Assembly (NCBI RefSeq): GCF_037042905.1
Contig: NC_087256.1
Coordinates: 12,648,001-12,712,000, forward strand
Reading direction: 5' to 3'
Length of the DNA stretch: 64,000 nt
Source: Lytechinus pictus
Taxonomy: Eukaryota
A model generated the notes under the pieces. That model did not search any database, was not told the origin of the DNA, and saw only the letters and a list, made by a program, of their open reading frames with translations. How positions within the stretch are numbered: the first letter of the stretch is position 1; each line of letters starts with the position of its first letter. Positions 1-64,000 of the stretch are shown piece after piece. A program made the position numbers and the translations under genes.

Positions 1-1179
1 TCCCGCATGACTCCTCAGCTATAGGTCATACATAAGGGGAAATCAGGCTTTTGTGATAATTACTTTTTCGCCGCATCTTGGTCTGGTTATATGTGTAGTA
101 CATAATTCGGAAGCATGCGAAAATAAACTATGCAATATGTCCTGAAATATGACTCAAATTTGCTCGACTGGGCATGTGCGGGCACTCATCTGGCATATAC
201 AGTAATGAACAACAATATTCCACCGACCACATTTGAAATTTTTATTCGCCACGAACGATCGGAAAGTGTTAAAATCTGGTTTCAGTAAAGGACAAATTCT
301 TTCTTTTTTCACTAATTAAAGGTTAATTGATATAATCTTGGCAAATATCTTGTTGTAATAGTGCTTGGTTATTGATGTTTTGTCATGCATTCACATTTCA
401 GTTTGTTTATTAATATGAAAGATGGGAAATTGATACAATCGGATATTCGTAAAATTTCACCCCTCGGATTTCTTCACTGAAACTGGCAGCTTCGAAGGCG
501 GACATCAAAAGGTCCTTATTGCCGTTCTTTCTTTTTGTGCTTCTTTAGAAATGAACAGCTGCTTGAATTAATTTGCCTGTTGGAACTCCAGTCATAGAAT
601 CTTCTTGGTATGATTGTGAAGGTAGAGAGGAGTACATGTTTGACCAGAGATAAGATATTTCAATCTTTCAAACTATGTCTGTTTGTCTACAGCTGTAACA
701 CTGCTAAAATTATATCATTGACAAAGGTACACATAGGGAGGTGTTCTAATGATAATTATCCTGTTGACTTCAAAGTTCTGTCATTCCTTATACTTTGTAG
801 TTTGTGCATAGACCATACAGATACAGTACCAGTTTGCATAGAGTAAATATTCATTCATTGTCTTAAAGAGAGGTGTATTTATCATGGATACTACTTCTTA
901 GAAGCGCGATGCAAGTGAATTGTCATCTGTTTCAAATAGCTTACCTCTGTCTGCATTACTGAATTAACGTTGATTATGATATATTATTACTAGGCAGTCT
1001 GCAGAATCAACCTGTTAATATATAAAAATAAAAAAACAGTAACAACTAGTACAACTATATTACATTAAGGTCAATTTGGTGTCAAATCAATTCTGTTTCA
1101 TTACTACATGATGTACCTAGTACAATATCCATTGAAATGAATAGTTGCTGTATACCAGCAAAAAAATAAATATATATTT

Positions 1180-1201
1180 AGAGAGAGAGAGAGAGAGAGA
1201 G
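1180..1201. repeat. (AG)n microsatellite
   Basis: Perfect dinucleotide run. Confidence 0.9.
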
Positions 1202-2808
1202 CATATCTGTTACAATTTGTTTGGAATCTTTTTTTCTTTCAATGACCTGTGGGTGGGGAAATGGATAATCTTTTTTCAAGGGAAGGACATTGTTGAGTGG
1301 CCTTTTGTTACCTGATACACTCACAGAACCGTGAAGGTATTAGCAGTGAGTGAGTGATCTGCTCTCCTGTCCCACATTGCTTGGATGGCTATGACTGAGC
1401 TTCTGAGGTGATCCCTAACTGTGTAGCTCTGCTATGCATGAGTTGCCTTTCAATAGGAAAACACCAAGAGGACTTGTCTGGCTCTACTCCAAGTGATGGA
1501 AAACACTCGGAGGGGATTGAAATCTTTTGTATTCGTTGAAATTGAATGCTCTTTAATTGAAATGAGGAATGATATGACAGATGAATCATTTTCTGGTTCC
1601 GAACTGTCAGTTTTTAAGAACATTATCCTTCTGTGGTAAATATGACAGTGTAACATGCCTAATTTATGTGCTCTGGACTGAGCTTTCATCCAACAAGTTC
1701 GTGATATATGACATTCCCAATTTGTGTTTTTAGTAGTGTTGTAGATTGGCATATACTTTGAGGCACTATCAATGACATCCATATGAATAAATCTGCCTTG
1801 CAACCATGTTGGATTTTATAAAGGGGATCTACTTCCTGAAACGATATAGCCAAGTCTCCATGCAGAACACATGTCACTCTCGATTTCATTTTAATCTGTC
1901 GTTAATGTAGGAAATTGCATTAAATGAATGAGACAGCCTCTCAAAAGCTTCACAGGGCAAACTTTGCTAAAAGGTCATCTGCATTATGTTTTAACTGTGG
2001 AATATACTCAGGCGGTTTGCTCTGTCAACAGTGAGTACGGTTTCAGCAAACAAAGATTGTATTGACAGTATGTGGCTTGTGGGAAAGATAGGGATTGTAG
2101 ACTGGGATTTGAACAATGGGTTAGCATGGAACATTAAACACAGCTCCATTATAATGATACATTTAGATTAAAATGCTGCATAGTGCTCCTTGTATGATTC
2201 TTGTGTCACATGTTCTGCCATTCACATGTAGCTTGTTGATTTATTTTAAAGGAAATCGAGTCAAAAAGTGGTTTGAATCGTGGGAAATGAGTGTGAAAGA
2301 TGTTTGTATTCTGAAAAATAAGTGAGAATGTTATTTGCATTAGTGTATGTATGTAAGTAAAGAATGTAAGTTCATGGAGCTAAGTGTAAAAGCTGTATGA
2401 ATGAATGTGAATGTAGTGTTATTGAAAATATGTGTAATTTTGGTTCTGATTATAAGAAAAATTTTATGAATGCTGTACAATGGAAAATAAGTTTGAATGA
2501 TTATTGTTATTGTGGAAACTGTGCTATCCCCTGTGTACCATCAGATATTCATAAATTATTTGTGCTGTGTTGTTGGACAATTTGTTCGATCTGAAAACTG
2601 TCCTTGTATTTGATTGGATAAGAAGCATTATGTTTGCTGTGGAACTGAATATCTGACTGTGCAGGATGAAATATCTGAATACTCCCCAGCTTTTTTCCTG
2701 GATGTTTTGAAGAACTAATGTTTTTATGATCTAAGTATATATTTTTAAGTCAGACCACTGTTTATTTAAGTTTGAATATTATGTTTCTTCTTCTTTTTTT
2801 TTTTGCAG

Positions 2809-2894
2809 TTGTGAATTCTCTTCTAAAGGGAGAAAACGTTGGGATTACAAGACGTACTAACAGGGCTCCAGCTGTTACTACCCAAGCTACCACT
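2809..2894 (+). CDS. KDM3: KDM3 exon (first in window): [28 protein letters not shown]
   Basis: polyT-GCAG acceptor and GTAAGT donor; resembles JMJD1C N-terminal SLLKGENIGITSRRR; phase 1 in, phase 0 out. Confidence 0.85.
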
Positions 2895-5800
2895 GTAAGT
2901 ATTACACATCTCTCTATCACTGTGTCTTCAGGTTTTTTCTTTTTTTTCCAATTAATTCAATGCACTTTGAAAAAAATGTCCACATTATTACAAAAAACAA
3001 TACAACAAAGAAGCACGAAAATTAGATTGGCATATTATCCCACTCTGAAATTAAATTGTAAATTGATTGAAATAGCAGTGTAGGGTAATTAGACCTACAT
3101 GTACATTAATTTGTTGTAAGCGAAAAGCCCAAAACAAACCAAAATAATAAAGAAATCTTCCAAACGAGGACGAGGTCAGGGTTGTTTGTGAAATAGATGA
3201 AAGAAGACGGGGGAAGATCAAATTCAGAGAGATGCGGTTGCGTCACATCGACGCGATCGCCTGTAGCTCGTATTCCCTGATTTTAATAATTGCTGGAATG
3301 AACAATGAGAGACGGCAATCAATATGACAAGTGTGATGCTTTTTATTCCACTGTCTTGCTTTCCCGCTGAGTATTATCAAACTCTCTTATTATATGGGTC
3401 TGATGATCAACGTTTCTAAGAAAGGGCCTCAAGAATCGTCAACTTGCGCTCTTCAAATGCCATCAAGAAGATCAGTGATAAAGCTTCCTCTCCTAATGTA
3501 TCTCGGCCTATATATAGCGTGATGATAATAAACCCGACTCTGACTGACATCAAGAGTGATCAGTACACACACTATCAGACATGGGTTGACTAAAAAGGGA
3601 ACGATTTTTATCACTCGCAAATTGAAACGTTTTGCAATTATACATCCTGTGTGTGTGTTTGTGTGGAATGGTAATCCTACTGCCGGTGCTGCATAAAATT
3701 TGCATTTCAAGCCTGCGCTTCATTTATTACCTCAATGGTGATGTATAAAGAGTTGTAAACCCTTTTAACATGTACATGTATGTAGATTGGGTTATTAACC
3801 AGCAGTTGGAACACATTGAATTGGTTGGTATTTGAATAGGGTTGAAATTAAATGTGTGCTGAGGTAACTTTATTTATTTATAGAAAGATAAGAGGTAATC
3901 TCAAAAGAAATTCCATGAACAAAGAAGTAGATAGGCCCTATGTGATGTATATTATAAAATCATGGAATTCAATATAGAATATTATTTAATTTCGATCAAG
4001 AATCGTCAATGAGGATTTCTCATGTGATATTTTTCAAGTCTGACTAACAGGATTTCCCAGAGTTGATTTTATCTCCATGCATATTAACATGATGCCTAAT
4101 AGTAGACCAACTTGAAGTTGAATAACATGAAACAAGGTGATTTCAGACCCACCTGATCAACAAAATAAATCTGTTACAAGCTGTCTAAGCCTAAATATAT
4201 GCATATTTCTTCTCGCCTCACATGTTATAGTTCTCCTTTTTTCTGATGCAGAATTGAAAAATTTGTATGAAAGATTACCCAAGTTACCTCTTCCCTACTT
4301 TTTGGCTCAGGGATATTACAAGTACTTTACTTGCCCACTGGCAAACACCTGATGTTTTCTGTGATGGGATTGGTATGAAAGTATCTTACCCATCACATGA
4401 ACTCAAGGCATGCAAGAACTATCCTTGGAATCACCTTTGTCCTTTAAATACCCTTCAATGCCTGTCTGCATGAAGGTCTTCAGTTATCATTGTGTTTACA
4501 GATCAGATAATCTTCAATGCAACAGACTTTCCAACAACCATTAGAGCCTTGTTCATATGTGATACAGTTATCTGCTTCAAACAACTATAGCAGCCTACAT
4601 GTACCATGTACCAAATAAATGGATGAAGATGGTTTTATTGCACTTCATATTACAGTTGATATAAAATCTTTTGTATATTGTTCTCTTGGGTCTTTACAAA
4701 GAGTGTTTCATTTGTTTGCTACATCAACTCTATATGCAAACAATTATGAATTCACATAACAATCTTAAAACAGTTATGCAGGCCTTGATTGAATAATAAA
4801 ACAAAGTTGTGTGATCACTTTGTGAAAGCAATGCACTACCCAATATTTGAACAGGGCTGCAACCTCTGTTTTATTATAAGGTCATATTTCATGAACCATC
4901 TATTCAGTTATTTTCAGTGACGGATTGCCATTGGCCAATCAGATTGAAGGATTTCAGTAGCTTTTAACAGATACCTGAAAAATTGACCTAATGCTTCATG
5001 AAATACTATCCAAATGTACTAGTCGTACAGGAAATATTTACATGCTGCTATTTTCACTCCAGATCCCTTGAAATTGTCTCTTTATTGCTATCTCAAAATA
5101 TCACATCCGCTTTGAAGTTTTCCTCTTGACCTCAAATAACTAATAATGAAACTGAAAGCTTGTGTTCTCGACTGTCGTAGTCCTTGCGTCCTTCCTTGAC
5201 TTGGTTCAATCTCAAGAGCTTACAGACTGAGTAAGATTAGAATGATGATTGCCTCCTAGGACTAGAGGAAAGTTATTAGTATTATATTCAATTTAGTCAC
5301 ATTACAGAGAATGAAACTGCTGGGTCTGTAGGCTGATCTTGAAGTAATAGTATGTTGTTGAATTTCAAGTGTTAGTTTCCTGGTTGGGAACTATTGATAA
5401 TCTTCTATTATGATTTGGTATCCGGGATTGAATTTATTTTTATTTTCTTCAATAGAAATTCAAATGGTATAACAAAGATTTTATATACTTAAAAGTCACA
5501 TCTTAAAGGGTTATCTTTGATTATGTTTTATAGAAGTTTAAAATTGATATGGCTGGAACTATAGGAATTTTTTTCTTTATTTCTTCAGGAACTTAATCCC
5601 ATTTTTTATTTCACAATCTTTCTTCTGGATCTCGAGCCTAAAATTTAGTTTCTAACATGGCATTTACTTGATTTATGAGCATTCTTGTAAATGTAACCAT
5701 GCAGGATCTTGAGCAAACTCTTGGTTCTGGTCGACCATGTAGTGTTGTCAAAGAGACTCCTGCCCCTGATTTTTATATGTCAAATAGAGGTTAACCAGTG

Positions 5801-8800
5801 CCTGTAATACCCTTTTTGTCATGCACGTGATGACTCCCTATCTTGACTCTCAATCACCTTCCCTCTATCCAGACAACCCACACCCGGACAGTGCAGAGAA
5901 GCCACAGTCCAAGTCATGCCCCTTCTGGACCCCAGACTACAGTTATCAGTAACAACAGCAGTAGCAGTAGCGGAGGTAACGGTGGAAGCAGTAACAGTAA
6001 GAAGAAAAGGAAAGAAAATAAAGATGTCACCCAAGTCTCCACCCCGCCCGTTGTCCCTCAAGAACAACCAGAGAAAGCTGACAAGACTTTAGGTAAGTGA
6101 TAGTTTTTAAAGTCATTGAAACAACTAGGATCCAATGTGCATTTTTTTAATGTAGGGTCAAATAAACCTGCATGAATAATTGTAAAGAAAAGATCTTAGA
6201 ACTACATATTTGAAGAAAAAAAACATCTAAAGTTGCGCTGTTGTCTGTTGTCTTTTTCATGAGAATAAATAGAAATGTTTTTTTAAAATATGCAAAGTTG
6301 ACAGATTCAAATCTTCAGATTCAAAATCTTTTAATTTTACTCATGGGAAGAAAAATAATCTAAAAAGTGTGTGGATTTAGTAATTGCAGCACTGAACAAA
6401 AATTTGAGTCCCTAGGACATGGACCAAAATTGGAGGAATTAATGAAAGGACGATTAGTTCACTTAGTTTGTCATGAGATTTTGGGTTTCATTTAGTGTCG
6501 TAAGTCTCAGATTTTTTTTCTTCTAGTGAGTTTTAGGGTTAGGTTGAGGTTAATTCTTGTTATTTTGAGTGAAGTATTTTTATTTTTTGAGGTTGTGATC
6601 AGGATATCAGCGAGTCTAGGATGTTGACCGTGGCACAGTTATCACTACAACAGGTGTTGAATCTCACTATATTTTTCCTGTCTTCATTAAAAATTGCTGC
6701 TCACAGGAAGAAATGTCTTGATTGTTCTTGGATTAGCCCAAGGTGTTTCAGTCATTTCTAATTCTTTACATTATCAAGAATGTTAGTAGAGGAAATGAAA
6801 AACAAGTGTTTTCCTGATAGTTGGTCAATTGAAAGTTCATGGTGTTTGATACCATTGAATGAGCTGATCATAGTTACGCTCTCATGCAGCTATTATTTTA
6901 CACCTGCTTTACCATATACGCTCGTGCTCCATTATTTTATGAAAAGATGCTTGTGGGATATTTGTATGAAAGATGCAGCCTTGACTTTTGATAAGGTTCA
7001 CATTGATCATTATATCAAATATATGTAATCAATCATAGGAATAATTTCCAGGGTTAATTGTTAAAAAGCTTTTTGTTTTGGGGGCATAAGTATGCATCTC
7101 CATATTAATCAATTACATGAGGCATAGATATCTTAGACTTACTTGCCTTGTCTTCAGTCAATTTGAATCTGTTGCTCCATTGACAAAAATGTAGTGTTGA
7201 AAATGATCAGTTGAATTTTAATCTGTATTTAGCACTTTTGTAAAGCAAAGATGGGTTGGCCTTGACTTGTCTTTATGAGTTGAAAATTGCAAATGAGAGG
7301 ATATTTCCTGTCCAGTCTTAATTTATCTTGAGTAATGCGCAATTAAAAATAGGATCATATGGATTAACTCTATCGGATTAACCTGTCTTCTAAATAGCAA
7401 CATAAAATTGGAAACACAATGCAATTTAGGGTCAAAGGAGTGTGTTATTTTCTCCATACACAAATCCTGATTGATAAGCTTGATTTGTTTGCAGAGGTTT
7501 TTTTGGGTGAAACATGAAGAAAGAGCCAACTCATGCATCAGTCAGTCACCACAAAGACATTACTTGAAATCACCCCCCCCCCCTCCTTATCTCTCATATT
7601 CTATGACTCATGGTGCCAGGAAGACATTGTAATGTTCAGAGATCAATCCACAGCAAGGCCTCCTCCACATTCCAATAAACTCTGACAATATAACTAACTG
7701 GCTGACCTTGCCAAGTGATTATAGGTCATGGGTGATGGTTAAAGATAAAGAAATGTGCATGGAATAGAAATGGGGCTGTTTTATGATCATGAAACCCAAG
7801 TTTAATGGGCATTACAGATGTGATGATTTATAACCATGGCAATCAGACATGCCATGAATGTGAAAATTCTCAAGTGCTATATATATACATCCTTGTCTTG
7901 GATGTGTGAAGATATTTCCCACACATCATTTTGTGGGTCTGTCCTTTCGGGGCTGTGGTGTGTATCACCATTAACTGTTGTGTGTTGTGGTATTTTTATT
8001 GATTAATCGTTTGAAAAATCAATGTACCATGGGATTAAGAAATATTGTAAGCATCCTTGTCTGCAAACAGCATGTACCGAATCTGTTATGCTAGTTTACG
8101 GTTAGGCTTTCCTAATTGCTTGTTTTTCAATATTTTATTAGATCTTGAATTGAAAACATGCTCTTGTTATGGTCTTATACTTTAATTCCTGTTACATGAT
8201 GTTGCTTTGTAATGAAATTGTAATTTGATTATTTTGTATATTCAGAAAGGACACAGGCCTACTATTTGACCTTGTGGTTTTACTACATTGGCTAATCAAT
8301 TGTGATAAAGGTGTTTGCGCTGTCAGTCCTGGGGGATGTTTTTCAAGCAGGTGCAACTTGAAATTACACAAATTCATAACATGTCATTGCGTTAAGTGAA
8401 TGAATTAGATCATGTTCATCTAACACGTATTCACTATTCAGCAGTGAGATTATTACACGTGTTTGATATCATGTGCACATTAGCAGTTACCGAAGAGTTA
8501 GACTGTTTTAAAGGCCAAGCCTTTCTCAGAAATAACTAAGTTTTTTTGTAGAGAAAAATTACATGGTATAATGCTGATAATTTCTTCAAAATGGGGAAAA
8601 TGTGAGAAAATAGCGAAAATATGAGAAAGTGGCTTCTCTAATCTCTATGTTTTCCTGTGTTCACAAAACAGTAGATGCACATCATTGCTTATATTGAAAT
8701 GAGGGAGTTTATGATACCACACACTCCTTATTTATTTTGTATTTTATTATTCTTCGATTAGGCCTATACTTCATATGAAATATTTTAATTTGTTGATAAT

Positions 8801-11800
8801 GATTTGATTATTAAGCTCTTCCATCAGCCACAATAAAGTAAAATGAGTTTACATGTTCCATGACGAATCTAAAGTTTCACATCATCAGCGGAAAAAAATG
8901 AAATAATTGATATTTCAAGTAGTAAAATACAAAATGTGTAGGCCTAATAAATATGTGACATAAATTGGCTCCTTGATTTTCATACAGCCCATGAATGATG
9001 TGCATGTCACTGTTTTGTGAAAAAAATGCAAATTCATAGGCCCATATTTTTAAAAGAGGTTTCAATTGTACCATGGTACGAAACCATGGACTATGTGGGT
9101 TTCTTGTATTTTTGTGCTTCAATTACATGTAGGCACCCTTTACAAAAAGGGCATATTTGTAATTGGACTTAAAGTGTATGAAGTGACGCAATGAAATGAG
9201 CGTGATGTACACAAATTTTGCATAGTCCATGGTTTTGTACCATGGTATAGTTGAAACCTCTTTATAGAATGATCCATATTGTTCAAATCTTGAAAGAATT
9301 TTCTGTTCAGTACTTTTCTCTTTTCATGCAAATCATGTTTTTGCTCAGATGTACTTGACCTTTAAGGTTGTATTTGCATTGTGTGAGGGGAATATCATGG
9401 GCCAGAATTTTCCAGTTATTTGTCCATTTTAAATCATTATGCGCACATGATTCTTTTTAATTTGACATTGACTTATAGAAAGTGATTGATAAATTCCCAA
9501 TTCAATATGAAACAAGTACAGTTTATGACTCCCTACAGTCCTTTACTTGCTCTAGACTTACATCAGGTGCATAACTAATAACCTTGAGGCTTTGGGGTTT
9601 GGGGCATCATAGTTTTTTTTAGAGCAGGGCAATAAGTGTCAGATTGAAACAATTGGAGCATTAATCTTGTTGTCCAAAGACAACTGTCCCCATGTTTACA
9701 CCTCAACTAAACCTGACCTCTTACAGCATTGATGGTCCTGAAAGCCATCAGGAAAGCAGTTGTTATTCATTCCCTGGTGCACTCCAAAAAAACCAAACCT
9801 AATGGAGTTAGTCACCCCACACTCCCATGTAGTCTTATCAACCAGACGTTGGTAACACCTTGGCTGGCCAATGAGGCATGCCTCACTGGATAATGGGAGG
9901 AATGAATACATGGTGGGAAATGCAGGCCTTCATGTTGGCATCACTTGACATAAAAAAAGTATTTGTGGATAGTAAGAGGAGGATAAGAAAACAACTGAAC
10001 CCTACATGTAATGTGATAGAGAGGGGGGGGGGTGGGACCTTAACCCATGTTTTGGAACGTTGCAGGGGAGAAACAGTTGGAAAAGTGCCAAATCAAGATG
10101 GGAAGTACTTATTTATATAGTCAGAGCATAGTTTGTGCTCGAAAGGATGTTTAGAAGGATACATGAAAAAGAAATACTTGTGAAACCAAAACAGGCTTGT
10201 CAATGTACTTTAATGATTGTGCACTTGTTGATATTGTATGAAGCTTGTTATATTTTGTTAAATAATATTATTGATTTAGTCTTCAATTTCTCTGTGTACT
10301 TAATCCTTTTATTCTTACATTGTGGGATGATAAGTAAGGTGTTTATACTTATTTGTAATTATATTTATTATCTTCCTTGGGGGAGGGGCAGAGAAATTTT
10401 TAAATATTTTTATGAACTTCTTTTGTTCAAAGTTTAACATTAAATCACTGCTATTATCGATATAAAGTCTTGATACCAGGGTAAGGGTTATCCTATTCCG
10501 ATATAAAGACTGTTATTTTTTCAAATGAAACTCAAATGCCATTGGTATGCTACACTAGATATTATTTGTTATTTTCTTATGCATGTAGATATTACCTTTA
10601 ATAATTTTTATTGGCTTACAGAGGAAAATATTCATGAGACATGGAAGAAAAACCAAAAGGTCAACAGGACTTTGACAGAAGCCCGTTCAGATGTGTTCAA
10701 AATTATTTATTTCATACTCATTCCTTGTATCCAAGATTAGGAAAAGTTTCATTGATTTACACATCGCAAAATGCTCTTGCTCCAGTTAACTTCCTATTAT
10801 ATGTGAATACATTCTCAGACATTTATTTAAAAGTTGTAGTTTGAGTGTGTGAGTTATGCTGCTTTCACATTGTCTTCAGACAGATGTTTACAGTTTATGT
10901 AATTTGAGTGTGTGAGTGACGGCCAGAACATGTGAACATGCTTTCAGACGGTTCTTGACAATTAGTTAGTAATTAGAGTGTATGAGTGAAGGGTATTGGG
11001 GTCAAACACGCAGGGTGTCAAGGTACTATGATTAGCCATGTCTCTTGATGAGAGATCCTTTTAAGTGGATAATTTTACTGATTACAAGTTTCCTGTGCTG
11101 ATGACTAAAAAGATGAAACTTGCACCTCGGCAAAGATCCTTCTTTTTACTTTATAGACTTATGAAAATCTTATACTTACTCTTTTTTGGTTATTTTAGAA
11201 GAAAAAAACTATTGGTTTGAAGTTTATTGGTTACGATTAAGTACAGGTATATGTTTTTAAGGGGAGAAGTAGAGATACAATGTATATATGAAACGATAGG
11301 TTAGCGATTGATCTTAGGCTTGGCAGTTTCCTATTCCTTGTATCAAAATTAGATTTTTGCTCAGGCAATGACTGAGCATTTCAGTTGTTCATTGTATGAT
11401 TACTTCTATTATTTAACAGTCATTAGTAATTACCAGTCGAATGTCGGGCTTCATTTGCGGTAACTCCATGAACCCCAGTGGGTTATGTGTTTGAGTGTTG
11501 GGTGGTTTTGCTATTACTTGTGCTGGTTGGTTTTGGCGGCACAAACCACATTGTGGCTTGATGATTCGTAGGCCTGGCGTCATCCTGTTTCCTCTTTCAA
11601 TGAGATATGTCATCGGTCTGGAATAGTGTTAGATTCCCCTTCATTCAGCTTGCTACGCTGATGCCTGTTCAACAGGTTGTAGTTGGTACGTCTGCCTAAA
11701 CGATATGCCTCCTGAATATTTCTTTAACCTTTGCTTTTTCCTGCAGAAAAACCTGGCAAGGAGAAAACCTTAGGAACCTGTGCCAGTGCACACAAGAGCA

Positions 11801-14800
11801 AGAAGGAGAGGAAGAGAAAATCGGATGAACCAGTTGAAGAGGAGAAGAAGCCGCCATCTTGTACACCTGAGAAGCGACCAAGGTCAAATTCTGGGAATTC
11901 TGAAACATCGCAAGAACGCGTTGAGTTGAGCAAAGGTGAAACTCTTGAATCCGTTATTCCTGGTAGTGAAACAAATAAAAGTGAACCTGTATCAAAACCT
12001 GATAAAGTGTGGCAATCGAACACTACTCCTGTGCAAGTGGAATCTAAACTGAGAGAGGATATTAATGTGGTCTGTAATTCCAGTAAAACCAAGAATAAGG
12101 CAGTGAATAAACAGGAACAAGCCATTAGCAGTGATACCAAGGATTCACGTTCCTCTACTCCGGACTCGGTCAAGAAACATAAGTCAAAATCAAAGAAGGA
12201 GCACAGACTCAAACAAATAGAACCCATAGAGGATACTCCACCAGTAATACCTGCTGTTGATCAAAGCAGAGTGACTGCATCTACTAATGTGACAACCAGT
12301 GTCTCCAAACAGATGGTCGAGTCCAAAACTGAAGCAACTGGGCCTGGTGGTTTGAGGCCACCTATTCCTGAAAAGGAAGCAAACAGGAAGAACTTAAGAG
12401 AGTTTCCGTCAAATGTTCTGAGAGAACAATCACTCACATCGGCCATTGCTGGAATCATTGCTCGGGAACTGAATAGAGACTCTTCAGATGTTTCCTCAGG
12501 TGTTGGTAAGAAACCAGAACCTAATTCAGTCACATCAGGTATTTCCACATCGGAAATACAACCATCAAGTGTATGTCAGCAAATAACAAACAATAGTAGT
12601 ATTACAAAATCTAGCATTAGTGATAGATCAGTGAAAAGTGGACCAATAACCACAGCGTTATATACAAGTAGTAGCCAGCAGAGTGTGTTACCAAATAGGA
12701 CGATAGCTTCATCAAACTCTGTACCTGTGATATCACATGGCAATGGCGGATTGACAGGACTACCAGGCATGGATAGAAACTCCTCTGGAATTACAAGTGA
12801 AAATACCAAGTTATCAAACTCTACAAATCTTTCATCCAAACCTTTTGCTCCACACCCAGTGCTTGGTGAAAGAATTGCAAGACCTGAAGCAAGAGATCCA
12901 AGAAGAGAAACAAGTAGTTCAACAAGTGAAAAGAGTGAAGGTGGGAAGTCTTCTTCCACAGATAGGAGCAGAGACTCTGATCAGTCCAGGACAGACAAAA
13001 AGACAAATCTGGTCACTGACCTAAAGACTCCAGTACAGGTTTATCGGGATCCGAATTTGTCAGACTCGGAAGTGATTCATGTGGATTCAATTCAGCATCA
13101 TCCAGCTCACTTGATGAAGATAGGGGATCAGGCACAGCATACCCCTTCCCCGGGACAACACCCTATCACTCCATCCCCACACGCACTCAGGAATCCCAGT
13201 GCCACAGCAGCCCCTCCCAATCCCAGCGCCATTGTTGCCTCGCCGAGTGCCTTCGTGGCTGCACCCTCAGTCGGTCACATTCCAGCCCACCATCCCATCC
13301 AACACCACGGTCACGCCATGTTTCCTGCGCACCTCCAACTCTATCAGCAGCATCCGTTGGCCTCGCAGCTGGTCGTACCGGGACACTTCCCGCAACACCA
13401 TCTCGCAGGTCTGGATCGGCATTCGCTGCAACAGCTTCATACCCAGGGCCTCGTTGGGCTAGTCCAGCCTGATCCTATGACCAGAATTCGATTGGGAGGT
13501 ATACATGGGATTGTGTCTCCACAACATGCTGCTACTGCTCTTCAGGGGAGCATGCACACTGGCTTGACACAAGCTCAGTTGCAGGCCATACACCAACAGC
13601 ATCCTGGCTTACCACTGCCACCAAGTTGGGTTATACAGCAGGAAGAGCTGGAAAGGGCTCATCTACAACAGGTTGGTTCATTCAATCAATTATCATTAAA
13701 TGAATCTTGTTAAAATCAGTTGTTTAGCTGATGCATCTGAAATGAGTTGCTAATTGGATTAAAGTTTATTTGAACATTCATGTAGAGAGTACTAAACATT
13801 CTTTCAAATGACAGAAGGTATATGAATTTGTATATATGCAAGTAGTGATTTTACGGTGTGCTGGGGGGAGGTCGGGTGGATGGATGGTTCGTCTGTTAGT
13901 CTGTTGCAAATTTTCCATATCAAACTACATATTAGTTTTTGCTGAATGTCTGTTAATATTTCTGTTTAAAGAGAGCTCAAAGTAAATTTATTCCATGTAA
14001 TTTTGTCTGTATTTCTTCTTAATGATCTACAATGTTTCATTTGGTTTTACAGCAGAAAACCCAGGCTGCTGCCGCAGCTGCAGCTGAAAAGGGTTCCTCT
14101 GCCTTACCCCACCACCCATCAGCCCCAACCAGCCAGGTACGGATCGACCCTACCCCTTCAGCTGCTTCCAGCGTGGACAAGAAACCCCATCCTGCCCATC
14201 TCCCTGCAGGCTCTCACCCTCAGCATCACACACACCCCCAGCTGATGTCTGTCAGCCAGGCTGCCCAGGGTGGTGCCCAGGGTCTTGTAGGACATGAAGC
14301 AGCAGCCGCAGTAGCTGCTCACCATGCTAGACATCAGTATCAGGAACTGGATGCACAGGTTAGTAAGAAGACGGCAAACCTGATGCATTGTCATTTTATT
14401 ATTAGCACTAGATATTGGTACAGGTCAAGTTTATAATTAGAAGTCCCCCTAGGGTGTTTCATAAAAGCTGTTCATAAACTTATGCCGGACTATAGGAACA
14501 AGTGGAATATGGTGTCCTCAACTTAAACGGTAAACTTTCTATTTTTACAAGATTTTTTTAAACATTAATGTTATTTAATCAATCTGTAGCTTAAATGAGT
14601 CTTGACATCACTGTTAACATCAGCATTTAAAAATTTCAGCTAATGCATTTAAGAATGATTTTGAACCATGCTTTGCTTTTTTCCCCCCAGTAGTTTGTAA
14701 AATTGTGTGTACTTCTACAAATGCTCTAGGAATAGTTTTATAAAACAGCCCCTGGGTTTGTGTACAGTCTTCAGGATCTTTCTTGGTCCATCTTACTTTC

Positions 14801-17800
14801 CCAGTTTGTGTGTGATTGTAATGCACCCAAAATTTTTATTACAGAGTATATATAAGTGTAGTTAACTTCTATATTTTTTACCATTATTGCTAAACAAAAC
14901 AGTTTTGATGTTTTTGTAGATCTTACAGAGTTAAGCCTCGCCCTTTTGTTTTATCCTTTTAGATTCTAGATATAATAGAATGTATACATTGTAAGGGTTG
15001 CAAGTATATTTGATTTGAAGATTTCTTTATACATAGTAGCATTTTCAGATAACAAATTTTCACTGATGGCCTTGAATCAAGTGATCATGTGAGAGGGATT
15101 CTCATTGCATGATTGGCAATTGGTTTTGTGCATAATGCTCAATAGAGAATAATCATTTTGACACCTTCTATATCCAGGCGGCTGTCCAGCAACACTTCCA
15201 GGAGTCCCTGCGGAAGCTGCAGGTGCCCTTCTCTTTCTCTGCACCTACAACAGGTGGCAGTATCACAGAAGGTACAGCTCTTCCTAAGAACAAAGGACAA
15301 CTTCCCAAAGAGGCCATGGACAGACAGGTGAGTTTTCTCAGGTCATGCCAGAGCTGTGGTCAGCAAGGCTCAGTGAAAAATTATTCACTTTTGAATAGCT
15401 TGAAGAACTTTCAGTGGTCAATTTATTCTGTTTCATACATTGATTTCCTCATTTGATAGTCTTCCTGAAATTCTAACTAGATTCTCCTTTAAAGTTTAAT
15501 TTCTGAAGTTCTTCTTTTTTTACATTGATCTTTTTTGTATGGATTATATGATCTCTATCATGGTCTATTGGAATTTAAACTGCAAGAAAACACATGTGTG
15601 TGTGCATGACTTACAAAGGGAATTGGCCATTCGGGGGTCCCTGCCAAGTACCTCAAAAACGATTGTGCTTCAAAATCAACTACATTACTTAATTGGCCTG
15701 TTTATAGTGATATTTGAATGCATGTGTTAGATAGACGACCCCATTTATGTTTGAAAGCCCTCTTAATCAAGCTTTGAAAGATGAAGTGGAAGTTTTTTTT
15801 TTGCAATGTTATTTACAGCACAAAGAGAGGCAAGAGCATGAAGAAAGATTAAGGAGGGAAAGGGAAGAGAAAGAACTTGAATGGCAAAGAATACAGAGAG
15901 ATAAGGAGCGCAAGCACCAAGACTCTGATCCCAGACTAAGAGTAAGTAGGACAGAAATTTGAATAGTTGAATGAAAAACATCAAGGATTTGCAATTATGC
16001 CCTTTTAATATCTATGTAACTGCTTGAAAATATGCTGAAATAAGTGGAAATGGGAATGTATGCTGATAAGAATATTGGGATACAAGTATTTTGTTAAAGG
16101 TATAATCACATGGCTCTAATTTAAATTTACTGAGGACTAAGCGATCATATCAGATGACACAATGTGTTTTGATGTGGAATGATGGTATGGATGATCACTC
16201 GGTGTTTGCTGTGAACAAGGATTAGTTCTTGAATGTTGGTGATCAGTTTTGACGCTCTTTAAAATATCTGGAAAGGGGATATCGAATTTCCCATGATTCT
16301 GAGTGACACTTGGATAAGTGAGACATTCTTTTGCAAGTTGGTTGCTCACATTGAAGTGCTGCCACAGTTCAGGAAGCTGTAATGGTTTGATTTTAGTTTT
16401 GATCACTCAATGAAAAGTGAAACAGTGAAAATGTCAAGGCAACGAAGCCAGGCACTTATGTTACTCAATGTTCTAATTATGTCTTCCTGTAGTCATTAAC
16501 ACTAACTTCTGGAGGCCGCTTCATTTAAGATGGAAGGTGTAAAGGCGTTTCCCCCTGTCAAACTTGACCTTATCCATTTAGAACCCTATCAAATATTGAA
16601 ATTCAATGTTGAAACCTGAAGGTTGAATCATAAGATATTTGAATAAGCTATAAACTGTTCACCCATCCCCTCCAGTAATAGTAAATTATGTCCCTGACAT
16701 CATTGTTGTGTTAGTCACGCTTATTAATACTGTTTATGTGATTAAGAAATTAAGAAAAATATATATGATATAAGGCTGTTCTTGTTAGTACTGCCATTAC
16801 TTTGAAAATGATTTGGAGTTTATGATACTTGAATAAGATATGACAGAAAAAAATTACCTAAACAGAAATACTGTGCTTTTAAGGTTTAGTTGGTCTCTAA
16901 CATTGACACAGTTATATTTCAATCGGTTTGATGTTAGGTTTTTTTCCCTCAATTCATGTGATGAAGCATGAAGCAAAGGAATCAATGAATCCCCCTTAAG
17001 GAAACCGAGAGGGCATTTCCTGACAAGGTTACTCTTAGCAGGATGATATTTATATGAATCTTGTTTTATGCGTTTCCTTTACAGTTTCCTGGTATGGAGA
17101 GTGAGAGCGTGTACAAACATCCTGTCTCAGAGGGCAAACATCCCTACGATGATCCACTTTACAGGCAATCATTAGCGCATGCTGGACTTGTGCGATATCA
17201 GGAAGAACTGGCAAAGTACCCAATGGATCTCAAACACGAGCCCAAAATTAAACTTGAAAGAACAGAATTGAATGCAAGGACTCACGATGGGCCAGGTTTC
17301 AAGGCATATCAGTCTTCAGTCAGATCGGATGCACACACAACATACTACAATACCTTGTCTATGAAATCGGAAGAACCCAGAGCAGGTGTGCCAGTGAGGA
17401 CTGAACAGAATAGGCAGATGGCAACGGCATCTGCTTACAAGCCTAAACCTGATAATTTAGTGGGATATCAGCCATTCCTGCACACCATCACTAGTCATGG
17501 CGGGGAGAAAGGGGAAACGTTTAGCAAGCATAGCGACGAGTACAAAATGGCTGCTAATGCTGCTGCTATGCAGGGAGCGAGGCGAGCAATCCCAACCCCA
17601 CCACCTCTTATTAAGAGAGAACCAGACAGGTCTGAAATAGCATTGCATTCTAGTGTGATTCAAGCATCCAGGTGTGAGCGAAGACCAGAGACTATGCACC
17701 ATGCTGGAGCAGTGTTTACCGCCTCCAGTTCCAGTCATGATATCCATTTCACACAGGCAAGCAAGCATCTTGCGTTGTCAGATGTAAGAACAAACAATGA

Positions 17801-20800
17801 GGTATCACATTCGGTACCGGTCATCAAGCATACAATAGGCACTCCGCCTCCCTTGCATAGCTCGGCAGGCCAGACCACTGCGAGTCAGTTGGTAAGACAG
17901 TCTCATATACCCCCTCAGTCCCCTCTCAAAGTGGCAACTCCACAGCAGCTTTCAGCGGCTGTTCTTCAACTTGGCTCTCATTCTGTCAGCAGTACTACCA
18001 CAACAACCATGGGGGTGTATCCCCATCATGTCTACTCCACTGCCCAAACAACTACAGCAACGAGCTCTAACTCACTCCTCATGTCAGCTCTTCGTCCTCA
18101 AGACATGACGAGAGTGAGTGAAGCCATGGAGGTTGATCAAGGTACTATGAAGCGAAAGCCCAGTCAGGCAGCGGCTGCCATGTTCCACAAAAAGAGACCA
18201 AAAACAAAGGAGGATATGCACAGTGATAGTGGGAACTTGGACAAAAAGGAGTCTACTGGTATGTCCTACATCGAGCAATACCATAATTTTGTGATGGAAC
18301 CCAATGCTCATAATAGTACGTCTGTTGGAAATGCTACGGTTTGTAAAGCGACTGAAAACATTGAGCTGAAAATTGAAAAAGTTGATCAGTACAAGCGATT
18401 GAGCCTAGACTCCTCAGCGCCAGCGTCTCTATTGTCGGGTGAGACACATAGAACGCCAAATGGGACGTGTTCGGATGGTGAAAGCAACCGGTGTATTTCA
18501 CCGCGTAGTACTGCCAGTGATTCTTCAGAGGGGCGTAGCTTGAAGTCGGCATCACCGCACCGTGCAGGAGGACATATGTATCTCAAGAAGGCCTGGCTGG
18601 CCAGACACTCTGAGAGCAAGACACCGTTTGGTATGCCTTCTGCAGGTGCATCATCCACAAACAACCTTGATCCTAAACAAGAGCCTGGTCTTTCATCCAA
18701 GCTCTCAAATTCTCTTCCTAATGGACATCTCATGGGTGGTACCTTTGCACAGGTGGCGCAGAGCATGGACGCTGACAAATCAGTCACCATTGATGACATT
18801 CCAAAAAGCATTCCGAACCACATCTATGACTTTGATCAGGACAAATCCTCCACCTGCTCGGAAGCATCCACGGTATCCAGCCACAAGTCGCGATCGCGAA
18901 AAAGTGGGAAGGACAGGACTAAGAAAAAGGATCGTAAGCGTCATGGTTCCCCCGCTGAATCCAAGAAACATGGGAAAGATAAAGGAGATAAGAGCGAGGA
19001 AAAGATTGGTGACTGTGAAAAACCAAAGTCGGAATATGTGCTGGGACTGGAAGCCTGTAGGATTATGTCAAACAACATGGAAAGCAAAAGTACTCAACAG
19101 GTCAGTGTAATTAAATTCTTATCACTCCATGTAAATGAAAACATATCTTTTTGGAGCAAGAGCATTATTTTTTGTATGTTGTACTTAAAATATATTGGTA
19201 ATCGTTAAATATATTGGTAATTGTTACATAAAACCATTGTAGGTCTAAAATTCATCGATACTCCATGGAAATAATTCCATGAAATGAACAAAAAATAGTC
19301 ATTGGATGTTCAAGCATTTATGGTGGTCCATTGAATTGGGTTTCAAGTTGATATCCTTCTGGCTTTTTACAAACCATATGTAGCATATTATGTGTTGTGT
19401 TTGCATCACAAATTATATCGTGATCTGTATCATAGAAATTAGCATTACATATCTCCTGGTTCTGCATCTAATGCTTATCAGCCTTGTACATGTATGTCAT
19501 GTATCATGTTTTATTTGTGTTTAGTCAAGGTAAATGAACGATGAAGCTTGCTTTGAAGCAATTCTTAAAATGGCATTGCATTCATGAATGCATAATGAGT
19601 AGTTATACTCTTCCCCCTTTAAAAAAAAAAGGAGATAATTTTTCTGATTAAATATTACTACATGTGTAAACATTCTTTTCATGTGTGTCGATAATTTGAT
19701 ATAAAATGAACAGCATCCCAAATTTTAATTCTCCATGTAACATTTGAAATGTGGTTGCAGTCTTAACAATGATAGAAATCAACCACCTCAGTTATGTACA
19801 TGTATACAGTGGGATTGTGTTGGCATACTGAATTCATTGAATAAGAACATGATTCATCTGGAATGCATGTACATTCCCCTTACATCCCCTGCCAGGAAAC
19901 CAGAATCAGATCCGCTCAAGAGTTAACCGTCAGCAGCCAATTTAAACCCAACCCTAAAAATCTACTCCTGTCTTGCCAAGATGTTCGCTCGCAAGCAAAG
20001 GGGGTGAAGTAGTCGTTCTTATTGGTGTCCCAGATATAGGGAGTCACTATGAGGGTCAATTAATAGTGAACTCAAAGTACCTAATGGGGTGAACAGGAAA
20101 GGGGTTTAGATTAGTCACGCAGTCGCATAGGCACAGAGTCAGGGAGCTCAAGAACAGTTCTTACATTGACATTACGTGTTAAATAATTTCTTGTGCATAT
20201 ATATCATGAAACGTGTAAGTAAAGACCACCCATGGTAGACCAGAAATTGTCTTGATAAGTACATGGTCTTTAAAGAAATGTTCCTGCAATACCATACACA
20301 TGTTTTAATGTGGAAAACTAAAGTTATGGTCTTAATAGACAGGTGATCCTTCTATACAGGTTGTTGATTCATCAGCTTTGACTGTATTATGATTGCATGA
20401 TAGATAACTTCATGATTAGCAAAGATCTCTATTAGCTGTATTGAGTAATCTTCAGTTATTTTGATTCAGGATGTGAAAGGATTTCAGTACCTTTTCTGAA
20501 GTATAGGGAAATCGCACTGTTCATGATTTTAATGGTAGAAATATTTTATGAATATAATATGTTCTTTTTTTAATTGAAGAAAAAAATATGGGGAGAAATA
20601 CACATAATACAATCAGCTTTATCATTTTAAAAAGTATTATTTATTGGGAGGTGATGTTTCTAAATTCAACTGACTCTCTCGACTTAAAAAGTACATTGGG
20701 TTTATTTTTAACAACACTACAGCTTTGTAGAAGCTGAGGTTCATGTATTATAGATCAAGGTGAGGTTGGTTATAACAAATTAGTGTCACCTGCTGACATG

Positions 20801-23800
20801 ACACTAGCATAGTGTTAAATTGATGATGAATCATATATGACAAACAGCTCAAGTGTTAGTATGACATGAAGGACAACCCTAGGCAGAAATCCCACCAATT
20901 ATGTTTTTAAGAGATAGGATTAAAGGAGTCATTTGTTTATGAAATAATTTTTTGACACAGTCACAAGGTGTTGAAAGAAAATTAAAAACAAAACCCTTTT
21001 AGTATTAACATGTAAGTGTCATGACATTTTTGTTGTTGTTGGAAACAAGTGATATTGACCCTGCAATAAATTTGGCACCTATTCTTTGAGTGTTAAGGTA
21101 GAGGAATGTTGAACAAGTATCATAGTATCTTGTTGGGAGAGTCATCTGACATTTCCAACTTGACTTTAGCATTGTTTTCATTTAACTTCTGTGTAAACTG
21201 AATTCCCATGGCCCGTGTGTACTAGGGAGTACTATGAAGGAATATCCTAATAAGCTGGTTAGTGTTCATCAGCTGGGTTAGTGATATGATGGCATGTGAC
21301 TGGCGGGAAGGAAGGGCTGAGCGATGCTCATGTTCCTTAGGGATCAACAACCATAGTTCCTTTGCCTTTAGGCCTTACTCTATCACTCGCAACCCGGCCT
21401 CGTTGAATACCCCTCTCATTATTGAGTCTCTCTCAACTTTCCCTCCGTTTTGTAATAAGTATGCCATTTTCACCAGGTTTTATTTCTCTCTTTAATCCCC
21501 TTTTTAGTGTTTTGATTACTTCTGTCTTTCCCCTTCTGTTTTATTTTCTACACTAATTTGTTTCTTTCTTGATTCTTTCTATTACCTTTCCCCCTTTTTT
21601 CCCATCTTTTAAAAAAATCCTCATTCTGTCTTGCATTTTTTTTTTTAAATCATTGTTTTGATGTGTATGCGCTTGATGCTGTTCACCCCTTCTGTTTTCC
21701 CCCATTTTTTCCCCCTCATTCCTATAATTACCCCACCTTTTGATTTGAAATATTTCTTTTTCTATCTCCCTGTCTTGTATAGGTGTTCATTGCCATAACT
21801 TACCTCGCAATCATGACATAGGTCACATAATATCTATACTTTTATTTTTCTTGTCCTTTGGCACAATGTTCTCATTCTATGTCCCTATTTCATGTCTCAC
21901 ACTCTTTTATTCAATTCCAAACGACCTTGTCCTTTGATATCTTCATCAGGATCATTTATTATTTATTATTTGATTTGGATCATTGCCTTAGAGGCAGGGA
22001 GGAGATGAATTTACTATGTATTCCTCTGTGGTTCATGTTACAATGATTCTCACCCATATCTTGATTAAGGGGCCTCAGACTGTTTCATAAAACTGTAAAG
22101 TTATGCATAACCTTATGAGAGACTGGAGTATGGAATGCCAAAATAAGAGCATAAAGGCTCTCCTAATGAATTTGAATAAAGTTTGATATCTTTATAATTG
22201 TAATAATAATAGTGGCTACATATAGCATGCAGGTCCACATACCTGAATGTACATTTCAACTTTATTTGACTTGAAATATAATTGTATGACTATGTGCTTG
22301 ATTGAGAGTACATTTGTCAGAGAGTTGTAGCCTTTGAATGATTATTGCCATGAATTGTAAGTTTTATGTAATATGTTATGTATCATTATCCTTGTATCAC
22401 CTTAGAATTTGCTACCAATGGCAAAGTGTTATAATACGCTACTATAAAAGAGACATTTCATTTGTTAAAAGGAAAATCAGGAAATGTATCATATTTCCCC
22501 CCTAATTCATTATATTATGTGTGTAATATGATGAAGTAAACAAGTCTAAGGTCATGTGTAGGTTCATGTACTTATGTAGAAAAATCATTCCTATAAGGTC
22601 CATATTGCAATTGTTCAATTTATGTACATAGCAGGATATCACAGATATATTGCAGAGAGCCCTACATATCATACTTCTTTGTTATAACTAATTTAATGAG
22701 TTGATGAAGGATGAGATTGATGAACATGATTTTCTTTGTTCTCTTTCCTACATATAGATCACAGAACTGCTAAATCTGATAGCACAATCCCCAAAGAAAA
22801 GGAAGCTTACAAGATCCAGCAAAGATAGTAAAGACGGTATGTTTTCATTTGAACAGTTTTTTTTTTCTATAGTAGAATAAGACTAATTAATGACAAAAGA
22901 TTAGCAGCATGTAGTATTGCTCTGATGCCTTTTGTAATGGAATTTACAAACCTTCTATATGCAATGGTAATAAAAACTTAATAATACCTTATACTTTGTA
23001 GAAATGATTTTGCCAGAAAGCTTAACTGGATTGTCTGTGCAATGTGACAGTGCATGTTGATGATTACAATGGTGAATGATAGGTATTATTTACAATAAAA
23101 CGGTGATATGCAAGTAATGATAATGAACATGTTAATTTATAGAACCCTAGTAAGATTCCTACAGTAACATTTAGTAAGCATTTGATATGATGTTATTTTA
23201 CACTGATGTTTAAAGAGCAGAAATGAAGTTATTGTAGTTCCAGTATACTCAGTAATCTTCACTGCAACATATTTGAAAATGAGCCACAAACATAACTTGA
23301 CAATATACACCCCCCCCCCCCAGGTCAACTGAATAGACAGGTTACCAAGCCTGCTGTGACCAAGCCTACTGTGACCAAACTCAAGAAGTCTGGAGAGGCC
23401 TTTCTTCAAGATGGCTACTGCTCCGACATCACTCCAAACCTCATGAAATGCAGAGAATGTCGGATCAAACCTTCATCCAAGCAATCTAAACTCAATAACA
23501 TTTTCTGCAGATTCTATGCCTTCCGAAGGTAAATAAAGCCATTGTCCTCAAGAGTTTCCATAGGTCAATGTTCCTTATACAGTATTTTCAGTGGTAGTGC
23601 ATTTCGAGGATCCTTCAACCTCAGATTAGTATTGGCATTTCCTTTTGTAGAGTTCCTGGGGCTTCTGAGTTTCTGACAGATGTTAATTCATCTTTCAATT
23701 CCAATGATTTTGTTAGTCTTACACCTTCATTGGTACAAAGATTTTCTGAAAGTTTTTTAATAATCACATGACGATTTGCCTGTATCCATTTGTCTGAATG

Positions 23801-26800
23801 AAATATCATGAGTGGTGTAACATAAAGATATAAAATGTAAGATACAAATATATTGAACATGACAAATATCTCACAGGTAATATGTAAGAGACTAATTTAA
23901 CAAAATATTTAGGCAATAGCTCTTAAACACTAATTTGGATGAAAGTTAGATTAAGGCCCTTTAATTTTGTGATTAATGATGATTACATTCTACCGGCATT
24001 GTTGATTTATTGTTGCCTGTGACCGTCATAATCACAAGTTTCCTGTTCGTTCCTCCTCTCCAGACTGAAATACAGTACCAAAGGTAACCTAACCTTAGCC
24101 GGGTTCTCTGAGCCTGAACAGTGTGACTCAGAAGACCTTAGCCCCTGGTTACCTTACCCTCCGGACTCCGAGAGCAAGCTGGATCTAGAGACGTGTCTTT
24201 ATATCTTATCGAGGGTCGGACCTCAGTTCTGTCAGCTGGTGCAGCAGGAGCAGCAGGCTAAGACTTGGTGTCCAACCCCAGGTCAGTTCATATCATCTTT
24301 GCTGTAATTTCACAAACAGCACCATCATGCCACATTCAGACCAACCAAATTATTGCATTATTTCCAATGGGAAAACGGTTTCCTTGCTGTGACTGTAGCG
24401 TTACTGAAGAATATTATTTAAATGTACAGTTTGGTTTAATATGGTTGAAGTTCATTTATCTTTCATTAAATTGTCAATTGTTTTGTACATTCATGAATTA
24501 AAATGATCGAATTCACAAAGTGGCGTATCAATGGCAACTGAATTATGTGGATAGCAGTTGCTGCAATGCATTGATAGGATACGAAGCTTATGAATCATTA
24601 ACCTTGGTTGACTCTTCTCTAAATAAATGTCCGTTTTCCTCTCCTACACAGACAAAATAGCATGGAAGAGGGCCGTGATCGGTGTTCGTGAGATGTGCGA
24701 TACCTGTGACACTACTCTCTTCAATATCCATTGGACATGCTCTAAATGTGGCTTTGTGGTCTGCCTCGATTGCTACCACTCAAAGAGCAATGAGGAAAAG
24801 AGTAAGTACCTCTTTAGTGTCCTTTATAAACAGCATCTGTTCAAGTGCCCTGTCTTTTCTCAGCAGGTTGTATGTTTAAATGGATGGTTACGAGTCCATA
24901 GTACAGGGAATGTCCTCTTGTGATGTTACCCAATGCTGTATTATTGTACTTGTTAGACAAGTGTTCAACTGCCACGCTTCTTGGATCAAAGAAGTCAACC
25001 TTCTGTGATATCTTTTCTTTTTTATTTATGTTGCTAAACTTTTCTAATTTTTTTAAAGAGGAAGTTACAATTGTTTGGAGTCATTGTTCTGCACAATATT
25101 ACCCATCTTGTACTACATTACTTTGTGTTGCTAAATTTTCTCAAAATGTAAATGTTTTTAAGTAAGTTCCATTGTTTTTGAGGAAATTTCTTTTATTTTT
25201 AAAGTCAGTATTCTGTTCAATATTAAGACATCTTGTACTATATAACTTCGGTTGGGAATAATTGTAAATGATAATGTCATGTAAATCTGAAGAGTTTTAT
25301 TGATATGCCTTAAATAAGTAATTAGATGCAGCATTACTCAAGAGGGGAAAACAAAGAATGGAATTATACTAAACTTATTCATTCATTCATTAATGTGAAG
25401 CTAATCAATTATCAGAATTTAGAGTCATATTACTCTTGCTTCGGTTTCTACTCTTGTTATCTTTGTCAGAAACAGGTTGTCAGAAACAGGAATGTAAATG
25501 CAAAAACATAGTAATCATTACCATGTCACAGACCTTTCAAATGATTGTTTCCTGTAACTTTTCAAACACAACTCCTTAAAAAGTGTAACATTACCTTTAA
25601 GATTGATAACAAGATTGAGTGTATTTCCTGTCTTTACAGACGATGAAAACACTCCAGAGAATGGACCCAAGTGGTTGAAGTGTATCAAAGATCAAGTTCA
25701 TCAACCCGATAGTCTCATGCTAACTCAGATGATCCCTGGAAATGGTGAGGATCTTTCTTCAATTACAGTTTCTTTTTTTTTTCTTTTAGGAGAAAAAAAG
25801 GAGGGGGATGAGGAGGGGATGGTAGGGGAGAAATTGGAAAAGAGAGGAAGGTGATATCACAGACCAATTTAATTAAATTTGTAAGAGTAAAGTGAAGGGG
25901 AGCGGTAAATTTTGAGGGAGTATTTACTGAACATTGTTGCTATAAATTATGTTCAAGAGGACATGTATTCGTTTATCAATGAAAGTTTGCATGTTGAAAG
26001 GGAATTTTTATTTGTGCAATGAAAATCCTTAAATGCATATTTTAAGTATGCCTTTTCCAGATTCTTGGAATGACAAAATGCCTAGTCGTTTTCTTGTATG
26101 AATCATTTCTTTTCTCGGTGTGTAACAGTGGTTATAAAGCAATTCATCAGGGAGTGGTATCCATTGCTCTTTGTGATAAAGTATCTATTTACTAAACTGG
26201 GTAGAGTGCAGCATGTTGTTGGTGAATGTCTTGCAGATGATAATAATCTCCCTCCTTTTGTATTAATTGCACAGCTCTGTGGGATGTGGGAGAGCTGATG
26301 CATCAGGTCTGCACCAAATGGAGGATACCATCTGCTTGTCCTTGTCTTGGAGATGGTAAACCAGCCGTCAACGGCATGTCACCGGTAAGCCCAATCTTCA
26401 ACTCCTTCACCTTCTGGCGCAAGAAAGCCCTTAGTGCCTCAATCTCACACCATGCATTATGTTGAAATGCTAATGTGCAGTGCGTGATTTTATGGAAATA
26501 GGTTGTTTTGTCTTGACTGAATAGTAGGTCCTACTAGATGATTTCCTACCATCCGCTTGTCTTGAAAAGTTCATGTATCCAAATTTTTTTTAATCATAAA
26601 GTATGGAAAGGAAGACTGTGCATTGATTTTTAGGAATGAGGTTATTTTGTCAAAGCAATCCGCACACTGTCTTGATTTAAATCATTTTGTGTTTTCTCTT
26701 GTGTACAGACAAGAGGCCAGATTGTTTCAGAGTGGAAGAGGGATGACCTTCTATCATCTACCGCCCTCAGTGGTCATCTTTCAAACTCTCGTTCGAATAG

Positions 26801-29800
26801 AATGCCCAAGCTGACATCTCTTCCACAGTCGGCCTCACCACTGGCCTTCCTAGCTGATATTGCTACGTCTCAGGATGGCAAACGTGGTGTGGATGGCCTC
26901 AACTCTAAATCAGTTGACAAAGCGTGTTCTGTTGACGTTGATGCAAAGGGTGAACCTTGTTCCACGCTCAGAGACTTACTCACCAAGACAGCCGGGAAGC
27001 TATGCAAACCATCACCTAACGATGGAAACCTTCTCACGCAGTTACTGCCCAAAGTCGATTGCATCTCCAAGAAGACGTCCCGCACGATGACAAGCACATT
27101 TGAAGACATCATCGCCACGGTCGTTGAGCAGAATATCTCCGCTCCTGGGAAGGATCGAAGCGGTGTCAAGACTCCTCGACTGTCCACATCGTCTGTCACG
27201 GACATGACAACGTCACCAAGCAACAGCAGCAAAGTGGAGAGGAAAGGAAAGACTGCAGGGAATAGGAACACTCTTGTTGAATCTAGTGTAACATTTCCTG
27301 ATGTACCTCATTCATGGTTATGTGATGGGAGGCTGCTAAGATTACATGATCCTTCTCATGCTGGTAATCTACGTATCTTTCAAGAACAATGGAGGAAAGG
27401 AGAGGTGAGAACAATCTCTTTCTATTGGTGTTAATATTATTAGATTAGTCAAGCCATATTCATCTTACATTCAGAATGGGAATCTGACACTTTTCTCTAT
27501 AATTAGAATGTTAAATTCTGTAATTATACTTCGCTAAGCTAAAATCTGTTTATACTGTATCTCAAACTGAGATGATTTTGAATCCTGCTATGACACTGCC
27601 TTCATTTGGTAAGGCATTGATTTACATAGTTTGCTCTTCTCCATCTTGGTTTAAATGACTACCGGTCAGGTGTGAAAGAAAATGTAGTTTACTCAATATT
27701 GTAAGCACTATGGTGTCTTGCTAGAACAGTTCTTGGGGAGTGGAGAATACGCATTCACCATGTGGTTTGGCTAACAAGTATCCAATGACCCTCTGTCTAA
27801 CTTAAGTGTATCTAAGCTCTAAATATGCATCCTTGAAGCACTGCATGCTATTTAACAAAATATTATTGTCTTTTGTATTAAGTCAATATTTATTATTAAG
27901 TTTGGAATAAATTTTGTTTTCTTCTCTGTACCCAGCCAATCTTGGTTAGCAATGTTCACAAGCAGCTTGATGATAACCTATGGCATCCAACCTTCTTCAA
28001 CAAACACTTTGGTCACCTTGAGAATGACCTTGTAGACTGTCGATCAGGGGACGTTATAACAGGTGCCCCTATGAGAGACTTCTGGAATGGTTTTGAGGAT
28101 ATCTCAAGTAAGTGATTAAATTAGCAGCAGTAGTCGTATATTCTAAAAATACAGCAGTGTTATTGTTTTGGTACCTTGCCAAAAGTATCTTCCAGAAGAA
28201 TCTTTCAAGCAAGAATCTATTTAAATGCATATTTTATTGTGTTGTTTGAAATAGTCATGAAATGAAATACTCCAAAAATTTGCTTTGCCCAATTGATCTG
28301 GGGCCTGGCAGCCGCATTTTCACTGTCAATGTACACATGTCATCATAGACAAAACAAATGGAATGTTGAGAAAATCTGCTGTGAAGAGATGCACCTTCCT
28401 TTCTAGGAGGATTCATGCTGAAAGATGCACCACAGACTTTTGTCTGGTAAGGTGCTGTATGTGAAATTGTAGCATATGTCCACCTCGGTTTCTGATTGAT
28501 TCTTCCTTACCATTGTCTGACAGTAATGTCATCAGGGGTGTGTCTTTAAGAGATACAGGTACTATTTACAACTGATTGTAACTTTTTACTCATTTTGTTG
28601 AAATTTCTATTCAATATCTATAAGACCGTACTGAAACAATTGAAATATTCCTGTTTTCTGATTAGATCGTTTGGAGACGAAGCAAGGGTTACCCATCATC
28701 CTGAAACTGAAGGATTGGCCACCAGCGCAAGACTTCAGCGAGCTTCTACCTCGACACTTTCAGGATCTGATGAATAACCTACCCTTGCCTGACTACACCC
28801 GTAGGGATGGTAGGTTCAATCTATCGTCTAGACTGCCAGACTTCTTCGTCAAACCCGACCTTGGACCAAAGATGTACAATGCCTATGGTGAGTTGATGTT
28901 CGATCATGACTTGTGGGGGGGGGGGGTGTTTCATAAAGCAGTTTGTAAGTTATGCATGACTATGTACCAGTGACATGGTATTGTGCTGAATGATATACCC
29001 CTAAGTAACTACAAACTGAACTGATCATGCATTCTTCAAATTGGGCACACTTCAGATTTAATTGAATATGCTTTGATTTATTGGTAATTTAACCCCCCCC
29101 CCCCCCCTAAAAAAAAAAAAAAAAAAAAAAATAGCCAATCCATTTTAAACATCTGGCCTCCATTTTTCTCCATTCTTTTTTCATGTATTGCACTTCTCAA
29201 GCCATGATAATTTGAGAGCATTACATCTTTTGATCAAACACTTCAACTCCATTAATTGAATTTGGTGCATTTGGAAACCTCAGAAATGGTATGTAGGAAA
29301 GTGATGAAAAGAAATAGAAGAAAACAAATGATGATGCTCACCAACATTTAGATCGTAGTGCCCATAAATAGTGCACTAGATTTTTGTTACATGGGAACAT
29401 TCCTGATAAAGGAACATTCTCCTATTGTTCTTTTGCTCCAGGCCTTGCCCGCTATTCATCATGCGGCACTACCAACCTTCATCTAGACATCTCTGATGCT
29501 GTCAATGTGATGGTATATGTAGGCAAGCCACATAGCGTAGACGGACAAGAAACATGTGATTCATATGAAAAAGGTGAGTGGATACAGGCTTTAATCTATA
29601 TCAGATGGAGTATTTGGAGGGGGGGGGGGTAAGTTGCCTTTAGACCCCTCCAGCACCCTACGTCATCATTGCAAACTAACTTTTGGCAAGTTGTTGCTGT
29701 CTTAATTCTCTTTAAGGACCTATGGTTTGCTCTCGGGTTGTGATAAGGATTTGTATCGACCATCAAGATTTACGTTATTGTCAAAGAAAAGTTTTAGAGG

Positions 29801-31900
29801 AGCAAATAGTAAAAACTAAATGAACACACTGTCTAAATGGCGTGAATTGATGTGAATTATTGTGGATTTATTCTTGTTTTGGTTTTTCAGAAGCAATCGA
29901 GGCTGTGAATCACATGTGTATGGATGAGCAGACCAAACAGAGAGTCAGAGAGAAGGAGGAAAGACCAGGAGCCATCTGGCATCTCTTCAGGGCTGCTGAT
30001 ACTAACAAGATTAGACAGTTTCTTTGCAAGGTGAGTCTGCCTTCCACCATTCAAGACTACAATGGCATTGGGACACTCTTGGCCCACACCCACTATGTCT
30101 ACTTCCTGTTCAGTATAATCCTTTCATTCAATACAATTTATAGGTGTCTTTTTTTGTCAGTACGTAACATTCATGAATGAAATTCTCATTTGACAACATG
30201 CATTGTATGACTATCTTTCGGTGACAAAAGTGGAAATTAAACCATCTTGGCTTTAGACTAAAGGACAAAAATATGGAAAGCGAAAAGCAAAATCCCACAC
30301 ACCTCGGGCAGCATTAATTGTGCATTTAGCCAGCAGGCTATACGCGTATTGCACCTGCATTTTTACTGAGCGCAATGAATTGAATCATATTGTGACGTCA
30401 CCTCCTAAAGCCGTGCAACGGTACATTTTGGACGGTACATTTTGGATGGTACGTCTTTTGTGCAACGGTACGAATGTTTGACATTCAGCCTCTCATTTGC
30501 TTGCGTACAACAAGCTAAGCAGGCGTTGTACAATAGTAAATGTGAACGATGAAGTGACATACAGAAGTCTGATTCCTCCAGCTTATAATTTTGACTTCTC
30601 AGTCTGGTACCAAAAGATAGTAATACGTAGGTCATAAGCAACCATATACCATATTCTGGAGCAAACTGATTTTCCTTTCTAAATAGTATATCCCCATCTG
30701 ATCTCGTTTGCATACAGCTGTCTGAAGAGAAGGGCGAGGATGTGCCCACCGACCACGACCCCATCCATGACCAGAGCTGGTATCTGGACAACGAGCTGCT
30801 GGATCGTCTCTATAAGGAGTACGGGGTACAGGGATGGGCTATCGCTCAGTGCTGGGGTGATGCTATATTCATTCCTGCCGGCGCTCCACATCAGGTAAGC
30901 TTACCCATATCAATCTGAAGATTCATGATTATTTTTGATAAAAATACATATTTTACATGCTTTTATGTACAAGTTTCAACATACATGCAAGGGACTGGTA
31001 TATATATATATATATATATGTTGCTCTGAGAAATGATCCTGCAATATCTCAAAGTTTGTTTCCTAGTGTACTGATTGATTTCTAGCCATCATTATGTCCA
31101 ATGGGGTTAATCTTTGTTAGGCTCTCTTTTATCACATATCAGCATATGGAACATGTTGTTTGCCCTGCTTTGTATGTATACATTCAGAAGCATAAGCTAA
31201 ATTTGATTTTCGTTCAACTATGATTAGTTGCACAAGGAGTTTTCAGCAGTCGATAGGAATGTGTGATCTTACTAAGCATGCAGCATATTGTTCTTAATCA
31301 TTCTCACAATAATCCTTTCTTTCTATGAACCCATTCATTTATAAATATGTAGGATGTTTGGTTTGTGATCCATCCAGATGATTTTAATCTTTGGTTTTTT
31401 AATACTTGTGATTTTCATGAGACTGTTGTGACCACGTCTGTACTTTGATTTCATTTCAGGTGAGGAATGTCCACTCGTCCATCAAGGTTGCAGAGGACTT
31501 TGTCTCTCCAGAGCACATCAGTGAATGTTTCTGGTTGACTCAGGAGTTCCGTCAGCTCAGTGCTACCCACTCCAACCATGAAGACAAACTGCAAGTAAAG
31601 AACATCATCTACCATGCCATTAAGGACACCATTGGGCTGCTGGTGACCAAGACACCGCCCGGGGAGTTGACCGACCCCTTTGGAGCTGGTAAGGTGTTTG
31701 AAGCACTGCAGCAACAGCAACACCAACAGCAACTTCTGCTGCAGCAGCCACAGCCCACTGCAACATCACAACATCATCAGCAGCCACAACACCAACAACA
31801 GCTGGTCCCCCAGCAACTGGTTGCGAAATCACCGCAGTCTAAGCCCTCTCCTGCGTCAACGCCACCGGTCACAAGCAACAACACCTGCAGTAGCTCGTGA
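2809..31900 (+). CDS. KDM3: KDM3/JMJD1-family JmjC H3K9 demethylase (JMJD1C-like), 5'-partial, 20 coding exons
   Basis: Exons 2809-2894, 5873-6092, 11747-13671, 14053-14358, 15178-15327, 15819-15941, 17085-19100, 22758-22836, 23324-23528, 24064-24281, 24652-24801, 25640-25744, 26275-26384, 26709-27404, 27936-28107, 28666-28887, 29442-29573, 29891-30030, 30718-30894, 31460-31900. All have AG/GT boundaries and compatible phases (7673 nt = 2 + 2557 codons including stop). Family motifs: [118 protein letters not shown]. Confidence 0.96.
5873..6092 (+). CDS. KDM3: KDM3 exon, Ser/Gly-rich with basic KKKRK cluster
   Basis: CCAG acceptor, G|GTAAGT donor, phase 0 to 1. Confidence 0.85.
9052..9264. 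mobile_element. MITE with ~40-bp TIRs, in a KDM3 intron
   Basis: AAAGAGGTTTCAATTGTACCATGGTAC...CATGGACTATG is mirrored by CATAGTCCATG...GTACCATGGTATAGTTGAAACCTCTTT. Confidence 0.7.
11747..13671 (+). CDS. KDM3: KDM3 large disordered exon (Ser/Lys-rich then His/Pro/Gln-rich)
   Basis: Within 660-aa ORF; TGCAG acceptor, CAG|GTTGGT donor, phase 1 to 0. Confidence 0.9.
14053..14358 (+). CDS. KDM3: KDM3 exon, Ala/His-rich
   Basis: TACAG(CAG) acceptor, CAG|GTTAGT donor, phase 0 to 0. Confidence 0.85.
15178..15327 (+). CDS. KDM3: KDM3 exon [15 protein letters not shown]...AMDRQ
   Basis: TCCAG acceptor, CAG|GTGAGT donor, open frame, phase 0 to 0. Confidence 0.8.
15819..15941 (+). CDS. KDM3: KDM3 exon, Glu/Arg-rich coiled coil
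   Basis: TTACAG acceptor, GTAAGT donor, phase 0 to 0. Confidence 0.85.
17085..19100 (+). CDS. KDM3: KDM3 large exon including [10 protein letters not shown] motif
   Basis: Within 715-aa ORF; TTACAG acceptor, CAG|GTCAGT donor. Confidence 0.92.
22758..22836 (+). CDS. KDM3: KDM3 small exon with PKKRK NLS-like motif
   Basis: Long pyrimidine tract and TAG acceptor, G|GTATGT donor; bridges phase 0 to 1 as the next exon requires. Confidence 0.78.
23324..23528 (+). CDS. KDM3: KDM3 exon FLQDGYC...KCREC...FCRFYAFR
   Basis: Conserved KDM3 Cys-rich segment; CAG acceptor, AG|GTAAAT donor. Confidence 0.93.
24064..24281 (+). CDS. KDM3: KDM3 exon LKYSTKG...GPQFCQLV
   Basis: Conserved segment; phase 2 to 1. 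Confidence 0.93.
24652..24801 (+). CDS. KDM3: KDM3 C6 zinc-finger exon
   Basis: [40 protein letters not shown]. Confidence 0.97.
25640..25744 (+). CDS. KDM3: KDM3 exon WLKC...LMLTQMIPG
   Basis: Conserved motif; phase 1 to 1. Confidence 0.93.
26275..26384 (+). CDS. KDM3: KDM3 exon [10 protein letters not shown]...CPC
   Basis: Conserved motif; phase 1 to 0. Confidence 0.92.
26709..27404 (+). CDS. KDM3: KDM3 exon with [15 protein letters not shown] (LxxLL) and start of the catalytic region ([13 protein letters not shown])
   Basis: Conserved KDM3 motifs; phase 0 to 0. Confidence 0.95.
27936..28107 (+). CDS. KDM3: KDM3 exon PILVSNVH...DFWNGFED
   Basis: Conserved catalytic-domain segment. Confidence 0.95.
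28666..28887 (+). CDS. KDM3: KDM3 exon LKLKDWPP...[12 protein letters not shown]
   Basis: Conserved JmjC-region segment. Confidence 0.97.
29442..29573 (+). CDS. KDM3: KDM3 JmjC exon with HxD iron ligands ([20 protein letters not shown])
   Basis: Canonical KDM3 catalytic motif. Confidence 0.97.
29891..30030 (+). CDS. KDM3: KDM3 JmjC exon (PGAIWHLF)
   Basis: Conserved motif; phase 1 to 0. Confidence 0.95.
30718..30894 (+). CDS. KDM3: KDM3 JmjC exon ([12 protein letters not shown]...FIPAGAPHQ, third iron ligand)
   Basis: Canonical motif. Confidence 0.97.
31460..31900 (+). CDS. KDM3: KDM3 terminal coding exon with Gln-rich C-terminal tail
   Basis: [19 protein letters not shown]...[13 protein letters not shown]; TGA at 31898-31900. 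Confidence 0.95.
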
Positions 31901-34900
31901 CAATTAGCCAAGGAAAAACGGGCGTTTCAACTGGAGAGGATCGGGTGTCAAGTAAACTAGATGTTTGTCATTGTTCAACCTGACGAGCTGCAATGTGTAA
32001 TAGTCTAGGAAACCCCAAAGAACCAATATATTCTATTTAGGTAGAGGTAGAAATGTCTGTCAAAAACCAACAAACTCACAGGGGACTGGAGCGAGAAGCA
32101 GTGGGGTACAGATTTTGCCATGAGGTATGTAAAGTGCCAGGAACCTGTTGATTTACTGAAAGTAGATCCCTTCTTGGGTTTTGATTCTTCCAAAATGAGT
32201 ATGCCAATTAGATATTCAAAATAAGGGATGTCATAATGGATATTGCTTACTACTCAGAGCAAATCTTTTGAAAATAAAATACACTTGTAAATGAAATGAG
32301 AAAGACATTTTGTGGTTGGCTTGATGATCGTTAATCAAGTTAGTTTGTCTCTTTTTTTTTGTCTCTTCCACTGTATACATGTACTTGAAGCAAAGTATAT
32401 AGAAGACTCAGTGATGTACATGTTAATTGTCCAAATACCTCAGCAATCGTGGAGATAAGGTGCTCTAATTCTATAGCAAATTTAATTTAGACATGGAGCA
32501 AGAAATGAAGATTATATTAGAGCTATATTGAATGACCTCTATTGGAATATGAAGAGAGAGATGGATTGGAAGATTTTGAAAAGGATGGAGGAAATGAATT
32601 TCAAGTATTTTATTTCTAACTTTCGATGAATTCGTAAATGGGTGAGATATATTTATGCGTTTTCCAATGGAATTTTGAAATTGATTTTATATGACGACGA
32701 GGTGTCTGTACAAAGTTAGTGAATGAAAGCAGGAGAGAGCATCCTGTTTGGTTCATGTAGTGAAGGCTAGGTGCCCAGAACAGGGTTTGAAATGCCTCAT
32801 TGCTTTGTGTTGGAACAGCAGCAGTGACAAAGGTGTAGATGTCAAGAAAGACATAATCACTTGCAAATCCATTGTTTTAGGAGCCATTTTCGATTAGTTA
32901 ATGTCTTATTTTGAGAAGGAAAAGGAAACCAAAATTTATAAGATCATAATTTTATTTTTTATTTTTTACATTGCGGTAAGATGTAATAAATGAAGAAATC
33001 AACAAAAAGCAATGGGAAGTGTCTTTTGGCTGTCTAATAATAACGAAGGGCGCCAGGAGTTATCATACATACATGTATAAGACTGAACTGTGATATGCAT
33101 GATTTAAGCTTTCAATTCGCTATGTTTATCATGTATTTTATTACCCTGACTTGGCCAAAATGTGAAATGGACAGTTTGAATGAAATTAACCATCAAATCG
33201 AGCAAATGATCACTTCTGTTTTTGTATCAATGAGTTGCAGAGAAGTGCGATGCATTACGGTTAGAAATGTTGATAGTACAAGAGTCGTGATAAGGATTGG
33301 ATAACTAATTTATTTATGTTTTTTCTATAGTTGGCAGTCCATTGTGTTGTATGTATAGCTATCATGTTGGTTGCATGGCATGCAGCATTGTTGATTTCAT
33401 TACAATTCTTTCAAACATTCCATATGAATTTTTTTATTAGTAGTGATTTTTTTTTCTTCTTGTTTATATCAAGATTTGTAAAAACCTCAGAAAATCATTT
33501 GACCAAAACTAAATGTGCCTGATAAATAAATGAATGAAATTGGGCGATTTATTGTAGAAATGGGTATAGGATGTGACTGGCATAAGGAAATATTGAAATA
33601 TAAAAACTGTGATCTCGTTGATCCATGATTGATTTTAGAACAAGAAGGAATAACTTTATGTTAAAATTATGTCCATACAATTATATAAGTGTGTGTTCAT
33701 GATAGTTCAGAGGACTTTTTTTTTGCATTCATTGATTAAACTGCCTTTTCCATTTTATGTCAAGTACATTTAGGGTTTTTTCAGCTTAGGCTAGGTCAGC
33801 ATCATGTAGTTGAAAACTTTCCAGATGTTTGTAGGTTATGGTTGTACATGTATAGTTGAATCTTGTCCTCATTTATGGAAATTATGTCATTTCTGTGATG
33901 AAATGGATTCGTGAGAGTGTAGTTTGTACAGCGATGTAGAGAACAATATATGTAGCACAGAATCAAATGTTTGTCACTATGGCAAAAATCATATGATCAT
34001 TGTAAATATGTGAGAGATAGATATATAGCATTTATGTACTTTATATCTTAATTCTTGTCTCGCAGCAAAATGGATTTTTCTCTTAGAAAAGCTGTGATAT
34101 CTTTTTTTCTTTTTTTAAACACAATTACAAAAATGCACCTTGATTGTGATATTTTCTGTTGATAAAACCCATTTATATGAAATTGATTTTTACAAGAAAC
34201 AACAAAGATTGATTTCTTTGTAGTTGTGTTTGTTGTGTTGGGGAATAATATGTGTGGTAATGTATATACTTAGGGTCATAGTGATATTTTTGTATGGATA
34301 GGGATTCCTGTCTCCTTATCACTCTTTTATGAGTTTGTAATCGAGATCACTTTGATGACCTTTTTAGTTGACAGAAGACGATGAAATGTATTTCGGTTGG
34401 AAATAGAATTTATAGTCAAAAGGAAATTGTGTTTATCTGTAAATTCTTGTGAATATGACATTCTTATTTTATGAAATCAGTTGACTTGTGCATGGCTTGG
34501 CTTGCTAAAAAAAGTGAAGAAAATGAAGAAAATCTTGTTATACAGTTGACTAAAACAAATAATACAAAAACATAAAAATAACTTCCAATTTTGTGATGTT
34601 CTATTATTTGTGTGGCTATGAAGGGGATTTGTTGGATACTCATTCTGTCTGTATGATTAAAGGAACAAGATTGTACTTGAGCAATATCAACAGAGAGGTG
34701 GAAGTTAGACGAGTATTGAGAGAAATTTGAATAGAATGTGGAAAGTGTTTAGGAGATGATAAAGAAATGAAAATAGAAGGGCAAGAGTCATAAAGAGAGC
34801 AATTGGAGGGTGGATTAAAGAGGAACTACAAGGGAAAAATGACATTTATATATTACCAAAAAAAACATTCAAAGGTGTGTCATCTTTTCATAAAGCTTCT

Positions 34901-34936
34901 GTTGGGGATCATGAGAAGTGAAATTTGAATACTTAA

Positions 34937-35505
34937 AAGGTTAAGTCCACCCCAGAATAATGTTGATTTGAATCAAAGAAAAATCAAGCAAGCATAACAC
35001 TGAAAATTTCATCAAAATCGGATGTAAAATAAGAAAGTTATGATATTTTAAAGTTTCGCGAAACAGTTATAAGGACAACTCAGTTAAATGCAAATGAGAG
35101 ATTCGATGATGTAGCTCACTATTTTTGTTTTTTATTGTTTGAAATGTACCATATTTCAATTTTCCAGATTTGACAATAAGGACCCACTTGACTGAACCAT
35201 AAAATGTTAAAACATTGGTAATTCCACATGTTCAGGGAGGAATAAAACTTCTTTTCGCAGGACAATGAGGAGGAAATTTGAATATTTTATGTCATATAAT
35301 GAAATACAAAAGAAATAGTGATGTCATCAGTCCCCTCATTTGCATACAGACCGGATGTGCATATAACTATTTTGTGAAATCAAGCGAAATTTAAAAATAT
35401 AACTTTCTTATTTTACATCCGATTTTGACGACATTTTCAGTGTTATGCTTGTTTGATTTTTCTCTTATTATTCAAATCAACTCTTTGTTTGGGTTGACTT
35501 GTCCT
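34937..35505. mobile_element. Kolobok-type non-autonomous element (TTAA-like TSD, purine/pyrimidine dinucleotide termini, long TIRs)
   Basis: TIR core TGAAAATTTCATCAAAATCGGATGTAAAATAAGAAAGTTA at both ends; related copies or fragments at ~38480-39075, 45553-45680, 60300-60874, 61425-61755 and 63874-64000. Confidence 0.7.
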
Positions 35506-36367
35506 TTACATTAGGCAAGTTTGACTTTGGCAAGTCCATACAATTCTAAAATATACTGAAGGATAATTCCGCAAATATGTTTATCTGACCCTCTCAAGTG
35601 GGACCATCCTGAAATTAATTATCTATTTTCTAGTTCACATGGTAATGCTCTCAATTATTGGCCTGAGCAGTTCATAACGTAAAGAAAGGAGATAAAATTT
35701 GGAGTTCGAAGTATGCAAAATGATTTCATGGAATCATGTTCAAATCTGTGACCATCCTGAATGGAATAAAAGCGAATTAAATATCTAGTCGTAATGACGT
35801 CATAGCAATCGTACGATTGGGTACAATTTGACCCTTACTCCAAATAAGGGCTTGCGATCATCTAAAATTGTTTTATTATTCTTAAAAGGTAATTTCATCC
35901 TCAAACATAAAGATACTTCGCATACAAATTTTCATAACAAGTAAAATGTGATTTGTTCCATAATCAGATCATGGACCATTCGTAAGGTGTACTTGAGTGT
36001 ATTCCGAATCCCAATCACAGTTTACTTTCATATTTTTCAAAATATATATACAAAATGCAATTAGTTAAATTAGATTATTACCTGTCTCATATAAACGTGT
36101 ATTTTGTCTAATTGATTGACTCGACACAAAATACGTCACAATGACCGAGCCAGGGTTCAACTGCACGACTAGGGACCATGATATTTATACACCCCTCCTG
36201 TTTAAAAAAAAAAAAATTCAGGTGTAAAGGTTCACGGATATGTGTGCTCACCTGGCTTGGGCGAAGCACGTACGGGATAGTACGATACGACGGAGAATAG
36301 AATTCAATTGAAATCGTCTAGAACTAGACTTGCGTGCGCCATGCATGATGCGAGCCTGCGCTATATA

Positions 36368-37310
36368 CAGTACAGGCCAAAAGTTTGGGGCCACCCTCAG
36401 ATTTAAAAGAAAATCAGACAAAACACTGCATTCATTCAAATGTATTGATACTGAATGGGCTATGGCAGTTCCATGACATCACACAAGCATGTTTCCAACT
36501 GGGTTTGATTCCACTTCTGTCAAACCCCAGTCGGTTTTTACGATATATTCAAATTGTATGCATACTTTTAAACTTTAAAGGTATGCATAAATTTGAATAT
36601 ATTTAAAGCAAAGGTTTTTTTTTTGACAAACTGAAAGCTTATCTGACAGCGGACAGTCAACCTACCTGATACGTCGAGTCTTTTCCCACTTCTGCTCGAC
36701 AACTCCACTAGCCAACTCAAGATAGCCTACTCTCATCTACTCAATCTTCTCTCACCCCTCAAACACAACCAGCCTTCTACTCAAGCCTCTCATCCTACCT
36801 ACACCCAAACTTTCTGCCTAGTTTACAGTCCTTTTTACATTACACTCATTTCTGAAAGATTTCTCTATTTTCTTGCCTTTCCATTTCTTTTCGACCTCTA
36901 TCCACTTTTATCCGTCCTTTCGAGGACTTTGCACTTGGTGTACCATATAAACCACTTCAGTGATATCATTGTTTATGCCACCATACAAACCTAGCTTTTA
37001 ACATTTGTTTTTATGTCATACAAGCCTCAGACAAACTTTCAGGTTGTCAAAAACAACCTTTGCTTTAAATGTATTCATATTTTATGCATACCTTTAAAGT
37101 TTAAAGGTTTGCATAAATTTGAATATATTATGAAAACCGACTGGGGTTCACAGAAGTGCAGTCAAAACCTGGTTGGTAACATGCTTGTGTGATGTCATGG
37201 AACTGTCTTAGCCCATTCAGTATCAATACATTTGCATACATGCAGAATGCAGTGTTATGTATGATTATATTTTAAGTCTGAGGGTGGCATCAAACTTTTG
37301 GCCTGTACTG
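36368..37310. mobile_element. Tc1/mariner-type non-autonomous element
   Basis: TA|CAGTACAGGCCAAAAGTTTG ... CAAACTTTTGGCCTGTACTG|TA; ~250-bp imperfect TIRs. Confidence 0.85.
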
Positions 37311-37339
37311 TACACTTTACGTCACAATTACTTAGCCAG

Positions 37340-37550
37340 GGGGGTGTTTCACAAAGATTAAAGTATGACTTAGAGTTGCACTTAAATACCGAGTTGAGTA
37401 TGGTATGAAAGGCTTGACCGCATTGGTCAGATCGTGTTATGAGGACGCGCAACACCGCATATCTATCAATAAGATTGCACATTGCATATCATGTACGCAT
37501 CAGCATTTAAGTGCGACTAAAGTCATACTTAAATCTTTGTGAAACACCCC
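37340..37550. mobile_element. Harbinger-like MITE (CAG TSD)
   Basis: CAG|GGGGGTGTTTCACAAAGATT ... AATCTTTGTGAAACACCCC|CAG. Confidence 0.75.
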
Positions 37551-40163
37551 CAGGATTACTTCATCATCTTCATGAATAACATGAAATCAGAAATACCAAC
37601 AGGCAAACAGATATAAATTGCTACAAAAAATTGCTTCAAATTACAGATCATACAGCTGTAGGCCTACAGGTAATAATATTGACTAGCTTTAGTTTTTGGG
37701 AGATACTGTCACATTTCTCTCAGTAGACCCATATCCTTGTTATCACTCGGGGCAATATGAGACTACATGTACTTTGGGAAGTATCTCACCCAAAGCCGGT
37801 CAATATCTAATAATTGCATACCAATGACAGTCATGTGACCTTCAATGACTTTCGATACTTACCATTCTTTGTCAAACGAAGACTTCTAAATTTGAACCAA
37901 GAATTCTAAAAGTGAGTACGTACCATTAAAAAATACAAATCTATTTACAAATAATTTTAAAAAATGAAAAAATAAAGAGACAAATATATCATATATATAA
38001 AGAAATTTATTACAAAACTAAAACAAAAACAACAAAAATGACTTTAATTACTTAGAGAGTGATGCTGTTATTCTCATGTCACATAAATAGTCATATACAG
38101 GCATCTTGATTTCATCTGTACAGTATTTTAGCATTGGTTCATTAAAGCCCTAAACAAAATCTTCATGACATTCATTACACATGGGTCCTGTTTCATAGTC
38201 TTGTTTTAATTGTTTTGAATTGCTATAATACACATTTTGACACTTAGTTCCTGTCATTTTTAAAGCAATGTGACAATGATAGATGATAGTAGAAGTTTGA
38301 TTTCATGTTAACTACCAAAATTCATCATTCTCATATAGGCTTTTTAAAGCAACCACCCGTCTCCAGCAAGCAATTTCCCTTCGTACTAGCAAATAAATGA
38401 AACTATCCATATTTAAAGCAACAAAATAAATTAAAGCAAACAAAATGAATTTAGTAATACTTCACATAAAAATAAGGACATCAACACCAACTACTGCTTC
38501 CATATCAAGCTTAACGATTGTGAAACATCAAGTTGTATTAAATGGAAAATCTCAAACAAGCAAAGCACTGACAATTTCATCAAAATTGGAGGCAAAATAT
38601 GAAAGTTTAAGGCATATTCTTTTCTTATTTTCGCAAAGAATTCACAAGTTAATGAACAACATGGGGCGCTATGCAAATGAGGCAACTATTGACATCACTC
38701 ACTCACTATTGTGTATTTCATTATTATCATGAAATATTTACATTTTCCCTCCTGTAATTCAAACAAGGTTTGACTACAATGTGAATATATGGGATCACCA
38801 TCATTATATATTCCATGATTCAACCCTCACAAAAAAACCAACTTACTCTCAAAAATTGCAAAAAGAAGAAAATTGATTTGACTCTCAGAATTAGTGTTAG
38901 TGCAACATCATCGGCTCTTTCATTTGAATATCATATGTGTTGTGCATTAAAATGCAGCAAGACTTTAAAATCACATAACTCTCTTATTTCACAGTTTTAC
39001 ATCCAGATTGAGATTGATGCTTATTTTAGTTTTCTTCATTTATTCAAACAACTTAAGGTTGAGGGAGACTTGAGCTTGATAACTTTGCACATTGTATCAT
39101 GATCGTTTTCAATCTTGGAGAAGGAGTGGGCAAACTTTTCAAACTGAACTGACTTGCCCTGCTTGCAGATGCAACATTTTGTCCAAAAGATCCATTATCT
39201 ATCTCTATACCACCAATTTAAGAAAAATATCAAAGAATAATTATTATATCCTGTTCTGTTTTATGACATCAGTCCTGGAATATTACCTAATTTATCAGAC
39301 ATGATGCAATATTGGTTCCTTTTCAAATGTACTTTAGCAGTGCAATGAAAGATAATGCATTGAGAATAGATGTAGTCACTCATAATTAGATCCCTCCCCC
39401 TGAATCTTTTTGTATAATTAACCCGTATGAGAGGAATACCATAAATGGATATATTTTTCTGCTTTTATTTTCGATGGCTTACTGAAGTTTATCAGGTTGT
39501 AAGATGTGAATTCTTCAATTTTTAACAAAACTTTGGACAAAAAATACAAAGGATAGTCACATCATCTACACCAGAAAAATTATCAACTATGGGTGATTCC
39601 TAAAAAAAAATGGACAAATGCTCAATAAGTCTAAAATTTGTTATTAAAAAAAGCAGCACTTTACATGTGTTCAAATAAAGAAACAGATTTAAAAACTATT
39701 GAAATGAAGAAGCTGGAAAACCCTGATCTTTGACATAATTTATGTGACAAAGAATTTTGTCATCAATTGCTCACGGATTGGTAATGGCTAATAAAGATCA
39801 TTGTTGTATGCACTGTTTGTCAAACAGACTGACTATTAACCAATCAAAATTGTTCTTTCATATGTGTGGGTTCCAGGACCCAGGATGATTTTTTTTGCTA
39901 TCATCTTAAAATACATTAAAAAAGACATCTTGATGGTAAATACATGTACATGATTATGATATATACAGTTATTAATTAACTTCGAAGAGTTTTTGTCCCG
40001 TTTTGGCCTTGGATACCATGAATGCAGTCCTTCTCTGCAGTGGTATACCTTGGGTATCACAGACTCCTATTTCAGTACATTGATATAACTAAGTGGCATT
40101 GACAAGGATGTTGCTTCATGATAACTGAAGTCGGACAGTATGGTGTTTAAGAGATGTAATGAT

Positions 40164-40397
40164 TAGGGACAGTGATTTTCCATTTTACCGGTAAATAAAA
40201 CGGAAATTCCGTTTGGTTCTTACACTTTTCATGTAAAAATTCATGGAATTCACCTTTGCAAAACGGAATTCAGGTTTTTGTTGTGTACATTTTCAGTGAC
40301 AAAACGGAATTTCCATTTTCAGATCAAGTTGAAACGGAATTACAGATTTTCAGAAACGCAAAAGACAATTTTTTTAAATGGAAAATCACTGTCTCTA
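40164..40397. mobile_element. MITE with TAGGGACAGTGATTTTCC TIR
   Basis: TIR mirrored by GGAAAATCACTGTCTCTA; internal AAACGGAA(A)TT repeats; TSD unclear. Confidence 0.6.
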
Positions 40398-41313
40398 AAT
40401 GGTATGATGGCACTCACTAGATTGGTCACCTGTTCTTCAAATGAAAAGCTCCACATGACAGGGCTACATGATAAGGTGAGCGGACATTTGCTCCTGTGAC
40501 AATTTCTGCAAGTCATCGGGATGTAATCTGAAATCTTGTTGGATTCAACCTCTGGTTTAAAGTTATTGATAGCCACTAGATGTTCATTTTTTTCCCCAGT
40601 ACTTTTGGTACCCCAGTAATTCATAACTGTCTGGGAATTATTACTTATCTGAATTGTTTTGTCATCATTAAACATGGAGAACAAATTGAATATAAGAAAC
40701 CAGTAATGTAAGTAAAGCTTTGACAATTTGAGTTTTCCATAATTTAAGCACATCGTTTGTTCATGGTTTAACTTAAACTGGACTTGAGAATAGGCCATAG
40801 GTTTAGGGTTGTGATAGGGTTTGGGGTCAAAATAACATCAGGAATTAAGGTTGGTGTTAGGTTTGAGGTTGAGTTCGATGTGCAGGTTTCCAATGGGGCA
40901 GCTGTCACAGGAGCAAACATTGTAGAATCACCTGATGATGATGTTGGCACGGCCCAAGGATGCTGTCCAGGTCATCATCTCGAGAAAAGATCTTGAAAGT
41001 GTCCATAGATCCTGCAGCGCACTGAAGATATCCATGTGAACATCTTTCATCGGTTCAAACAATCCCTGCCAGACAGGTCTCAAAATCAAGAGAAGTCCAC
41101 TTTATTTTTTAATACCTGTATCACAAAGTCTCCACTGGCATCACAGCTTCAGTTTTTGGCTTGACATAAAGCAGCAATGAGACAGCATTTACATACAAGA
41201 TAAGTTACTTTAGATAGATTACTTTACAGCAACAGTCAATATCTGTTTCAGGAGTGCTTTCAGAGGACAGAAGTTCCTGGATGATGTCCGCACCCTGTCT
41301 GCTGGAGAAGGGT

Positions 41314-41420
41314 TCAATCAAAGATAAGATTGTTGATATCCAGGAAGTCGATGGATTCTACAGGTGGAAGATCTAAGCACTCCATTGGAGTCGATGAAGG
41401 TGGAATCAGCAGATCATCAT
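41314..41420 (-). CDS. PTTG1: Securin terminal coding exon (LDLPPV...LIFD*)
   Basis: TACAG acceptor, TGA stop; minus-strand AATAAA at 41101-41106. Confidence 0.78.
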
Positions 41421-44400
41421 CTGTAATACATGATAAGAGAAGGATGGAAAATTAAATTGCATCTACACAACTAATCACCGTTCAATTGTATTCCCAGCAG
41501 TTTCCCCTCTTACACTTTAACCACGGGTTCAATAATCTCACAAAGTTTGCAATTTGGGTGAAAATCTAATGTACAGGAGGCAGTAAAAAAAAATCAATAC
41601 CTAACCTGTCGAAGGCATGATTCTTTGGTCTATGTCCACAAAAACCTGAAAACCGAAAACTTATCATGGCCCCTGATATGTCTAAATAGCTCCCATAATT
41701 AGAATAAGCGAGAGAGACAAGATGGTTCCTATACAGGAAACCCTCCTCCCATTCAAGTAACAAATGCTACATGCACTGCCACTTTCTTTCTACATGTAAC
41801 ATGATAGAAAATATTATGCCTAAAGACATTGGGTGATTTCAGGTACAGTATCTGAATGATCTTCTTGATGTTGAGGCTGGTAAAGGTACAATCATGTTTT
41901 AAACCCAAGGCCTGTTTTGGAAGGTTCAGCAGCCAGATTTTTTTCTCTCAACACCAACACCTCACATCTGCTTTATTATCTACATGGGGCCATAAATCTT
42001 CAACTCATTAGAGCCAATGTTGCCAACCACGTAGCCAGGATTTAATTTTGTAGGGGGCGGTACATGCACGCGAAGCATGCCAACACTTACAGAGCGCGCA
42101 AAGCGCGCTCCCTAGGGAGGAGGGTGAAGGGAGGGGGGAGTTTCCCCAAAGTTTTTGATGTTTCATCAAATTCAAAATTAAAAGAGGTCTCTTGCGTCTC
42201 TAGTATCGAATTTAACTCAAATTTAATTGAAATGCTGAGATAAAAAACTTGTTTTTGAAAGCAATTATGAGCACCACAAACTAAATGGATGGGCAGCAAT
42301 GTAGACTAAAGTTTTGTTGTATATAATTTTGTATATAGCACGGCGCGAATAATGTCTGCCCCTTTAGCAGATACTTGCCAAAAACTGCTTTCTGAAAAGC
42401 ACAAATAGCGTGTGCCGATTCGGGGAGTGGCGGTATTTTTTACTAATCTCTGACCAGAAGAGCGAAAATTTTGTGTCAATGTACTTAAACAAAACTTACT
42501 TCTCATATTTCATAACCAATGTATACTTTATACTTTCTGGCAAGAAATACACGAGTCCCATATCCGAGGAGGGGAAAAAGGAGTAGAAAAAGGTGTGGGA
42601 AACAAAGAGGAAAGACATTTTCAATATTTATTCCTGCGCAGAGCGTGGAAGCAAAATTTTGTATGAAAACAGAGAAGAACGTCTCGTTAGGGTTTTACTC
42701 TTTTGACCAAAAATAAGAAGGAAAAATAATAAAGCTATACCCTCTTTCCCTTTTCTCTCTCCACTTTTCGTTTTCTCCTTTTTTTTTGGGGGGGGGGGGT
42801 GACAGCCTCCACCCCCCAACCCCCCTCGGCTATGCACCTGAATGTTACACTCATCTACGATTTGTGCAATATTCTCTAACTCGTGGAATACTTCTGGGGA
42901 GCCTTTCATGAAAAAAAAAATCTGTGGGATGTTTTATGCGACAGAGCAAGGTTTATCCAACAGTTTTAAAAAAATTTGTCAGATCTCACAACTTGTCAGA
43001 AGAGAAATAGCGATGAAACGCTCTCCTGGGGCCCGTTGCATAAAACTTTTGCCATAAAAAAACTCTGGCAAACAAAATTATGCTATTGAAAACTACACAT
43101 TAAAAGACTCTGGAAAAAATTTGCCAGAGTTTTTTATGGCAAAAGTTTGATGCAACGGGCCCCTGACATCCTATCCCGAGCCATCCAATAATCTAACAAA
43201 CAAACATTCTACCCAAACCCCTTTTTGAGAACCAGTGGACGTGATATATTACCTGATAGGCTTGGTCTGATGATCTTATCCAAAGAGAGATGTGAGAAGT
43301 CTGGATTGATGTCATCAACATCTCTGACAGGGTATCTAAAGAGAGTGGTCTTCATGGTACCAAGACGATCTAGGTGTGAAGACAAGCAATCCTCAGCAGG
43401 AAGCCTGTTGAAGGTCCGGTCTAGGAAAGAGAGAGACAGTACTATAATCATCATCTAATAATAATGTGTGATGTTTTCACAGGGGTCAGAACTTTTAGAA
43501 ATCAAATATCTAGTGAGACATTACGCAATGAAGACATAGGGTATGGCGGTGTCCATCTTTTTTCCTTTGAATTTGAGAAAGAACGGACACTAAGTTTTTA
43601 CACCAATTTCCTGTATATCTTATTGAAAAAAGAAGATGTGAGCCATTGTCACATCCAATTTGTAACTTTCACAATATCGTTTCACTCAGAAGAATATTCA
43701 TTTTTCATATCACCAGAATTTTGAAAACTTTGAGAAAAGATCTTACCATCATCTTTAAAGATCTTCATGTTTTCTATATCAGGGAATGTGAAGGTTGGTT
43801 TGGGATTACTTGCTAAGGATTTCTTGATCTCTGGTTTGACCTTGGGGGCTCTCTTCTTGCTCTCTATACCCTAAAATAATGTTTAAAAAATACAATGAGA
43901 AATATATAAGTACACTGTACCTAAGCAAATATTGCTACATACACAGGAATCCATGCTGTTAACTTTATAAATTTTCAAAGACATCTTTACAAAAAAATTG
44001 TAAAGGGAAAACAAAGGGAATGATTTATTTTTCAGACATGGGAAAGAATTTACAATTTACATATGTTGGTAATAGAACATATCTGAGCACTTATATTCCC
44101 TAAAATTCTGTTTACGTTTAAATTCAATTCCTGATAACTTCTGGTCCACCTATAGAAAAAAAAAATACACAAATAAGCAAGTGAAACTAGCTACATCCAA
44201 TATCCATTACTCTATCATTGAATAATTTACTATTCAGCACATTCATAATATGAGTTTTGCAGGGGTACAGTGGGTGTATACAGGGATGGACATCTACATC
44301 CAGACGATTGTGGACTTTTATAAGTAATCTATTAATCATACAATACTAAAGACTTGTGAAATCCAGGAATTCATGAAATAAATATCAATCAATCTTAAAA

Positions 44401-46151
44401 TTCCAACTTATTCATAGTAGAATCTGCAACAATCTCTTTGGTCCACAGAAATACATTTGACAATGACATACAAAAATTTGACTGAAAGGATGTAAATAAA
44501 ACATGATTTATATGGGTCTTAAAAAATGCTTCAACTTGGTAGATAATAGATTATCATACTTATAGGAGGCTGACATATGTAACATCTACTGTACTATTAA
44601 CATTTTGTTTCGGATCCTGAATCCATACCTTTAGCGCTGGTCCTTCTCCGAACACCTTGATGCCAGGCCCTGGTGTCTTGAGCTGACTACCAAGAGGTTT
44701 CTTGATGAGTCCACTACCCTGGTTAGTCTTGTGAATGGTGTTACTTAGACTCCCTAAAGGTTGACGACTAGCCTTGTTGTTACTCAGATCACCCAGAGCC
44801 TTCCGGTGGGGCGTCACTAGAGAGTTCTCATTGGATGAAAAGACCTTGCCCAGACCTGGTAATATACATTGACAAAATATATCAACACTAATGCTTGATT
44901 CTTTAAAGATAACTGCCAGTTGTGGTAACAGAGAGGTTTAGGAGCAGTGAACGAGAACGACGTAGCAGTCGTCTGATCGTTCGAGTTAACGTCGTCTGCC
45001 CTTGTTCACTACAGATGCGAATACTTTAGACTTCACTCGACGTGTACGTACAAGTACGTACGTCCACGTGAAACAGCGCGATTCTGATAGTTGACGTGTG
45101 TGAGGACCCGAGGCATATGGAACGCAAAAAAATGACGTCATCTCGTACCAGTCATCTATGTACGTTTCTAAAAGTGCTTAATCTCAAATGAGTTTGAACA
45201 GAATCCAATAAAATGACCACCCAATTTGTTTGTATGTATAAATAAAAAATATGTGTCAAATGGCTCTGGAAAAAACTGTGTAATTGCTGAGAAATGAGCA
45301 AAATAAGCACGGAATTCCATAAAATGTCAGGTATTTTTCAAAGCAATATTAACACACTATCCCCCATATGCCTTTTTGTGTTAGTGATCATCAGAATTAT
45401 TGGTTTTTCAGATAATTGTTTGCTGCAACTACTTTATTTTACCTTTAAGGAGAGTGCAAATGTTTCATATAATGTGTGCAATTCAGAAGAAGCAGAAGAT
45501 TAAACCAGCATATCAGGAGATTGAGAGAAAATGGGTATATAATTTTTCTTTATTAAAGGGGAAGTCTGGATCCACCCCAACAAACATTTGATTTGAAAAA
45601 AAAGAAAAGAAAACCAAATAAGCACAACACTGAAAATTTCATCAAAATCAGATGTAAAATACGAAAGCTATGACATATTTAACCATTGACGATGGAAAGA
45701 TAAATGGTTCATATGCACTTGATGTGAAGTTGGTGTATTAGCAGATGGTATAATTTTCTAATATCTATCATCATGGCTAAACCCACTTGGTCTACCATCA
45801 AGTCAGTCTAATTTCCACTTTGTCCAATATAGTGTTATGCCAAGGTCTAATTTCTATTTCATCTACTAACTTTTCCCTCTTATAGATTCAGACTTAAATA
45901 CCGAGTGGATATCAAATGAAAATATAGCGAACTGGAGAATGGACAAAGTGGTAAGTGGGCTAAGTGACAATTGGACCAAATGAAGGACTGGTAGGAGAAC
46001 TAGGATTAGACCGTGTGGGATGAGACCAAGTGGCAATTTACAGGCTAGACATACCTCTCCTTGGTCCTGCAGACAGCATCTGTCCTCGTTTACCAGCCAT
46101 TACTCCTCCTGGGTTCTCAGTGTCTACATTATGCTGAAAAGAAGTTGCCAT
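41314..46151 (-). CDS. PTTG1: Securin / PTTG-like separase inhibitor, 5 coding exons, 240 aa
   Basis: Exons 46151-46055, 44855-44629, 43870-43747, 43420-43253, 41420-41314 splice in phase (723 nt). MAT...VDTEN N-terminus (vertebrate MATLIYVDKEN), D-box RKALGDLSN, Lys-rich middle, FPDIENM (human YPEIEKF), LP.E...HL, acidic C-terminus with LDLPPV. Confidence 0.82.
42024..42840. mobile_element. hAT-like non-autonomous element in a securin intron
   Basis: 8-bp TSD AATGTTGC/AATGTTAC; termini CA..CGTAGCC / GGCTATGCACCTG. Confidence 0.6.
43029..43162. mobile_element. Harbinger-like foldback MITE (CTG TSD)
   Basis: CTG|GGGCCCGTTGCATAAAACTTTTGCCATAAAAA ... TTTTTATGGCAAAAGTTTGATGCAACGGGCCC|CTG. Confidence 0.75.
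43253..43420 (-). CDS. PTTG1: Securin exon (FNRLPAED...HL)
   Basis: Pyrimidine tract and TAG acceptor, G|GTAATA donor, in phase. Confidence 0.8.
43747..43870 (-). CDS. PTTG1: Securin exon with pseudosubstrate motif (FPDIENMK)
   Basis: TTTTAG acceptor, G|GTAAGA donor, in phase. Confidence 0.82.
44629..44855 (-). CDS. PTTG1: Securin exon with D-boxes
   Basis: RKALGDLSN and RQPLGSLSN; CCAG acceptor, AAG|GTATGG donor. Confidence 0.87.
46055..46151 (-). CDS. PTTG1: Securin coding exon 1 (MATSFQHNVDTENPG...)
   Basis: ATG in GAGGATGG context; G|GTATGT donor; upstream acceptor TTTCAG near 46198. Confidence 0.8.
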
Positions 46152-46280
46152 CCTCAAACCAGATCTGGATACAGGTGTTAGAACTGAGGTGCAAGAGCTG
46201 AAATTTCAGATATGGAAGAGGAACAAGGAAATTTTTGAAGAGGGTATTAGTGTTGATTGCCATGATTGGTTATGGAAGAA

Positions 46281-48118
46281 TGACAAGTAGAGCGCCTCTG
46301 GCAGTCTCACCTGCATCGCACGATTCAACATAGCAGCAGTGCTGACTTTGAAAACTACTACAAAATAATTATTCACAAAAAACACCATTCATATAATGAT
46401 ACAATACAACGTTCTTCGACAATAAATGACATTTGACCTTGATCATGCAACCTAAGACTAGTCAGTATATCCACATTTTATAAACTATATCTATAAACTT
46501 TGAAAGTTATGACAGCAATCTAATAATTACCTCCAAAATGGCCAAAGTTTAATGACCTTAAATGACCTTTGACTTTGGTCATGTGACCTGAAACTTGCAT
46601 TAGATGTTCATTTATACTTGATTACTCTTACTGTAAACGCTGTTATTTTTGCGGGATTAATATTTCGTGCTTGGCGGCTTCAAAACATATTCACGGGTTC
46701 TTGAATTCCCGCTGCACACTCCATAATCACAAAGTCACTTCCTTCTTCCCCATCTGTGAATGGTTTTAATTAATATTTCAGCGACAAAATTGCATTTTCT
46801 GATAATAGTTCTAGCTCTAAAGCGGCGTAATTCAACATTGTTTTGATCCAATCATGAGCTTTTGTGACATTTAGCGCAACTTTTCTTTACGGGGCGGACA
46901 TCGGGGAAGGCAAAACGAAGGAACAAATTCTCGCGATGCATGTGATTTTGGGACTCAAGCTAGCTTGCTTAAATGTCGCCCTCTATAGGTCAAATTATGC
47001 AGTCTCTTTGCCCAAACTATACACGCAATTGAACCGCGGTTCGAAACTTGCATTAAAATAGATGCTCATAAATTTGTGTGTTTTTAAATTCGCGCTCGCC
47101 GCGAAATCCGCGAAAATTTCCACTTTTACAGTAGGCCTATGACCAAGTTTTATGAACTAGATCCATACACTTTCAGAGTTATGATTGTTATTCAACAAAT
47201 ACCCCCAACATGGCCAAAGTCCATGACCTTGGTCATGTGACCTGAAACTTGCACAGGATGTTCAGTGATACTAGATTACTCTTATGTCCAAGTTTCATGA
47301 ATCAGATCCATAAACTTTCAAAGTTATGATGGTAATTCAACAAATACCTACAACTTGGCCAAAGTTCGATGACCTTTAATGACCTTTGACCTTGATCATG
47401 TGACCTAAAACTCGCATAGGACATTCAGAAATACTTGATTACTCTTATGTCTAAGTTTTATGAACTAGACCAATAAACATTTAAAGTTATGATGGTAATT
47501 CAACAAATACCCCCAACTTGGTCAAAGTTCATTGACCTTAAATGACCTTTGACCTTGATCATGTGATCTGAAACTCGCACAGGATGTTCAGTGATACTTG
47601 ATTACTCTTATGTCCAAGTTTGGTGAATCATATCCATAAACATTCAAAGATATGATGGTAATTCAACAGATACCCCCAACTTGGCCAAAGTTCATTGACC
47701 CTAAATGACATTTGACCTTGGTCATGTGACTTGAAACTCAGGCAGAATATTCAGTAATACTTGATTAATCTTATGCCCAAGTTTTAATGAACTACATGTA
47801 GGTCCATATTAAGTTATGATGACATTTCAAAAACTTAACCTTAGTTTAAGACTTTGATGTTGATTCCCCCAACATGGTCTAAGTTCATTGACCCTAAATG
47901 ACCTTTGACCTTGGTCATGTGACCTGAAACTCAGGAAGGATGTTAAGTAAAACTTGACTGACCATATGGCCAAGTTTCATGAACTAGGTCCAAAACTTTT
48001 TTATGTTTTGCTGTCATTTAAAAAACTTAACCTTCGGTTAAGATTTGGTGTTGACGTCGCCGCCGCTGTCGTTGCCAAAGCGGCGCCTATAGTCTCACTC
48101 TGCTATGCAGGTGAGACT
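46281..48118 (+). mobile_element. Helentron/HINE-like element with internal ~163-bp tandem repeats
   Basis: Subterminal IR AGTCTCACCTGCA (~46299) / TGCAGGTGAGACT (~48106) and a 3' stem-loop; ATGACCTTTGACCTTGGTCATGTGACCTGAAACT units start at 47379, 47542, 47705 and 47898, with another copy at 46562. Confidence 0.65.
46631..47131. mobile_element. TA-TSD MITE (CTGTAAA...TTTACAG) nested in the tandem-repeat element
   Basis: TA|CTGTAAACG ... CTTTTACAG|TA interrupts a 163-bp unit. Confidence 0.7.
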
Positions 48119-48317
48119 TAAAATTAAAACCAAAATCACACAAATTTTCAATAACACAACATTCACATTCATTCATACAGCATTTACACTTATATTCTTT
48201 ACTTACATACAGTTACATAATGCAAATAACATTCTCACTTTTTTTCAGAATACAAACATCTTTCACACTAATTTCCCACGATTTAAACAACTTTTTCACT
48301 GTCGGAAAAGCGGTGCC

Positions 48318-48502
48318 TGTTACAAAATGCCGTTTTGAAGATCAATCAATAGATAAGAATGATTATTTAACAAATAAAATTTGAAACTTGACTATAAATA
48401 ATTATTATTATAATAATTATTCATAATCAAGTTTCAAATTTTATTATTTGTTAAATAATAATTTTTATCTATAAATTGATCTCAAAACAGCATTTTGTAA
48501 CA
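48318..48502. repeat. ~185-bp AT-rich foldback
   Basis: TGTTACAAAATGC...AAATTTGAAACTTGA is mirrored by TCAAGTTTCAAATTT...GCATTTTGTAACA. Confidence 0.8.
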
Positions 48503-48522
48503 TTGCTTATTAAAATCTAAGC

Positions 48523-49373
48523 TACATGTACGTCATAACGAAGCGGTTCAACTTCAAGGGTCAAGCCTATTGTATTTGTGGTGTTTACGAATGGATTGAG
48601 GGATCTACACGAGATCGGTCTGGTAAGAAACCTCTAATTTTTCATATTTATACTAAAATAATTTTAACCCCTTCATACGCATTAGGCATATGAAGGTTCA
48701 TAGATACTAAGATCTAAATATAATCAAGAGAAACAAACCGATTTCACCCTCTATAAACTCTAATTATGGATTTCCTAGGGAAATCCATCTTTGGGTTGTT
48801 TACAGTCTCGCTTATGCATATATGGCAAGCATTTCAAGGCTCCGTGATGAAAAAGTATATGTAAAAATATTTTTAAATATCATCACGGAGTGCAACATGC
48901 TCAAGGCTAAGGCAAGCCCGACCATTTCTTTCCCTTTTTTTTGTTTAGCCTTTTAGGCTATCTCCTCCTAAAGCATCACTCTCTATTTTGTCCTTGGTTC
49001 TGCCTGGCGAGTCTTCACATGGCCATAACATGGGTTCTTTGAAATTTGAGTTTTTCACTTCATCAAGAATAAGATTCAAGTTCATGAACAGCCTGGGTTC
49101 ACGATCTTGAACTGAAGTAGCCTGGAGGCTTCTGGAGAGTAAAAGTATTTCTACTGTACGTAGGCTTACTCTCCATGAAGCCTGGGACGGGATGCCATAA
49201 GGCCCACACATACAGAGTATTTTGGAGACAACAATATTGCTCCAAAATACTCCTTCTCTTTAACTTACTAATACTATACTTCTGTACATGGGCTAAAACC
49301 TAATTTCCCCCCACTAGGAAAAAATCAAATTCTTTTTACACAAAAAATAATATTATAAAATAAGTAAAATCAT
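48523..49373 (+). repeat. Unclassified interspersed repeat X, uninterrupted copy
   Basis: 48523-48915 matches 55039-55390 in direct orientation; 48798-48913 and 49119-49373 match 54836-54952 and 50616-54790 in inverted orientation once nested insertions are removed. Confidence 0.75.
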
Positions 49374-49539
49374 GTAAGAAGATGAGCTATACTAACAGAT
49401 GTTATCGTCGCCCACCCATGGGTGCATCTCTGCCGCCGTGTACAGGAAAATTGGAGGCACGGCGCATTCAACGATACTAAACATTTCCCGCAAATTTAAT
49501 AAGAGGATTTACAGAATGAAGTCCTCCTACGAAACTTAC

Positions 49540-49900
49540 CAAACGATGTGAAGTCAATTCCTCCTAATATGATGAATATCCCTCGAATAGAGTCATTTAA
49601 GCGTTGATTTTTCTTCTCGTTGACAAAATACGGCCCAACCTTGCGAATTCTCAAATTTTTTGTCTAATGAGCGAAAGAGGGCGCGCGATTTATCTTCATA
49701 TCAAAGACACTACAAGGGAAAGACGAGACACAAAAACTATCTTACACGTAAATCGATGCAAAACGTTACACGAAGTTGGCAAAGTGTCCAATCTTTTTAC
49801 TGTAAAGACTTTGGTGGAATGTTAATTGACAAACGAACGGGTAGCACTTGCGGGGCTTCGTTCAAGGTACGTAGAATTTTCTATATTTTTTGTTTAATTT
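49540..49900 (-). promoter_or_regulatory. Probable securin non-coding first exon and promoter
   Basis: Minus-strand G|GTAAGT donor at 49540/49539 in an apparently unique, CpG-containing segment between repeats; TSS cannot be determined from sequence. Confidence 0.4.
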
Positions 49901-50444
49901 GTCATCGCTTTGAATATTTTCCAAAAAGTATTATCGTCAGCAAAAATGATAAAAAATTCCTTTTTTAAATTATTGCATTTATTGGTGTCTCTATTTTATC
50001 AAACAATCATTAGAATTGCGCATACAATGAATCAAGAATCTAGTTTTAAAAATACCGGCAAGCTGAATTAAGGTTGTGAACTGTATTAGCGCCAACAACG
50101 ACCTTCCTTTTATTTCCATGGAAGAAACATGCGAAGCCACTTTCCAGGCCGAGGTAAGCGATTTTGCTTTTGTGTCCTTTTAAAATAAAAAAATATGTTA
50201 AAAATGGAATGCTTTTCACCAGAAAAAGCCCTTGTGAGCAACCCTGCTAGTGAGTAGCGGAATGGGTTTCGGCTAACATCATTCACGTTATGAAGCGATG
50301 TTAACGACAACTCTAAAATCCATCGCGTAAACACGTTGGTTGTGCGAGGTTAGTATATACTAACCTCGCAATACGTGTGAGTGGTCGTCGCCATCTTGCC
50401 GTCTTTGTTATTGTAGCCACATATACAGACTCGGTATAGAGGCA

Positions 50445-50615
50445 TGAGCAGTGCCAACTTAGATTTGAAAAAATACTTACGTCGGCCGATAAATATCATG
50501 GATTGTAAAATACTTGCATCAGTTAATAAATATCATGAAATCACTTCATGATATTTTACGATTCAGGATATCGGCCGACGCAAGTATTTTTAAAAATCTA
50601 AGTTGGCACTGCTCA
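50445..50615. mobile_element. Foldback MITE (TGAGCAGTGCCAACTTAGATTT TIR)
   Basis: Mirrored by AAATCTAAGTTGGCACTGCTCA. Confidence 0.75.
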
Positions 50616-50770
50616 TCATGATTTTACTTATTTTATAATATTATTTTTCGTGTAAAAAGAATTTAATTTTTTCCAAGTGGGGGAAATGAGGTTTTTAGCT
50701 CATGACATGTACAGAAGAAGTATAGTATTACTATTAGTAAGTTAAAGAGAACGAGTATTTTGGAGCAACA

Positions 50771-51213
50771 TAGACCAAAAGCTTCGGTCTCTGTTAAGTT
50801 GGTTGTTCCGCTGAACTCTGTTGGCTCCCACTCACCAAATACAGAGACCGAAGTTCTAGCTCGATCTGTACAGCCTACAGGGACTTAATGGCCATATATT
50901 TATGTATTAAGTTCGGATAAAACAGGGAAGTGAAGTTGCGTGACAGCCGAAGTAAGTCACTGTTTTTCCCCCGTTTTGGTGCATTTCAGGCCAAAACGGA
51001 ATAATAATCTTCATTTTAGTACAGTTCTTTTTAATATATTTTTATGAAATAAAGAAAAAAATCAATGAGCCCCGTCGAGGAGATTTTGCACTGTTAAACC
51101 CCTAATGATGGCTGCACGCTAGCGAGCCGTCTGTGTACGAGGAAAAAAAAAATGTTAAAAAACTCCTAGAAACAGATGGCTGCCAGCTGTCTAGGACTAG
51201 GACTCTAGGAGTA
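50771..51213 (+). mobile_element. Academ(H)-type non-autonomous element, copy C
   Basis: 9-bp TSD GGAGCAACA (50762-50770, 51214-51222); termini TAGACC...TGTCTA (ends 51193) followed by a 20-nt stutter; empty site visible at 49215-49252. Confidence 0.8.
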
Positions 51214-51290
51214 GGAGCAACATTGTTGTCTCCAAAATACTCGGTATGTGTGGGCCTATGGCATCCCATCCCAGGCTTCATGGAGAGTAA

Positions 51291-51720
51291 AGGCCACCGC
51301 ACACCTTACGACCCGACCAGTCGCCGACTGGCTTGAGACTGGGTGAGGGAAGATGTGACGTCACAGCTCTTGTCAGCTTCGAGTCGCAGACCGGTCAGAG
51401 ACAAGTCGCAAGGAAAATCGGAAGGATTTGACATGTCGAATCCTTATGACTGGATCGCAAGCTCAATCCAACTTCCAGCCAATCAGACAGCAGAGTTGTA
51501 CGACGCGTAAATGATGAATAACGCGCATACGCAGTAGTAAGCGCATTTTCTCAGTTGTTATGGCAAAAAGCAAAAAGCGCATGCTTGAGTCGCAGACAGC
51601 GTGGTAGTCGGATCGCAAGGTGTGCGGTGTCGAGGCTTATGACCACCTTGCGACTCATCTCCCCTCACTCAGTCGCAAGCCAGTCGCCGACCAGTCGGGT
51701 CGTAAGGTGTGCGGTGGCCT
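51291..51720. mobile_element. PIF/Harbinger MITE
   Basis: TAA|AGGCCACCGCACACCTTACGAC ... GTCGTAAGGTGTGCGGTGGCCT|TTA; empty site in the paralog near 49165. Confidence 0.85.
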
Positions 51721-52458
51721 TTAGCCTACGTACAGTAGAACCCGGGGGGGCCACTTCCATTCACGAGTGGATACCATGCGCGACCATGGGGTCTCGAAAA
51801 GCACTCTAAACACGTATTTTCTATATACTGAAAATGCACCCCTTAACAAGTATACCCAGTTGTTGTGTGTCCGGACAGGTTGTGTGTCCGGACGATCAAT
51901 TTGAGAAAGTCATTTGGAAAAATTTACAAGGGAAGTTTTATCAATTTTTAGTACAAAATGTCAGGAAATATTATAGAGAACAAAATAGAAGATGATTACA
52001 ATTATTGATTTCGTATTTTTAGTGTAATCCAAAGACAAAAAAGAAGGCTTCAAAAATATAAAGTGTCCGGATACCCGATCCCCCATCCTATTGGCGTGTA
52101 AAACCAAGGAGCTATGATATCTCCTTGGTAAAACCCTACACTTAACAAGTACTGTTGACAAGTATTCCCTGAAATGAACCCCTAAACAAGTACAGGAATA
52201 TTTTATTGTTATGTCATATGTCCTTCGGTCGTCGGTTTTACCTTTACACATCATTTGGTTTAGTACCTTCCACACCTCGCGCAAATCGGACTCTAAACAT
52301 GTAGTGTTGGGGCAAAAAGGACATCCTTTTTAACATTTTATGTTTGTTTTATCATCCCCGCAAATTTGACCCTAAACACGGAACTTTCCTAGCGAAATAG
52401 ATACCCTTTTTTCATTAATTTTGTGTTTTTGACACCCGTATCACGTTACGTACGTAAC

Positions 52459-53814
52459 TAGACCAAAAGCTTCGGCCTCTGTTATGTTGGTTGTTCAGCT
52501 GAACTCCGTTGGCTTCACTCACCAAATAGCGCGATCTGTACAGGGGACTCAATGGCCATATGTTTATGTGTATTAAGTTCGGATAAAACAGGGCAGTGAA
52601 GTTGCGCGACAGCCGAGGTAAGTCACTGTTTTGTTCCTTTTAACTTGATTTTCCACGTTTTTTGGCAATTAATGCCAAGAGGGAATATTAATTTGCATTT
52701 CGGTGGCGTTAATTTTCAAAAGTTTGATTCATTAAAGACAAAAATTGAAGAGCCCCGACCGGGGGATTTTGCATTGTAAGTCCCCTAATGGTGGCTGCAC
52801 GATAGCGAGCTGTGTACGAGGAGAAATTAAAAAAAATTAACGAAATTCCTCGAAACAGACGGCTGCCAGTATACAAATGATGCATGGGTTAGAGTGGGTC
52901 AGTAGGAACTGTGTGCACAAGGTAACTTTGGCATGGTTTAACCCACGAGGCGCAGCCGAGTGAGTTTAGACCATAATGCCAAAGTTACCGCGTGCACAGT
53001 TCCACTGACCCACGAAAGAAACCCATGCATCATCTGTTTTATAGAATGGAAAAATTTTATTGAATAAACCACAAAAATTAATGATTTACCGGATGCATGA
53101 TAATTTCATGCGTCCAGTAAATTCAATTTACTGGACGCATGAAAATATTTACTGGACGCATGATTTTTTTTACTGGACGCATGATTTTTTACCGGATGCA
53201 TGAAAATTCCAAAATGTAATGCAGACCCTTTGATAACCCTGGAAAACATAAATATGTATGCCTAACTTGATAATATGTTGGCACAAAGGCATCATTATAC
53301 CCAAAATGCCAGATACAGCTTTGCATTGAGTGATTGACTAGATCTATGAGGCAGCCATAGCTGTGTGTGTATGCCCGGGCCGCTCTGGTGGCCAGTGCCT
53401 ACGGCTGCCTGGGCCCGCACTGGAGATTTGGCTGTGCACAGCCAGCCCAGGGCAGTGCCAGTAGATCTATAAACGTTAGATCGTATGTCTGGACTTCTCA
53501 ACTAACGAGTATGCAGGCAGTTTTAATCCCTATGACATTTACGGTAACGTATTTGTACTTACAGATCATTTTGCATCCTTTATTTGATTCATTCTGCCTT
53601 GCCCTTGATCGAAAATTCAAAATTTTGACGTAAACAAGCGTAACAGTACATGCGCGATGACATCACAATGACCTTTTCGGACGATAGCTTGTTTACAGTG
53701 GATATCGTTTTGATTATCGGGATATCGTTCATGCAGCCCAGTAAAAATTCTTGCATTGCTCTCAACCAATCAGATTGCAGGGATTTTCCCATCCATTCTA
53801 TAATACTAGTAGTA
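52459..53814 (+). mobile_element. Academ(H)-type non-autonomous element, copy A (same subfamily as C), with a nested insertion
   Basis: TSD GTACGTAAC at 52450-52458 and 53815-53823; 52459-52868 aligns with copy C. Confidence 0.78.
52869..53805. mobile_element. Unclassified (possibly Crypton-like) element with a terminal hairpin, nested in copy A
   Basis: ~160-bp hairpin centred on GAGGCGCAGCCGAG; TATAGAATGG...CCATTCTATA inner IR; ~21-bp TTTACTGGACGCATGA repeats; no clear TSD. Confidence 0.5.
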
Positions 53815-53823
53815 GTACGTAAC

Positions 53824-54644
53824 TAGACCAAAAGCTTCAGTCTCTGTATTTTGGTTGTTCCGCTGAACTACGTTGGCTCCACTCACCAATACATAGACTG
53901 AAGAGCTTGGAGCCAACGTATTAAGTGAACTAACGTTTTATAGGTCGCGATTTAAAACTGTTTTTAAGCAAAATTTACAGTTTCATGGTTTCAATTATCA
54001 GGGAAATATAAATAACTTCAGTAATTGCGTACCTTGGACAGAAGTTATTGAAAAAAATCCTCTGGATGATTGAGAAATCTTTCATCTAAGACATTTTCAC
54101 CTGAGCTGAGGGTTTTTCTTGCAAGTTGCCATCTTGAATGACGTCATTATTGTTATTAACTTTTTAATGTCTCGATATATCGAATGTAGTCTGCTACCTG
54201 TGATGGTAGCGGTGTTTCGGTACGCTCGCGTATGGAGCAGATCGTATAATATCGAAAGCAATATCGATATCATATTCGTGATTGTTGACGCCCTCTCCGT
54301 TCGTTTGTAAATATTTCATAGTTTGGCTGCCATTTTGACCATTTTTATCGTGTTCAACCCAATTAAACATCGGTAAAGTATAATTTTCATGCCTTTTCAT
54401 CTATATTGTTTAAAGTATTTTGATAATGGAGTATCAAGTTTTAAAAGTTTGTTGGTTATACATCCTTAGATTGTAAATTCGATGTGTAAAATTACATCAA
54501 ACTTTGGACTGTGAATTGACAAAAGGGAGGGAATGAGAACACATGCGAGCCCACACGTACACCCTACCGTCGGTAAATGGGGATCACAGTAAAATGTCAG
54601 AAATTGTTGAATAAATCCCCAGAAACGACGGTTATTCCTGTCTA
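53824..54644 (-). mobile_element. Academ(H) internal-deletion derivative, copy B
   Basis: TSD GTACGTAAC on both sides; 53824-54150 is the reverse complement of 59070-59406, and 54190-54644 is the reverse complement of 55411-55860. Confidence 0.85.
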
Positions 54645-54946
54645 GTACGTAACGTGCCCTATCTTGAATTTTGAAAAAGACATCCTTTTTACGTGTTTTT
54701 TTGGTCGCGCATGGTATCCACTCGTCAATGTAAGTGGCCCCCCCGGGCAGTAGAAATACTTTTACTCTCCAGAAGCCTCCAGTCCAGGCTAAACTGAAGT
54801 AGAAATAGATTCTGCTCCGCGCGCTTGACGAGACGGCCGCGCCTAGTCTTGAGGACTCCATGATGATGTCTTTTAAAACAAATTTGACATATACTTCTCC
54901 ATCATGGAGTCTTGAATCCCTTCCCATACATGCATAAGAGAATCTT

Positions 54947-55033
54947 GTAAACACAGAGAGAAATAGTGCGCATGCGTAGCTTATTGTGCAGCACAATAAG
55001 CTACGCATGCGCACTATTTTTCTCTGTGTTTAC
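54947..55033. repeat. 87-bp near-perfect palindrome
   Basis: 43-bp arms with one mismatch and a 1-nt loop at 54990. Confidence 0.9.
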
Positions 55034-55909
55034 CTACGTACATGTACGTCATACATAAGCGGTTCAAGGGTCGTCGCCATTGTATTTGCGCTGTGTACAT
55101 GTGGAGCGAAGGATCTACACGACATCGGTCTGGTAAGAAACCTTTATTTTTACGTAGGATTTTTATTCAATATTTTTTAAAACATTCTTATTCTTAATCT
55201 TATGCATTAGGCGAAGGAAGGTGTAGAGAATAATAAAATCCTGCTAATTTTCGTGATTTTTAATAAAAAAGATGGATTTCCTGGGGAAATCCATCTGTAT
55301 TTACAAGATTCTCTTATGCATGTATGGGAAGGGATTCAAGACTCCATGATGGAGAAGTAGAGTCCTCAACTCTCAAGACTAGGCCGCGCCGCCGCCCGCT
55401 CGGAGAGGCCTAGACAGGAATAACCGTCGTTTCTGGGGATTTATTCAACAATTTCTGACATTTTACTGTAATCCCCATTAACCGACGGTAGGGTATACGT
55501 GTGGGCTCGCATGTTTTCTCATTCCCACCCTTTTGTCAATTCACAGTCCAAAGTTTGATGTAATTTTACACATCGAATTTACAATCTAAGGATGTATAGC
55601 CATCAAACTTTTAAACCATGATATTTAGTGAAGGCAATATTTTAAACGATATAGATTAAAAGGCATGAAAAATTATACTTTACCGATGTTTAATTGGGTT
55701 GAACACGATCAAAATAGTCAATATGGCAGCCAAACTGTGAAATATTTACAAACGAACGGAGAGGGCGTCAACAATCACGAATGTGATATCGATATTGCTT
55801 TCGATATTATACGATCTGCTCCTTATGCGAGCGAAACCGCTACGATCACAAGTAGCAGACGACAATCAAACGATCACTTTAGTTCAAGCAGCATAAACGA
55901 AAGGCCTGC

Positions 55910-56077
55910 ATGATGGATGCTGTAGCCAAGGGGATATTCGGGGAACACTTCACTCTCAAGCCTGACCAGCGGGAAGCGCTACAGTGTTTGGAGGACGGGA
56001 GAGACCTGTGGGTCCAGCTCCCCACTGGACATGGAAAGTCGGCGATTTTCACCGTCTTTCCGATATGGAAATCAAAG
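55910..56077 (+). pseudogene. RecQ-like SF2 helicase N-terminal fragment (transposon-borne)
   Basis: FTLKPDQREAL...GRDLWVQLPTGHGKS corresponds to the Q-motif plus Walker A; probable AAG|GT donor; no downstream helicase motifs found. Confidence 0.78.
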
Positions 56078-57638
56078 GTTATTAATTTTTTAATAGGCCT
56101 ACTTTATTATAAAATATTGGGAAAATGATAACTACCGTAGTATTAACTTTGACATTCAAAATGCAGCTTTCATCGTTTAGACCCAGATCTAGGTTTGTGG
56201 ATCACTTAAATTCAAGCAGTATAAACATATGGCCTATTTATACTACATAATCGTTTCAATTGAATATCAAATGGCACTAAAACACTTATATGATGCTATA
56301 TCTGCATACTAGTCTAACACTGAACATAAAATGAGTGAAAAAATGATTTTAACAGAAAATATTTTTATAGGTTAGAAGTTCCCATAGACCACTACTCCAA
56401 CTGACCAGACATACAGTCCCAGTTAAATCAAATACACAATTTATTACGTTTATTTACACCTTATTCTTTCTATTCTTCTTTCATTTTACACTATTTATTT
56501 TGTGTTGGGCTATTCTGATGACTGGCCACATTGAATGCATTTGTTTATTTCAATGTTTTTAAATCTTTTCTATGTGAACACTGACTGAAATTAAGTATAA
56601 CGTCGATTATTGCAATCCACACAGTCAAGTCCTGGATCTTCTCGTATAGGCCTATACGTTCAAATCGCTGTACAGAGTTGCTATGATTGTCGTCTCAGGG
56701 GGATATGAGTCAATTTTGAAAAGACATTTCCAACATCTTTATACCTATCATATTTAAATGTCTGATTAAGAAACCTTCAAACACCCCCCCCCAAAAAAAA
56801 AAAGGGGGAACAAACTCTAAGAAATGATGTTAAAATTCTGCAATAGCTATCTATTCAAAGTGTTATTTGAGGGCTCCAATTATAGGCTTTATCATCGAAC
56901 CATTCAAATTTGAAGGAAAGGGGAGTGTCTCCTTTGCGTCGCTATTATCACCACAATAGAGGCTATACTGCTTGTTTAAGACGACTCGTAATATTAGATC
57001 CATATTGACCTTTATACTCTCATGTAGGACCTTTAGGTCTAACTATTCTAAAAACGCAAAACTTTAAAGACAATCAGACCAATTAATGCTACACAGAGTG
57101 AACGCCAATTCAGATCCACCCAATCGGCTGGCAAGAAAAAAAAGGAGAGAAAGAGAAAGGAAGAAAGAAAGTGGGGTTAAAGAAGAATTATTGTCGACCT
57201 ATGTTATAATGATAATAATAATGGATGTGTAATGCGCCAAATCCACTCGGCAGGGTGCCCGAGGCGCAGTGAAAGAAAGAAAAACACAGAGAGAAAAATA
57301 CAAAGTATGTTATAATATATGAAATTATATTACGTGTATTTTTATTTCAGAACTATTTATGAAACATAATTTGCTTAAATGTTAGTCCCTACTGGTGCTT
57401 GCGTTGTCTGTTTGATGAGATAAATAATCCTGTTTAAGGAGATTAAATGGTTCTAAATCATCCCGTTTCCAAGTCCATAAATATACACCAAATATATTTC
57501 CTTGTATTCGGATTTTTCAAAATTATTGTATGTAGTGACATTGATTTTTTTTAATGACTACTACATTTGCCGCATTTAAGGTCTAAATATAAAACATTTC
57601 CAGTCCGTGCTTACGTTGACATTAGTGCATTGGCCATA

Positions 57639-58070
57639 CAGTGGCGTACCGTGTGTCACGGCATGGGGGGACCAGCAAAAAAAAAATGAGTATACTAATA
57701 GAGGCATTTTAAGGGCAGTGCCATTAAACGGATATGTATATTACTGATAAAAAATAATGCGAGCGCCAAGCGCGAGCTGAAAATCTTTGATATTCAGACC
57801 TAAAAAGGGACACAAGCATTTTTTTGTAATTATGATACGTGCCCGTCTCGCTAAACAATGCAAAACTGCTGAAATGTTTGTATTTATTGACCCCAAACAG
57901 GGACATTTTAAGGACAATAGGCCTATTTTAGGAATCCATATCCATGTACATATCTCAAAAGCTACGTTTCTCTTCCCTTCTCCCTCTTTTTCTCCTTTTC
58001 CCGTTTTTTAAATATTTTTGCCAGCCGAGGGGGGGGGGGTGCCCCCATGTCCCCCGTAGTCACTCCACTG
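57639..58070 (+). mobile_element. hAT-like CAGTGGCGTA...CCACTG element nested in copy D
   Basis: Termini and GCGAGCGC..AGCGCGAGC subterminal motifs; a related copy starts at ~61760. Confidence 0.6.
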
Positions 58071-58510
58071 ATTGGTGAGATATGTCTACTCTTCATGACA
58101 CGAGCGTAAATCCAGAGGGGGGTGGGGGTATGCATCCCCTCCCCCCACACTTTTCAACACAGAAAAAAAATATTCTTTAATTATCAAATGGTCAATAACT
58201 TTTAGTATGTGGATTTATCTTTAAATGCAGTCAAGGTGCTTAAATTGGCCAATTTTTTCCATTTTAAAGATGAAAAATTTCTCACTCGGCCGCTCTGCCC
58301 CGCGCTTAATCTAATTTGGCCTTGACAATCACTACGTTTAGCTTATTGCAGAGGTTAATTTATATCCACTGCGTAATGGGAATATGTTTATAATAATTCA
58401 ATTTTTTAATATAAGATTCCAATGACTTTTAAATATGATGATAACTATGGACCTTAAACGAATCAAACATCCTTTAAATATACACTTTCGTGAATATGGG
58501 GGAGGGGCTG

Positions 58511-58897
58511 TCATAACTTGGAATCTCTGTGGAAGCGCAGGAATTTTTCACCAAAATATAGGCTCAGTCTTCTTCGTTTCTTCCGAAGAAATGGCGAAGC
58601 ATAGCTGGTCACTTTCACTTTCCTCCCCAGGTAAACATTGATTCTACTAATTTTCTTTAATTTGGATTTATTTTCAATTACATTTGAATTGCATTCAGAT
58701 AATTTTGAAATTATTCTGCAACATCTGTCGCAAATGAATTTTTTTGATTTTTGATCTGGTGTCACTTTAATTCCCAATGATTCGACAGCGTCAGCAGTGG
58801 TGTAATCACGGTGATCCAATTTTGCATTCAAAGATCTTCTTTTATTAGGATGATTATTCAAATTACGGTCACAATTACAACACCAGTAGTCAGCCAT
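58511..58897 (-). pseudogene. ZAD-like (CxxC...CxxC) zinc-finger ORF, probable N-terminus of the transposon's second gene
   Basis: CCNC...ICDRC followed by a helical, basic tail with RKKRRR; ATG ~500 bp inside the right terminus; truncated. Confidence 0.55.
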
Positions 58898-60169
58898 AAT
58901 TACTAAAATGAATTAATGAATCAAATAAAATTACCACCAGCAATCAGCACACCTAACGTTATACATGGCAATATACGAATAAAATAATACGATACGATAC
59001 ACTACACGAAGATAAACGATACTAGTTATAATCGCGATAAATCGAGACATGAAAAAGTTAATAACGATAATGACGTCATTCAAGATGGCAACTTGCAAGA
59101 AAAACCGTCAGGTCAGGTGAAAATGTCTTAGATGACAGATTTCTCAATCATCCAGAGGATTTTTTTCAATAACTCCGGCCCAAGGTATGCAATTAGCTTA
59201 AGTTATCTATATTACACTGATAATGGAAACCATGAAAATGTCAATTTTGCCTTAAAAAAGTTTTAAATCGCGATCTATAAAACGCTAGTTCACTATACGT
59301 TGGCTGTAGGTAGGGGCCCCCTCCGCTTCAGTCTATGTATGGTGAGTGAGCCAACGCAGTTCAGCGGAACAACCAAAATACAGAGACTGAAGCTTTTGTT
59401 GGTCTAGGAGAGGCCCTGCTCCTGACCTGTGCTGAGCTGAATTTCGTTACGGTACCTTACCCGCCGCAGCTCAGCCACACCCGAGACGCCCGGCTCGAAA
59501 TAGACCGTCCACTTACCTGAAAATTAAATGATTTTGTATCGCTCTGACCGGTGTTCACGAGGAGATCATTCACAAATTCTGCAAAATTGGTGTAGAAGAT
59601 CTAGATAGGTTGTAATAACTCACAAACTAAAAAACCAGACGAGAGTTATTCGAGTCTCAAAAAAGGCAAAGACGTCCGAGGTTTTTTAAACACGCCGCGT
59701 CAATGAAAATAACAACAGCTGAAGTCGAATTCTGATTGGTGCATAGCGGTGCATGAAATTGGAACCAATAGTTTAGTGCACGGTGTATGGTATCCTCGAG
59801 ATTGTGACGGGAAAAAAAATAAACACGCAAGCAAAAATAATATGAGGATGACTTTTAACAATTGAATGTGCAGATCAGCAGAATGATTATAACAACGATA
59901 CGATAATGACATAATAAGCTGAAAATAGTAGAAATAACAGTAATAATAAAGAAGAAACTAAAATATGAATTCTAACAAAACCTTAAAACATGCCTTGCCT
60001 CATTGCCTGAAATTCGAGAAGAACAATAAAAAAACTAACATATAAAAATGCATATTTAAGTTATTAAAAGAGTAATTTATCGAGATGAATTTTTTTTAAC
60101 AAGTGCGCACCTAGTTACCATGCAATAATGCATATAGCATTTCCATTTATTTGAAAGCAAGATAAAAGA

Positions 60170-60283
60170 GCTTCAAGTAGATTAAATGCCTTGCTCACGG
60201 GCAGTAGGTGCCGCGGCCGGGGATCGAACCCCGGACTTTCCATGTGTAGGCAGGCGCCTCAGACCACTCGGCCACGGAACCCC
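60170..60283 (-). mobile_element. tRNA-derived SINE head
   Basis: A box TGGCCGAGTGG and B box GGTTCGATCC, followed by SINE core-like GCCCGTGAGCAAGGCATTTAA. Confidence 0.75.
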
Positions 60284-60871
60284 TAAATGAATGAATGAAT
60301 TGATGTTGATTTGAATAAATAGAGAAAAATCAAACTAGCATAACACTTAAAATTTCATCAAAATTGGATGTAAAATAAGAAAGTTATGGCATTTTAAAGT
60401 TTCGCTTATTTTTCACAAAACATCAGTGATATGCACAACTCAGTGACATGCGAATGAGTTAGTCGATGATGTCCATCACTCACTATTTCTTTTGTTTTTT
60501 AATGTTTGAACTATACAATATTTCATTTTTTAAAGATTTGACCATGATAGGGACCGACCTGACTGAATAATATATTATTAAACAAATTCCACATGTTCAC
60601 GGAGGAATTAATCATTGTTTCACTGGACAATGAGGAGAAAATTAGAATGTTTCATATTTCATATAATAAAATACAAAAGAATATAGTAAGTGGATGACGT
60701 CATCAGTCCCCTCATTTGCATACCAAATAGGATGTGCATATAACTGTTTTGTGAAATTAAGCGAAACTTAAAATTGTCATAACTTTCTTATTTTAAATCC
60801 AATTTTGATGAAATTTTCAGTGTTATGCTTGTTGGATTTTCTCTTTTTATTCAAATTTGATGGGGTGGACT

Positions 60872-61240
60872 TAAATGGAGGCCCCGTGTAGAGGAGAGTC
60901 ACCACCTTTGCACGTTAAAAACCCACTGCACTATTGGTATAAGAGTAGGGGAAAATCTAGCCTCTTGTCGAGGCCCTGTCGGCTGCTTTCCGAGCGAACA
61001 TGGCGAAGCAAGGGATAAGGCCTAATTCGCTTCGCTTCGCGAATTAGGAAATCCCTCGCTTCGCTCGGGGAGCAGCCGCCAGGGCCTCGACAAGAGGCTC
61101 TAGGGGAAATCCCGGTGTAGTGGCCCACCTGCACTAATCAGATATCGAGAGGAGAGCATCTTCTGTCTCCATGCCATCAATGTCTGCGCACTTCCTGCCC
61201 GGTTGGGCGTTGGGCAGTATACCCAAAGAACAAGAACAGA
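60872..61240 (+). mobile_element. SINE central/3' fragment (Deu/Nin-like domain) interrupted by an Academ MITE
   Basis: GCACGTTAAAAACCCACTGCAC...AAGAGTAGGGG core; ends in a short AAGAAC repeat. Confidence 0.5.
60958..61102. mobile_element. Academ-type MITE (copy E)
   Basis: TAGCCTCTTGTCGAGGCCCTG ... CAGGGCCTCGACAAGAGGCT(C)TA; TSD GGGGAAA(A)TC. Confidence 0.75.
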
Positions 61241-62284
61241 TCATTGATCTCCGCTTGATCGGATTTCTCGAGAAATTCTTGTTGGGCATTGTCATCATTT
61301 ATGTTTGGTGGGCATTATGATCTATTATTTGGAATTAGTACTCCATATTCAGTGTCAATACGCGTTTTTTGGGGTCACGCATGTGTACAGCAGTTGACTG
61401 CCCCCCTGGGCAAACATATAACACTTAAAATTTCATCAAATCGGATGTAAAATAAGTAAGTTATGACATTCAAAACTTTCGCTTGGCACAAAATAGTTAT
61501 ATGTAAATGAGGCCCGGAAATGAGGGGACTGATGACATCACGGTCCACTCACTTTAATTATTTTTTTTGTATTTCAATAGGGCCTATATGAAATGTATAA
61601 TATTATTCTCATCATCCGTTGCGAAACAATGTTTAATCCTCTCGTTAACATTAATTGTGGTTCAGTCAAGTTGGTCCTTATTGTCAAATCTGTAAAAAAA
61701 AATTGATTGAAATATTGTACAATAAACAATATAAAAATAAAAGAAATGGTGAGCGAGGGCAGTGGCGTACCGTGGGTCACGACATTGGGGGGGGGGGCAC
61801 CAGCAAACAAAATGGCTAGGTATACTGACCTAGGACATTTTAAGGACAGTGCCATTAAATGGATATGTATGTCACTGATCAAATAATGCGAGCGCGAAGC
61901 GCGAGCTGAAATTTTTTGATATTCAGACCTAATAAGGGACATAAAAAAACAAATTTTTGTAATCATGATACGTACCTGTCTCGCTAAACAAACAATGCGA
62001 GCGCGAAGCATGGGCCGAAATTTTTGTATATATTGACACCAAACAGGGATATTCTAAGGATTATCTTTTTAAGGAATCCATTAAGAGGATATATATCTCA
62101 CCATAGTCATCTATTGCGAGTGCCAATCGCCTGCTGATTTGTTAGAATTACATTTAAACACACGAAGCACTTTTTGTAGTCATTGTAATCATGATTATCA
62201 TACGCATCCCACTTATCAAATATTGCGAGCGCGAAGACCGAACTGAATATTTAGGAAATGCAGACCTGAGGAGGTGCATTCTAA

Positions 62285-63741
62285 AGCCCCAGTCACATAT
62301 AGACCCCGGACCACCCCGGACCATCCCGGATCTGATCCGGGGTGGTCCGGGGAGAGATCCGTGTTGGCGCCTTGGGCATCCTTGGAGGTCCGGGGTGGTC
62401 CGTGTTGGTCCTTGAACGTCCGGGAGGCCAACACGGCAGTTTTTGACTGTCAAAAACATCCGGCGTCATCCGTGGACTGCCGGGTTGGCAAAGCCATCCG
62501 GGATGGTCCGTGTAGCTGCCGTGTAGGTCCGTGTGGCTGCCGTGTAGGTCCGTGTAGCTGCCGTGTAAGTCCGTGTGGCTGCCTGGAGTATCCTTGGCAG
62601 TCCGTGTTCTTTTTTCCCATCAAATATTTACAACGCTATTTACTTTATGAACTTCAGTAGTTGTTAAACAGTTGACACAAACATGCTCAATTTATTTATG
62701 ATTAAATGGATGATTAAATGATTCAGGATATTTTCTTACGCTTTGGATATTGGCCCCAACCTAATATTTGTAAACTTAGTGCATGTATGAATATTTTTTT
62801 TTCTCTCTTTTTTTTCTAATATTTACCCCAACTTTGTCTGTTATTATTATTTCACATTTCATTTTTTTAAAATATGTTATATGTATATAATTTATGTAAT
62901 GTACCTGTTACATCGAAATTGTACATTAAGTGTTATACTACTGCCCTGCATCGACAGTTATGCGTCATGACCTGGGCCTATCTTAATTTTTATTATGTTT
63001 TCTATTGACTTTGTAAATTTCTTTCCTTTATTGTGATTTCAATAAAGTGATATCAAATCAAATCGAAATTAAATTTGTCGTTCAAGATTTAAAGTACTTA
63101 ACAACTACTTTTAAAACAGTAAACTGTGTTGTATAAAAAAAACAGCGTTTTTACTGGTTACGGAAGTTTTGAGTTTTGATATATTTTTAAAAAACAACAT
63201 AATATAATGTTGCGACAAGGATGAGAAAAAAATAAATAAATAGATAAATAAATAAATAAAAAATTAAATAAATAAATATCAGCTCATTATTATGAACAGA
63301 TTTTCATTTGCCGTGCTGGTCAATATAGCTGCCGTGTTTGTCCTTGAGCTGACGTGTTGGTCCGTGTAGCTGACGTGTTGGTCCGTGTAGCTGACGTGAT
63401 GGTCCGTGTTGCTGACGCGTTGGTCCGTGTTGGTCCTTGTAGCTGACGTGTTGGTCCGTGTTGCTGACGTGTTGGTCCGTGTAGCTGACGTGATGGTCCG
63501 TGTTGCTGACGTGTTGGTCCGTGTTGCTGACGTGTTGGTCCGTGTAGCTGACGTGTAGGTCCGTGTTGCTGACGTGTCGGTCCGTGTTGACGACGTGCTC
63601 TGCCGGCATGGTCCGTGTAGATCCGTGTGAAGCTGCCGTGTTGATGCCGTGTTTACAGTCATCCGGGGCAAAGCTATCCCGGACCTCCCCGGATCATGCC
63701 GGCATTGCCGTGTTGATCCGTGTCTATATGTGACTGGGGCT
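62285..63741. mobile_element. PIF/Harbinger non-autonomous element with 21-bp internal minisatellites
   Basis: TAA|AGCCCCAGTCACATATAGAC ... GTCTATATGTGACTGGGGCT|TAA. Confidence 0.85.
63345..63625. repeat. 21-bp tandem repeat GGTCCGTGT(A/T)GCTGACGTGTT
   Basis: About 12 copies; a shorter related array lies at 62504-62585. Confidence 0.9.
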
Positions 63742-64000
63742 TAAGGCTTGTTTGTAGGAATTTACTTATACCATACGTATTTCACTAACCGAATGATGCG
63801 AGCGCGAAGCCCGAGCTGAAACTTTTGATATTCAGATAAGGGACCTTTTAAGACCTTAAAATGGGGCAATTAATTTAAAAGGATGGTCCAGGCTGGAGAT
63901 ATTTATAACTCATATAATAGAGTAAATTCACAAAATGCTGAAAATTTGATCAAAATTTGATTACAAATAACAAAGTTGTTGAATTTCAAAGATTCGCAAT

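What the first reader, a model, noticed from the sequence alone, without database searches (positions are those of the whole stretch)
52450..54653. Two different Academ elements stacked on one target, giving a triplicated 9-bp TSD
GTACGTAAC occurs exactly at 52450-52458, 53815-53823 and 54645-54653. It separates copy A and copy B, which belong to different subfamilies and both have the TAGACC end on the left. The simplest explanation is re-insertion into the same 9-bp site next to an existing element, meaning site-specific array building rather than random integration (inference).
Basis: partly seen in the sequence, partly recalled or inferred. Interest (0 to 1): 0.72.

Follow-up and report, generated by a model that had tools for sequence, protein, structure and literature searches.

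The report
Two transposons stacked on one target
Two different small cut-and-paste transposons landed one after the other on the same nine bases of a sea-urchin-type genome, and about 70 other places in that genome show the same stacking, a habit already known for fly P elements but which I did not find reported for this transposon group.

Summary
GTACGTAAC stands at 52450, 53815 and 54645, at the edges of two TAGAC...GTCTA elements. The stack sits inside a high-copy host MITE. The uninterrupted host sequence occurs about 2,600 times in the genome and holds the 9-mer once, so both extra copies are target-site duplications made here.

"Copy A" is not a clean element. It is 408 bp of a ~445-bp MITE that has lost its right tip, then an unrelated 940-bp repeat, then a stuttered CTA-GTA-GTA junction. 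B is a complete 821-bp element of another family.

Across the genome, ends of these families lie exactly 9 bp apart far more often than at any other spacing:
- 31 of 56 tail-to-head pairs
- 20 of 27 head-to-head pairs
- 19 of 30 tail-to-tail pairs, 9 of them mixed A/B

The 9-mers differ between loci, so this is re-use of a resident element's duplication, not specificity for a sequence.

The family prefers the target GCWN|N9|NWGC, and its own tips (CTA|, |TAG) rebuild that motif beside each insertion. This and local clustering explain most of the excess. A is older than B, so A likely came first.

Double insertion is known for P, hobo and R1. This is a new member of a known kind.

The parts
51741..54747 (+). 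Host MITE that received the stack. About 810 bp without the inserts, with terminal inverted repeats at 51741-51786 and 54702-54747 and an 8-bp TSD CAGTAGAA at 51733-51740 and 54748-54755.
   Evidence: Inverted repeat I7 and the sequence itself. Its uninterrupted target region occurs 2,607 times in the genome.
52450..52458 (+). Left copy of the 9-bp target GTACGTAAC. In the empty site it lies inside the 20-bp perfect palindrome CACGTTACGTACGTAACGTG.
52459..52866 (+). Element A proper: the left 408 bp of a ~445-bp non-autonomous family (TAGACCAAAAGC...GCTGCCAGCTGTCTA). It is cut off 7-10 bp before its right tip. It is 97.3% identical to the family consensus.
   Evidence: 24 full copies elsewhere have 9-bp TSDs.
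52867..53805 (+). Unrelated 940-bp repeat (CAGTATAC...TCTATAATA, no TSD) lying where A's right tip should be.
   Evidence: At least 30 copies at 92-98% identity with unrelated flanks. A second copy abuts an A-family right tip in L003.
53806..53814 (+). Stuttered junction CTA GTA GTA. I read it as the last 3 bases of A plus two extra copies of the first 3 bases of the TSD (inference).
   Evidence: Sequence. Similar stutter or filler stands at copy C in the window (51194-51213), in L056 and in L040.
53815..53823 (+). Middle copy of GTACGTAAC, shared by A (right side) and B (left side).
53824..54644 (+). Element B: a complete 821-bp non-autonomous element (TAGACCAAAAGC...GGTTATTCCTGTCTA). It is a deletion derivative of the 4-kb element at 55411-59406. 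It is 99.3% identical to its subfamily consensus.
   Evidence: 23 full copies elsewhere have 9-bp TSDs, all different.
54645..54653 (+). Right copy of GTACGTAAC.
55411..59406 (-). 4-kb relative of B with the same ends and a 9-bp TSD (GGAGAGGCC on the + strand) at 55402-55410 and 59407-59415. It carries a first helicase exon and a 128-aa zinc-finger-like exon.
   Evidence: The 128-aa exon has at least 19 copies at 98-100% identity in the genome.
50771..51193 (+). Copy C, an A-family relative. It is followed by a 20-bp stutter filler (51194-51213). Its TSD GGAGCAACA is at 50762-50770 and 51214-51222.

Best explanation
This is a double insertion made in place.

Shown:
- A host MITE carried one copy of GTACGTAAC.
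- Two separate integrations each duplicated those 9 bases, giving TSD-A-TSD-B-TSD.

Inferred order: A, the older element, integrated first with the family's usual 9-bp staggered cut. B, the younger element of another family moved by the same enzyme, then integrated exactly into the right-hand copy of A's duplication. At some point A's right tip broke, and the break was mended with a foreign 940-bp repeat and a short GTA stutter.

Why the same 9 bases (inferred, semi-quantitative): the family prefers a dyad-symmetric target, GCWN | G-N7-C | NWGC. Its own tips read ...CTA| and |TAG.... They put the key C/W and W/G back beside each copy of the duplication, so every insertion leaves two good targets in exact register. 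On top of this, new copies cluster near old ones.

Whether transposase bound to the resident end adds a further pull is open.
For: The empty site has a single 9-mer: 2,607 genomic copies of the host sequence.

Both families make 9-bp TSDs of varied sequence (48 elements).

Spacing of ends across the genome:
- Tail-to-head: 31 of 56 pairs at exactly 9 bp.
- Head-to-head: 20 of 27.
- Tail-to-tail: 19 of 30, of which 9 are A/B pairs.
- The ratio, about 2:1.3:1.2, is near the 2:1:1 expected for random orientation at either end.
- There are 3,484 exact left ends in total.

Triple 9-mers:
- L032: head-to-head, TACCGTACC three times.
- L040: GATCTACCG three times, with one mismatch.

Target motif from 44 single insertions: C at -3 and G at +3 in 73%; G at -4 and C at +4 in 61%.

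Leave-one-out scoring:
- TSD copies beside a resident end score 32-63 times an average site.
- The window's original site scores 71 times.
- Its right copy after a first insertion scores 195 times; its left copy scores 6.6 times.

Age: A is 2.7% diverged from its consensus and B is 0.7%. This fits A first and B second, on the right.
Against: - The motif alone predicts only about 0.7 stacks among 3,484 elements, against 70 seen (my arithmetic). An extra factor of roughly 30-100 is needed.
- I take that factor from the excess of ends at other short spacings. That excess is small in number, and part of it consists of 9-bp junctions with stutter added, so the split between the two causes is rough.
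- A's right tip is missing, so its original junction with the middle 9-mer is inferred.
- The order of insertion rests on divergence and on motif score only.
- No read-level check of the assembly at the junctions was possible.
Confidence: 0.8

Rival explanations
1. End-directed homing is the main cause. Transposase bound to the resident element's tip recruits the incoming complex and places its active sites on the adjoining 9 bp. Arrays would then be built by protein guidance and not by the target motif.
For: The peak at exactly 9 bp is very sharp. Head-to-head gives 20 of 27, and several of the other 7 look like 9 bp plus stutter. Motif scoring alone falls short of the observed count by a factor of about 100, and by about 2-5 after allowing for local clustering. 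Bacterial IS26 is reported to target a pre-existing copy (abstract of PMC4894685).
Against: The motif-regeneration effect (32-63 times) multiplied by the local excess at other offsets (about 27-60 times random) comes within a factor of 2-5 of the observed counts, so no guidance is strictly required. Stack 9-mers fit the motif a little better than single sites: T1 is G in 17 of 28 and T9 is C in 18 of 28, against 22 and 17 of 44. That is what motif-driven choice predicts, and it was also seen for P elements (PMC5932611). There is no biochemical data.
Confidence: 0.3
2. Two independent chance hits occurred because the palindromic host-MITE site is itself a hotspot, with no role for the resident element.
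For: The site scores 71 times the average. The same 9-mer carries a TAGAC-ended insertion in 3-4 other copies of the host MITE.
Against: That is only about 0.15% of some 2,600 identical sites, so about 0.003 double hits are expected across all of them. Stacks elsewhere sit on unrelated 9-mers.
Confidence: 0.07
3. The stack comes from tandem duplication or unequal exchange between the two TSD copies of one element, followed by divergence. Alternatively it is a join of two haplotypes made by the assembler.
For: Same-family tail-to-head arrays with a repeated 9-mer exist, for example C1:9665065 and 9665481, and C13:23426234 and 23426687. These could have grown by unequal exchange after a first double insertion. 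Sea-urchin genomes are known to be highly heterozygous (general knowledge), and I could not check reads.
Against: A and B share only about 70 bp and belong to different families. Head-to-head and tail-to-tail stacks (39 junctions) cannot arise by unequal exchange. 70 stacks, each with its own 9-mer, are not plausible as assembly errors, and a haplotype join would still need two hits on the same 9 bp.
Confidence: 0.05

Closest known systems
TE double insertion giving tandem dimers with the TSD kept in the junction (Drosophila P element, hobo, R1, jockey; McGurk and Barbash 2018, PMC5932611)
   Same: Two insertions fall on one target, and a spacer of exactly TSD length sits in the junction. The spacer sequences fit the element's own target motif, and somewhat better than single sites do. 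The authors propose such dimers as seeds for tandem arrays.
   Different: The spacer here is 9 bp and the group is an Academ-like one in an echinoderm. Partners are often from different non-autonomous families, and all three orientations are seen in near-random proportion. The element tips themselves rebuild the target motif. The data come from one assembly, not from a population.
AcademH lineage of Academ DNA transposons (Kojima 2020, cited in PMC10045372 and PMC10799480; the paper itself was not held)
   Same: The TSDs are 9 bp; AcademH is reported to make 9 or 10 bp. A DEAD-type helicase exon is present in the 4-kb relative that shares B's ends.
   Different: No Academ transposase was tied to this family here. 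Only a first helicase exon is seen. Stacking is not mentioned in the papers I could read.
Bacterial insertion sequences that target an existing copy or form dimers (IS26 targeted conservative movement, PMC4894685; IS dimers with the TSD between copies, cited in PMC5932611)
   Same: An incoming element lands at the edge of a resident one.
   Different: Those cases rest on transposase-to-transposase or end recognition shown by experiment, in prokaryotes. Here a target-motif explanation covers most of the effect.

Membership tests
AcademH (Academ superfamily) | Target-site duplication of 9 or 10 bp | tested here: met
   48 complete A- and B-family elements have matching 9-bp flanks. One of 56 tail-to-head spacings is 10 bp. 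The rule itself comes from PMC10045372.
AcademH (Academ superfamily) | Element encodes a superfamily-2 helicase (DEAD plus Helicase_C) | tested here: inconclusive
   The 72-aa exon at 55910-56128 hits PF00270 DEAD with E 7.2e-6 and 26.3 bits against a cut-off of 26. No further helicase exons were seen in the 4-kb copies.
AcademH (Academ superfamily) | Academ-clade DDE transposase | tested here: inconclusive
   The 128-aa exon has distant relatives (P0004, P0005) that carry DUF6589. DUF6589 lies in open frames of 1,450-1,850 aa in this genome, but none is next to a copy of this family. I could not verify that DUF6589 is the Academ transposase.
TE double insertion (tandem or inverted dimer with shared TSD) | The junction spacer has exactly the TSD length and equals both outer TSDs | tested here: met
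   Seen in the window, in L032 and in L040 with one mismatch. Genome-wide there are spacing peaks at 9 bp.
TE double insertion (tandem or inverted dimer with shared TSD) | The two elements are independent arrivals, not a duplicate of one | tested here: met
   A and B belong to different families. 9 of 19 tail-to-tail stacks are A/B pairs. A and B differ in divergence, 2.7% against 0.7%.
Sequence-specific integration (fixed attachment site, as in R1, Tn7 or recombinase elements) | The same target sequence flanks all or most copies | tested here: not met
   48 different TSDs and about 65 different stack 9-mers. Only a loose motif of about 6 bits is present.
Mobile composite A+B unit | The same A-9mer-B arrangement occurs at other loci with other outer TSDs | tested here: not met
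   Only the window matches across the junctions. Hits to the 940-bp repeat stop at 53805-53808 (one runs to 53821 by chance similarity), and hits to B start at 53824 apart from one that reaches back 12 bases.

The most novel reading that the evidence does not exclude
The transposase of this family treats the tip of a resident copy as a homing signal and integrates in exact register beside it. The family would then build mixed arrays on purpose, arrays that can later grow into satellites or undergo rearrangements between facing ends. The broken and stuttered right junctions would be the scars of frequent cutting at resident ends.
Probability: 0.25. Interest if true: 0.6.

Novelty: new member of a known kind. 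Interest (0 to 1): 0.42.

Why it matters
It shows that double insertion, so far documented mostly in Drosophila and bacteria, is frequent in an echinoderm DNA transposon group: about 2% of the exact left ends abut a shared duplication. It gives a simple cause that can be tested. The element tips copy the flanks of the preferred target, so each insertion makes two new good targets. Such stacks bring transposon ends face to face and put elements in tandem, and both arrangements are known starting points for rearrangements and satellite arrays. The work also yields a target motif for this family and corrects the annotation of 'copy A'.

Tried and rejected
- Part of the element: I asked whether GTACGTAAC belongs to the elements (a recombinase-type core). 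Rejected. 48 other copies have other 9-mers, and an inverted copy of B's end at 55411 has a different flank.
- Mobile composite A+B: rejected.
- Alleles from reads: the runs offered are short assembled contigs dominated by thousands of paralogous copies. The 'skips' of about 2,190-2,215 bases are empty copies of the host MITE elsewhere, not alleles.
- Autonomous partner: the 10-kb pieces L086 and L087 hold only 4-kb derivatives. The family search for DUF6589 found giant open frames, but none beside this family.
- Kojima 2020 (PMC7165386): not held.
- The first tail-to-tail pattern was too unspecific (control 82 against 90). It was replaced by a stricter one.

Full report
**1. The observation**

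GTACGTAAC stands at 52450-52458, 53815-53823 and 54645-54653. The window has five matches where 0.12 are expected by chance. TAGACCAAAAGCTTC follows the first two copies directly. The element called B ends ...GGTTATTCCTGTCTA just before the third copy.

**2. The setting**

The window is C12:12648001-12712000 of an 812-Mb assembly.

The stack lies inside another small element, a host MITE at 51741-54747. The MITE has 46-nt terminal inverted repeats and an 8-bp duplication CAGTAGAA.

Joining the left flank, one 9-mer and the right flank gives ..ATCACGTTAC GTACGTAAC GTGCCCTATC. That string occurs 2,607 times in the genome at up to 3 mismatches. The site therefore held the 9-mer once before insertion, and everything between the outer copies was added here.

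**3. What A and B are**

B (53824-54644) is a complete member of a family with more than 40 copies.
- 23 copies that I could read have clean 9-bp duplications, all of different sequence.
- B is a deletion derivative of the 4-kb element at 55411-59406, which has the same ends and its own 9-bp duplication.

"A" is composite.
- 52459-52866 matches a ~445-bp family that begins TAGACCAAAAGC and ends GCTGCCAGCTGTCTA. 24 readable copies of that family have 9-bp duplications.
- In the window the family sequence stops at GGCTGC(CAG).
- 52867-53805 is an unrelated 940-bp repeat with at least 30 copies at 92-98% identity. It has no duplication and slightly ragged ends.
- Then come CTAGTAGTA and the middle 9-mer.

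I read CTA-GTA-GTA as the last three bases of A followed by two extra copies of the first three bases of the duplication. Other right or outer junctions of the family show the same kind of stutter or filler:
- copy C in the window (51194-51213);
- L056, with 11 bp;
- L040, with 18 bp.

This suggests a break at the tip mended by copying short pieces, here with capture of the 940-bp repeat. That is inference.

**4. Is the stack one of many?**

I searched the whole genome for pairs of family ends 0-30 bp apart.

| Orientation | Pairs found | At exactly 9 bp |
|---|---|---|
| Tail-to-head | 56 | 31 (one more at 10 bp) |
| Head-to-head | 27 sites | 20 |
| Tail-to-tail (strict pattern) | 30 sites | 19, of which 9 join an A-type and a B-type end |

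- The 9-mers differ from locus to locus, so these are separate events.
- Several non-9 spacings are visibly 9 bp plus a short internal repeat.
- At four loci the same 9-mer stands at two successive junctions, which means stacks of three elements.
- In the loci I could read, L032 has TACCGTACC three times around two head-to-head elements. L040 has GATCTACCG three times, with one mismatch.
- L034, L075, L086 and L087 show shared 9-mers as well.

With 3,484 exact left ends in 812 Mb, about 0.004 head-to-head pairs are expected at any one spacing, and 20 are seen. The ratio 31:20:19 is near the 2:1:1 expected if a second element lands at either end in either orientation. Unequal exchange cannot make inverted or mixed pairs.

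**5. Why the same nine bases?**

Forty-four single insertions give a dyad-symmetric target, GCWN | G-N7-C | NWGC. C at -3 and G at +3 are found in 73% of sites, and G at -4 and C at +4 in 61%.

The elements end ...TCTA| and begin |TAGA.... After an insertion, each copy of the duplication therefore still has C/W or W/G at the key places on the element side and keeps the already selected flank on the other side.

In a leave-one-out scoring:
- such regenerated sites score 32-63 times an average site, at about the 98th percentile;
- the window's original site scores 71 times;
- its right-hand copy after a first insertion scores 195 times;
- its left-hand copy scores 6.6 times.

That predicts a first element on the left and a second on the right. 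A is 2.7% diverged from its family consensus and B is 0.7% from its subfamily consensus, so A is likely older. The two lines agree.

The motif alone is not enough. By my arithmetic it predicts about 0.7 stacks, against 70 seen. Ends at other short spacings are about 27-60 times more frequent than random, which points to local clustering of insertions. Multiplying the two effects comes within a factor of 2-5 of the observed counts. A further pull by transposase bound to the resident end is possible but is not required.

The particular host-MITE site is only a mild hotspot. Three or four of about 2,600 identical sites carry a TAGAC-ended insertion at this 9-mer, far too few for two independent hits here.

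**6. Family assignment**

The 9-bp duplication fits AcademH, which is reported to make 9 or 10 bp (PMC10045372).
- The 4-kb relative carries a first exon with helicase motif I (PF00270, just over the cut-off).
- It also carries a 128-aa zinc-finger-like exon present in at least 19 near-identical copies, so the family is young.
- Distant relatives of that exon carry DUF6589. DUF6589 lies in giant open frames in this genome, but none is beside this family.

Membership of AcademH is therefore likely but not shown. The transposase was not found.

**7. Comparison with what is known**

McGurk and Barbash (PMC5932611) describe double insertion of P elements, hobo, R1 and jockey.
- The target duplication is kept in the tandem junction.
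- Junction motifs fit the P target better than single sites do.
- The dimers serve as seeds of arrays.

The present case is the same kind of event in another transposon group and phylum. Its own features are mixed-family partners, all three orientations, and tips that rebuild the target motif. I found no report of it for Academ in the held library; the library is partial and the key Academ paper was not held.

**8. Limits**

- Read data gave no allele information.
- The order of events at A's broken tip relative to B's arrival is unknown.
- The unique 831 bp between an element tip and a repeat of the 9-mer in L034 is unexplained.

**Verdict**

This is a new member of a known kind, of moderate interest.

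Noticed in passing
window 52867-53805; L002-L030; L003; L018: A 940-bp repeat (CAGTATAC...TCTATAATA) has at least 30 copies at 92-98% identity. It has no target duplication, ends ragged by 1-3 bases, an internal palindrome and 21-bp tandem repeats. Two of 31 copies sit exactly at an A-family right tip (the window and L003). L018 holds a head-to-tail dimer with overlapping ends. Its class is unknown; it may be captured at breaks.
   Followed up: partly
L082, L083, L084: A B subfamily carries a tandem duplicate of its first 60-72 bp, so it has two left ends. It has moved in that form: the loci have different 9-bp duplications.
   Followed up: no
L034:194-1943: GCTCCATGC occurs three times. The first lies between two direct elements, and the other two lie on either side of an inverted third element 1.3 kb away. 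831 bp of unique sequence, beginning with GCTC, follow the second element's tip. This could be a rearrangement between facing ends. It is unexplained.
   Followed up: partly
window 52442-52458 plus 54654-54656 (empty-site reconstruction): The target lies in a 20-bp perfect palindrome, CACGTTACGTACGTAACGTG, of a host MITE family with about 2,600 copies of this stretch. The 9-bp duplication is off-centre in the palindrome.
   Followed up: partly
window 58511-58897 (- strand) and genome copies: The 128-aa zinc-finger-like exon of the 4-kb element is present in at least 19 copies at 98-100% amino-acid identity. This points to very recent movement, yet no copy with a transposase was found.
   Followed up: partly
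genome C1:9665065 and 9665481; C11:6014319 and 6016352; C13:23426234 and 23426687; C2:19699542 and 19700386: At each of these four loci the same 9-mer stands at two successive junctions, so three elements are stacked on one target.
   Followed up: no
window 49122-51740 and 54748-54782: Nested transposons are layered here. An outer element with long inverted arms holds copy C, a 436-bp element with 73-nt inverted repeats (51288-51723), and the host MITE that carries the stack.
   Followed up: no
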